Shown one piece after another: positions 1 to 45,907 of a stretch of 45,907 bases of DNA. The position numbers and the translations under genes were made by a program. The notes under the pieces are model-generated. The model ran no database searches. It saw nothing but the letters and a program-made list of their open reading frames with translations, and had not been told where the DNA came from. The DNA comes from Actinomycetota bacterium (GTDB lineage Bacteria; Actinomycetota; Acidimicrobiia; Acidimicrobiales; UBA8592): the NCBI GenBank assembly GCA_036687775.1, contig JAYYZG010000071.1, positions 1 to 45,907 on the forward strand, written 5' to 3'. Numbering within the stretch: position 1 is the stretch's first letter; each line of letters begins with the position of its first letter.

Positions 1-1443
1 AGAAGTAGATCGTGCCGTTACGAACATCCGGCTTACGTGTCTCACTAAACCAGTTTTTTCAGCTTCTGGCCCAACCATAAACCCAGGCGTATCACATAAA
101 TTAATAATTGGCAGATCAAAAGCATCACAGAGTTGCATGAAACGGGCTGCTTTATCAGCAGCATCACTATCTATCGCTCCACCTAAATGAACGGGGTTAT
201 TAGCAATCACACCAACTGGTCGTCCTTCTATCCGAGCTAACGTAGTAATGATTCCCACACCAAAATCCTTTCGGATCTCAAGTAATGAATCGATGTCGAA
301 CATAACTTCAATAACTTCTCTAATGTCGTATACGCGTAGTCTATTTTCCGGAATAAGGTGCCTCAGTTCTCTCTGGTCTCCACAATCCCAATTTGGAACT
401 GGCCCTTGAAAATATGAGAGGTATTTTTTTGCAACTTTTACCGCTTCTTCTTCGTCCTTAACGCTTATATCCACTACCCCATTGGGACGTTGAATTTCCA
501 TAGGCCCTATTTCTTTGGGGTCGTAAATCCCTAATCCCCCACCTTCAATCATTGCCGGGCCACCCATGCCAATATTTGAGTTTTCGGTAGCAATAATGAC
601 ATCACAACACCCAAGAATTGCTGCATTTCCAGCGAAACAATATCCAGAATTAATTCCTATCAGAGGCACTAGTGCAGAAAGTTCTGCCCAGAGGCCGAAA
701 GCAAGACAATCAAGTCCAGCAACTTGCATGCCATCGGTATCTCCTGGTCTTCCACCACCGCCCTCGGTAAAGAAAATCACTGGAAGTTCCCACCGTTTCG
801 CTATTTCGAATAGACGATCCTTTTTACGATGATTCTGACCGCCTTGAGTGCCTGCTAGAACTGTATAGTCATAAGACATCACGACACACTGCGTTCTCTC
901 TTCGGAGAACAAACCTCCGTTTACTTCTCCTATGCCAGCAATCATTCCATCAGCAGGTGTATTTAGTATTAAATCTTCAAGAGTTCGCCTCTTCCTTTGC
1001 GGAGCGATGGCAAGTGGTCCATATTCAATATAAGGAACGCCATCTACCAAGTCATTCAGATTTTCTCTGGCAGTTCTTTGTTCCGTGGCTCGACGTTTCT
1101 TAACAGCCTTTGGTCGTTTGTGATCATGTCCCAATGCATGTCTTTCATTCACTTCAGCAAGATCGTCTCTTATGGAATCAAGGTCTACCTCCGAGACAAT
1201 CTCTTCACTATGATTTGATATTTCCTTGAACTCTACGGAGATTAAGGCTTGATCTTCTAAGACTGTCTCCCCTACTTCAACGAGGATCTCTTCAACAACT
1301 CCGCTTGATGTAGCCGTAACTTCGTGTTCCATTTTCATAGACTCAAGCAACATGATCCTCTGCCCAACAGTTACTTCATCACCTAGCTCAACATCCACTA
1401 AAAGCACAGTGCCTTGGATAGGTGAACCGAGTTCAGAAGTCAC
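1..1443 (-). CDS. Biotin-dependent acyl-CoA carboxylase: N-terminal biotinyl (BCCP) domain fused to carboxyltransferase; 3' end runs off the window
   Basis: Missing from the ORF track; translated by hand from GTG at 1443: MTSELGSPIQGTVLLVDVELGDEVTVGQRIMLLESMKMEHEV (MKM biotinylation motif). The same frame at the window start reads CDAFDLPIINLCDTPGFMVGPEAEKTGLVRHVSRMF, a carboxyltransferase signature. Confidence 0.9.
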   Translation of the reverse strand, partial: MTSELGSPIQGTVLLVDVELGDEVTVGQRIMLLESMKMEHEVTATSSGVVEEILVEVGETVLEDQALISVEFKEISNHSEEIVSEVDLDSIRDDLAEVNERHALGHDHKRPKAVKKRRATEQRTARENLNDLVDGVPYIEYGPLAIAPQRKRRTLEDLILNTPADGMIAGIGEVNGGLFSEERTQCVVMSYDYTVLAGTQGGQNHRKKDRLFEIAKRWELPVIFFTEGGGGRPGDTDGMQVAGLDCLAFGLWAELSALVPLIGINSGYCFAGNAAILGCCDVIIATENSNIGMGGPAMIEGGGLGIYDPKEIGPMEIQRPNGVVDISVKDEEEAVKVAKKYLSYFQGPVPNWDCGDQRELRHLIPENRLRVYDIREVIEVMFDIDSLLEIRKDFGVGIITTLARIEGRPVGVIANNPVHLGGAIDSDAADKAARFMQLCDAFDLPIINLCDTPGFMVGPEAEKTGLVRHVSRMFVTARSTS

Positions 1444-1453
1444 AACACACCAA

Positions 1454-1843
1454 TTATTCTGATGGCGTTGGGAGTTGATTCAAATAAGTTGGCAGGTCAA
1501 AATAGTCACGCCAGAGTGTAATTTCTCCGTTTACTATTTCAAAAATACCTGCGCATGGCATCTCAACCCATCCATGTGGCCACAGAAATTTATCCAATCT
1601 TTCATTCATAACCGTTGATCCAGTACATGTTTGTCTATGAGTAATCCACTCAATCTTTTCGCATCGACCCATCATGGGTTGAAGTTGCTGGAAAATTGCA
1701 TCACGTCCAAAAACTTTTCCCATTGGGACATTGTCGTATTCACAATCTTCGCTCAAAAAAGAAGTTGCCTCTTCTAAATCCATTTCATTAATGCAGTCAA
1801 TGAATTTCGTTACTATTTGATCTGGTGTCATCTGGTCACTCAT
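1454..1843 (-). CDS. Limonene-1,2-epoxide hydrolase family protein (SnoaL/NTF2-like)
   Basis: YDNVPM, VMNERLD and ITLWRDYFD motifs. Start moved to ATG 1843, which gives an ATGA overlap with the upstream stop. Confidence 0.88.
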   Translation of the reverse strand: MSDQMTPDQIVTKFIDCINEMDLEEATSFLSEDCEYDNVPMGKVFGRDAIFQQLQPMMGRCEKIEWITHRQTCTGSTVMNERLDKFLWPHGWVEMPCAGIFEIVNGEITLWRDYFDLPTYLNQLPTPSE

Positions 1844-2508
1844 GGTGCAGTACCTCCCCATTGATCCCAATGCAAAACGGTTTCTAACGGAGGTCGTTTC
1901 GCAGGTTTAAAATCAGTACCTATTGAATATCCGCATGTAATAAGTGCGCATTGGGTAAAGGCTTCATAGTCGATACCCAGAATTTCTGCTGCTTGCTCTT
2001 CAAACATCAAATGGATTGTTGTCCATGCAGTCCCAAGTCCCCTTTCACGTGCAGCGAGCATAAAGCTCCAGGCTCCAGGCAAGATAGAGCCCAGCATCGC
2101 AGCAGAGGCCATGGATGGAAGTCCTTCATATCTACCGGGTAAAATCGGAATCATCATAACAGGAACTTTCTCAAAATTTTCAGCTAGATACGCTGCAGAA
2201 CTCTGAACCCTATTTTGTTGTGATATTCGTTCTTGATCATCTCCTTTATAGGAAGTTTCTACATTTCCTTCCATCTGGGTATACATTTCCCACCCTTGTT
2301 TATAGAGGCTAGCTAGAGCTTCACGTTGTCCTTGATCAGTTACTACTAGCCATTGCCAGCCTTGTGAATTTGAGCCAGTTGGTGACTGCAGAGCTGCCTC
2401 CAAGCATTCTTTAATCACTTCTGGTTCGACTGGCTTCTCAAAATCTAAGCGTTTTCGAACTGCTCTGGTAGTTGAGAGAACTTCATCTACTGTTAAATTA
2501 AGTTTCAT
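1840..2508 (-). CDS. Nitroreductase family flavoprotein
   Basis: TTRAVRKRLD, SPTGSNSQGW and AARERGLGTAWTT motifs. Confidence 0.9.
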   Translation of the reverse strand: MKLNLTVDEVLSTTRAVRKRLDFEKPVEPEVIKECLEAALQSPTGSNSQGWQWLVVTDQGQREALASLYKQGWEMYTQMEGNVETSYKGDDQERISQQNRVQSSAAYLAENFEKVPVMMIPILPGRYEGLPSMASAAMLGSILPGAWSFMLAARERGLGTAWTTIHLMFEEQAAEILGIDYEAFTQCALITCGYSIGTDFKPAKRPPLETVLHWDQWGGTAP

Positions 2509-2539
2509 TTTTTCTCCTTGTCTATAATTATATTAAATT

Positions 2540-3334
2540 TCAATCTTCTTCTAACTTGCTTTGGTATTGATAACTACGATGCGTTCGCCCACCAGCTACG
2601 AGAAGGTTTCTTCCAGTAACCCATCGGGCAGCAGGGCTTGAAAGAAATACTACGGCACTGGCAATATCCTTTGGCGCACCAAGAAACCCAAGCGGGATCG
2701 AAGAAGCGATCTCCTCTTCAGCTCCATCGGCTCCAAGAACTTCAGCGAACATTTCTGTGACAACAGGGCCGGGAGAAACAGCATTGACTCGAATTTTTGG
2801 AGCCAGTTCTATCGCTAAAGTCTCCGTCATGTTCAGCATCGCTGCTTTCGCTGCAGCGTATGGTCCAGTAAAAGGTGAACCTCTCATTCCCGCTCCAGAA
2901 GCAATATTAATAATTGACCCTCCTTCGCTCATTCGTTTAGCTGATGCTTTCGCGCCTTGGAATGCAGTCATCAAATTTAGCTCTATTTGGTCCCGAAAAA
3001 CTTCATCTGGGGTATCAATAAGTTTCCGTGTTTTCTTTTCATTAGACCCTCCAACATTATTTACCCATACATCAATTTTTCCAAACGTGTTAACTGTTAA
3101 ATCGGCTAATTCATCTGATCTATCTCTAATGTCAGTTGCAAAGATAAGGGCTTCTTTCCCGCGTTCTTCAACACCTTTCGCTGTTTCCTCTAAGTCCTCT
3201 TGCCTTCTAGCATTAACAACAATATTGCAGCCTGCTTCCGCTAGCCCCCAAGCAATCCCCCGTCCGATCCCCTGACCTGAACCAGTCACTACAGCAACTT
3301 TACCTTCTAACTTAAAATCATCTAAAAGCCCCAT
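2540..3334 (-). CDS. Short-chain dehydrogenase/reductase
   Basis: TGSGQGIG, NNVGG, YAAAK, RVNAVSPG. Confidence 0.92.
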   Translation of the reverse strand: MGLLDDFKLEGKVAVVTGSGQGIGRGIAWGLAEAGCNIVVNARRQEDLEETAKGVEERGKEALIFATDIRDRSDELADLTVNTFGKIDVWVNNVGGSNEKKTRKLIDTPDEVFRDQIELNLMTAFQGAKASAKRMSEGGSIINIASGAGMRGSPFTGPYAAAKAAMLNMTETLAIELAPKIRVNAVSPGPVVTEMFAEVLGADGAEEEIASSIPLGFLGAPKDIASAVVFLSSPAARWVTGRNLLVAGGRTHRSYQYQSKLEED

Positions 3335-3446
3335 AAGTCCTCTCTTTCTTAGATCCGCACCTTGTTGAAGATTACTCGCATAGAGGCTCTACGAGAAATC
3401 TGTTTTGGACAGGATGTTCTCTTCATCCTCGCACTATTCTCAGAGC

Positions 3447-4307
3447 ATGAGCAGAATGTCAGAGAAAGTAGTAGTAATAGTTGGCGGGGCTAGCGGCTTC
3501 GGCCTTGCCTGCGCAGAACTCTTCGCATCTGAAGGAGCAACCGTGGTAATCGCTGGACGCCGAGGCGATGTAGCAAAAAAGACCGCGGAAAAATTTGATG
3601 GCTTAGGAGTTACTTGGGATATAACTAACTTTGAGCAAGGGAAGGTGGTTAAAGACGACATTATGAAAAATTTTGGCCGTATTGATGCTGCAATAAATTT
3701 CGCTGGTTACGATGACGTCCTCCCTATTAGCCAGATCACCCCAGACCACCTAGAACCAATGGTTAACGTTCAATTTAATGGTGCTATTTATTTTCTTAGG
3801 TTCATGTGCAATGCGATGGCAGAATCTGGAGGAGGATCGGCTATTTTGTGTTCATCTTTAACAGCCCATAACCCAAATGTCGGAAGAGTTGGGTACGCCG
3901 GTTCGAAAGCTGGCCTTGAGTATGTAGCAAAACTCGCCGCTGTTGAATACGGCAACACGCAGGTCCGAATTAACTGCATCGCCCCACATGTGATTGAAAC
4001 AGCAATGACTTCTGAGATGTTCAAAATTCCCTTTGCTGTTGAAACAGTTCGACTGCAAACTCCGCTTAAAAGAATGGGGCATGTTGAGGATGTTGCTAAC
4101 TGCGCGCTTTACCTTGCTTGTGATGAATCTAATTACGTAAATGGAGAAACAATTCGAGTGGATGGTGGGGCTCATACTCAGAAATTGCCATCAGATCTTG
4201 ATTACGCCCTCTTGGGAATCGCTAGACCTAATTTAGCAGCAGGGTTTCCTCGTGCTGTCGTTCCTGATTGGTACAAAGATGAGATAGAAAGTTCTGAAGA
4301 TAGCTAA
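3447..4307 (+). CDS. Short-chain dehydrogenase/reductase
   Basis: GGASGFG, YAGSK, RINCIAP, RVDGG. Start placed at ATG 3447, 6 nt after a TATTCT -10-like hexamer. Confidence 0.9.
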   Translation: MSRMSEKVVVIVGGASGFGLACAELFASEGATVVIAGRRGDVAKKTAEKFDGLGVTWDITNFEQGKVVKDDIMKNFGRIDAAINFAGYDDVLPISQITPDHLEPMVNVQFNGAIYFLRFMCNAMAESGGGSAILCSSLTAHNPNVGRVGYAGSKAGLEYVAKLAAVEYGNTQVRINCIAPHVIETAMTSEMFKIPFAVETVRLQTPLKRMGHVEDVANCALYLACDESNYVNGETIRVDGGAHTQKLPSDLDYALLGIARPNLAAGFPRAVVPDWYKDEIESSEDS

Positions 4308-4312
4308 GTAGT

Positions 4313-5176
4313 TTATTCCCAAAGACGATTAAGGAATTGAATTACTTCTTCCGAGAATATATCGTTTTTATCTCCAGCAACCATGTGGCCCGCTCCGCTG
4401 ACATCAACAAATTCTGCTTGCGGGTATTCGTGCAGAAATTCTCGGGCTTCATTCTCGGTTACTAGCTCGCTCATCTTCCCTCGGACTAAAAGAGTTGGGA
4501 CCTCAATTTTTCTCATCACTTCGTTTAATAATTGAGGGTTTCTCATGTCAGGATTCTTTTCATTTCTTTCTGAAGATATAAAGCTAGGATCCCAATGCCA
4601 AAACCAGCGATTACCGCGCTTCCGAAGATTTTTCTTTAGACCTTCTAAATCTTTGGGTTTCTTACGATATGGGTTATATTCTGCTAGAACTTCAGCAACT
4701 TCTGAGAGTGAAGCGAAACCTACTTCTGAATGTTCGAGCATAAAATCTTTTACTCTTTCCGCACCATTAACGTTCATATTGGGAACTATGTCAACGAGAA
4801 CAAGAGCAGAGATTGAACCTGGACGGACACAACCCTCTAAATACATCCCAACTAGTCCACCTAAAGAAGCACCAACCAATGCTGGGCAAATGCCAATTTC
4901 CTCTAAAACAAAAGCAATATCCTCACTGAATTGGCTTAATTTATACTCACTTTTTTCAGACCAATCCGATCTCCCGTGCCCACGCATATCGAGAGTGATC
5001 GCAAACGCCCCAACATTCGCTAATCTTTTAGCAGTAGAGTCCCAGGAATGGCGCGTCTGCCCTCCTCCATGGAGGAGGAGAACTGGTCTGTCAGAGATAG
5101 GTCCCCATAAATCAGCTTCTATCTTCATACCCGATGAAGTCGTAAATCTTTCCGTGGCTGGCATTGAATCGTTCAT
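4313..5176 (-). CDS. Alpha/beta hydrolase
   Basis: LLHGGGQT, GASLGG nucleophile elbow, GAGHMVAGD. The track's extension to 5590 overlaps the CoA-transferase and is not credible; start is ATG 5176 or 5164. Confidence 0.88.
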   Translation of the reverse strand: MNDSMPATERFTTSSGMKIEADLWGPISDRPVLLLHGGGQTRHSWDSTAKRLANVGAFAITLDMRGHGRSDWSEKSEYKLSQFSEDIAFVLEEIGICPALVGASLGGLVGMYLEGCVRPGSISALVLVDIVPNMNVNGAERVKDFMLEHSEVGFASLSEVAEVLAEYNPYRKKPKDLEGLKKNLRKRGNRWFWHWDPSFISSERNEKNPDMRNPQLLNEVMRKIEVPTLLVRGKMSELVTENEAREFLHEYPQAEFVDVSGAGHMVAGDKNDIFSEEVIQFLNRLWE

Positions 5177-5183
5177 AAACGTC

Positions 5184-6362
5184 TTAGGAAATAGTTCCTG
5201 AATCACGAAGCTCGGTGATTTCCTCCGCTGCGAATCCAATCTCATGTAAGAGCTCATCGGTATGCTCGCAATAAGTTGGTGCAGGAGTTGCTTCTTGCCT
5301 GAGATCACCATTAAATGTCGCCCCTTGGCGAGGAACACGAATCCGTCCAATGACCGGATGTTCCTTCTCTTGAACGGAATCAACTGCAACAACATGAGGG
5401 TCATAAGCCACTTCTGCTGGGTCAAGAACACGAACCGCAGGGACATCAGCTGATTGACATTTCTCCACAGCCTCTTCGGTAGTAAAAGCGCTAAGCATCT
5501 CATCAAATTCCTGATACCAGACTGTGAAATTCTTACTTCGATTACTTGCCGAAGAGAAGCGTTCATCAGTGGCAAGGTCAATTCTGTCAAGCGCTTTACA
5601 AACAGCCTCCCATTGACTGTCAGTTCCTGCTGTCACTGATACCCAACCATCAGAGGTTGAGAAAAGCTGATATGAGCTCAAAAGGTTCGGCAAGTGCAAC
5701 GCATCTTCATCGAGGAGAGTTTCGTGCATCATCACATCAGGCCAATTAAATGCAATGTTTGCCTCAAGCATAGAGACTTCAACGTGCTGGCCTTCCCCAG
5801 TAAGGTTTCTTGCAAATAGCGCTGCAGTTATGGCTTGAGAAGTCGTCAATGCGGCGACTTTATCTGCAACCATGCCACGGATTAAGTTTGGCATTGATTC
5901 AGTTTTCTGCGCACCTGCCCAACCGGAAAGTGCTTGAATAACTGGATCGTAAACCGGTCGTCCGCTGTAAGGCCCCGATGGGCCAAACCCTGACGAGGAA
6001 ACATAGACAAGTGAAGGATTTCTCTCTATCGCAGCTTCAAAGGAGAATCCCAATCTTGCCACAGCACCGGGTCGAAAGCCTTCAATGAAAACATCAGCCT
6101 CCTGAAGAAATGACCATAGAATTTCTTTCGCTTTCTTCTGAGATAGATCTAGCCCGATTGATCGTTTCCCAGCGTTAGCATTTGCAAACCAACCGGACAT
6201 ATTATTCTTTCGACTACCGTACATGCGAAGGTCATCACCACCGGTGGTGTTTTCAACCTTTATAATTTCCGCTCCTTGAGTAGCTAAAAGATGGGTAGCC
6301 CCTGGAACGGCAATCATTTGAGCTAATTCAACTATCTTAATTCCAGCTAAAGGACCTGACAT
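5184..6362 (-). CDS. Family III CoA-transferase (CaiB/BaiF)
   Basis: GPLAGIKIVEL, GAEIIKVE, NAGKRSIGLDL, DVFIEGFRPG, YDPVIQALSG, catalytic Asp in VADK. Confidence 0.93.
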   Translation of the reverse strand: MSGPLAGIKIVELAQMIAVPGATHLLATQGAEIIKVENTTGGDDLRMYGSRKNNMSGWFANANAGKRSIGLDLSQKKAKEILWSFLQEADVFIEGFRPGAVARLGFSFEAAIERNPSLVYVSSSGFGPSGPYSGRPVYDPVIQALSGWAGAQKTESMPNLIRGMVADKVAALTTSQAITAALFARNLTGEGQHVEVSMLEANIAFNWPDVMMHETLLDEDALHLPNLLSSYQLFSTSDGWVSVTAGTDSQWEAVCKALDRIDLATDERFSSASNRSKNFTVWYQEFDEMLSAFTTEEAVEKCQSADVPAVRVLDPAEVAYDPHVVAVDSVQEKEHPVIGRIRVPRQGATFNGDLRQEATPAPTYCEHTDELLHEIGFAAEEITELRDSGTIS

Positions 6363-6383
6363 CGCTCCCCCATTATCACGAAC

Positions 6384-6914
6384 TCATCCATGAGAATAAA
6401 AAGAAGGGTCTTCACTAGGATCTGAAGTTAGATTTACCGGACAATCATTCGCTATGTCGAGGACAGCCAAGATCCTCCCTACACCTAGACAAAATCCAAT
6501 TAATGTTAATAGTTCTAAAATTTGCTGATCAGAGAATACTATCTTCGCCCGTTTCCAGAACTCTTCGTCACTTCGCATGGCCACATGATCAAAAACGAAC
6601 CTTTCAGCCATCTCTGCAGCTAACTTCTCTTGTTCTGAGAATGCACCAATATCATCGTATTCTGCGACTCGGTGGTAAAGTTCGTCTTCTAAACCTTGCT
6701 GCATCGCCGATGCAGACCGAGTATCAAGTCATATATGGCAATCATTGATTTGCGCTATGCGCATACGGGCAACTTCACGGACTCTCGTATCCAAGGAAAC
6801 CTTTGTATACAGAGCATCACCTGTGATCCCAATTCCTTTACCAACATTGGGCTGCAGATACCAAAGTCGGCTCCGTTCCAGACCTTCACCTTCTGGAATA
6901 TTTATTCTTGCCAT
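6384..6914 (-). CDS. AhpD/carboxymuconolactone decarboxylase-like protein, probable selenoprotein (C59-x-x-U62), 176 aa; joins track ORFs 6729-6914 and 6384-6704
   Basis: Both ORFs are in one frame separated only by TGA 6729-6731: LDTRVREVARMRIAQINDCHI-U-LDTRSASAMQQGLEDELY...FSEQEKLAAEMAE...FSDQQILEL. The TGA occupies the second Cys of the AhpD CxxC, and a hairpin follows it. Confidence 0.85.
6695..6731 (-). promoter_or_regulatory. Putative bacterial SECIS element
   Basis: mRNA reads UGA-CUUG-AUACUCGGU-CUGCAUC-GGC-GAUGCAG-CAAG. Perfect 7-bp upper stem (6699-6715), G-initiated apical loop about 20 nt after UGA, and a possible CUUG/CAAG lower stem. Confidence 0.65.
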
Positions 6915-6993
6915 ACTGCCCCCTACTCGTATCCAATCTTTGTACTTTTACTTTAGCTTGACCGCAGGGGGAGAGAAAGACTAAAGAGAAGAC

Positions 6994-7671
6994 ATGGAAG
7001 AATTCAATCTCAAAGAAGTAGACCAATTACTAACCACTACAAGGGCCGTAAGAAAACGGCTCGATCTGGAACGTGAAGTACCTCGAGACTTAATCCTTGA
7101 CTGTGTTAGAGTCTCAACGCAAGCACCTGCTGGGGGCAATTACCAAAAGTGGCGATGGGTTATTGTTGATGATCCAGCCAAAAAACAAATTGTCGCTGAT
7201 GCATACCGAGAAGCTTATGCACCGTACATCGAAGCACAGAAGACCGCTGTCACAGACAAAACTTCAAATGACCCAACGATTAAAAAAATCATGTCCTCAA
7301 GCGACTATCTAGCTGAGATACTTGAAAAAGTACCAGTACTTGCTATTCCATGCTCTCTAGGAACGCCGGCTGATATGGAAGGGGCTTTGGGAGGCGGGCT
7401 TCAAGGCTGGTGGGGATCTGTTCTCCCTGCCGTTTGGAGTTACATGCTCGCAGCTCGTGCCAGAGGGCTCGGCACGGCTTGGACAACTCTCCACCTTCGC
7501 TACAGCGAACGAGTCGGAACTGCACTCGGGATTCCAAATACGGTGACTCAATTAGCCTGTATTCCGACAGCCTATTACTCAGGTCAAGGTTTCCGACCTG
7601 GTAAACGTAAGCCTGCTGAACAAGTCACCTACTGGAATTCATGGAAAGAAACTAAGATTCAATCAACCTAA
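6994..7671 (+). CDS. Nitroreductase family flavoprotein (paralog of 1840-2508)
   Basis: TTTRAVRKRLD, APAGGNYQKW, AARARGLGTAWTTLHL. Confidence 0.9.
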   Translation: MEEFNLKEVDQLLTTTRAVRKRLDLEREVPRDLILDCVRVSTQAPAGGNYQKWRWVIVDDPAKKQIVADAYREAYAPYIEAQKTAVTDKTSNDPTIKKIMSSSDYLAEILEKVPVLAIPCSLGTPADMEGALGGGLQGWWGSVLPAVWSYMLAARARGLGTAWTTLHLRYSERVGTALGIPNTVTQLACIPTAYYSGQGFRPGKRKPAEQVTYWNSWKETKIQST

Positions 7672-7967
7672 GACTTAGTCGCTCCATGTTGCTCAGCAGT
7701 TTTTTCATGATGTCGTATCACTTCATCAACTATAAGTCGGAAGACTTTCTCGCCAAATGAAGGATCCATCCCTGCCATTTGAGCAATTTTATGCAATCGG
7801 GAAATTTGTTGCTGTTCTCGCTCCGGATCCGCCGCAGGTAAATCATTCTCTGCTTTAAACTGACCTACAGCCTTTGTAATCTCAAACCGTTCAGCCAATA
7901 AACAAATCAATTGTTCATCTAATTCATCTATTCGCTCTCTATGTTCATTCAAAACATCATTATCCAT
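7668..7967 (-). CDS. Chorismate mutase (AroQ/type II)
   Basis: LNEHRERIDELDEQLICLLAERF...VGQFK...DPEREQQQI...EVIRHH, the actinobacterial small CM pattern. Confidence 0.9.
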   Translation of the reverse strand: MDNDVLNEHRERIDELDEQLICLLAERFEITKAVGQFKAENDLPAADPEREQQQISRLHKIAQMAGMDPSFGEKVFRLIVDEVIRHHEKTAEQHGATKS

Positions 7968-8156
7968 AGAATCTTTTAACCTCGCTACTCCTTAGTGCTC
8001 AACTCGCCTTGGAATAAATCTACACACTACTAGATCTGTAGCTTTCTAGCGCTTGTTTAACACTAGCCGCTGACAATTTACTTCTTTCTCATACTGTTAT
8101 GGAAAAAAATCGGTTGCTGAATGGAGAATCATTAAATCACGTGACAACATCTGTTC

Positions 8157-9080
8157 ATGATCTCTTCTTCGGAAACTTTTAATGGAACTTGGCCCTATAA
8201 GCCAAGGTTTAGTAATGCGGCTGGGTTTAAGCAGCATTACGTGGACGAAGGACAAGGCGAAGTGATTATCTGCCTTCACGGGGAACCAACATGGGGTTAC
8301 CTTTATCGGAATATGATCGGCCCTTTATCAAAAGATTATCGGGTAATAGTCCCAGACCATATGGGGTTTGGGAAAAGCGAAACACCAACAAATCGTGAAT
8401 ACACCTTAAAAAGCCATACGGAAAATCTGACTGCTCTTATAGATGACCTTGCATTAAATTCCATAACATTTGTTATGCAAGACTGGGGAGGTCCAATAGG
8501 AACTGCATACGCAATAAGGAATCCGGAAAGAATAAGTCGTTTGGTTTACATGAATACACTCGCTGGCTATGGCGAAGGACCCAAAGAGATACTCCGCATC
8601 CGTGATTCCGAGTGGTTTACTTGGATCGGTGAAGGATTAGAGAATGGAAGAACAGAAGCCGTTTTGAGGAATGCTGGCTCAACCATGCTCTCAATTATGA
8701 ATCGCCTAGGCATCTCTAACACAAGCATTATCAACGACACGTGGATAGAAGCTTATAGTGCTCCCTTCCCTAACTATGAAAGCTCTATAGGAGCATATGA
8801 ATTTCCTATTGACGCGTATCTCGGAAGAATAGCTGACTATGTCATCGAAGGGCTAAGTGGTCTTGAGAATCTCACGTCTACACCAGCAATTCTGATAGAG
8901 GGCTTAGACGATAAGGCAATCCCCCCAGAGTTCGCGATAGCGGATTTTAAATCACTCTGGCCTTCGTCTCCTGTCATCGAACTTGAAGGAGTCGGGCATT
9001 TTTGCCAAGAAGATGCCCCCGAAGTTCTGGTGGCTAGTATTCAGCAATTTATGCAAACCAACAGCATTAACTTGGATTGA
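8157..9080 (+). CDS. Haloalkane dehalogenase-like alpha/beta hydrolase
   Basis: HYVDEG, LHGEPTWGYLYR, PDHMGFGKS, QDWGG, AYSAPFP, GHFCQED. Confidence 0.85.
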   Translation: MISSSETFNGTWPYKPRFSNAAGFKQHYVDEGQGEVIICLHGEPTWGYLYRNMIGPLSKDYRVIVPDHMGFGKSETPTNREYTLKSHTENLTALIDDLALNSITFVMQDWGGPIGTAYAIRNPERISRLVYMNTLAGYGEGPKEILRIRDSEWFTWIGEGLENGRTEAVLRNAGSTMLSIMNRLGISNTSIINDTWIEAYSAPFPNYESSIGAYEFPIDAYLGRIADYVIEGLSGLENLTSTPAILIEGLDDKAIPPEFAIADFKSLWPSSPVIELEGVGHFCQEDAPEVLVASIQQFMQTNSINLD

Positions 9081-9089
9081 TAGAAATAA

Positions 9090-10784
9090 TTGATCATGTC
9101 TAATGCAGAAGAAATAACCAAAGAGATACAAGCTGAAATTAGAGGTCCTGGTGGGTTGTGGGAGACTACTAATGAAACTGTGCTTGGCGAGAATTTAGTA
9201 GTCTTTAAGAACCGTCATCGCAGCATTAGCGAAATGCTCAAAGCGAATACAGCACAATGGTTAGGTAGAGAATGTCTTGTCCTAGGGGACAACCGAATCT
9301 CTTATGAAGAACTCCAAAGCCGAGTTGAATCTACTGCCTACCGTTTCCAGAGCACGTATGGGATCAACCAAGGAGACAGAGTTGCTATTCTGGCCGCAAA
9401 TTGCCCTGAATGGGTGATTAGTTTCTTTGCTGCTACACAAATTGGAGCTATCGTTTCAGCTCTTAATGGCTGGTGGACCGAAACCGAAATCAAACATGCT
9501 ATTGAATTAACCGACCCTTCAATCATCGTTGGAGATACACGACGATTGGCTCGAGCTGGATCTCTACTGAAGAACTTCCCGGTAATTGACATCAATGACT
9601 CCCCAGACTTTTTTGAACCTAGCGGAGAAGAACCGACTGAAACGGTAATTGATGAGGATGATCCAGCATTGATTCTTTTCACTTCCGGAACCACAGGGAA
9701 ATCTAAAGGGGCTCTCCTTTCTCACCGAAGTCTAATTGGCTTTGTTGATGGGACCGTCCACAATGGCTATGAAAAAAAACTAATAGCACTCAAGCTTTTG
9801 GACGTTGACCCCTCTGCCCTTCCTACTACTCAAGATATTATTTTAGCTACGTCACCTTTATTCCATATTTCCGGTTTGCCCGCTGGCGTATTAATGAACA
9901 TGGCGAATGGTGCAAAAATTATTTTTCGTTCTGGGCGCTTTGATCCAGCTGACGTGCTCCGTTTAATAGAAAAAGAACAAATAACAAATTGGACTGCTAT
10001 CGGTGATATGGGGCCTCGCGTAATGGCTCACAGCGATTTCGCAAGTAGAGATACCTCTTCACTAACTCGTGTAAGTAGCGGAGGGGCTCATTTATCAGAG
10101 AATATGCAGCGGTTAATTTCTGAACATTTTCCTCAAGCAGCTGGAGCTATAGGTCAAGGCTACGGAAGCAGTGAATCGTGCGGAGTTATCACCTCAATTG
10201 GTGGACAAGATTTCAAAAATCACCCATCTTCAGCGGGTCGAGCTTGTTTAGGCTACGAAATTGAAATACGGGATGCTGAAAACAACCCTCTTCCTGATGG
10301 AGAAGAAGGAGAGATCCATGTGAAATCTGCGTATTCGATGCTCAAGTATTGGGGGAATCCTCAGGCAACAACTGAAACACTAAAGAGTGGTAGATGGTTA
10401 GCTATGGGAGATATAGGGAAAATGGTTGACGGAAGGCTCTACATCAATTCTAGAGCGAGAGACATGATCATAAAATCTGGAGAAAATATCTATCCTGTTG
10501 AGATCGAACATAGACTTGAAAGTCACCCTGATATTCACGAAGTTGCTATTCTCGGCATAGATCATATTCAGAAAGGGCAGGAAGTCAAAGCTATCGTTGT
10601 ATTGACCCCCAGTAGCACGTTTAATCCTGAGGCATTTACTGAATGGTGTCGAGAAACATTAGCTGAATATAAAGTCCCAGATCACTGGGAGCATCGAATT
10701 GAGCCGCTTCCAAGAACGGCAAGTGGGAAAGTGATTAAAGGTGGTCTAACAGGCGACCGTGAAGTAAGTGACTACGAAGATTAA
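9090..10784 (+). CDS. AMP-dependent (long-chain) acyl-CoA synthetase
   Basis: FTSGTTGKSKG, GYGSSE, MGDIG, RARDMIIKSGENIYPVEIE, PRTASGK. Confidence 0.92.
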   Translation: MIMSNAEEITKEIQAEIRGPGGLWETTNETVLGENLVVFKNRHRSISEMLKANTAQWLGRECLVLGDNRISYEELQSRVESTAYRFQSTYGINQGDRVAILAANCPEWVISFFAATQIGAIVSALNGWWTETEIKHAIELTDPSIIVGDTRRLARAGSLLKNFPVIDINDSPDFFEPSGEEPTETVIDEDDPALILFTSGTTGKSKGALLSHRSLIGFVDGTVHNGYEKKLIALKLLDVDPSALPTTQDIILATSPLFHISGLPAGVLMNMANGAKIIFRSGRFDPADVLRLIEKEQITNWTAIGDMGPRVMAHSDFASRDTSSLTRVSSGGAHLSENMQRLISEHFPQAAGAIGQGYGSSESCGVITSIGGQDFKNHPSSAGRACLGYEIEIRDAENNPLPDGEEGEIHVKSAYSMLKYWGNPQATTETLKSGRWLAMGDIGKMVDGRLYINSRARDMIIKSGENIYPVEIEHRLESHPDIHEVAILGIDHIQKGQEVKAIVVLTPSSTFNPEAFTEWCRETLAEYKVPDHWEHRIEPLPRTASGKVIKGGLTGDREVSDYED

Positions 10785-10794
10785 AGTTCGTGAT

Positions 10795-12957
10795 TTAGCT
10801 AAATTCAAATAACTCATCTTCACTGATTCGGGCAACTTTTATAGGGATTGCACTCATTACTGGCAAGCCAGTGATTCTGTCATATCCGGAATCAGATGTG
10901 ACTAGACGGTTAGTTGGAGTTCCAATATCCCTAACTTTCTCATCTGTTAAGGAAAGACCACCCCAAGAATGAGACATCGCAATAACGCCCTGTTTTATAT
11001 CTGGGTCATTTTCTGCAACACCAACCACTGATGACCGTGGCGATGATATCCGCAAAAGATCTCCAGATTCAGCACCAAGATTTTTAAGATCATCAGGATG
11101 CACATACGCATAATTAGTTGTTGCTACACGTGCTAACCCTGGTAGCTCAGACCCTAAAGAATTCAGTGCATGTTTGAGTCGTCTACCCACCAATAAGAAG
11201 GGGAATTCAGAATCGTTAAATATTCCAAGAAGGTCACTCCCAGATTTTTCGTTTCTAACCTCTTGGAGTTCTAAATAGACATCTTGAGGACAAACAGCAA
11301 ATTTTGCATCGTTATCTGGGTCCCCTGGCAGAACAATAATTGGATTGTCATGAATTACTCCCTTATTTTTTCGCCATTCACTTATGGGCAAGCGGGAATT
11401 TCCATACACATAATCTATGACATCACCATCGGTCAATCTCGTTTCAATTGGTAGATCCCCACCTGGCAAAGCGAGTTTGGTTCCTGCCCTCTTCGCTAAA
11501 CCTACGAACACTTCCCATTCATTTAGAACGTCATCTCCCGAATCAATAACGCGGTCGGTGTAGTTCGTGTAAACAGCAGGGAATCGCCTATCCATAACAT
11601 TTGGAACATCTTCCCTTTCCAGTTGTAATCGCGGGGCGAAAATGTAATCAGATAGTTCCGCTGTAGCTGTCATCCGATGGTCAATAACAACTAACAGTTC
11701 CAAACTTTGAAGGGCTTCAAGAGTTTTTTGCTGGTCGGGCCAAGCTTGCACAGGGTTCCCTCCTGAGACGATTAGTGCTCGAACTTGTCCGTCTCCTTCC
11801 AAAAGAATCTCATCATTTAAAGCATTCGTTAACATTTCATCAGCAAGACCATGTAAGCCTCTAACACGGTGAGGAGCTCCAGGAGTTGGGTTACTCGGTG
11901 CTTTGACCTGCGCACGGCGAGTATCACCGGGTGAAAGCATATAAGGACTCTCCAACGACTCTCCTGCTCTCAAAACCCGCCCACAGAGAACATTTAGTGT
12001 CAGTGTGAGCGATTCCATCAGTGTCCCATGAGGAGCCATGTTCGGACCTGTCCCAGACCCAGCTGTTCCTCTTGGACCTTCGGCAAAAATTTTCGCAGCA
12101 GTTTTAATATCTTCAGGGGAAACTCCACAACGAGTTGCGGCATATTCGGGAGTAAAGAGACCTGTTCCTTCTTTCAAGTGCTTGAGCTGACCACTTTCAA
12201 CAAATTCATTACAAAAATCTTTGTCATATAAATTATTGCTGAGAATAACATTGATCATTGCCGCTAGAAGGGTGGGGTCTTCGCCAGGCTTTACCTGCAG
12301 CCAAAGGTCAGCCTGTCTCGCTAATTCACTTCTCCTCGGATCAATTACTATTAGCTTCAGACCTCTTTTCTTCGCTTCCCGAAGCTTTACGAAGGGATCA
12401 GTTCCTTGAAGCCCACTTGCCGGTCCATAACTAGAAACAAGTGGGTTATATCCAACTGCTAACAACACATCCGCGTCGGAAAAATTTTGCCACCCAGCCT
12501 CCCAAGAACCCAAACGAAGAAGAGAGCTCCTGTGGGCGGGTTGGTCGATAGTCAAAGAAGTGTAGAAGGAAGGCGAGTCGATACCTTTATGCCACGATGA
12601 AGCTACGGCGACCCCAACACTATTTTGATACGCTCCTGTCCCAATGTAAGTCGCCACCGAACGAGGGCCATGCTCCGAAACAATTTGTTCAAGCTTCTGA
12701 GCGATTTCATTTAGAGCATCATTTGATGAGATCTGGTCAAAAACCCCAGAAGGGTTTTTCTTTAGAGGAAACCTTAGGCGACTAGGATTATGGAACTGGT
12801 CTGCTAATTGCCGCCCCTTTATACATGAATAACCTTTAAAGAGAGGATCGTTTTTATCACCTCGGACGCCTACGATTCTGCTGCTATCTTCAATATCGAT
12901 TTCCATTGGGCAAGCTGCGTGACAGACCCGACAAAATGTTTTTTTCGTAACAATCAT
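10795..12957 (-). CDS. Molybdopterin-dependent oxidoreductase (DMSO reductase/MopB superfamily), cytoplasmic
   Basis: N-terminal CRVCHAAC...CIKG Fe-S motif, GYNPLVS, IVIDPRRSE, PGEDPTL, C-terminal VHPDD...SHSWG. No Tat signal. Start likely ATG 12957. Confidence 0.9.
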   Translation of the reverse strand: MIVTKKTFCRVCHAACPMEIDIEDSSRIVGVRGDKNDPLFKGYSCIKGRQLADQFHNPSRLRFPLKKNPSGVFDQISSNDALNEIAQKLEQIVSEHGPRSVATYIGTGAYQNSVGVAVASSWHKGIDSPSFYTSLTIDQPAHRSSLLRLGSWEAGWQNFSDADVLLAVGYNPLVSSYGPASGLQGTDPFVKLREAKKRGLKLIVIDPRRSELARQADLWLQVKPGEDPTLLAAMINVILSNNLYDKDFCNEFVESGQLKHLKEGTGLFTPEYAATRCGVSPEDIKTAAKIFAEGPRGTAGSGTGPNMAPHGTLMESLTLTLNVLCGRVLRAGESLESPYMLSPGDTRRAQVKAPSNPTPGAPHRVRGLHGLADEMLTNALNDEILLEGDGQVRALIVSGGNPVQAWPDQQKTLEALQSLELLVVIDHRMTATAELSDYIFAPRLQLEREDVPNVMDRRFPAVYTNYTDRVIDSGDDVLNEWEVFVGLAKRAGTKLALPGGDLPIETRLTDGDVIDYVYGNSRLPISEWRKNKGVIHDNPIIVLPGDPDNDAKFAVCPQDVYLELQEVRNEKSGSDLLGIFNDSEFPFLLVGRRLKHALNSLGSELPGLARVATTNYAYVHPDDLKNLGAESGDLLRISSPRSSVVGVAENDPDIKQGVIAMSHSWGGLSLTDEKVRDIGTPTNRLVTSDSGYDRITGLPVMSAIPIKVARISEDELFEFS

Positions 12958-13070
12958 TACCTTTGAATTTACATGATTTTCTTTGTAAAGATTCAATGCG
13001 TGCTTAGATGATCTTCCCTAGAATGTGATTGTGAGGTGGCGAATGCTGCCAGAAGGTGAGAGTGTTAAGC

Positions 13071-13913
13071 ATGAGCTACGAATGTTTTGAAGTAACAGAA
13101 ATTGGGAGTGTTGCCCACGTCCAACTAAGCCGCGGTGACAGCCTAAATACTATGATTCCTGCTTTCTGGAGAGAATTGCCAGAAATCATTAATGCTATAA
13201 GTGACGAAGGGAAGGCCAGAGCGATTGTTATCTCTTCAACTGGTCGCCATTTCTGTGCTGGTATGGACCTATCTGTGTTCACGGGCGGTGGTCTAAATGA
13301 TGGGACACGTCCCGAAAGAGGAAGAAGTAACGCCGTAACTCGAGGTGGCGCCCTTCACTTACAAGAAAGCTTTACTTGTTTTGAAAAAGCTAGGATGCCG
13401 GTCTTGACTGCCATACAGGGTGGTTGTGTAGGAGGAGCAGTAGACATGGTTACGGCGGCCGACATGCGTTATGTTTCTGAAGACGCTTGGTTCTGTATTC
13501 AGGAAATTAACATTGGGATGACTGCTGATGTTGGGACACTTCAAAGACTTCCGAAGTTGATCCCTGAGGGAATTGCTCGAGAGTTAGCTTATACGGGACG
13601 ACGAATGTCTGCCCAAAGAGCGCTAGAGGTGGGCTTAGTGAACCAAATTTTCCCATCTCACGACGAACTCATTGAAGGGGTGCTGGAAATTGCAGCAGAA
13701 ATTGCAACTAAGTCTCCTCTTGCAATCTGGGGGACAAAAGAAAGCGTGAACTTTACTCGAGACCATTCAGTGGCGGATAGCTTAAACTTCATAGCAACTT
13801 GGCAAGCAGGAATGTTTCAACCACAAGATATGGCGGCGGTGTTTGAGGCTCAATCAAAAAATGAAGACCCAGAATTTGACGACCTACCTCCCGTTCGAAA
13901 AGGTTTAGGTTAA
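13071..13913 (+). CDS. Enoyl-CoA hydratase/isomerase (dienoyl-CoA isomerase-like)
   Basis: FCAGMDL, AIQGGCVGGAVD, QEINIGMTADVGTLQRLP. Confidence 0.92.
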   Translation: MSYECFEVTEIGSVAHVQLSRGDSLNTMIPAFWRELPEIINAISDEGKARAIVISSTGRHFCAGMDLSVFTGGGLNDGTRPERGRSNAVTRGGALHLQESFTCFEKARMPVLTAIQGGCVGGAVDMVTAADMRYVSEDAWFCIQEINIGMTADVGTLQRLPKLIPEGIARELAYTGRRMSAQRALEVGLVNQIFPSHDELIEGVLEIAAEIATKSPLAIWGTKESVNFTRDHSVADSLNFIATWQAGMFQPQDMAAVFEAQSKNEDPEFDDLPPVRKGLG

Positions 13914-15478
13914 GTAGAAAGTAGCCTTCTGCCTATTAATTTCAAGCATAAAGTTTCATCTGCGCCTTCAAATATTGAGAGAACTCGTGCATCAACAAAG
14001 AGACGGCTAACCGCGTATTCTTCAGCGTATCCGAAGCCACCGTGCATTTGCATTGCTTCCCTAGTTACCCATTCAGCGGCTTTACATGCATAAGCTTTAA
14101 CCATCGCCGCTTCCAAAGCACCTGATCCGTTCGAGAGAAGTTCCCCTACTTTGTACGTGTACTGTCGGCAAGCCTGTATAAGTGCCACCATGCGCCCTAG
14201 TTTGATTTGCGTGAGTTGATAATCTGACAAAGACTGACCGAAAACCTTACGCTCTGCACAGTATTCTAATGCTTCTTCGTAAGCTCTTTGCATTACTCCA
14301 ACTGCACGAGCAGCTGTTTGCAATCTTCCATTTTCAAAACCCGCCATTTGCAGGTAGAAACCTTTCCCTTCTCCATCTGAACCGCCAATAAGGGCTTCAG
14401 CTGGAACCTGCCAATCTTGAAAAGATATTTCGAAACTATGCATACCTCGGTAGCCAAGTGTCGGAATCGCCCTCCCTTGCATTCGCCCTCCAGAGTCTTG
14501 CTGTAAATCAAAATTGTGTCCTGCAATACGTTCTTTTCTAACAACAAAGACGCTTAGACCTCGATGACCTGCGGATACATCAGGGTTTGTTCGGGCAAGG
14601 ACCATTAAGAGATCAGCTCGCCCCGCAAAAGTACACCATGTCTTTACGCCGTTGAGTTCCCATAAACCATCATCTTTTTTTCGAGCTGACATAGTTATTG
14701 ACGCAACATCGCTCCCATGGTCTGGTTCTGTGACCGCTACTGCTGACATGTTTTCCCCGGAGGCTATTGCAGGTAAAAGGTCTTTCTTTTGTTTTTCTGT
14801 TCCGCCGTTTTCTATAGCCCTAGCCAAGATTTCTGGTCTGGTGATAAGAGACCCTCCTATACTTAGCGACGTTTTAGAAAGTTCTTCAGTGGCTATCACC
14901 ATCGCGTGCATATCTTGGCTTGAGCCAGTAGCACTACCCCCGTATTCAATTGGGATGGATAGCCCAAAACATCCAAGGTCAGCTAAGCCACTAATAATTG
15001 ACTCTGGAACGTCCAAATCTTTCCGGTGTACTTCCTCAGCTATGTCCACAATATGGTCCTGTCCGAAGCGTCGAAAGGTTTGAGCTACGAGTTCCATGTC
15101 GTCGCTTAGGTGGGATTTCCCCGGATTTTGCGAGTTCTGTGCATACGACTCCGGTGTCCCATGGCTAGTAACGTATGCACGCACAAGTTCAAGATCGGAA
15201 TCATCTAATTCCCATAGTTGTTCGCATCCAAAGGAAATAGTAGCTACTGACCGGAGTACATCTGAACAAAATATTTCAACGAGTTGGCTTTCATCAGGAC
15301 CATTGTCAGCGTAATCTAAGAAACTTTCTGCAATCGCGTGGGCTGAACTCGCATGGGCAATGTCGTAAAGGAAAGCTTGGTGAGCTTCGGGTTTTTCCTG
15401 CGACCGGAGATAAGAGATTCCGGAATCGATGATGTTTTTTGCGCTTTTCAGGGCATCCGAGGCTTTCTCACGATCCAC
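13910..15478 (-). CDS. Long acyl-CoA dehydrogenase, (2S)-methylsuccinyl-CoA dehydrogenase (Mcd)-like
   Basis: ACAD core with about 130-aa N-terminal extension; GSLITRPEI, TEPDHGSD, LGYRGM, RLQTAARAVG, DARVLSIFEGA. GGAGG RBS before GTG 15478. ACAD call is secure; Mcd specificity is less so. Confidence 0.8.
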   Translation of the reverse strand: MDREKASDALKSAKNIIDSGISYLRSQEKPEAHQAFLYDIAHASSAHAIAESFLDYADNGPDESQLVEIFCSDVLRSVATISFGCEQLWELDDSDLELVRAYVTSHGTPESYAQNSQNPGKSHLSDDMELVAQTFRRFGQDHIVDIAEEVHRKDLDVPESIISGLADLGCFGLSIPIEYGGSATGSSQDMHAMVIATEELSKTSLSIGGSLITRPEILARAIENGGTEKQKKDLLPAIASGENMSAVAVTEPDHGSDVASITMSARKKDDGLWELNGVKTWCTFAGRADLLMVLARTNPDVSAGHRGLSVFVVRKERIAGHNFDLQQDSGGRMQGRAIPTLGYRGMHSFEISFQDWQVPAEALIGGSDGEGKGFYLQMAGFENGRLQTAARAVGVMQRAYEEALEYCAERKVFGQSLSDYQLTQIKLGRMVALIQACRQYTYKVGELLSNGSGALEAAMVKAYACKAAEWVTREAMQMHGGFGYAEEYAVSRLFVDARVLSIFEGADETLCLKLIGRRLLST

Positions 15479-15563
15479 GGTATCCCCTCCAATCACTTTA
15501 TAGCCTGATAGTTGATCTCAGTGTAGGTCTTTGGTGGTTCTCCGGCACTCTTGAAGGGCGAAT

Positions 15564-17267
15564 TCAATTTTCAGTTTTAACTTCTCCGCCAAGCCGATTG
15601 AGGATCTGAACACAACCAGATTCAGGATCAACTTCAATAAACGCCCCATCATCGATGTCATCCAGAGCGTTGGAGACTCCGATGACGGCAGGAATGTTCA
15701 ATTCACGTGACAAGACTGCAGCATGACACATCGCCCCGCCTTCAACCGTTACCAACCCACCGGCAATTGAAAGCACCATATTGTATGCCGGAGAAGTGGT
15801 TCTCGTAACAAGAATCTCCCCTGACTGCAAACGGTCCAATGCCTCATGAGCATTCTCTGCAACTCTGGCAACCTGTTTATATTTACTCTTCCCTATACCT
15901 ATTCCTCGTAACTCTCCATTCGTGATTCGTTTACCTTGTTCGCCAGAGTCATGCCCATCGCCCATTCCGAGTTCCGCAAGAATTTTCTGCACCGTATTCA
16001 CTGCCATCGCCAGATGCTCTGGAAGAGCACCTACTGGAGGTGGCGTTTCGGTCATTCCCAATACCGCCGGAGGATCGAGCAACTTTTGTTGTGATCTAAG
16101 TCGCGCACGTTCTGATAATTCATCGGAAGTCGGTCCATTCTTATTAGATACGAGTTCAGGCAATTCTTCTGTCGTTAATTCAAAAATATGAGTTTCATTC
16201 ACAATCCGTCCAGCCTCTTTGAGGCGTAAACCTGCTTCAAGCATTCCCAAACGCAATAAACCACATGGCCATTCAGCGGTAATCGGCCCATTGTCATCTC
16301 GTAAGTCCATGGCCTCTCGAGCTCGGGAAAGGAGATCGTCAAAATGTTCATGGTCCTTAGCGGGTATCCTACTTCGAACCGAATTTACCTCTGTTTCAAG
16401 TTCATGTGTTTCAGAAGTAGTCAATTTATCGCTGGCACGGATAGTAGCCAGAAGAACTTCTGGGGATTCTTTCAATGTTGGAGTATCTATGTCATATCCT
16501 GCATAAAGTACTGAGCCGTGAATGCGGAGATAAGCATTAAGTTTCCCTGATATTGAATCTGAAATGCTAGCCAATTCCTCTAGCGAGGAAGGCGATATAC
16601 CTGATTGATTAACTTCTATGGATATTGCATTAAGAGCTTGAAGGGGTTCAGACGTTGAAGGTGAAGCCCCCGCTAGCAATGCGAGAAGTTGGCGACTGGG
16701 AATACCCCAATCAGACCCTTCGACGAGAAAGCGACCTATAGGTCCCAGGTCGTAGCAGTGAAGTCGAAAATGCTCATCCAAGGTTTCTCGAAGATGAGCG
16801 ATCAGATTTGCCAGATGTATCCCAAGGGCGGAGTCATCAAGATCTTGCAGTTCTATATCCTGAAAATCCAAATTCTTTGCAACCAAGGAAGGTCTACCTT
16901 CTTCCTTCCAAGCATTAATGACTTCTGAAACTTGCAAATTTTCCAAAAAACGTTTTGCCGCTTTCTCGCGACGTCGAAATTCCGGATGTAGCCTTGCCAC
17001 TAGCCAAAGAAAAATAAATGGAGGTTGCTTTCCAACCGGACGGTCAGGGAATATTAGAGGTCTCATTCTGCTATACCAAAATCCATTTACGAATCTGATA
17101 CTCAACGTTTCAGCAGGAATACCTATAGTTGCCCATTCGCGACGATAGACCTCCTCTACAGCAGTTCCAACAAGTTCCCGAGCTATTGGAGTGGTTCCAC
17201 CAGGAAAATGCGATCTATCCAATTGCCAGAATCCGGGACCAGGTGGATTAAAATCCATAGCTTCCAT
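15564..17267 (-). CDS. PEP-utilising enzyme with C-terminal phosphohistidine swivel domain and no ATP-grasp domain
   Basis: GEILVTRTTSPAY...TVEGGAMCHAAVLSRELNIPAVIGV...IEVDPESGCV. Confidence 0.85.
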   Translation of the reverse strand: MEAMDFNPPGPGFWQLDRSHFPGGTTPIARELVGTAVEEVYRREWATIGIPAETLSIRFVNGFWYSRMRPLIFPDRPVGKQPPFIFLWLVARLHPEFRRREKAAKRFLENLQVSEVINAWKEEGRPSLVAKNLDFQDIELQDLDDSALGIHLANLIAHLRETLDEHFRLHCYDLGPIGRFLVEGSDWGIPSRQLLALLAGASPSTSEPLQALNAISIEVNQSGISPSSLEELASISDSISGKLNAYLRIHGSVLYAGYDIDTPTLKESPEVLLATIRASDKLTTSETHELETEVNSVRSRIPAKDHEHFDDLLSRAREAMDLRDDNGPITAEWPCGLLRLGMLEAGLRLKEAGRIVNETHIFELTTEELPELVSNKNGPTSDELSERARLRSQQKLLDPPAVLGMTETPPPVGALPEHLAMAVNTVQKILAELGMGDGHDSGEQGKRITNGELRGIGIGKSKYKQVARVAENAHEALDRLQSGEILVTRTTSPAYNMVLSIAGGLVTVEGGAMCHAAVLSRELNIPAVIGVSNALDDIDDGAFIEVDPESGCVQILNRLGGEVKTEN

Positions 17268-17346
17268 AAAATTGCCGCTCCTTGACTCACTAGAAAACTC
17301 TCCAATTATGGTATGCGAATCTCCAGGTTGTAGCTAGTTTGAGAGA

Positions 17347-18216
17347 ATGAACCCTGTCACTCTTTCTGCCGGAATTCACCTACCTCAAGCAGGTCCCGCT
17401 GCTTCCGGAGATTCAATAACACAAGTAGCACAATTAGCTGAAAAGTTAGGTTTCAGAGATGTTTGGGTCAGTGATCACTTAGTTATCCCATCTAACGCTA
17501 AATACCCTCCATCTGCCTACGTTTTTGAACCTTTGGCTGTCATGGCTTGGGTCGCTGCTCATACTTCAAGAGTTGGAATAGGAACCACCGTTCTAGTCTT
17601 ACCGATGCGCAACCCAATAGTTACTGCGAAATCAATAGCTTCTATAGACCAGTTAAGCGGAGGCCGGGTCATACTTGGAACTGCCGCTGGATGGCTCAAA
17701 GCAGAATTTGATGCTCTCGGCATCCCATTTGATGAAAGGGGACCTCGTACTGATGAAGCGTTAGAAATTATTGAATGCCTGTGGAAAGAAGACCATATTT
17801 CGGCCTCATATCCAATACATGGAGCAGAGTTCGTTGAGATGCGCGCCAAACCTCAACCTGTTAGCGATATCCCCATTTGGATTGGGGGACATGCTGATGT
17901 TGCCCTTCGAAGAGCAGCCCGAGTGGGTGATGGCTGGCATGGGGCATTTCTCTCCCCTAGCGAAACATCAAAAATGGTGAAGAAATTACATTCTTACGAA
18001 CATAAAGAAGGTTTCGTTATTTCAATGCGAACTAATTGGGACCCTCTCGAAGATGACACTGAAAAAATCTTATCCGAGATCAGTAAATACGTTGAGGTAG
18101 GCGTAACCCATTTTGTCCCTGAACCAAGACAAAGAAACAAAATAGAGTATATGCGTTCAGTCGAAATACTTGCTGACCTTTTTGGCCAGTCAGGGATCCA
18201 TTTATTTAAAAGTTAG
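17347..18216 (+). CDS. LLM-class F420-dependent oxidoreductase (Rv2161c-like)
   Basis: AEKLGFRDVWVSDH, GTTVLVLPMRNP, DQLSGGRVILG.AGWLKAEF, PIWIGG. Confidence 0.88.
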   Translation: MNPVTLSAGIHLPQAGPAASGDSITQVAQLAEKLGFRDVWVSDHLVIPSNAKYPPSAYVFEPLAVMAWVAAHTSRVGIGTTVLVLPMRNPIVTAKSIASIDQLSGGRVILGTAAGWLKAEFDALGIPFDERGPRTDEALEIIECLWKEDHISASYPIHGAEFVEMRAKPQPVSDIPIWIGGHADVALRRAARVGDGWHGAFLSPSETSKMVKKLHSYEHKEGFVISMRTNWDPLEDDTEKILSEISKYVEVGVTHFVPEPRQRNKIEYMRSVEILADLFGQSGIHLFKS

Positions 18217-18228
18217 AGAGCAAAAGGT

Positions 18229-18678
18229 TCATTGTTCAGGATTCTTGCCCTCTTCACCGTAAAGAACTTTCTCTCGTGTAGGAACCCTAAGACCCACATA
18301 CCACACACCGAATATTCCAACAGCCCCAACGAGAAGACGTACCCACATCTGGTTTATTGCGAATCCAATACTTAATGCCACCGCTGATGACATCATTGCA
18401 ATAGCGACAAATTTTGATTTTCTTGGCATACCTAAGCCTGATCTATGGTCCTGAACAAATTTTCCTATTCCAGGTAATTGGAGTATCCACTTCTCAAAAC
18501 GCGGACTTGATTTAGCGAAACACCAAGCTGCCATGATCATGAAAACAGTTGTTGGCATCCCTGGAATCAGAACTCCGATGAGGCCAAGACCCACAAAGAA
18601 AAATCCTAAAATTAAAAGAAGGTACCGAAGAACACTAGATGCAACTATCTGGTTTTTATTTTCGTCTTGGTCACTCAT
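18229..18678 (-). CDS. YbaN/DUF454 family membrane protein
   Basis: GLIGVLIPGMPTTVFMIMAAWCFAKSSPRFEKW. Confidence 0.88.
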   Translation of the reverse strand: MSDQDENKNQIVASSVLRYLLLILGFFFVGLGLIGVLIPGMPTTVFMIMAAWCFAKSSPRFEKWILQLPGIGKFVQDHRSGLGMPRKSKFVAIAMMSSAVALSIGFAINQMWVRLLVGAVGIFGVWYVGLRVPTREKVLYGEEGKNPEQ

Positions 18679-18754
18679 ATTTCTCTACTCAACACTAGTC
18701 CTCTAGAAGCGACTTCTGTTAGTAGTAACGGACTAACTCTTGTAAACTCAGAAG

Positions 18755-19519
18755 ATGGTGGAAAAGTCAACAATAGAAGAACTCATCAGTTTGTCAGGAA
18801 AACGGGCTCTTGTAACTGGAGGCTTAAAAGGAATAGGGAAATCAATTGCGTCCAGACTTTCTGAATCTGGGGCAACGGTTTTGATTGCTGATGCTGATCC
18901 AAAAGTCACGGACGAACCGTCAAGCGACCGTCTTGATTACATTCAATGTGATATCACTGATAGCGATCAATTAGTGAGAGCTGTTGACATAGCAGCTGGT
19001 AATGAAGGACTTGATTTTCTTGTTAATAATGCTGGTATTTTTCCAACAACTGGTCCGATAGAACAAGTAACAGATCAATTTATTAGCAGAATGCTGGACG
19101 TGAATGTTCGTGCACAATTTAGCTCATCCCGCGAAGCTTCTAAAAAGATGAACCGGGGCGGAGCGATTGTGAATATATCATCAATAGCTGCTCTTCGAGG
19201 TGGAGCGAACATCAGTGCTTACAGCACATCTAAAGCCGCAATCATTGGTTTGACTCAATCATTCGCGCAAGAACTTGGTCCAAAAGGAATCCGAGTGAAT
19301 GCTATCGCACCTGGAATTATTGATACCCCCGGAGTTCAGGAGCAATTAGAACCACTTAAGGCAGGAGGGCTTGATATTAATGCTGCGATAGCTGCGAATC
19401 CTTTGCGTTCAAGTGGAAAGCCTGATTACATTGCTAGAGCAGCATTATTCCTAGTTTCAGATTTATCAGAATTTATAACGGGGCATCTTCTAGTTGTAGA
19501 TGGTGGCTCAACCGCATAA
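18755..19519 (+). CDS. Short-chain dehydrogenase/reductase
   Basis: TGGLKGIG, NNAG, YSTSK, RVNAIAPG. Confidence 0.93.
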   Translation: MVEKSTIEELISLSGKRALVTGGLKGIGKSIASRLSESGATVLIADADPKVTDEPSSDRLDYIQCDITDSDQLVRAVDIAAGNEGLDFLVNNAGIFPTTGPIEQVTDQFISRMLDVNVRAQFSSSREASKKMNRGGAIVNISSIAALRGGANISAYSTSKAAIIGLTQSFAQELGPKGIRVNAIAPGIIDTPGVQEQLEPLKAGGLDINAAIAANPLRSSGKPDYIARAALFLVSDLSEFITGHLLVVDGGSTA

Positions 19520-19533
19520 CGAAAGCAAAGGGT

Positions 19534-20808
19534 ATGGAGTCAACTACAGTTCAGGCAATAAAAGAGAAGATTCATTACGAAATTTCCCGTACTGAACCAC
19601 CTAAAGGATTTCCGAAATTCCATGACATTCCTAGGGGACGATATATTTCGGAAGAGTTCTATGATCTTGAACAAGAGTTCGTCTTCGGCAATTCATGGGT
19701 TATAGCTGGCCGTGAAGATGATGTAATGGAGCCCGGAGATTTCTTCACATTTAAAAAACTCGGAGAGCCTATGCTGATAATTAGAGGTAACGATGGAGGA
19801 ATTCGTTGCTTCTACAATACGTGCCAGCATCGGGGTGCGCCTGTGGTTAGAGACGAAAAAGGTTCATCTAAGCGTTTACGCTGCCAGTATCACTCTTGGA
19901 GCTACGACATAACTAGTGGAGCTCTGGTGGCAGTTCCAGATGAGCATGATTTTGTGGATCTTGATCGGGCTGAACGATGTTTACCGCAAATAAGTTGTGA
20001 AACTTTCGCTGGATTTATCTTTGTTAATAAAAACCCGAGAGCAGAACCATTAAACGAGTCTCTCGGGAAGGCTCGTGAAATGCTAAATCCGTTAGATTGT
20101 GAATCGTTAAAAGAGGTCTATCGAGAAAGCATGATCATACCTTGCAACTGGAAAGTAACCGCTGAAGCTTTCCTTGAGGTTTACCATTTCAAACACATCC
20201 ATTCAAACAAGGAAGGTTGGGCCACTCTTGATAGCAAACGGGCCGCTATGGGGCTCTACCGTGGTGGACATAGTCGAATGGTCACTGGTTATTCTGATCA
20301 ACATGTTCAAAAGTCCAATATGGAATCATGGGATGACTGGAAACCTCTTGATAATGGTGATTTCAAAACTGTTCAATCAACCAATCAGGATTTCCTTGAC
20401 ATGCTTGACTGCACAAGCACAGCTGTGAGCTATTTCCCAAACACTATTATCCCGTTGGGGGCATTTGGGTTTCCAATCCTTCTATTCTGGCCAATTGATA
20501 TCAAAACTACTCTTCTTGAATGGTTCTATTACGCACCGCAAGACTGGGAAGGCGATGAACTCCCACTGCACTGGAAAATCAGGTCAAAGCAATTTAATCA
20601 AATCATGGATGAAGATAAGTACAACATGGAACCCATGCAGGAATCTCTCCAGTCACGAGCATTTACAGGGATCCCCATTAATTATCAAGAGCGAAGGATA
20701 TGGCATCTGCATGAAGAGATAGACCGGATGATAGGCGTTGACCGTATCCAAGAAGAATTAAGAATGAACCAACTCCTGGAACAATATCTTGAGGATGGAA
20801 ATGATTAA
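19534..20808 (+). CDS. Rieske non-heme iron oxygenase alpha subunit
   Basis: CQH...CQYHSW Rieske motif; NWK...E.YHFKHIH mononuclear Fe site; distal DED. Confidence 0.93.
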   Translation: MESTTVQAIKEKIHYEISRTEPPKGFPKFHDIPRGRYISEEFYDLEQEFVFGNSWVIAGREDDVMEPGDFFTFKKLGEPMLIIRGNDGGIRCFYNTCQHRGAPVVRDEKGSSKRLRCQYHSWSYDITSGALVAVPDEHDFVDLDRAERCLPQISCETFAGFIFVNKNPRAEPLNESLGKAREMLNPLDCESLKEVYRESMIIPCNWKVTAEAFLEVYHFKHIHSNKEGWATLDSKRAAMGLYRGGHSRMVTGYSDQHVQKSNMESWDDWKPLDNGDFKTVQSTNQDFLDMLDCTSTAVSYFPNTIIPLGAFGFPILLFWPIDIKTTLLEWFYYAPQDWEGDELPLHWKIRSKQFNQIMDEDKYNMEPMQESLQSRAFTGIPINYQERRIWHLHEEIDRMIGVDRIQEELRMNQLLEQYLEDGND

Positions 20809-21274
20809 TTTTCAAGAAATATTTCATATCGGAATACGTGTTCCCGATATTTATAAAGCAATGGAAGAAATGGGAGAGTCACTTAACCTTACATGGGCTG
20901 AAGTTGTTGAAACTTCTGGTCAAAGTATTTGGACTCCAGAGGAAGGTCAGCAAAAAATTCCCTTGAAGTTTGTTTATTCGTGTGAAGGGCCACAACATAT
21001 TGAACTGCTTGAGGGAGCTTCAGGCTCGTTTTGGGATGGTAGTGAGGATTCCGGGGTTCACCATGTCGGAGTTTGGGTTGATGATGTCCAGGAGGAAACC
21101 GATCGTCTTATAAATCTGGGCTGGGAACTACTTGCATCAGGAAGATCCCCTGAAGAGGGTTATGCTGGCATGTCATATCTGGCCCCTCCCAGTGGAACAA
21201 TAGTTGAACTTGTTACACCGGCGATAAAACCTAGATTTGAGCAATGGTGGGCTGGCGGGTCACTGGCTACGTAA
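20801..21274 (+). CDS. VOC/glyoxalase family protein
   Basis: FHIGIRVPD, HIELLE, HHVGVWVDD, IVELV; GAGGA RBS before ATG 20801. Confidence 0.88.
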   Translation: MINFQEIFHIGIRVPDIYKAMEEMGESLNLTWAEVVETSGQSIWTPEEGQQKIPLKFVYSCEGPQHIELLEGASGSFWDGSEDSGVHHVGVWVDDVQEETDRLINLGWELLASGRSPEEGYAGMSYLAPPSGTIVELVTPAIKPRFEQWWAGGSLAT

Positions 21275-22175
21275 AAAGAGCAAACAATTCTTGAAACGCT
21301 ACGAATTGACCTCCGCTGGTTGATGATGGGACAAGAATGGGATTGTCCAAACCGGCGTCATACCACTTTTCTAGTCCTTCTTTTACTTCAGTAGCCGACC
21401 CAAAGAGTGTTACGTCATTGAGCCAGTCATCAGTCATTAAACTAGGTAAAGCTTCGTAATCTTTTTGAGATATTGCCTCTTCGATACTTTCCATTTCTTT
21501 CTGATATCCGGAAGCTTTCCAATAATTTCGATAGTTGGGAAGGTTTACATACATCATGAGCGTCTTACGGTTTACTGCAGCCGCTGCTTCCCGATCCTCG
21601 GAGATACAAGTCGGGATCATGCCTCCAACGAAGAAACTATCTGAAATTTTTGAATTTTTTCTCATTCTTTCCAACGAGCCAGCCAATGCGCTTCTAGCTC
21701 CATTAGCGAGAACAACTCCGTCACTTATTTCAGCTCCCAAGCTCATCATTTGGTCTCTCATCGCAGCGAGAATAATGGGGGGTAATTCACCCACCCGCTT
21801 AGCGTCTTTGAAGATTTGAACAAAATTTTTCATATCTGATAAAGGTTTACCTGTTGTAAGTGATAGGCGGTCATTCATCGGACCATGACTTACACCGACC
21901 CCAAAGCGGAACCTCCCGCCGGACATCTCATGGATGAAAGAAGCAGAAGATGCGTAGTCATGGGGGTGTCTGGTATAGATATTCACTATTGAAGTTCCGA
22001 ACGAAATTCTGCTCGTTCTCTCGGCGATGCCTTGGCATAAACCCATTGCATCCCCAAAGCTTGGACAGTAAATCCCAGAGAAGCCCCTTTTTTCAATTTC
22101 AACTGCTAAATCTAAAGTAGCTGTTCGCCGTCCTGGTACCGCAGCGAGTGAAACAGATGGAATTCTATTATTCAA
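21267..22175 (-). CDS. LLM-class flavin/F420-dependent oxidoreductase
   Basis: FGTSIVNIYTRHP, SGGRFRFGVGVSH, PPIILAA. Start probably TTG 22175, overlapping the ACAD stop. Confidence 0.85.
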   Translation of the reverse strand: MNNRIPSVSLAAVPGRRTATLDLAVEIEKRGFSGIYCPSFGDAMGLCQGIAERTSRISFGTSIVNIYTRHPHDYASSASFIHEMSGGRFRFGVGVSHGPMNDRLSLTTGKPLSDMKNFVQIFKDAKRVGELPPIILAAMRDQMMSLGAEISDGVVLANGARSALAGSLERMRKNSKISDSFFVGGMIPTCISEDREAAAAVNRKTLMMYVNLPNYRNYWKASGYQKEMESIEEAISQKDYEALPSLMTDDWLNDVTLFGSATEVKEGLEKWYDAGLDNPILVPSSTSGGQFVAFQELFALFT

Positions 22176-23382
22176 TTCGCAGCCCAGAGATAGCACGACT
22201 GATAACAAGTTGTTGTATCTGCTCGGTTCCTTCAAAAATATCGTGAATCTTCGCATCCCTATGCCATCGTTCAACGGGGTATTCTCTGGTATATCCATAG
22301 CCTCCGAGGATTTGGATGGCTCTTTCAGTTACCCACACCGATACTCGGCCAGCCTTGAGCTTTGCCATTGAACCTTCAGCATTCTTAAATTCCCCTTGCT
22401 TTCCAAGCCAGGCAGCTCTCCAAGCTAACATTCTTGCTGCATCAATTTCAGTTGCCATATCAGCAAGCATAAAAGCTATGCTTTGGTTCTTAATGATTGG
22501 TCTTCCAAAGGCATAGCGTTCTTTCGCGTATTCTAATGAATACTCATACGCAGCCCTTGCAACTCCAATAGCTTGCGCAGCTACTGCTGGTCTTGTAGCT
22601 TCAAAAGTTTGCATCGCTGCCTGGGCATTTCCTTTTTTGCCCGCTCGGACTCTAGCCAATCGTTCATCAAGTTTTTCTTTACCTCCAAGTAAGCAACTTC
22701 CAGAGACTTTCACATCATCTAAGACAACTTCTGCAGTATGACTTGCACGTATTCCATGTTTTTTGTACTTCTGACCTTGGCTTAACCCTTGAGTGTTAGG
22801 TGGAATTACGAAACTCGCATGGCCTTTGGACCCAAGATCTGGATCGATTACTGCTACCACTACGTGGATATCTGCAATTCCGCCATTGGTGATCCAAGCT
22901 TTAGTTCCATTTAAAGTCCATTCATCTTTCGCTTCGTCGTATTTAGCGGAGAGTCGATACCCGCCTACGTCTGACCCAGCGTCCGGTTCTGATGCACAGA
23001 AGGCACCAAGTTGAAGATTTTGCGCGTCTCCATAACATTGAGGCACCCATTCAATTATTTGTTCGTTGGTTCCAGAAGCAAAAATCCCTGCTGCTGCAAG
23101 TCCTGAACCCATAATTGCCATTCCGATCCCTGCATCTCCCCAAAATAATTCTTCAATCGCTACCGGCATTGTTAAACCTGTTGGGTCATTTGTCATAGCT
23201 TCAGCCATAAATTCCCACCCGTAAAGGCCTATTTCAGCTGCCTGCTTAACTATTGGGTAGGGAAATTCTTCTCTCTCATCCCATTCTTCAGCGACTGGCC
23301 GAATAACTTCTTCGGCAAACCCATGAACCCAGTTTTGGATCCTAATCTGGTCATCATTCAACTCAAGTGAGAATTCAGTCAT
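22168..23382 (-). CDS. Acyl-CoA dehydrogenase
   Basis: SEPDAGSD, NGTKAWITNG, IQILGGYGY, RDAKIHDIFEGT. Confidence 0.95.
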   Translation of the reverse strand: MTEFSLELNDDQIRIQNWVHGFAEEVIRPVAEEWDEREEFPYPIVKQAAEIGLYGWEFMAEAMTNDPTGLTMPVAIEELFWGDAGIGMAIMGSGLAAAGIFASGTNEQIIEWVPQCYGDAQNLQLGAFCASEPDAGSDVGGYRLSAKYDEAKDEWTLNGTKAWITNGGIADIHVVVAVIDPDLGSKGHASFVIPPNTQGLSQGQKYKKHGIRASHTAEVVLDDVKVSGSCLLGGKEKLDERLARVRAGKKGNAQAAMQTFEATRPAVAAQAIGVARAAYEYSLEYAKERYAFGRPIIKNQSIAFMLADMATEIDAARMLAWRAAWLGKQGEFKNAEGSMAKLKAGRVSVWVTERAIQILGGYGYTREYPVERWHRDAKIHDIFEGTEQIQQLVISRAISGLRIE

Positions 23383-23527
23383 TTCTAAATTACCTCTCTA
23401 CCCATAAGTTCACCTTCCAAATTATCCTCTTGAAGATGAGATTGAAAGCAGTCCACCATATTACATATGATTGTTTCTTCTCTTCTTGCATCATTCAAGC
23501 AGTAAACGGCATTACTATTTCTAAACA

Positions 23528-26500
23528 ATGACTGAAAATCACTCATCTAAGAAATTGGCAAAATCGTATATCCCATCTGAAGCAGAAACAGCTATTAGCG
23601 CGTTGTGGTCGCAGGTTAGCGCATTTCAGGCAGAACCTCCTTCAAATGAAAAAAAACCATATTCAATTGTTATCCCCCCACCAAATGTGACTGCAGCATT
23701 ACATTTGGGTCACGCGTTAAATAACACCATCCAAGATGTTCTTATTCGATATCACCGAATGGCCGGTTACGCCACTATGTGGATGCCAGGTACCGACCAT
23801 GCTGGAATAGCGACGCAGGCAGTGATTGAGAAGCGACTGCTCAATGATGGAACATCAAGACTAGAAATCGGCAGAGATGCTTTTATCCAAAGAACTCAAG
23901 AGTGGAAGGACGAATACGAAGGGATCATTATTGACCAACTCATCGCTATGGGGGCTTCATGTGATTTTGATCGCACGAGATTCACGATGGATGAGGTTTG
24001 TGCAAACGCTGTTCGGCATGCCTTCTACATTTTATTTCAGGATGGATTGATCTACCGCGGAAAACGTCTAGTCAACTGGGACCCCGTTTCTATGACTGCT
24101 CTAGCTGATGATGAAGTAGAGATGGAAGAAGTTGAAGGTTTCATGTGGTACCTGAAATACCCCCTTGATGATGGATCAGGGTATGTAACAGTTGCAACCA
24201 CTCGTCCGGAAACAATGCTTGGTGATACGGCCGTAGCTGTCAACCCCAATGATTCTGTTGCTAGTGATTTAGTAGGGAAAATGGTTCGATTGCCAATCGT
24301 AAATCGGCTAATTCCAATCATTGCTGATGATTATGTCATCATGGCTGACCCAGAAAGTGAAGATTCCAAAGCACGCTATGCTTCTGGGTTCTTAAAAGTC
24401 ACACCAGCACATGATCCTAATGACTGGGATATAGGTCTTCGGCATGATTTACCTGTTATTAATATCATGGGTCCAGATGCAAAAATTTCAAATCATTATG
24501 GCTGGGAGGATGTTTCTGAGGAATCTTCTAAGTTCATTGGTTTGACTAGGGAAACAGCCAGGGAGGCTGTAATTGAATGGTTTAATGAAAATAATCTTCT
24601 TGAGGAGATTAAGCCTTACACGCATTCGGTTGGTCATTCTTATCGTAGTCATGTCCCCATTGAACCTTGGTTAAGTTCACAATGGTACGTTGCCGTAACT
24701 GATGACCGTTTGCGGGGTTCCGCTTTACGAGCTCAAAAGGAGTCTCAAGTTCCTTCTCTCCCGGATGACGTCACAATGAGGTCAACTTTGAAGGGTGATG
24801 GAGATCTGTCATTTGCTCCGCCAAGGTATGCTCGGACATACCATTCTTGGCACGAAGGGATCCGAGATTGGTGCATCTCACGCCAATTATGGTGGGGGCA
24901 TCAGATTCCAGTTTGGGTGCGTTTGGTTCCAATGGAGGAAAGCCCTGTCCCATTAAGTACCAATGGTTTAGACGCCGGTATCAATATTGAAAGTGAATGG
25001 ACCCAGAAGGGCGCTGCTCACATGGTTCGAAGAGTTGGCGATGACATGATTGAAGAAGCTATTTGTGTCCCTCCAGAAAATACGTTAAAGCGGATCAACT
25101 TAGAAACACCGATTTCTGAAATTGAATTGATTTCCCAGATTGAAAGCGGAGGGTTTACCCGTGACCCTGATGTCCTTGATACATGGTTCTCGTCAGCGCT
25201 CTGGCCACTTTCTACTATGGGTTGGCCATGGCCGAAAGATTTCCCCGAGACTGAAGGAATTCTTGATTTCTATAACCCGACCTCTGTCCTATCGACAGCG
25301 CGGGAGATTATAACTCTATGGGTTAGCCGAATGGTTATGTTCAGTCGCTATTTTCTAGATGGACAACTGCCATTTAAGGATGTTTTTATCCATGCGATGG
25401 TTCAGGATGGGCATGGTCAGAAGATGTCGAAAAGCCTTGGAAATGGTGTAGACCCTCGCGATATTATATTTAGCCATGGCGCGGATGCTATGCGCTTTAC
25501 TTTGGTTCAGATGACTACCGATACGCAGGACGTCAGAATGCCAGTTGAAATGGTTTGCCCTCACACGGGCACGGCGTTTATTCCAGAATTTATAACTACT
25601 CCTGCCGGATATCTAGTTGCTGCGCCTATCCAATCTTCACCTACAGACGCTGCAAAGAAAATGGTAAGCGCTTACGGTTCAGCTTCGGGATCCGCCGAAC
25701 CCGACGACCTTATCCCCTTGGCGAGAAACACTTCATCGAAGTTTGATTTAGGGAGAAATTTCGCAAACAAGCTTTGGAATGCGACGCGATTCGCCTTAGG
25801 AAGGATTGATACCTCATCAGATGCAGAAATTTCTCTAGAGTCTCGTCCATTTGCCGATAAGTGGATCGTTGCTCGCTTAGCTGAAACAATTACGACATTA
25901 GAGAGTGCTTTAGCTTCTTACCAGTTTAATATTTTCGCTGACACTCTTTATGATTTTGTTTGGCATGATGTTTGTGATCGTTATTTAGAAGTCATTAAAC
26001 CAACGATTGATAATGACCCGCAGCAGCAGGCGATTCTCGCAAATATTCTTGATGCTGTGCTGAGAATCATGCACCCCGTTTGCCCATTCGTCACAGAAAC
26101 CCTCTGGCCTTATGTACGAGAAGCAAAACGGTCAAGCTTAGACGAAGTTGCGCTACCTGACTCAGAGATTCTTGCTATGGCTAATTGGCCAAAGGTTAGT
26201 CTTAACGTTTTACAATCTGATGAAATATTAAAAACTTTCAAAAGAGTTGATACTTTAGTTGGCCTTCTCAGATCAGCCCGCGCTGAACAAAAAGTTAAAC
26301 CAAAACAAATGATCCAACTTCATGTTTCACCATCTGTCCATGACCTCTTAACTTCTACGAATGGTTTCGTAGAAGTTCTTGCCGGAATTGAAGATGTCAA
26401 TATTCTTAATGAGACTGCTGACCTGCAATCAACTCTTTTAACGTTTGAAGGTGAAGAGATACAGATTTCTGGGCTTGTAAACGAAGTTGACCTTGAGGCT

Positions 26501-26689
26501 CAGAAAAATCGGTTAACTAACCTGGTTGAAGATAAGCGTAAACAAGTTGCAGGATTTCAGAATCGACTTGAGAATCCAGGTTATTTACAAAATGCTAAAC
26601 CTGAAGTCATTGCCGAAACAAGAAAGATGCTGCAAGAGGCTGAAGCCGATTTGCTAGCGGCAGAAAATTCATTAACAAACTTAGGTTAA
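23528..26689 (+). CDS. valS: Valine--tRNA ligase
   Basis: PPPNVTAALHLGH, PGTDHAGIATQ, ATTRPETM, KVTPAHD, DWCISRQLWWGH, DVLDTWFSS, KMSKS, C-terminal coiled-coil arm. Confidence 0.97.
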   Translation: MTENHSSKKLAKSYIPSEAETAISALWSQVSAFQAEPPSNEKKPYSIVIPPPNVTAALHLGHALNNTIQDVLIRYHRMAGYATMWMPGTDHAGIATQAVIEKRLLNDGTSRLEIGRDAFIQRTQEWKDEYEGIIIDQLIAMGASCDFDRTRFTMDEVCANAVRHAFYILFQDGLIYRGKRLVNWDPVSMTALADDEVEMEEVEGFMWYLKYPLDDGSGYVTVATTRPETMLGDTAVAVNPNDSVASDLVGKMVRLPIVNRLIPIIADDYVIMADPESEDSKARYASGFLKVTPAHDPNDWDIGLRHDLPVINIMGPDAKISNHYGWEDVSEESSKFIGLTRETAREAVIEWFNENNLLEEIKPYTHSVGHSYRSHVPIEPWLSSQWYVAVTDDRLRGSALRAQKESQVPSLPDDVTMRSTLKGDGDLSFAPPRYARTYHSWHEGIRDWCISRQLWWGHQIPVWVRLVPMEESPVPLSTNGLDAGINIESEWTQKGAAHMVRRVGDDMIEEAICVPPENTLKRINLETPISEIELISQIESGGFTRDPDVLDTWFSSALWPLSTMGWPWPKDFPETEGILDFYNPTSVLSTAREIITLWVSRMVMFSRYFLDGQLPFKDVFIHAMVQDGHGQKMSKSLGNGVDPRDIIFSHGADAMRFTLVQMTTDTQDVRMPVEMVCPHTGTAFIPEFITTPAGYLVAAPIQSSPTDAAKKMVSAYGSASGSAEPDDLIPLARNTSSKFDLGRNFANKLWNATRFALGRIDTSSDAEISLESRPFADKWIVARLAETITTLESALASYQFNIFADTLYDFVWHDVCDRYLEVIKPTIDNDPQQQAILANILDAVLRIMHPVCPFVTETLWPYVREAKRSSLDEVALPDSEILAMANWPKVSLNVLQSDEILKTFKRVDTLVGLLRSARAEQKVKPKQMIQLHVSPSVHDLLTSTNGFVEVLAGIEDVNILNETADLQSTLLTFEGEEIQISGLVNEVDLEAQKNRLTNLVEDKRKQVAGFQNRLENPGYLQNAKPEVIAETRKMLQEAEADLLAAENSLTNLG

Positions 26690-26708
26690 ACCGACTGCAA
26701 ATTCGGTT

Positions 26709-27728
26709 CTACTTCTCTTGATTGATCCAAACTGTCCTTTGTGGGAATGGCATCTGTATTCCTTCGGAATCAAAAGCTTCCTTGATACGAATTCGCAGCT
26801 CTCGAGCTACTGCCCATTGCTCAGATGGATCTGTTTTCGCGACCAACCGGAGAGTGATCCCGTCAATCCCAAGGTTCTGAACCCCAACAACCTGTGGTTC
26901 CTCTATTATGTCGCCATCTGTAAATGCCTCATCTTCCCAGAGTCCCACAGCTACGCTTTTCATAACATCTTGTGCATGTCGTAAGTCAGTGTCGTACGCA
27001 ACATCAATATCTAAAACTGCTCGAGACCACACTTGGGATCTGTTTCCAACTCGCGCTATTTCTCCATTAGGGATATACCAAACACTTCCATTTGTGTCTC
27101 TGAGAATTGTTGTACGCAACGTCATGCGTTCAACAGTCCCCGAGGCAATCCCTACATCTACTGAATCCCCTACCCCGTATTGGTCTTCAACAAGCATAAA
27201 CATGCCTGAAAGGAAATCTTTTACAATTGATTGCGCTCCGAATCCGACTGCCACGCCTACTATTCCTGCGCCTGCAATGAGTGGACCCAGATTAACGCCT
27301 ATCTCCCCGAGTGCCATTAGCACTACGACTGTCCAGATCGCAAGATTTGCGATACTAGATAAGACTGAAGTCAAAGTTTCCGTTCTTGCCTTTGTCCTTA
27401 ATTCTGCCTGTTCATCTCGAAGCACTTTCCCAGCTTTAACTTTCCCCTTAATTTTTTGAAGTTGTGCTAACGCTCTACTTTGACGTTCATCTGTCAAGCG
27501 TTCCCCGAAATGGGTAATGGTTTTGCGCATTAAACGGGAAGCAATAAAACCTGCTAACAAAACAATGATGATTGTTAGAGGTTTGTCCACGGCCCACCCG
27601 ATAATTGATGAAAGAGTCTTATTCCCTGATGCGTCAAAGACCCATTCACAAATCTGTCCAGGATCATTCCCACAGGCATCAACTAGTTCATTATTTCCAG
27701 ACTGGTATGCGAATAATTCTCTGATCAT
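26709..27728 (-). CDS. mscS: Small-conductance mechanosensitive channel
   Basis: AGAGIVGVAVGFGAQSIVKDFLSG, EDQYGVGD, YIPNGEI, GIQMPFPQR. Confidence 0.92.
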   Translation of the reverse strand: MIRELFAYQSGNNELVDACGNDPGQICEWVFDASGNKTLSSIIGWAVDKPLTIIIVLLAGFIASRLMRKTITHFGERLTDERQSRALAQLQKIKGKVKAGKVLRDEQAELRTKARTETLTSVLSSIANLAIWTVVVLMALGEIGVNLGPLIAGAGIVGVAVGFGAQSIVKDFLSGMFMLVEDQYGVGDSVDVGIASGTVERMTLRTTILRDTNGSVWYIPNGEIARVGNRSQVWSRAVLDIDVAYDTDLRHAQDVMKSVAVGLWEDEAFTDGDIIEEPQVVGVQNLGIDGITLRLVAKTDPSEQWAVARELRIRIKEAFDSEGIQMPFPQRTVWINQEK

Positions 27729-27829
27729 GCAAAAAGGGTAGAGAGTGAACGAGGTGAGCTAGGTGATGGTGTGAAAAAAAATTTTAACTGTTCTGCGTTT
27801 CAAGTCAATTTCTCACTTTTAATAGATTT

Positions 27830-27856
27830 TGATATAATATTTATATGAATTTCATA
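27830..27856 (+). promoter_or_regulatory. Extended -10 promoter (TGaTATAAT) with downstream palindrome TATGAA-T-TTCATA, mod operon
   Basis: TGnTATAAT at 27830-27838; perfect 6-1-6 inverted repeat at 27844-27856; AAGGAG RBS before ATG 27874. Confidence 0.65.
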
Positions 27857-27873
27857 GATATAAGGAGCTCAAA

Positions 27874-28263
27874 ATGACTAGCTTGCGAATTGGCCAAGTC
27901 GCTTCCCTTCTAGCATTAAGCGTTGATACCGTGCGCACATGGATTGATGAAGGAAGGATTCCAGCCACGAGAACCGATGGAGGTCACCGAACGATACGAG
28001 GAATTGATTTAGCACATTTCCTTCGCGAGTCCCATCAAGAGACCCCCGATGAAAACACCCACCTATCAGCAAGAAATCGTTTCATTGGTCTAGTAACGAA
28101 AGTGACCAAAGATGGAGTCATGGCTCAAATTGAGATTCAAGCAGGTGGACATCGCTTCGTATCTCTGATTTCTGCAGAAGCTACAGAATCTATGAGACTT
28201 GAACCTGGAGTCATTGCCGCTGCCGTTGTGAAATCAACAAACGTAGTGATAGAACTGCCGTAG
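27874..28263 (+). CDS. Excisionase/MerR-like HTH + TOBE (Mop) molybdate-sensing regulator
   Basis: LRIGQVASLLALSVDTVRTWIDEG...RTDGGHR HTH; SARNRFIG...VSLIS...VKSTNV Mop domain. Confidence 0.9.
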   Translation: MTSLRIGQVASLLALSVDTVRTWIDEGRIPATRTDGGHRTIRGIDLAHFLRESHQETPDENTHLSARNRFIGLVTKVTKDGVMAQIEIQAGGHRFVSLISAEATESMRLEPGVIAAAVVKSTNVVIELP

Positions 28264-28273
28264 TTGAGACTCA

Positions 28274-29020
28274 ATGACCACTTCCAAAAACTTCCGTGGC
28301 ATTTTACGCCTTAACGCTTTTCTAGCAGTTTTTTCCTTCCTGAGCCTTTCATGTGGCCTGTCTCAGAACTCATTACATGTAATGGCTGCATCTTCACTAA
28401 CAGAAGCATTTGAAGAGATAGCTGAAGAATTTAAGAAGGAAACACAAGTTGAAATTTCATTAACAATTGCTGGAAGCGCTTCCCTTGCATCCCAAATAGA
28501 GGATGGGGCCAAAGTTGATGTCGTAGCTCTAGCAGATGAAGAAACTATGAAACGAATTAACGAAACAAGGAGGGTTGAGCAGGGAAGCCTAAAAATCTTT
28601 GCCACTAATTACCTCGTGTTAGCCACCCCCTTGGAGAACCCCGAATCAATAGAAAGTCTCCAAGACCTCAAAGGGAGCATCTCCGCAATTTGCGCGCCAC
28701 AGGTCCCATGCGGAAAGCTATCTTTAAAACTCGCAATCCAAGAAAACATAGACTTAAACCCATCATCTTTGGAACCAAACGTCAGGTCTGTAAGAACAAA
28801 AATTGAATTGGGGGAAGTCGACGCTGGACTCATTTACATAACCGACATCAATGAAAAAATTAATCACATCATTATTGACCGGTCAGAACAAATTACAACG
28901 AATTACCCCATTGCATCCATCCATGGCGGAAAAATAGAATCAACAGATTTTATAGAGTTTGTGCTTTCTCCGGCCGGACAAAAGATCTTAGAGAAGTACA
29001 GGTTTGGCGCTCCATCATGA
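28274..29020 (+). CDS. modA: Molybdate ABC transporter substrate-binding lipoprotein
   Basis: Lipobox-like LSC, AASSLTEAF, AGSASL, VPCG, GEVDAGLIY.TD. Confidence 0.93.
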   Translation: MTTSKNFRGILRLNAFLAVFSFLSLSCGLSQNSLHVMAASSLTEAFEEIAEEFKKETQVEISLTIAGSASLASQIEDGAKVDVVALADEETMKRINETRRVEQGSLKIFATNYLVLATPLENPESIESLQDLKGSISAICAPQVPCGKLSLKLAIQENIDLNPSSLEPNVRSVRTKIELGEVDAGLIYITDINEKINHIIIDRSEQITTNYPIASIHGGKIESTDFIEFVLSPAGQKILEKYRFGAPS

Positions 29021-29811
29021 CGGCAAAAATCTCTAAGTCAATTCCTCCCCTTCTTTGGGTTGGTGCATTCATTGCTTCCATTTTTCTCATTATGCCTTTT
29101 ATCGGATTATCACAAAGAACCCCATGGTCTACGTTCTTTCAAACCGTTACAGAAGAAGCAGTCTTCCAATCCATCACATTATCGCTAGTCGTTGCCACAT
29201 CTGCAACAGCTATTTGCTTCTTGCTTGGACTTCCTCTGGGGTGGGTTTTGGCAAGGAGTCACGTAAAAGGTCTGAAGGTCATAAGGGCAATAGTTCTGCT
29301 ACCGATGGTTCTACCTCCGGTTGCTGGTGGAACAGCTTTACTGTTTGCGTTAGGAAGAAAAGGTTTTATCGGTGAAAAACTAGATAGCTGGTTTGGCTTA
29401 ACACTGCCGTTTACTACAGCCGGAGCAATCATTGCCGCAACATTCGTTTCTCTTCCCTTTTTCGTATTAGCAATTGAAACAGCAGCATCTCAGCTTGACC
29501 CACATTTTGAAGAAAGCTCATTAAGCCTTGGGGCAGGTCCAACACGAACTTTCTTTACCGCATCTCTTCCAATGATAAAGCCAGCGATCTTTGCAGGCAT
29601 AGCCCTTTCCTGGGCTCGGGCTCTAGGTGAGTTCGGAGCAACAATAACATTTGCAGGCGACAATCCTGAACGAACCCGCACGCTCCCATTGCAACTTTTC
29701 GTAGCGCTGGAAACCAACCCTGAACGTGCAATGGTTCTCGGAATGCTCATGGTCATTATTTCCCTATCTGTACTAGTCGCTCTTCGCGGGAAATGGATCG
29801 CAGCACAATGA
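29017..29811 (+). CDS. modB: Molybdate ABC transporter permease
   Basis: LPMVLPP, LLFALGRKG, WARALGEFGATITFAG. Confidence 0.94.
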   Translation: MTAKISKSIPPLLWVGAFIASIFLIMPFIGLSQRTPWSTFFQTVTEEAVFQSITLSLVVATSATAICFLLGLPLGWVLARSHVKGLKVIRAIVLLPMVLPPVAGGTALLFALGRKGFIGEKLDSWFGLTLPFTTAGAIIAATFVSLPFFVLAIETAASQLDPHFEESSLSLGAGPTRTFFTASLPMIKPAIFAGIALSWARALGEFGATITFAGDNPERTRTLPLQLFVALETNPERAMVLGMLMVIISLSVLVALRGKWIAAQ

Positions 29812-30869
29812 GCACAATACAGCTTTCAGGGTCAACCAATCTAGAAGAAAAATCTTTTGAATTCTGCATTGACATAGACTCCAATAAAAGCGTCTCCATA
29901 ATTGGCCCTAACGGAGCTGGGAAATCTACCTTCCTAAGAGTCATCGGAGGCCACCAGCCGTTACGAAACGGATCTCTAATGATCAATGATGTTCTAATGG
30001 ATGCCCCCACTGATAGAATTTTCATCCCACCCCACAGAAGACCTGTCGTCTTACAGCACCAAAACGGAGGCGTGTTCCCTCACCTATCCGTCCAAGATAA
30101 TATTGCTTTCCCCTTCCGGTCACGTAAATGCTCCAAAAGGAAAGCTCGAACCCATATCTCTGACATTCTTGAAGAATTTGACTTAAAGACTATTCAAACA
30201 CGGTTTCCTGATTCGCTTTCCGGAGGGCAAAGATCTCGAGTGGCCCTTGCCCGATCCGTAGCTAGTAATCCGGATTTTCTTTTGCTTGATGAGCCTTGCG
30301 CTTCCCTTGATGTTGAAGCAACAGCAGAGATGCATCAACTCCTACGTAGCCTAAAAACGACATTGCTAATAGCTACACATGACCCAGTTGAAACTATGAA
30401 GTTAACTGATTTTATAATCGCTGTTGATCAAGGAGAAATAATCCAACAGGGAAGCATCGAAGAACTAACCTCCAACCCAGCGACACCGTGGATAACCAAA
30501 TTCCTTGACTTGAATCTGGTCTCAGGAAAAGCAGTCGGTTACGGTGTGCAACTCAGCGATGGTGGACATTTGAACTTATCTAAAAAACATTTTGGGCCTG
30601 TCCAAATCAGCTTCCCTAGCTCCGCTATTGCTGTCCACACCGACCAACCAACTGGTTCCCCTAGAAATAGATGGGAAGCTACAGTTACAAGTCTCAACAC
30701 CGATGGCGATTTAGTCAGGATCGGTCTTAACGGCCCATTTTTTTCCCGTGCCACGATTACAAATACCTCGTTTAAGGAATTGGGTATTGAATTAGGAAGC
30801 CACTGCTGGGCCTCAATAAAGGCAACCGAGTTAATGGTGCTTCCATCTATGGATCCTGATAAAAAGTGA
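29808..30869 (+). CDS. modC: Molybdate ABC transporter ATP-binding protein with TOBE domain
   Basis: GPNGAGKST, LSGGQ, LLLDEP, SPRN...IKATE; ATGA overlap with modB. Confidence 0.9.
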   Translation: MSTIQLSGSTNLEEKSFEFCIDIDSNKSVSIIGPNGAGKSTFLRVIGGHQPLRNGSLMINDVLMDAPTDRIFIPPHRRPVVLQHQNGGVFPHLSVQDNIAFPFRSRKCSKRKARTHISDILEEFDLKTIQTRFPDSLSGGQRSRVALARSVASNPDFLLLDEPCASLDVEATAEMHQLLRSLKTTLLIATHDPVETMKLTDFIIAVDQGEIIQQGSIEELTSNPATPWITKFLDLNLVSGKAVGYGVQLSDGGHLNLSKKHFGPVQISFPSSAIAVHTDQPTGSPRNRWEATVTSLNTDGDLVRIGLNGPFFSRATITNTSFKELGIELGSHCWASIKATELMVLPSMDPDKK

Positions 30870-31354
30870 ATATGAATAAATTCGCTACCGCAGATCTCCT
30901 TGATGATTTTCCGGAAGCTGAAGTTCTGCCATTGAGTTTTTTATCATATGGGAGCAAGCCAAATTTTTATGGTGAAGCAGTCACTGTAATAGCTCCGGAA
31001 GATAACTCACTTGTTCGCCAAACGTTAGAAACCGAAGGTAACGGGAAAGTCTTAGTCGTTGATGGCGAAGGGTCCCTCAATTGCGCGTTGCTTGGAGACC
31101 GCCTCGCTGATCTAGCGATAAAGAACAATTGGCATGGCGTAATCATCAATGGCTGCATAAGAGATTCCGCTGTAATTAAAGATATGCCGATTGGAATAAA
31201 GGCGATAGGAACGAATCCACGAAAGAGCATAAAGCGCGGGCTAGGAGAAGTTGGCACGAGAATTCAAATTGCTGGCATCCAGTTAGAAACCGGATTTTGG
31301 ATCTATGCAGACAGCGACGGCGTTATCATCGCAAAGAAAAATCTTCTCACATAA
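30866..31354 (+). CDS. rraA: RraA family protein (RNase E regulator / HMG aldolase-like)
   Basis: TADLLD, EDNSLV, GKVLVVDG.GS, ALLGD, GCIRD, YADSDG. Confidence 0.92.
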   Translation: MNMNKFATADLLDDFPEAEVLPLSFLSYGSKPNFYGEAVTVIAPEDNSLVRQTLETEGNGKVLVVDGEGSLNCALLGDRLADLAIKNNWHGVIINGCIRDSAVIKDMPIGIKAIGTNPRKSIKRGLGEVGTRIQIAGIQLETGFWIYADSDGVIIAKKNLLT

Positions 31355-31386
31355 TTCCTTGATTTCGAAAAAACTTGCGACAACTA

Positions 31387-31416
31387 TTGACACGGGTGTA
31401 GTTACACGGCTGTAAT
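31387..31416 (+). promoter_or_regulatory. Sigma70-type promoter of nrdAB overlapped by two tandem 14-bp palindromic boxes
   Basis: TTGACA-N18-TGTAAT; boxes TGACA-cggg-TGTAG (31388-31401) and TTACA-cggc-TGTAA (31402-31415). Confidence 0.65.
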
Positions 31417-31556
31417 TAGGTTCCAACGGTTTTTCAAAGAAGAAAAGCCTTGGAGACTCAAAGAGACAAAACCTTCACAGATAGGAATGCGTGTTCTTTG
31501 AAAATAGAACCGGTTGAAACTGGTTTGCAAGTTGGGGACATTCAAGGAGAGCAACG

Positions 31557-34106
31557 ATGGCATTATCTGAACCATCTATAAAAAAAGAAAACGAAAGGTC
31601 AGAAGCAGACCAGCTCAGTGAGGTCGAGAACGGTAACGTTCAACCCATAGCCGAAGTATCGGGAGTCAACGACCCAACCACTCCGCAGAGCCAGGAAAGC
31701 AACACTGTCCTTCCCCAGAGCACAGGAATGCGTGTTCGGAAAAGGAATGGGGACCTTGAACAAGTAGATGTAAATAAAATAGTTAACGCAGTGGCCCGAT
31801 GTGCAGAAGGGCTAAAAGGGGTAGACCCTATGCGTGTAGCGACGAGAACTATCTCAGCACTCGCAGATGGATCCACCACACGTGAGCTTGATGAACTTTC
31901 GATAAGAACAGCAGCTGGGTTAATCGTTGAAGAGCCTCGATACTCTCGGCTAGCGGGACGATTGTTAGCTACATACATTGATAAAGAAGTGCGAAACCAA
32001 AACATACCCTGGTTCACAGAATCAGTTACAAGAGGACACCAACTAGGAATAATCGGTGATGGCGCTTTAAATTTTGCTCTGGAGAACGCCTCCACATTAA
32101 ATGCGGCCATCAACTCTGACAGAGACAGAAACTTTGAATTTTTTGGTCTCCGCACCGTTTATGATAGATATCTTCTCCGCCATCCGGAAACACGAGAAGT
32201 GATAGAAACCCCTCAGTATTTTTTCCTCAGAGTAGCTTGCGGACTCTCGCAAAACGTTGACGAAGCTGTTGCTTTCTATGATTTAATGTCATCTCTGGCC
32301 TATCTCCCCTCAAGCCCAACTCTTTTTAACTCTGGAACAACCCACCAGCAACTCTCAAGTTGCTACCTGCTTGACTCCCCTGAAGACTCATTAGAGGGAA
32401 TTTATAAGCGCTATACCGATATCGCCCAACTCTCGAAGTTCGCAGGAGGAATTGGAGTAGCCTGGCATCGCATCAGAAGTAAAGGAAGCCTAATCAAAGG
32501 AACTAACGGACTTTCCAATGGCATCGTCCCTTGGCTCAAAACCCTTGACAGTTCCGTAGCTGCAGTAAATCAAGGAGGTCGTCGTAAAGGTGCTGCTTGT
32601 ATCTACCTTGAGACCTGGCATGACGACGTAGAAGAATTCCTTGAATTAAAACAAAATACTGGCGACCATGCACGACGCACTCACAATTTAAACATCGCGA
32701 ATTGGGTGCCAGATTTGTTTATGGAACGAGTTGAAAATAACTGGAAATGGAGTTTATTTGACCCGAAAAGAGTCCCTCACCTAACAGATCTTTTCGGAGA
32801 GGAATTTGAAAAAGCATACATAGAAGCAGAAGAGGCAGAGTTGTACGAACGTCAAATTGATGCTCGTGATCTTTATTCAAAAATGATGAGAACTCTCGCA
32901 GAGACTGGAAACGGTTGGATGACTTTTAAAGACTCGTCTAATCTCAAATGCAACCAAACTTCAAATCTGAGAAAAGACAACGAGAAAAACGGGGAAACAC
33001 GGGTTGTTCACCTATCGAATTTATGTACTGAAAGAATTGAAGTAACCAACCAGTCCGAAACAGCCGTCTTCAATCTAGGATCCCTGAATCTTGGGTCTTT
33101 CATAACTGAAGAAAATACCCCTACTTTCAATTTTGAAGAGCTTGGAAAGACAGTACGACAAGTAGTTCCCTTCTTAGACCGAGTAATTGATATCAATTTC
33201 TATCCAATCAATGAAGCCGATAACTCAAATAATCAGTGGCGACCTGTGGGACTAGGAATGATGGGACTTCAAGACGTCTTCTTCAAGATGCAAATCCCAT
33301 TTGATTCAGAAGAGGCGAGAACAATTTCTTCAAGAATAAGTGAAGAAATTTACTATAACGCTCTTTGGGCATCTACCGAACTAGCAGAACTAAATGGACC
33401 CCATGAAGCGTTCGGCCAGACAAGAGCAGCCCAGGGTGATCTTCAATTTGACCTTTGGGACGTGAATCCTTCTGATACAGAAAGATGGGAAGAACTCCGC
33501 ACCAGAATTTCTGAACATGGTTTAAGAAACTCCCTAATGATCGCTATTGCCCCTACTGCAACAATTGCCTCAATAGCTGGTTGTTACGAATGTATTGAAC
33601 CTCAGGTATCGAATCTATTTAAACGTGAAACTCTCTCAGGCGAATTCATGCAGATAAATAAATACTTAGTTAAAGAGCTTCAGGAACGAGACCTCTGGGA
33701 CGAAGAAATGCGAACCGAATTAATTCGGAATGAAGGGTCGGTGCAGGATGTGGACCGCATTCCCGAGGATCTAAAGCAAATCTACCGAACCGCTTGGGAA
33801 CTCCCTATGAAGTCTTTAATTGAAATGGCAGCAGACCGAGGTGCTTACATCGACCAAAGCCAATCCTTAAACCTCTTTATGGAGTCTCCAAACATAGGAA
33901 AGCTCAGTTCAATGTACATGTACGCTTGGAAGCAAGGACTTAAGACCACCTATTATTTACGGTCACGACCTGCGACAAGGATAAACCAAACAACGGTGAG
34001 TTCAAATAAACCAAGTCCTGATGGTGGGGAGAAACCAGGCTTCATGGATGCCGATTCGCTTGCTTGCTCCCTTGAAAATCCGGAATCTTGCGAATCTTGT
34101 AATTAA
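31557..34106 (+). CDS. nrdA: Class I ribonucleotide reductase alpha subunit with ATP-cone
   Basis: ATP-cone MRVRKRNG; SSPTLFNSG, SSCYL, NQGGRRKGA, SNLCTE, APTATIAS, DQSQSLN, KTTYYLR, C-terminal CESC. AVFNL stands where AVCNL is expected. Confidence 0.96.
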   Translation: MALSEPSIKKENERSEADQLSEVENGNVQPIAEVSGVNDPTTPQSQESNTVLPQSTGMRVRKRNGDLEQVDVNKIVNAVARCAEGLKGVDPMRVATRTISALADGSTTRELDELSIRTAAGLIVEEPRYSRLAGRLLATYIDKEVRNQNIPWFTESVTRGHQLGIIGDGALNFALENASTLNAAINSDRDRNFEFFGLRTVYDRYLLRHPETREVIETPQYFFLRVACGLSQNVDEAVAFYDLMSSLAYLPSSPTLFNSGTTHQQLSSCYLLDSPEDSLEGIYKRYTDIAQLSKFAGGIGVAWHRIRSKGSLIKGTNGLSNGIVPWLKTLDSSVAAVNQGGRRKGAACIYLETWHDDVEEFLELKQNTGDHARRTHNLNIANWVPDLFMERVENNWKWSLFDPKRVPHLTDLFGEEFEKAYIEAEEAELYERQIDARDLYSKMMRTLAETGNGWMTFKDSSNLKCNQTSNLRKDNEKNGETRVVHLSNLCTERIEVTNQSETAVFNLGSLNLGSFITEENTPTFNFEELGKTVRQVVPFLDRVIDINFYPINEADNSNNQWRPVGLGMMGLQDVFFKMQIPFDSEEARTISSRISEEIYYNALWASTELAELNGPHEAFGQTRAAQGDLQFDLWDVNPSDTERWEELRTRISEHGLRNSLMIAIAPTATIASIAGCYECIEPQVSNLFKRETLSGEFMQINKYLVKELQERDLWDEEMRTELIRNEGSVQDVDRIPEDLKQIYRTAWELPMKSLIEMAADRGAYIDQSQSLNLFMESPNIGKLSSMYMYAWKQGLKTTYYLRSRPATRINQTTVSSNKPSPDGGEKPGFMDADSLACSLENPESCESCN

Positions 34107-34129
34107 CGAAAAGGAAAAGAAAACACAAA

Positions 34130-35224
34130 ATGGCTCTAGCCGACGAAAATAACTACGCACTCACCTCAGATGATCCAAGTATCGAAGAGGGAGCGAGTTC
34201 TACAAATAACCCAGCGAAAAGACCGGATAATATTCTTGATCCCGGATTTGACCTGACCTTACGACCGATGAAATATCAAGTCTTCTTTGACATGTATAAG
34301 GACGCCATAAAAAATACATGGACTGTTGATGAAATAGATTTCGCAGATGACCACGTAGATCTGCGAAGTATGTCTCCGGCTGAAAAACACCTTATAAGCC
34401 GTTTAGTCGCTTTCTTTGCTACCGGAGACTCAATAGTCTCGAACAACTTAGTACTAAATCTTTATAAGCATATAAATGCCCCTGAAGCAAGAATGTACCT
34501 AAGTAGACAACTCTACGAAGAAGCGCTCCATGTTCAGTTCTACTTGACACTTCTAGATTCCTACATTCCAGATATGAAAGAACGCGAAGAAGCTTTTGCC
34601 GCAATACATAACATTCCATCAATACGACAAAAAGGTGACTTCTGCTTTAAGTGGATGGGAACAATGGAGTCATTGGATGAAGTGCGAACAGAAGAAGACC
34701 AGAGAACATTTCTGAGGAATCTTATTTGCTTCGCTGCCTGCATAGAAGGACTTTTCTTCTTTGCTGCTTTCGCATACGTCTACTTTCTTAGAAGTAAAGG
34801 GCTCCTAAACGGACTAGCCGCAGGAACCAACTGGGTCTTCAGGGATGAAAGCGCTCACATGAACTTCGCTTTTACAGTGGTTGAAACCGTTCGACAGGAA
34901 CAACCAGAGCTTTGGACAGTTGAATTAACGAATGATATTAAGGAAATGCTTAGCGAAGCCGTTGAATGCGAAATGCGTTTCGCAGATGATGTTCTTGGAG
35001 GTGGAATCAATGGGATGAGCCTTTCCGACACTCGTGAATATCTGCAATTTGTAGCTGACCAGCGCCTAATGCAACTCGGAATAGAACCAATCTATGGTTC
35101 AAAAAACCCCTTTGATTTTATGGCATTACAAGATGTGCAAGAACTCACTAATTTCTTTGAAAAAACAGTAACTGCATATCAAGTCGGTGTTGAAGGCGAA
35201 GTAGCCTTTGACGAAGATTTTTAG
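34130..35224 (+). CDS. nrdB: Class I ribonucleotide reductase beta subunit
   Basis: FFATGDSIV, EEALHVQFY (radical Tyr), EGLFFFAAF, RDESAH, NFFEK. Confidence 0.96.
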   Translation: MALADENNYALTSDDPSIEEGASSTNNPAKRPDNILDPGFDLTLRPMKYQVFFDMYKDAIKNTWTVDEIDFADDHVDLRSMSPAEKHLISRLVAFFATGDSIVSNNLVLNLYKHINAPEARMYLSRQLYEEALHVQFYLTLLDSYIPDMKEREEAFAAIHNIPSIRQKGDFCFKWMGTMESLDEVRTEEDQRTFLRNLICFAACIEGLFFFAAFAYVYFLRSKGLLNGLAAGTNWVFRDESAHMNFAFTVVETVRQEQPELWTVELTNDIKEMLSEAVECEMRFADDVLGGGINGMSLSDTREYLQFVADQRLMQLGIEPIYGSKNPFDFMALQDVQELTNFFEKTVTAYQVGVEGEVAFDEDF

Positions 35225-35252
35225 TTCTCCAGTCCCCCAACTGGAACCAAGC

Positions 35253-35289
35253 CAAGCCCAGTGCGCAAGCGCTGGGCTTGAGCTATTTT
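35253..35289. terminator. Hairpin/terminator between convergent nrdB and meaB
   Basis: CAAGCCCAGTGC-GCAA-GCGCTGGGCTTG: 12-bp stem (one G-U) with a GNRA loop, then a short T-rich tail. Confidence 0.75.
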
Positions 35290-36283
35290 ACTCTTCACTT
35301 CTGAATAATTGAATAATTCTTTCTGCAGCTTCAAACGGGGAAAGCCCGCTATTTAGAATTTTTTCCTCTGTCTCTAAAACAACTGAAGCGATCTCTGGCT
35401 TTTCTTTAAGATTATGAATTAATTGGTCTTCCACCAATGCCCACATCCACCGGATTTGCTGACGTGAACGGCGTTTCTCCCAATCACCAGTTTCCTGCGC
35501 ATGTTCCTGATGAAGACCAATTTGCTCCCAAATAGCTGGAATACCTTGTCCAGTGAGTGCAGAACACGTCATAACTGGTGGGGTCCAGCCAGCATTCGTT
35601 GAACTAAGAAGCGTCATGGCTGATTGGTAATCACGAGCTGACTGCCTTGCACGCAATTCATTTTCTCCATCTGCCTTATTGACCGCAATTAAATCAGCTA
35701 ATTCCAAAACGCCTTTTTTAATTCCTTGAAGGGAATCTCCAGACCCTGGAAGAAGAAGTACCAAAAAGAAATCGACCATCTCTGAAACAATCGCTTCGCT
35801 TTGGCCAACTCCGACTGTTTCGATAAGAACAACGTCAAAACCTGCAGCTTCAAGAACGAGAATTGTTTCCCGAGTCCCTTTTGCTACACCTCCTAGAATT
35901 CCAGAGGATGGTGAAGGCCTAATAAAAGCATTTGGATTACTTGAGAGACGGTCCATTCTAGTTTTATCACCAAGTATTGAACCTCCAGAGATAGAGCTAG
36001 AAGGGTCAACAGCAAGGACAGCGACTTTATGACCCAACTCAGTCAGATACGTCCCCAATTCATCAACGAATGTACTTTTCCCCACACCAGGGGAACCAGT
36101 AATCCCTATACGACGAGCCCCGCCTGCATGCGGGGCAATACTTTCTAACAACCCAGTCGCCTTACCTCTGTCATCAAGAGTTGAACTCTCAATGAGCGTG
36201 ATCGCTTTAGCCAACCATGTCCTATCACCTGAAAGGACACCGGCAGTAACCAGTTCCATTTCAGAAGTCTCCATAATAATCAA
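35288..36283 (-). CDS. meaB: Methylmalonyl-CoA mutase-associated GTPase
   Basis: [37 protein letters not shown]. Start may be ATG 36274. Confidence 0.95.
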
Positions 36284-38445
36284 CCGATCTTATTGAGAAG
36301 CTCTAGGGCAGCATCAGATATCACAGTACCGGGTGGATATATCGCTGAAGCCCCCGCATCATATAATGCTTCGAAATCTTGAGGAGGCACAACCCCGCCC
36401 ACAACTATTAGAATATCTTCTCTCCCCAATTCTGCGAGAGCCATTTTAAGTTGCGGGACAAGAGCCAGATGTCCGGCCGCTAAGGATGATACCCCTACTA
36501 CATGAACATCGGCTTCAACGGCTTGCTGGGCAGCTTCCTCTGGGGTTTGAAACAACGGTCCTATATCAACGTCAAAACCAAGATCTGCAAATGCAGTAGC
36601 AATGACTTTTTGGCCTCTATCATGCCCATCCTGTCCTACTTTCGCTACAAGTATCCTTGGACGGCGCCCATGTTCTTTCTCGAACCTTTCAGCTTCTACA
36701 CGAACTGATTCGATTTGATCGTTTTCTTCTCCCACTTCGCTTTTATACACTCCTGAAATAATTTGTATTTGCGACCTATGACGACCATACACCCTTTCTA
36801 GCGCATCACTGATCTCTCCGACGGTTGCACATTCTCTCGCTGCATCAATAGATAATTCAAGAAGGTTTCCATTTCCCGCAGCCCCATTAGTTAAACGCTT
36901 AAGAGCAGCGTCGCATAATTCTTGATCTCGATTTTGTCGCAAATCTACTAGTTGTCGGATTTGAGCTGCTTGCACCTCATGATTATCAACTTGAAGGATA
37001 TCCACCTCTTCTTCTTGGTCTAAACGGAACTTATTTACGCCAATAACAGGTTGTGTTCCTGAATCAATTCTAGCTTGGGTCCTCGCTGCTGCTTCTTCAA
37101 TTCGAAGTTTTGGAATACCTAATTCAATAGCTTTCGCCATCCCTCCTGCTTCTTCAATTTCAGTAATGTGCTCCCAGGATCGTCGCGCCAGGTCATGCGT
37201 TAAGCGTTCAACGTAGTATGAGCCACCCCATGGGTCTACAACACGGCATGTTCCAGATTCGTGCTGTAGGAAAAGTTGGGTGTTTCGTGCGATACGAGCA
37301 CTAAAATCTGATGGCAATGCCAATGCTTCATCAAACGAATTCGTATGAAGCGATTGTGTATGCCCTTGTGTCGCAGCCATCGCTTCAACACAAGTCCGCA
37401 CGATATTTGTGTACACATCCTGAGCAGTAAGACTCCATCCAGATGTCTGGCTATGTGTTCTTAACGATAGGGATTTTGGGTTTTGAGGATTGAATTGCCG
37501 AACTAATTTTGCCCATAGCAACCGTGCTGCTCTCAATTTCGCGACTTCCATGAAAAAATTCATTCCAATACACCAAAAAAAACTAAGTCGGGGAGCAAAT
37601 TGGTCAATATCCAATCCTGCTTCCAGCCCAGCACGAATATATTCAATTCCATCTGCAAGGGTGTAAGCCATCTCTAGATCAAGAGTGGCTCCCGCTTCTT
37701 GCATGTGGTAACCAGAGATTGAGATCGAGTTGAATTTCGGCATTTCCTTCGAAGTAAATGAGATGATGTCAGAAATTATTCTCATTGAAGGCTTAGGTGG
37801 GTAAATAAAGGTGTTCCTCACCATAAATTCTTTTAAAATATCATTCTGGATTGTTCCAGTTAGTTGTTTTGGAGTCACTCCCTGTTCTTCCGCGGCAAGC
37901 ACATAAAGGGCAAGAATCGGCAACACAGCGCCGTTCATTGTCATCGAAACACTCATTTTGTCCAGAGGTATCCCATCAAACAATTGACGCATATCAATTA
38001 TTGAATCAATAGCTACCCCAGCCATCCCCACATCGCCAGATACCCTTGGGTTGTCTGAGTCGTACCCTCTGTGAGTAGGTAAGTCAAACGCCACTGAAAG
38101 ACCCTTTTGTCCTGCAGCTAGGTTCCTTCGATAGAAGGCGTTCGACTCTGCTGCTGTAGAGAAACCAGCATATTGCCTTATCGTCCATGGCTGATTGATA
38201 TACATCGTTGGATATGGACCCCGTAGATACGGAGGGAACCCAGAGTATGTATCTAGGAAATCAAGGTTCGTTACGTCTTCTGGGCCATAAATTGGATGCA
38301 CTGGTATCCCCTCGGGAGTAATCCAGTCACTTTCACCATTAGTTGTAGTTGAAAATTTACTGAAATCAGAAAGCCAACTTTCCTTATTCGTGTTGTTGAT
38401 ATTTTTTTCGGGTTGAAGGGGTATAGAACTGAAATTAGGAATCAT
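36280..38445 (-). CDS. mutB: Methylmalonyl-CoA mutase large (catalytic, B12-binding) subunit
   Basis: [39 protein letters not shown]12-binding motif. Confidence 0.96.
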
Positions 38446-39898
38446 TGCTATCCCCTTCTGCTTCAGAAGATAAGTCAGAAATTCGAAAATCGGGTCCTGT
38501 TTGTGATTTTGACTCAGTACGCATCTTCAATGGTTCCGGATAAGGGCGCCTTTGTAAATTTGTTTTCTCTGATTCGAGAAAATCATTAACTCCTATAAGA
38601 ATCCGTTCTTTATTTCTGATTTGTTCTTTGTATTGATCGCGATTATCTGAAATTGACTTTCGGAAAGAACCCGAAATGATCTCCTGAGTTATACCACCAT
38701 TTTTTTCAATTAATTGAAATCTTTCCCAAGCCATTTGAGCAATCTGATCAGTTAACGATTCGACATACCATGAGCCCCCGGCAGGATCAATCACTTTATG
38801 AATATTGGATTCCTCCATCAGAACAAGTTGTGTATTTCGTGCGAGCCTCATCCCAAAATCGTCGGGAATGCCGAAAGCGCTATCAAAAGGAGGAAGAGAA
38901 ATCGTATCAGCTCCTCCAGTTGCTGCAGAAAAACAACCAACAGTTGTGCGAAGCAAATTTATCCAAGGATCAGTTTTAGAAATGAGGAATTGAGGAAGTG
39001 AAGCTTGAGTCTTCAAGTGAACGTGATTCACTCCGCAAGCCTGACCTATCCGACTTATGAGAATTCGCAATGCCCGAAGTTTTGCAATATCAAAAAATTG
39101 GTCTGTCCCTACAGAAGTCACAACATGAATTTGGCTAAAAGCTTCAGCGAGGGAGACACCTGCCCTATCCATGCTTTGGAGATAAGCAATGACAGAAGAG
39201 GAGATACCGGCTAATTCTGTTATTCGGTCTGCGCCAGCTTCAGCGTAAGCCAAGCCATCCACTCGAAAGGTAGTTGCCTTCTTAAACTCTTGCTGGGCTC
39301 TTAGTGCAATGCTCCCACCAGCATCTAACGCACTTTGAGTGCTAGCTAAATCTTGAGAATTTCTAAACAGTTCACCTAACGGGTCAATGCTTAGATCAAA
39401 GATAAACTCTTCGGCAGCTTTGCCCTTTGAATCAATAAATTTAAGGAAGCTCTCAGCATTGCCCAAACTGTCTAATAAATTTGTTGGAGCTACACCGGCG
39501 ATATTGAGGAGAACTCCGTCTAAGAGCCTCTCAAATGCACTTGAATCAACTTCCGAAAGAACCAGTTCAATGCTATTAGTTCCATTCTGCAAGTCATTTA
39601 GAATTGCTGCATTGGTTTCTTCCTGTGATTTTACCCAATAACGTTGTCGGATCTCCCACCCGAGTAATTGACCCGCGATATTAGATGCTCGCCTACTTGT
39701 TCCCAAACTTGGATAAACCGGATTCACAGGATTGTCTTGATGAATATAAATGGGTTCTGTGCGAATTCCCGAACCTAAATCTGTATAAAGCAACTCTTCA
39801 AATAGATCCTCAGTAACAACTGATTTAGCAGCGTCCATCCAAGCATCAAACGTTGGCAGGTCATCTCCATTCAAAAAACTCATTACATCTTCAGCCAT
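38435..39898 (-). CDS. mutA: Methylmalonyl-CoA mutase small subunit (short form)
   Basis: [22 protein letters not shown]...[34 protein letters not shown]; lies directly upstream of mutB. Confidence 0.9.
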
Positions 39899-39965
39899 GT
39901 TTCTACCTTAGGCGTTTCTACATAGTGAATGGCAACATTATTGCCATCGCTTAAAAGCGAGTTCC

Positions 39966-39996
39966 TGTGACATCGACCACAGTGACAAAAGGCACG
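39966..39996. promoter_or_regulatory. Two abutting CRP/GlxR-like boxes
   Basis: TGTGA-catcga-CCACA (39966-39981; 9/10 match to TGTGA-N6-TCACA) and AGTGA-caaaag-GCACG (39981-39996). Confidence 0.5.
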
Positions 39997-40090
39997 GCTA
40001 ATTGAAGAGTAACGGGTTTCAAATTAAGGCAAACTAGTCTTTGAGGTTCATCTGATAATGGATCCATCCCCCAAAAATCAAGGAAATAAA

Positions 40091-40492
40091 ATGCGCAAGA
40101 AATCATCCCATCATCATCAGTATGCAGAATTCGCTTTCGCTGCTACAGCTACTTCCGAAGAGCTCCTGACACTCTGCAGATTAACAACAAGAATTGATGT
40201 AAAAAAAGGAAGCGTCCTAATGCACCAAGGGGCGTTTGGGAATGAAGTTCTACTTCTAGTTCATGGTCAGTTGGTTGTGGAGAAGAATGGCGAATTAATC
40301 GCTTCTATTGCGCCTGGCGCAGTTGTCGGAGAAAGAGCCGTAATTCTGAATCAACCACGTGACGCTACTGTTCGGGCAGCGTATGATTCTACTATCCTCG
40401 CTATGTCCCGAAGCGAATTCAATACCCTTCTAGCAGAGTGTCCAAGTATTGCTAGAAATATTCTTGAAGAAGCACTTACCCGAGCTGGGTAG
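40091..40492 (+). CDS. Stand-alone cyclic nucleotide-binding domain protein
   Basis: KGSVLMHQGAFG...PGAVVGERAVILNQPRDATVRA phosphate-binding cassette; no HTH; AAGGA RBS before ATG 40091. Confidence 0.88.
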   Translation: MRKKSSHHHQYAEFAFAATATSEELLTLCRLTTRIDVKKGSVLMHQGAFGNEVLLLVHGQLVVEKNGELIASIAPGAVVGERAVILNQPRDATVRAAYDSTILAMSRSEFNTLLAECPSIARNILEEALTRAG

Positions 40493-40549
40493 TGCATAAT
40501 TGGCGACAGAAAATCATTCGCTTCGTCTGATACTTGAAGCCATAATCAT

Positions 40550-41401
40550 TTGATGGAAAAACTTTCAACAATTCTCGTGAACAGGTACAGAGTCGTTAAA
40601 ATTCAGCTGTACATGGGTTCTGTAATCCCTATTTTGCGACGCTTTTTCGCTAGGAGCTACTACAACATTCTTAACTTCGGTTTGGGAAGGCGTATTAATT
40701 TCAATGCCATTCGGAAATTTGATGTACCGACTGTCAGTGCGCGTATCCTCTTAAATGCCATCGGTGGAGTTCTGATTTCTATCGGAGCAACGATGGTAAT
40801 CTTGGCCGAGTTAGGGGCCACAACTACTGATGTCCTTCTCACTGGGATTAGGGAACAAACTGGGATTTCAATTGCTGGCGCGTCATTTGGGTTTCTCGGT
40901 ATTCTATTTGTGATTATGGCTGTAACGCGAGCACAAATAGGTATGGGGACTGTGATTGTCCCACTTTCGGTTTCCACAACGTTTATATTTTCCTTTTCAG
41001 TCATTCCAGATCCACATAACCTAAGCGCCCAATTCCTTTACTTCCTTATTGGGCTCGTTGTTATAGCAACTGGGGTAGGCATAGGAGCTAGCGCTGGTAT
41101 AGGAATGGGGGCATACGAATCCATATGCCATCGAGTCTCAGATATCAATGGCTGGCATCCACAATTAGTTCGCCTTCTTTGGGAATTCACTGTTCTTGGA
41201 GTCGGAATATCTCTTGGAGGGGCCTTTGGCGTGGGTACAATAATCGCAGCTATTGCTACTGGTTGGATTTTGCAGTATATGAATTCTGTTATTGGAGACT
41301 ATCTACTTGGCCGTCGTATAAGAACAAATTGCGAACAGCCTTTAGCCCAAGGGCATACTTATGGGAAGAATGAACCGAAGGTCCATCAAGCAAATAATTG
41401 A
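40550..41401 (+). CDS. YczE/YyaS/YitT family membrane protein
   Basis: Multiple TM segments; AELGATTTDVLLTGI, GMGT, AGIGMGAYE, LGGAFGVGTII. Start uncertain (possibly ATG 40613). Confidence 0.78.
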   Translation: MMEKLSTILVNRYRVVKIQLYMGSVIPILRRFFARSYYNILNFGLGRRINFNAIRKFDVPTVSARILLNAIGGVLISIGATMVILAELGATTTDVLLTGIREQTGISIAGASFGFLGILFVIMAVTRAQIGMGTVIVPLSVSTTFIFSFSVIPDPHNLSAQFLYFLIGLVVIATGVGIGASAGIGMGAYESICHRVSDINGWHPQLVRLLWEFTVLGVGISLGGAFGVGTIIAAIATGWILQYMNSVIGDYLLGRRIRTNCEQPLAQGHTYGKNEPKVHQANN

Positions 41402-41476
41402 ATAGATTATGCTCAATCCCGTTAGGAAGCCTTTCGCTTCGTGAAAACAATCTAATTATTCAAAATAGGAGCTTGC

Positions 41477-41854
41477 GTGGATATATACGAAAAACCAGTT
41501 GTTAAAATTCCTTCAACTGATCCACCTAAAGAACTTGTAATTGAAGATCAGATTATCGGAGAAGGTAGCGAATGCACTTCGGGTCAACTAATTAGCGTGG
41601 ACTACGTAGGAGCATCGTGGTCCAATGGCGTTGAATTTGATTCCTCTTGGTCTAGGAATGAAGTTTTTACCTTTACGGTAGGAATCGGACAAGTTATTGA
41701 AGGATGGGATGAAGGGTGTTTAGGGATGCGCGTTGGTGGAAGAAGAACGTTGACTATCCCTGCTGATAAAGCATACGGAGAGCAAGGTGCTGGTGGAGTT
41801 ATCGGAAGTAATGAAACACTTGTCTTTGTAGTTGATCTTCGAAGTATTGGGTAA
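41477..41854 (+). CDS. FKBP-type peptidyl-prolyl isomerase
   Basis: VDYVG, FDSSWSR, VIEGWDEG, MRVGGRRTLTIP..AYG, TLVFVVDL. Confidence 0.95.
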   Translation: MDIYEKPVVKIPSTDPPKELVIEDQIIGEGSECTSGQLISVDYVGASWSNGVEFDSSWSRNEVFTFTVGIGQVIEGWDEGCLGMRVGGRRTLTIPADKAYGEQGAGGVIGSNETLVFVVDLRSIG

Positions 41855-41875
41855 TTAAATAGGTATGGAGTATTT

Positions 41876-42718
41876 ATGAGCAATAAACCACTTTTAGGAA
41901 AGATCGCCGTAGTTACAGGCTCTAGCCGCGGAATAGGTCGAGGAATAGCTGTTGGCTTAGGTGAGTTGGGGGCGACTGTTTATATAACTGGTCGGTCTTC
42001 AGGAACTGGACCGTTGACTATTGACTCAACAGCAGCTTTGGTTAACGAAGTAGGCGGGAAAGGGGTTCCAATTGAAGTTGACCTTGGGAGAGACGATGAG
42101 ATACAAGACTTGTTTGAAAAGATACGTGACTCAGAAGGACGTCTTGATATCCACGTGAATAATGCCTTCAAGATCCCAAATCCACCAGTTTGGGGAGGTA
42201 AATTCTGGGAACACCCGATTCAAATTTGGGATGATCAGGTTGGGATCGGACTGCGTTCCGCGTATATAGCAAGCGTTCATGCGGTCAGATTAATGATGGA
42301 GCAAGATAATTCTCTTCGCTTTATGGTAAATATTTCCTCAAGTGGGTCAGAACGTTACGCATTAAGCGCAAGTTACGGAATTGCAAAAATGGGAACTGAT
42401 AGATTAACAAGAGATTTTGCAGTTGAAGGGAAAGAAGACGGGTTATGCGTTATCGGACTCTGGCCGAGTCAAGTTCTAACAGAGTTTATTTTAGAAAGCA
42501 TCGAAAAAGGCGATATTGAGCTTGATGAAGAGAACTCAGAGACACCTCTATACACAGGACGTGTTCTCGGCGCATGAGCATTAGACCCACACAGGTATGA
42601 GAGAAATGGGCAGGTCCTCACAACTGCAGAAGTTGCAGTGCACTATGACATCCGCGATGAACGTGGGAAACAACCGAAAGGGAAACGGAACCCTTCAATG
42701 TACCGAGAAACCATATAA
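41876..42718 (+). CDS. DHRS1-like SDR interrupted by an in-frame TGA at 42575-42577 (nonsense allele or sequence error)
   Basis: TGSSRGIG, VYITGR, YGIAK, ETPLYTGRVLGA-*-ALDPHRYERNGQVLTTAEVAVHYDIRDERGKQP. Family-like sequence continues for 46 codons to TAA 42716-42718. Confidence 0.8.
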
Positions 42719-42735
42719 CGCTAGCCACAATTAAT

Positions 42736-43590
42736 CTACTGGCTAATAGGCGACCCTTCTGGAGCTTCGACTAGACGCTGAGGGGGCGAATGTGTCCCAG
42801 GTTCTCGACTTCTTACAATGCAGGACTGGCTCCCAATAGCGCATAAATTGCCCTCTTGCGACCAGATGTGAATTATTCCATGTCCGAATCCATTAGAAAT
42901 AGCATCAACACGTATATCCAGTAAGTACCAGTCGCTAGGAGTAATATCTATGACTCGTATGGTGTTGTCTAAACTTGTTGAACCAGCTCTTCCTCCTTGT
43001 GTGAAGCTAATCCCCATAGGGACGTAATCTCCTAGAACAGCAAAAGAAGCAGCCGAAGGTTCAAGAAGCTCAGGCATCCTACTCCAGACCGCAATTCTCC
43101 CAGGTTCTATCTCTGCCGGGTCAACAGCTCCAGCTGGGATAGCCCATCTCTGCTCTATTCTGGAGTCTAAAGAATCTGTGACTTCAGAGAAACGTTCTCT
43201 AACTGGACAGGACTCAGGTTCCCTAACTTCCGGTGGTAATCCATATGACTTATCATCTGGATAACTACGGGAACCTAATGCCGCATTAACGGTGATGATT
43301 TCCGTTCCACCAACATGCCCTACGGCTCTAGCTTGAGTTGTTTTCTTTCCATGAACTGCTAGTGTCACATCAAAATCCACCACCGTTCCTACTTTTGCAA
43401 AGAGAAGATACTGGGCTGTAGCCCAAACTACAGGTCTTCCGCTCGTCCCCTCCATCGCAGCAATAGCGGCACCTAACCCACTCCCTCCAAACATTGCTCT
43501 ATGACCTGTCGATATACCTTTAGACACCGGCAAATGCCATCGGTGTGGGTTATGAGAAGGTTCTAGACCAAGCCAGTTACGCGCATCCAC
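42736..43590 (-). CDS. Acyl-CoA thioesterase II-like (double hot-dog) protein
   Basis: MFGGSGLGAA, WATAQY, LGDY, SLDNTIR, GFGHG..HIWSQEG.L.A.GSQS. Confidence 0.85.
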   Translation of the reverse strand: MDARNWLGLEPSHNPHRWHLPVSKGISTGHRAMFGGSGLGAAIAAMEGTSGRPVVWATAQYLLFAKVGTVVDFDVTLAVHGKKTTQARAVGHVGGTEIITVNAALGSRSYPDDKSYGLPPEVREPESCPVRERFSEVTDSLDSRIEQRWAIPAGAVDPAEIEPGRIAVWSRMPELLEPSAASFAVLGDYVPMGISFTQGGRAGSTSLDNTIRVIDITPSDWYLLDIRVDAISNGFGHGIIHIWSQEGNLCAIGSQSCIVRSREPGTHSPPQRLVEAPEGSPISQ

Positions 43591-43614
43591 ATCTCCGACG
43601 ATACCTCATTTTGC

Positions 43615-44469
43615 TCATAGAACTTTGTTTAATGTCTTCATAATCCCCTCAGCGATTCGGCTTGGATCTTCCATGGGAGCAAAATGTGTAAGGTCAGAAT
43701 ATAGTTCCAGATTTCCTTTTGAGAGTTGACTCACCACTTGAGGGGCGATAATTGCTGGGCCTTCCTGATCACCGCTTGCTGCCACTGTCACAGGAATATC
43801 TATAAGATCTAACGCATCAAAAATTGTCGTTATCGAGTTTTCAAATACTCGTGCTTCCATTTCACCGCGGCATTTAAGAATGACTCCTTCATCGTGATCA
43901 CGAAAACCATAATTTACATATGCCCATAGAGATTCTTCGTCAACAGTTGAGAAAGGTGGCCTTGACGCATAACGCTCAAAAGCTTCTTCTCGAGAGTTAA
44001 AAATTTCTTTGCGTTTCCTTGCTGATACAGCAAGACTTCCACCTTTAGACATCTCAGGAGTGATAGCTTCACCCCCTATAACGATTGGTTCAAATAGCCA
44101 AGCAGCCCTAAACGTCTCAGGTCGCATTTGCTCAGCCAATAAGATACTGCTGCCACCCATACTGTGACCAACTGCGAATGGGGATGTAAGGCTGAGATAA
44201 TTAATCGTGGCTAGAACATCTTCTGCCATCCCCTTCCAGTCCATAATAGTTTTTTCTGGGACAAAACTATTTCCGTGTCCTCGAAGGTCTATAGCTACAC
44301 AGCGAAAATTTTCCTTCATCCTTGAACAGATAGGGTCCCAGTACCTACCGTGGAAACCTGTTGCATGGCAGAAAAGAACATCAGGCCCAGTCCCACCATG
44401 GTCATGAGCGCAAATCTTAACTCCGTTACCTGAGTTAATTAAGATCTCTGTTGGCAATTTCAGCATCAT
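43615..44469 (-). CDS. Alpha/beta hydrolase
   Basis: HATGFHG, DLRGHG, GHSMGG, THFAPMEDP. Confidence 0.9.
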   Translation of the reverse strand: MMLKLPTEILINSGNGVKICAHDHGGTGPDVLFCHATGFHGRYWDPICSRMKENFRCVAIDLRGHGNSFVPEKTIMDWKGMAEDVLATINYLSLTSPFAVGHSMGGSSILLAEQMRPETFRAAWLFEPIVIGGEAITPEMSKGGSLAVSARKRKEIFNSREEAFERYASRPPFSTVDEESLWAYVNYGFRDHDEGVILKCRGEMEARVFENSITTIFDALDLIDIPVTVAASGDQEGPAIIAPQVVSQLSKGNLELYSDLTHFAPMEDPSRIAEGIMKTLNKVL

Positions 44470-44537
44470 TACTCCAGCGGTAACACTGTAATAGCGTTTT
44501 GCCTCGCTGATCTATTATGAGAGTTTTTCTGGTTGAA

Positions 44538-44849
44538 TCAATTTATTGCTGTTCGGTGCCGCCGCAATCCAATGACAGGAGTAGTTGGAGCAAATCCAGC
44601 TTCAGCACGTTCTATTTCTGACTCTCCACCCCAAAACCCAAGTTCCCTCTGGTGCCTTGCGTAAGTTTGGCAATCAGCAAGGACATCACATTCAAAGCAA
44701 ACTTTGCGAGCTCTATTCTCTCTTCGTTCACGCGCGGCAGGTCGTTCCCCAGGCGGAGGAAAGAACAGTTGAGATTTTCCTTGACACCCAGCATTCTCCA
44801 TCCACCAAGGTCTGGTGCTCTGCGGTGCCTGGACTTCAATTGCTGTCAT
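44538..44849 (-). CDS. whiB: WhiB family Fe-S transcription factor
   Basis: WMENAGC...FFPP.GE...ARKVCFECDVLADC...GFWGGESE.ER (four Cys plus G.WGG turn); AAGGA RBS before ATG 44849. Confidence 0.93.
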   Translation of the reverse strand: MTAIEVQAPQSTRPWWMENAGCQGKSQLFFPPPGERPAARERRENRARKVCFECDVLADCQTYARHQRELGFWGGESEIERAEAGFAPTTPVIGLRRHRTAIN

Positions 44850-44862
44850 CAACTGTCCTTTG

Positions 44863-44878
44863 CGTGCCTCTACTCACA
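44863..44878 (-). promoter_or_regulatory. CRP-like box upstream of whiB
   Basis: Minus strand TGTGA-gtagag-GCACG (GTG-N8-CAC with one perfect half-site), just 5' of the RBS. Confidence 0.45.
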
Positions 44879-44976
44879 TGCTCAATCTATGCTGAATTTA
44901 TATTTTTGTCATGATCTTCTTTATGAATAGTTACGATGTCACTATCTGAAATAACGATGGGAAGAAAATCTTACTT

Positions 44977-45906
44977 CTAGACGTCCAAAGCAACCTTTAT
45001 AGCGCCGTCGCTTCTTGTTCTCGCAACGGCAAAAGCTTCAGCAGCAGCGTCAAGGGGGAAACGGTGAGTGATCAAAGCTCTTGATAACTCAGGTGTTTTA
45101 GCTAGAATTTTCGCTGCTATTTCAAAGTCGCGACTACCTTTTGTATAGCCATATGTTATGGACGGAACAAGGGAGACTTCTCGCATCCCCATTTCCATTC
45201 CAGGCAACTGAATGGGATTCCAATAGGTGGCTGGAATCGCTACCGAACCACCTTTCTCACATAAACTCACTGCTTGCACCAAAGCACTGCTAGTCCCAGC
45301 CGCTTCCACAACAATGCTTGCCGGTTTCCCCTCGCTCTTTACAGCACCTAACTGAGACCCTGCTTCAATTTGGTGCGGATGCCGAGCTTCAAGTTCCACT
45401 TCTGCTCCGAAGTACTTCGCAACAGCAACACAACATAATCCAATCGTCCCGCCGCCGACAACTACAACCCTTTCTCCTTTATTCGCATTGACGCGAAGGA
45501 GGCTCCTCACTGCAACAGCTAAAGGCTCAACTAGAAAAGCTGCGCCTATCTCTACATTCGAATTCAATGGGACGAGAAATCGTTCTGGCACAACTATTTT
45601 TTCTGCCATCCCACCATCTATTCCAATCCCCATCGTATTAGGAAGCGCTATTTCGCAATAAGGTTGATCTCCCCTCAGACAGTCAAGGCATGCCCCGCAT
45701 GAGAGCATCGGTTCTATTGCAACCTCTTTACCGTTCGGGGCGACTCCGGCAATTTCATGACCAGGAGTGACATTCATCATCCCCGAATCAATAAGATGCA
45801 GATCCGAACCACAAATACCCACAGATTTAACTGTAATCACAATCCCATCTCCGCTTGGATTAGGTACATCACAGACTTCTATTTGACTATTTCGAACTTT
45901 AATGGC
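44977..45906 (-). CDS. Zinc-dependent medium-chain alcohol dehydrogenase; 5' end just outside the window
   Basis: GICGSDLH, GHE, CGACLDC...C, VEPLAV, GGGTIG. The frame stays open to the window end (AIKVRNSQIEVCDVPNP). Confidence 0.92.
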   Translation of the reverse strand, partial: AIKVRNSQIEVCDVPNPSGDGIVITVKSVGICGSDLHLIDSGMMNVTPGHEIAGVAPNGKEVAIEPMLSCGACLDCLRGDQPYCEIALPNTMGIGIDGGMAEKIVVPERFLVPLNSNVEIGAAFLVEPLAVAVRSLLRVNANKGERVVVVGGGTIGLCCVAVAKYFGAEVELEARHPHQIEAGSQLGAVKSEGKPASIVVEAAGTSSALVQAVSLCEKGGSVAIPATYWNPIQLPGMEMGMREVSLVPSITYGYTKGSRDFEIAAKILAKTPELSRALITHRFPLDAAAEAFAVARTRSDGAIKVALDV

Positions 45907-45907
45907 C

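What the first reader, a model, noticed from the sequence alone, without database searches (positions are those of the whole stretch)
6384..6914. Hidden CxxU selenoprotein (AhpD/CMD fold) with an in-frame SECIS-like hairpin
Seen: two track ORFs form one frame broken only by TGA at 6729-6731, in NDC-H-I-*-LDTR. A perfect stem CUGCAUC/GAUGCAG starts 13 nt downstream, with a G-initiated loop about 20 nt from the UGA and a possible CUUG/CAAG basal stem. Known: AhpD-like proteins use a CxxC at this position, CxxU versions are a recognised selenoprotein family in marine metagenomes, and bacterial SECIS elements lie immediately 3' of UGA with a G in the apical loop. Inference: this is a 176-aa Sec protein that standard annotation would split, in a phylum where Sec use is sporadic. 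The downstream His of the usual CxxCxxxH is Arg here, so it may not be a classical AhpD peroxidase.
Basis: partly seen in the sequence, partly recalled or inferred. Interest (0 to 1): 0.87.

Follow-up and report, generated by a model that had tools for sequence, protein, structure and literature searches.

The report
Known AhpD-like marine selenoprotein gene

Summary
Confirmed, but already known. The minus-strand frame 6914-6384 has one internal TGA, at codon 62 in C-H-I-U-L-D-T-R.

For selenocysteine (Sec):
- All 21 genus-level orthologues keep TGA; of 79 homologous loci, 35 have TGA and 44 a Cys codon.
- The stem at nt 14-19/25-30 after TGA is complete in 34 of 35 TGA loci and 0 of 44 Cys loci, with compensatory changes at 5 of 6 pairs.
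- The genome holds tRNA-Sec, SelA and SelB; SelD was not found in this 70%-complete assembly.

Corrections: the basal CUUG/CAAG stem is not conserved (7 of 21), and Sec use is not sporadic here (SelA in 64 of 100 class genomes).

Known: Dataset S1 of Zhang and Gladyshev 2008 (PMC2398784) lists four reads of this orthologue with U under 'AhpD-like 1'. The scan noted it in other genomes too.

Still open: Arg replaces the AhpD relay His across the subfamily, a third Cys is usually kept, and Sec/Cys switched several times. Sec insertion and activity are untested.

The parts
6384..6914 (-). Single CDS, 176 aa, AhpD/CMD-fold CxxU protein (Pfam CMD PF02627 above cut-off, residues 30-104)
   Evidence: 21 orthologous CDS of 176 codons with one TGA at codon 62
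6729..6731 (-). In-frame TGA, codon 62, predicted selenocysteine (second position of CxxU)
   Evidence: TGA in 35 and TGC/TGT in 44 of 79 homologous loci, no other codon; contigs of three runs bridge it
6699..6715 (-). Predicted bacterial SECIS: 6-bp stem nt 14-19/25-30 after UGA, 5-nt loop, invariant G at nt 21 (window 6708); overlaps codons 67-72
6738..6740 (-). Cys59, first position of CxxU (aligns to PA0269 Cys48)
   Evidence: invariant in 44 of 44 aligned sequences; alignment
6717..6719 (-). Arg66, at the place of the relay His of AhpD (PA0269 His55)
   Evidence: invariant; Arg in 122 of 126 representatives with the N-x-C-x-x-C motif; PMC3141380
6774..6776 (-). Glu47, aligns to the relay Glu36 of PA0269
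   Evidence: invariant; alignment
6441..6443 (-). Cys158, a third Cys in the C-terminal tail, usually but not always kept in the subfamily; role unknown
   Evidence: 29 of 34 TGA loci, 44 of 44 Cys loci, 52 of 66 representatives, but 2 of 6 and 11 of 18 class-level loci
6919..6924 (-). Ribosome-binding-site-like AGGGGG, 4 nt before the ATG
   Evidence: read directly from the sequence

Best explanation
This is one gene whose UGA at codon 62 is very likely decoded as selenocysteine, giving a 176-residue AhpD-fold protein predicted to work as a CxxU thiol/selenol oxidoreductase.

Decoding (about 0.97). The hairpin 13 nt after the UGA would bind SelB carrying Sec-tRNA(Sec); this follows the established bacterial mechanism. 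The gene, the conserved hairpin and selA/selB/selC are shown. Insertion itself is inferred.

Chemistry (inferred, about 0.6). Sec62 sits where the second Cys of AhpD sits, which I recall as the attacking residue in M. tuberculosis AhpD. It would attack a peroxide or an oxidised thiol as a selenolate. Cys59 would resolve it to a selenenyl-sulfide. A cellular dithiol (lipoyl protein, as for AhpD), possibly via Cys158, would re-reduce it. Glu47 of the AhpD relay is kept but the relay His is Arg66, so the nucleophile would be stabilised electrostatically rather than by the His-water relay. The substrate is unknown; the lipid/aromatic catabolism neighbourhood makes organic (lipid) peroxides or oxidised thiols from that metabolism the most likely.
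For: TGA kept in 21 of 21 full-length genus orthologues, with synonymous changes outnumbering replacements on both sides of it (562:142 and 939:482). Only TGA or Cys codons occur at this site in 79 of 79 loci.

Stem complete in 34 of 35 TGA loci against 0 of 44 Cys loci. 99.5% of cells paired, 5 of 6 pairs with changes on both sides, against 19-51% when slid. RNAalifold finds the same stem unprompted. Of 58 amino-acid-invariant 4/6-fold codons only 4 never vary (codons 67-70); of 37 two-fold codons only 2 (72-73). Mean pairs 5.98 against 3.84 under synonymous recoding, 0 of 1000.

tRNA-Sec at 52.3 bits, over the 47 cut-off; SelA; SelB. Among 30 class genomes with a homologue, TGA versions occur in 8 of 17 with SelA and 0 of 13 without (Sec position and stem checked for 6 of the 8; kin are not independent).

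Model pLDDT 87.6; best fold matches are PA0269, Atu0492, Mlr4105 and related AhpD-like proteins, TMq 0.65-0.72. PA0269 has weak Cys-dependent H2O2-reducing activity (PMC3141380). Listed with U under 'AhpD-like 1' in PMC2398784 Dataset S1.
Against: SelD was not found in this assembly (69.6% complete), although it passes the cut-off in 23 of 41 genomes searched. There is no protein-level evidence of Sec insertion. RNA evidence is one 149-nt contig piece (6580-6728) in one metatranscriptome, which does not cover the TGA. His55 is called invariant and essential in PA0269-type proteins (PMC3141380) and is Arg here, so peroxidase activity cannot be carried over safely. No NCBIfam family is met at its cut-off (best NF053654 46 of 310 bits; TIGR00778 21.8 of 27.8). 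The one promoter scan found nothing above chance.
Confidence: 0.8

Rival explanations
1. Sec is inserted, but the protein is not a peroxidase or thiol reductase. The CxxU-x3-R site, with His110 and Cys158, would act on an organic substrate of the surrounding catabolic cluster (for example reductive dehalogenation, as Bmp8 does on this fold) or bind a metal or metalloid.
For: His to Arg across the subfamily. Conserved Cys158 and His110. The debrominase Bmp8 is among the fold and profile matches (TMq 0.67; E 3e-5). Neighbours are a nitroreductase-fold protein, a CoA-transferase, hydrolases including a haloalkane-dehalogenase-like one, and an acyl-CoA ligase.
Against: Bmp8 ranks below PA0269-type proteins. 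Cys158 is missing in several Sec branches (2 of 6 class-level TGA loci). Neighbours vary outside the genus. I could not read the Bmp8 paper.
Confidence: 0.15
2. The TGA is a true stop: a pseudogene, or a split pair of 61-aa and 106/114-aa proteins as public gene calls have it.
For: TGA is a normal stop in this genome (282 of 939 long ORFs). An in-frame ATG follows at codon 71 (codon 63 in some relatives), and both halves are on record as separate proteins.
Against: The break is at exactly the Cys codon of intact homologues and is always TGA, never TAA or TAG. It is followed by a covarying stem and was seen only in SelA-positive genomes. The split would cut the catalytic helix.
Confidence: 0.03
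3. The TGA is an assembly error, or is read as Trp, Gly or Cys under another genetic code.
For: None found.
Against: Contigs from three studies and 20 other genomes carry TGA. TGA ends 282 of 939 long ORFs, including this gene. The genome's tRNA-Trp has anticodon CCA, and at default sensitivity the only UCA tRNA is the Sec type.
Confidence: 0.01

Closest known systems
'AhpD-like 1' selenoproteins (COG2128, CxxU) of the Global Ocean Sampling survey, Zhang and Gladyshev 2008 (PMC2398784); family first named in Zhang et al. 2005 (PMC1088965)
   Same: Dataset S1 lists four reads with C-H-I-U between the headings '#AhpD-like 1' and '#AhpD-like 2'. One matches window residues 40-75 exactly; JCVI_READ_1095469497106 matches residues 51-176 at 113 of 126 positions (both compared by eye). 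Reads with the motifs of the genome's three paralogues (CPIU, CGYU, CHTU) are listed as well.
   Different: In the passages I saw, the paper does not assign these reads to Acidimicrobiia, does not separate the Arg-bearing subfamily from the CxxU-x3-H majority, and gives no covariation test. The 2005 supplement did not contain this orthologue's motifs (0 hits for three motifs).
PA0269 / Atu0492-type AhpD-like proteins (PDB 2O4D, 2IJC, 7XW1, 2GMY; Pfam CMD)
   Same: Same fold (TMq 0.62-0.71) and the best PDB profile hits (E 1e-13 to 1e-11); relay Glu and first Cys align.
   Different: Second Cys is Sec, relay His55 is Arg66, Tyr50 is Ile61, and there is an extra C-terminal Cys.
Mycobacterium tuberculosis AhpD (Glu118-Cys130-His132-Cys133-His137)
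   Same: Two-helix CxxC-type motif of the same superfamily.
   Different: Distant structural match only (TMq 0.49, E 1.6). Both His are absent. No ahpC was seen among the 11 neighbours scanned. TIGR00778 is below cut-off.
CxxC-x3-R carboxymuconolactone-decarboxylase-family proteins of non-tuberculous mycobacteria and Acidimicrobiia
   Same: 38-42% identical Cys orthologues with the same Glu, Arg, His110 and C-terminal Cys.
   Different: Cys codon instead of TGA, and no SECIS (0 of 44 complete stems). Named from family membership only.

Membership tests
Bacterial selenoprotein gene | In-frame TGA aligning to Cys in homologues and kept in orthologues | tested here: met
Bacterial selenoprotein gene | Stem-loop just 3' of UGA with a G in a small apical loop (as described in PMC1088965) | tested here: met
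   bSECISearch itself was not available
Bacterial selenoprotein gene | selA, selB and selC in the genome | tested here: met
Bacterial selenoprotein gene | selD in the genome | tested here: inconclusive
   not found in the 69.6%-complete assembly; over the cut-off in 23 of 41 genomes searched, itself with an in-frame TGA in the genus
Bacterial selenoprotein gene | Sec physically present at the UGA | not testable with these tools
   needs 75Se labelling or MS
AhpD-like 1 selenoproteins (COG2128, CxxU) | CMD/AhpD domain with CxxU | tested here: met
   PF02627 36 bits, cut-off 23
AhpD-like 1 selenoproteins (COG2128, CxxU) | Close orthologues among the family's published members | tested here: met
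   four reads in Dataset S1 of PMC2398784
Classical AhpD peroxidase/reductase | Relay Glu 12 residues before the first Cys | tested here: met
   Glu47 aligns to PA0269 Glu36 (PMC3141380)
Classical AhpD peroxidase/reductase | Relay His 4 residues after the second Cys | tested here: not met
   Arg66; Arg in 122 of 126 representatives with the motif
Classical AhpD peroxidase/reductase | TIGR00778 or TIGR01926 cut-off | tested here: not met
   21.8 of 27.8 and 22 of 81.8 bits
Classical AhpD peroxidase/reductase | Peroxide or AhpC reduction activity | not testable with these tools
   needs an enzyme assay
NCBIfam NF053654 YciW-related (seleno)protein / NF041047 GSU3128 family | Curated score cut-off | tested here: not met
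   46 of 310 and 20.2 of 110 bits

The most novel reading that the evidence does not exclude
The CxxU/C-x3-R proteins form an uncharacterised branch of the AhpD fold with their own chemistry: an Arg-stabilised selenolate and a three-residue Sec62-Cys59-Cys158 relay, serving lipid or aromatic catabolism, possibly recharged by the neighbouring nitroreductase-fold flavoprotein. The branch was ancestrally Sec-encoding in Acidimicrobiia, with one SECIS register, and reverted to Cys several times, including in the line that gave the mycobacterial homologues. That would run against the published view that Sec-to-Cys changes are few and mostly confined to FdhA and SelD (PMC1794560).
Probability: 0.25. 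Interest if true: 0.45.

Novelty: already known. Interest (0 to 1): 0.2.

Why it matters
It corrects annotation. Public records hold this gene as two fragments, mostly named 'hypothetical' where named at all, and the same genome hides at least six further selenoprotein genes of known families. So marine Acidimicrobiales of this group use selenium more than their annotations show. It ties published GOS 'AhpD-like 1' reads to a host group and gives a clean, covariation-supported actinobacterial SECIS for reporter tests. It does not reveal a new family or a new decoding mechanism. The open question is enzymology: my searches turned up no activity data for an AhpD-like selenoprotein or for the Arg-bearing subfamily.

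Tried and rejected
1. Single-sequence folding as proof of the SECIS: not significant (z -0.6 to -1.7; 4.8% background).
2. Basal CUUG/CAAG stem: rejected (7 of 21; absent from the consensus fold).
3. A vestigial SECIS in Cys homologues as proof of Sec-to-Cys direction: not found. Observed pairing equals the synonymous expectation in all five Cys groups (for example 1.98 against 2.05 in 42 loci).
4. The nitroreductase-fold neighbour as a dedicated partner. It is adjacent and divergent in 19 of 20 close TGA loci and downstream in 40 of 44 Cys loci, but in 0 of 15 more distant TGA loci and 0 of 26 class-level loci with 1.5-kb flanks. That amounts to two lineages only, in a genome with six such paralogues. 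Kept as a weak lead; no complex prediction was run.
5. Position of Cys158 relative to the active site: not resolvable. The model gives no coordinates here, and the strand pairing of 65-67 with 161-163 lies where pLDDT falls below 50.
6. Promoter/terminator scan: at chance level.
7. RNA evidence: one short contig piece in run X20 that stops at 6728; no conclusion on expression.
8. The Bmp8 paper was not held. The protein atlas did not answer.
9. Fusions among the longer representatives: apart from tandem duplications of the domain, those seen look like frameshift read-through artefacts.
10. The genome-wide coding-score scan for further Sec genes was noisy; only family-confirmed cases are counted.

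Full report
Observation. The feature is on the minus strand. Table 11 gives two ORFs, 6914-6729 (61 aa) and 6704-6384 (106 aa). Reading TGA as Sec gives one 176-residue frame with U62 in N-D-C-H-I-U-L-D-T-R, preceded by AGGGGG 4 nt before the ATG. After the TGA come 13 nt and then CTGCATC-GGC-GATGCAG (6715-6699). Alone this is unremarkable: z -0.6 to -1.7 against shuffles, and 3056 of 64030 TGA triplets in the genome have a loosely similar hairpin.

The TGA is real and conserved. Among 41 genomes searched, 20 of the 22 others of the genus hold a full-length orthologue (75-94% identical), each with one TGA. The remaining two (62% and 72% complete) gave only weak paralogue hits. The TGA is at codon 62 in all of them. 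A scan of species-representative genomes returned 80 loci, of which 79 cover the site: 35 TGA, 40 TGC, 4 TGT (these overlap the genomes). The closest are marine Acidimicrobiales MAGs; most Cys forms are mycobacterial. Contigs from three marine runs of three studies bridge the codon (the run flagged as a possible source was left out). Both sides of the TGA evolve as protein: synonymous to replacement differences are 562:142 upstream and 939:482 downstream. TGA is otherwise a normal stop, ending 282 of 939 long ORFs.

The hairpin is under RNA-level selection. The pairs nt 14-19/25-30 are all formed in 34 of 35 TGA loci and 0 of 44 Cys loci; G21 is in 35 of 35 and 28 of 44. On a gap-free alignment of 35 TGA sequences (33 distinct), 99.5% of cells pair, 5 of 6 pairs show changes on both sides, 0 of 500 shuffles reach the covariation score, and slid controls give 19-51%. 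RNAalifold returns the same six pairs. Relatedness inflates the shuffle test, but two further controls agree. In 21 genus orthologues, only 4 of 58 amino-acid-invariant 4/6-fold codons never vary (67-70), and only 2 of 37 two-fold codons (72-73): these are the hairpin's codons plus one. With amino acids fixed and codons redrawn, 41 TGA loci show 5.98 pairs against 3.84 expected (0 of 1000) and G21 in 41 against 14.

Machinery. The genome has tRNA-Sec (UCA; 52.3 bits, cut-off 47), and SelA next to SelB on contig C107. SelD was not found; the assembly is 69.6% complete, and SelD passes its cut-off in 23 of 41 genomes searched. In 100 class genomes at least 90% complete, 64 have SelA, so Sec use is common in this class. 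A 2026 preprint reports it as universal in Actinomarina (10.64898/2026.04.03.716425; passages seen). Thirty of those 100 genomes have a homologue: TGA forms occur in 8 of 17 with SelA and 0 of 13 without. I verified position and stem for 6 of the 8; one was not fetched and one did not match my motif pattern.

The protein. Pfam CMD is met; no NCBIfam family reaches its cut-off. The AlphaFold model (pLDDT 87.6, tail 162-176 unreliable) matches AhpD-like structures 2PFX, PA0269, Mlr4105 and Atu0492 at TMq 0.65-0.72, Bmp8 at 0.67 and M. tuberculosis AhpD at 0.49. The profile alignment to PA0269 places Glu47, Cys59, Sec62 and Arg66 on Glu36, Cys48, Cys51 and His55, the relay described in PMC3141380, which calls His55 invariant and essential (passages seen). 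The Arg is a subfamily trait, not a Sec adaptation. It is in all 44 Cys loci, in 122 of 126 representatives with the motif among the best 150 of 4629 hits, and in all four CxxU paralogues of this genome. A C-terminal Cys (158) is common but not universal.

How it most likely works. Shown: one conserved frame, a covarying hairpin at SECIS distance, and selA/B/C. Inferred from the established bacterial pathway: SelB binds the hairpin and delivers Sec at codon 62. Inferred from fold and family: Sec62 attacks a peroxide or oxidised thiol, Cys59 resolves, and a dithiol re-reduces it (AhpD uses lipoyl proteins; PMC8945050, passages seen). That the second Cys is the attacking one in AhpD is recalled, not from a call. 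Arg66 would stabilise the anion in place of the His relay. The gene lies head-to-head with a nitroreductase-fold gene and 21 nt upstream of a CaiB-type CoA-transferase, among hydrolases, SDRs and an acyl-CoA ligase. This order is kept in the genus but not beyond it. A nitroreductase neighbour recurs in the mycobacterial loci but not in other Acidimicrobiia, so it is a weak lead.

Evolution. Sec and Cys forms interleave. A 61-row tree needs 4 changes. A 40-row tree without the long branches needs 3 (bootstrap 3-5) and rejects one Sec clade (AU p 0.008; rows were a hand-picked subset, and I had seen the first tree). All in-group Sec forms share one SECIS register, and Cys clades, including the mycobacterial one, nest among them. 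This fits one gain and several reversions, but the root rests on two Cys rows, several forks are weak, and no nucleotide trace of a SECIS remains in Cys forms. PMC1794560 reports Sec-to-Cys changes as few (passages seen).

What is known. AhpD-like CxxU selenoproteins were named in 2005 (PMC1088965; passages seen and supplement searched). They number 299 plus 70 in the GOS survey (PMC2398784; passages) and appear in a 2026 review table and in BSepDB (PMC13188914, PMC13326102; passages). Searching GOS Dataset S1 found four reads with C-H-I-U under '#AhpD-like 1': one identical to residues 40-75 and one about 90% identical over residues 51-176 (by eye). It also found reads with the motifs of the three paralogues. 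So this orthologue has been a published predicted selenoprotein since 2008, though public gene calls still split it. I did not search BSepDB's data or supplements, or the bioRxiv supplements (closed); they may already assign these genes to Acidimicrobiia. Earlier agents of this scan reached the same reading in four other genomes.

Verdict. Observation confirmed. Interpretation supported, apart from the basal stem and the claim of sporadic Sec use. It is a member of the AhpD-like 1 selenoprotein family, but not of classical AhpD (His relay not met). Novelty: already known. Interest 0.2. The most novel open reading, a distinct Arg/three-residue chemistry with repeated Sec-to-Cys reversion, has probability 0.25 and interest 0.45.

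Noticed in passing
G000:C86 TGA at 14032 (-), C76 TGA at 11104 (+), C28 TGA at 6246 (+); loci L127-L129: Three more AhpD-like CxxU-x3-R genes in the same genome (CPIU, CGYU, CHTU), each with a hairpin after the TGA. C86 shares the window gene's register; by eye C76 and C28 use different registers, suggesting separate SECIS origins. Reads with all three motifs are in GOS Dataset S1.
   Followed up: partly
G000:C41 TGA at 2439 (+), C77 TGA at 11910 (-), C100 TGA at 3044 (-); loci L130-L132: Two PrdB-like UxxC genes (below the TIGR04483 cut-off) and one UGSC-family gene (NF041046 above cut-off), each with an in-frame TGA and a G-loop hairpin. With the four AhpD-like genes, at least seven selenoprotein genes in a 70%-complete 1.55-Mb assembly.
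   Followed up: partly
G000:C34 TGA at 4963 (+), C52 TGA at 25296 (-), C38 TGA at 8018 (+): Further unverified Sec candidates from a noisy scan: S-W-U-G-C, a peroxiredoxin-like T-P-G-U, and a short M-U-A-A-E-E frame.
   Followed up: no
class-level sample: SelA passes its cut-off in 64 of 100 genomes of the class at least 90% complete; SelD of this genus itself carries an in-frame TGA.
   Followed up: partly
window 1454-15496: Dense lipid/aromatic catabolism cluster: two nitroreductase-fold paralogues (1840-2508, 6994-7671), SDRs, alpha/beta hydrolases including a haloalkane-dehalogenase-like one (8157-9080), an acyl-CoA ligase whose best match is steroid-24-oyl-CoA synthetase (9090-10784, below cut-off), and a molybdopterin oxidoreductase (10795-12996).
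   Followed up: partly
L079-L125 (mycobacterial and related Cys loci), about 3490-4140: In 40 of 44 Cys loci a nitroreductase-family gene follows the homologue directly on the same strand; in L079 a Fur-family regulator lies nearby.
   Followed up: partly
L056: A contig titled as a Methanobacteriota archaeon carries the gene at 84% identity with the Acidimicrobiales gene order, most likely a mis-binned or mislabelled record.
   Followed up: no
X2, X3, X5 contigs laid at window 6675-6715: Contigs match only the 36-41 nt around the hairpin (5 differences) and then diverge, probably paralogous or related genes sharing the SECIS sequence.
   Followed up: no
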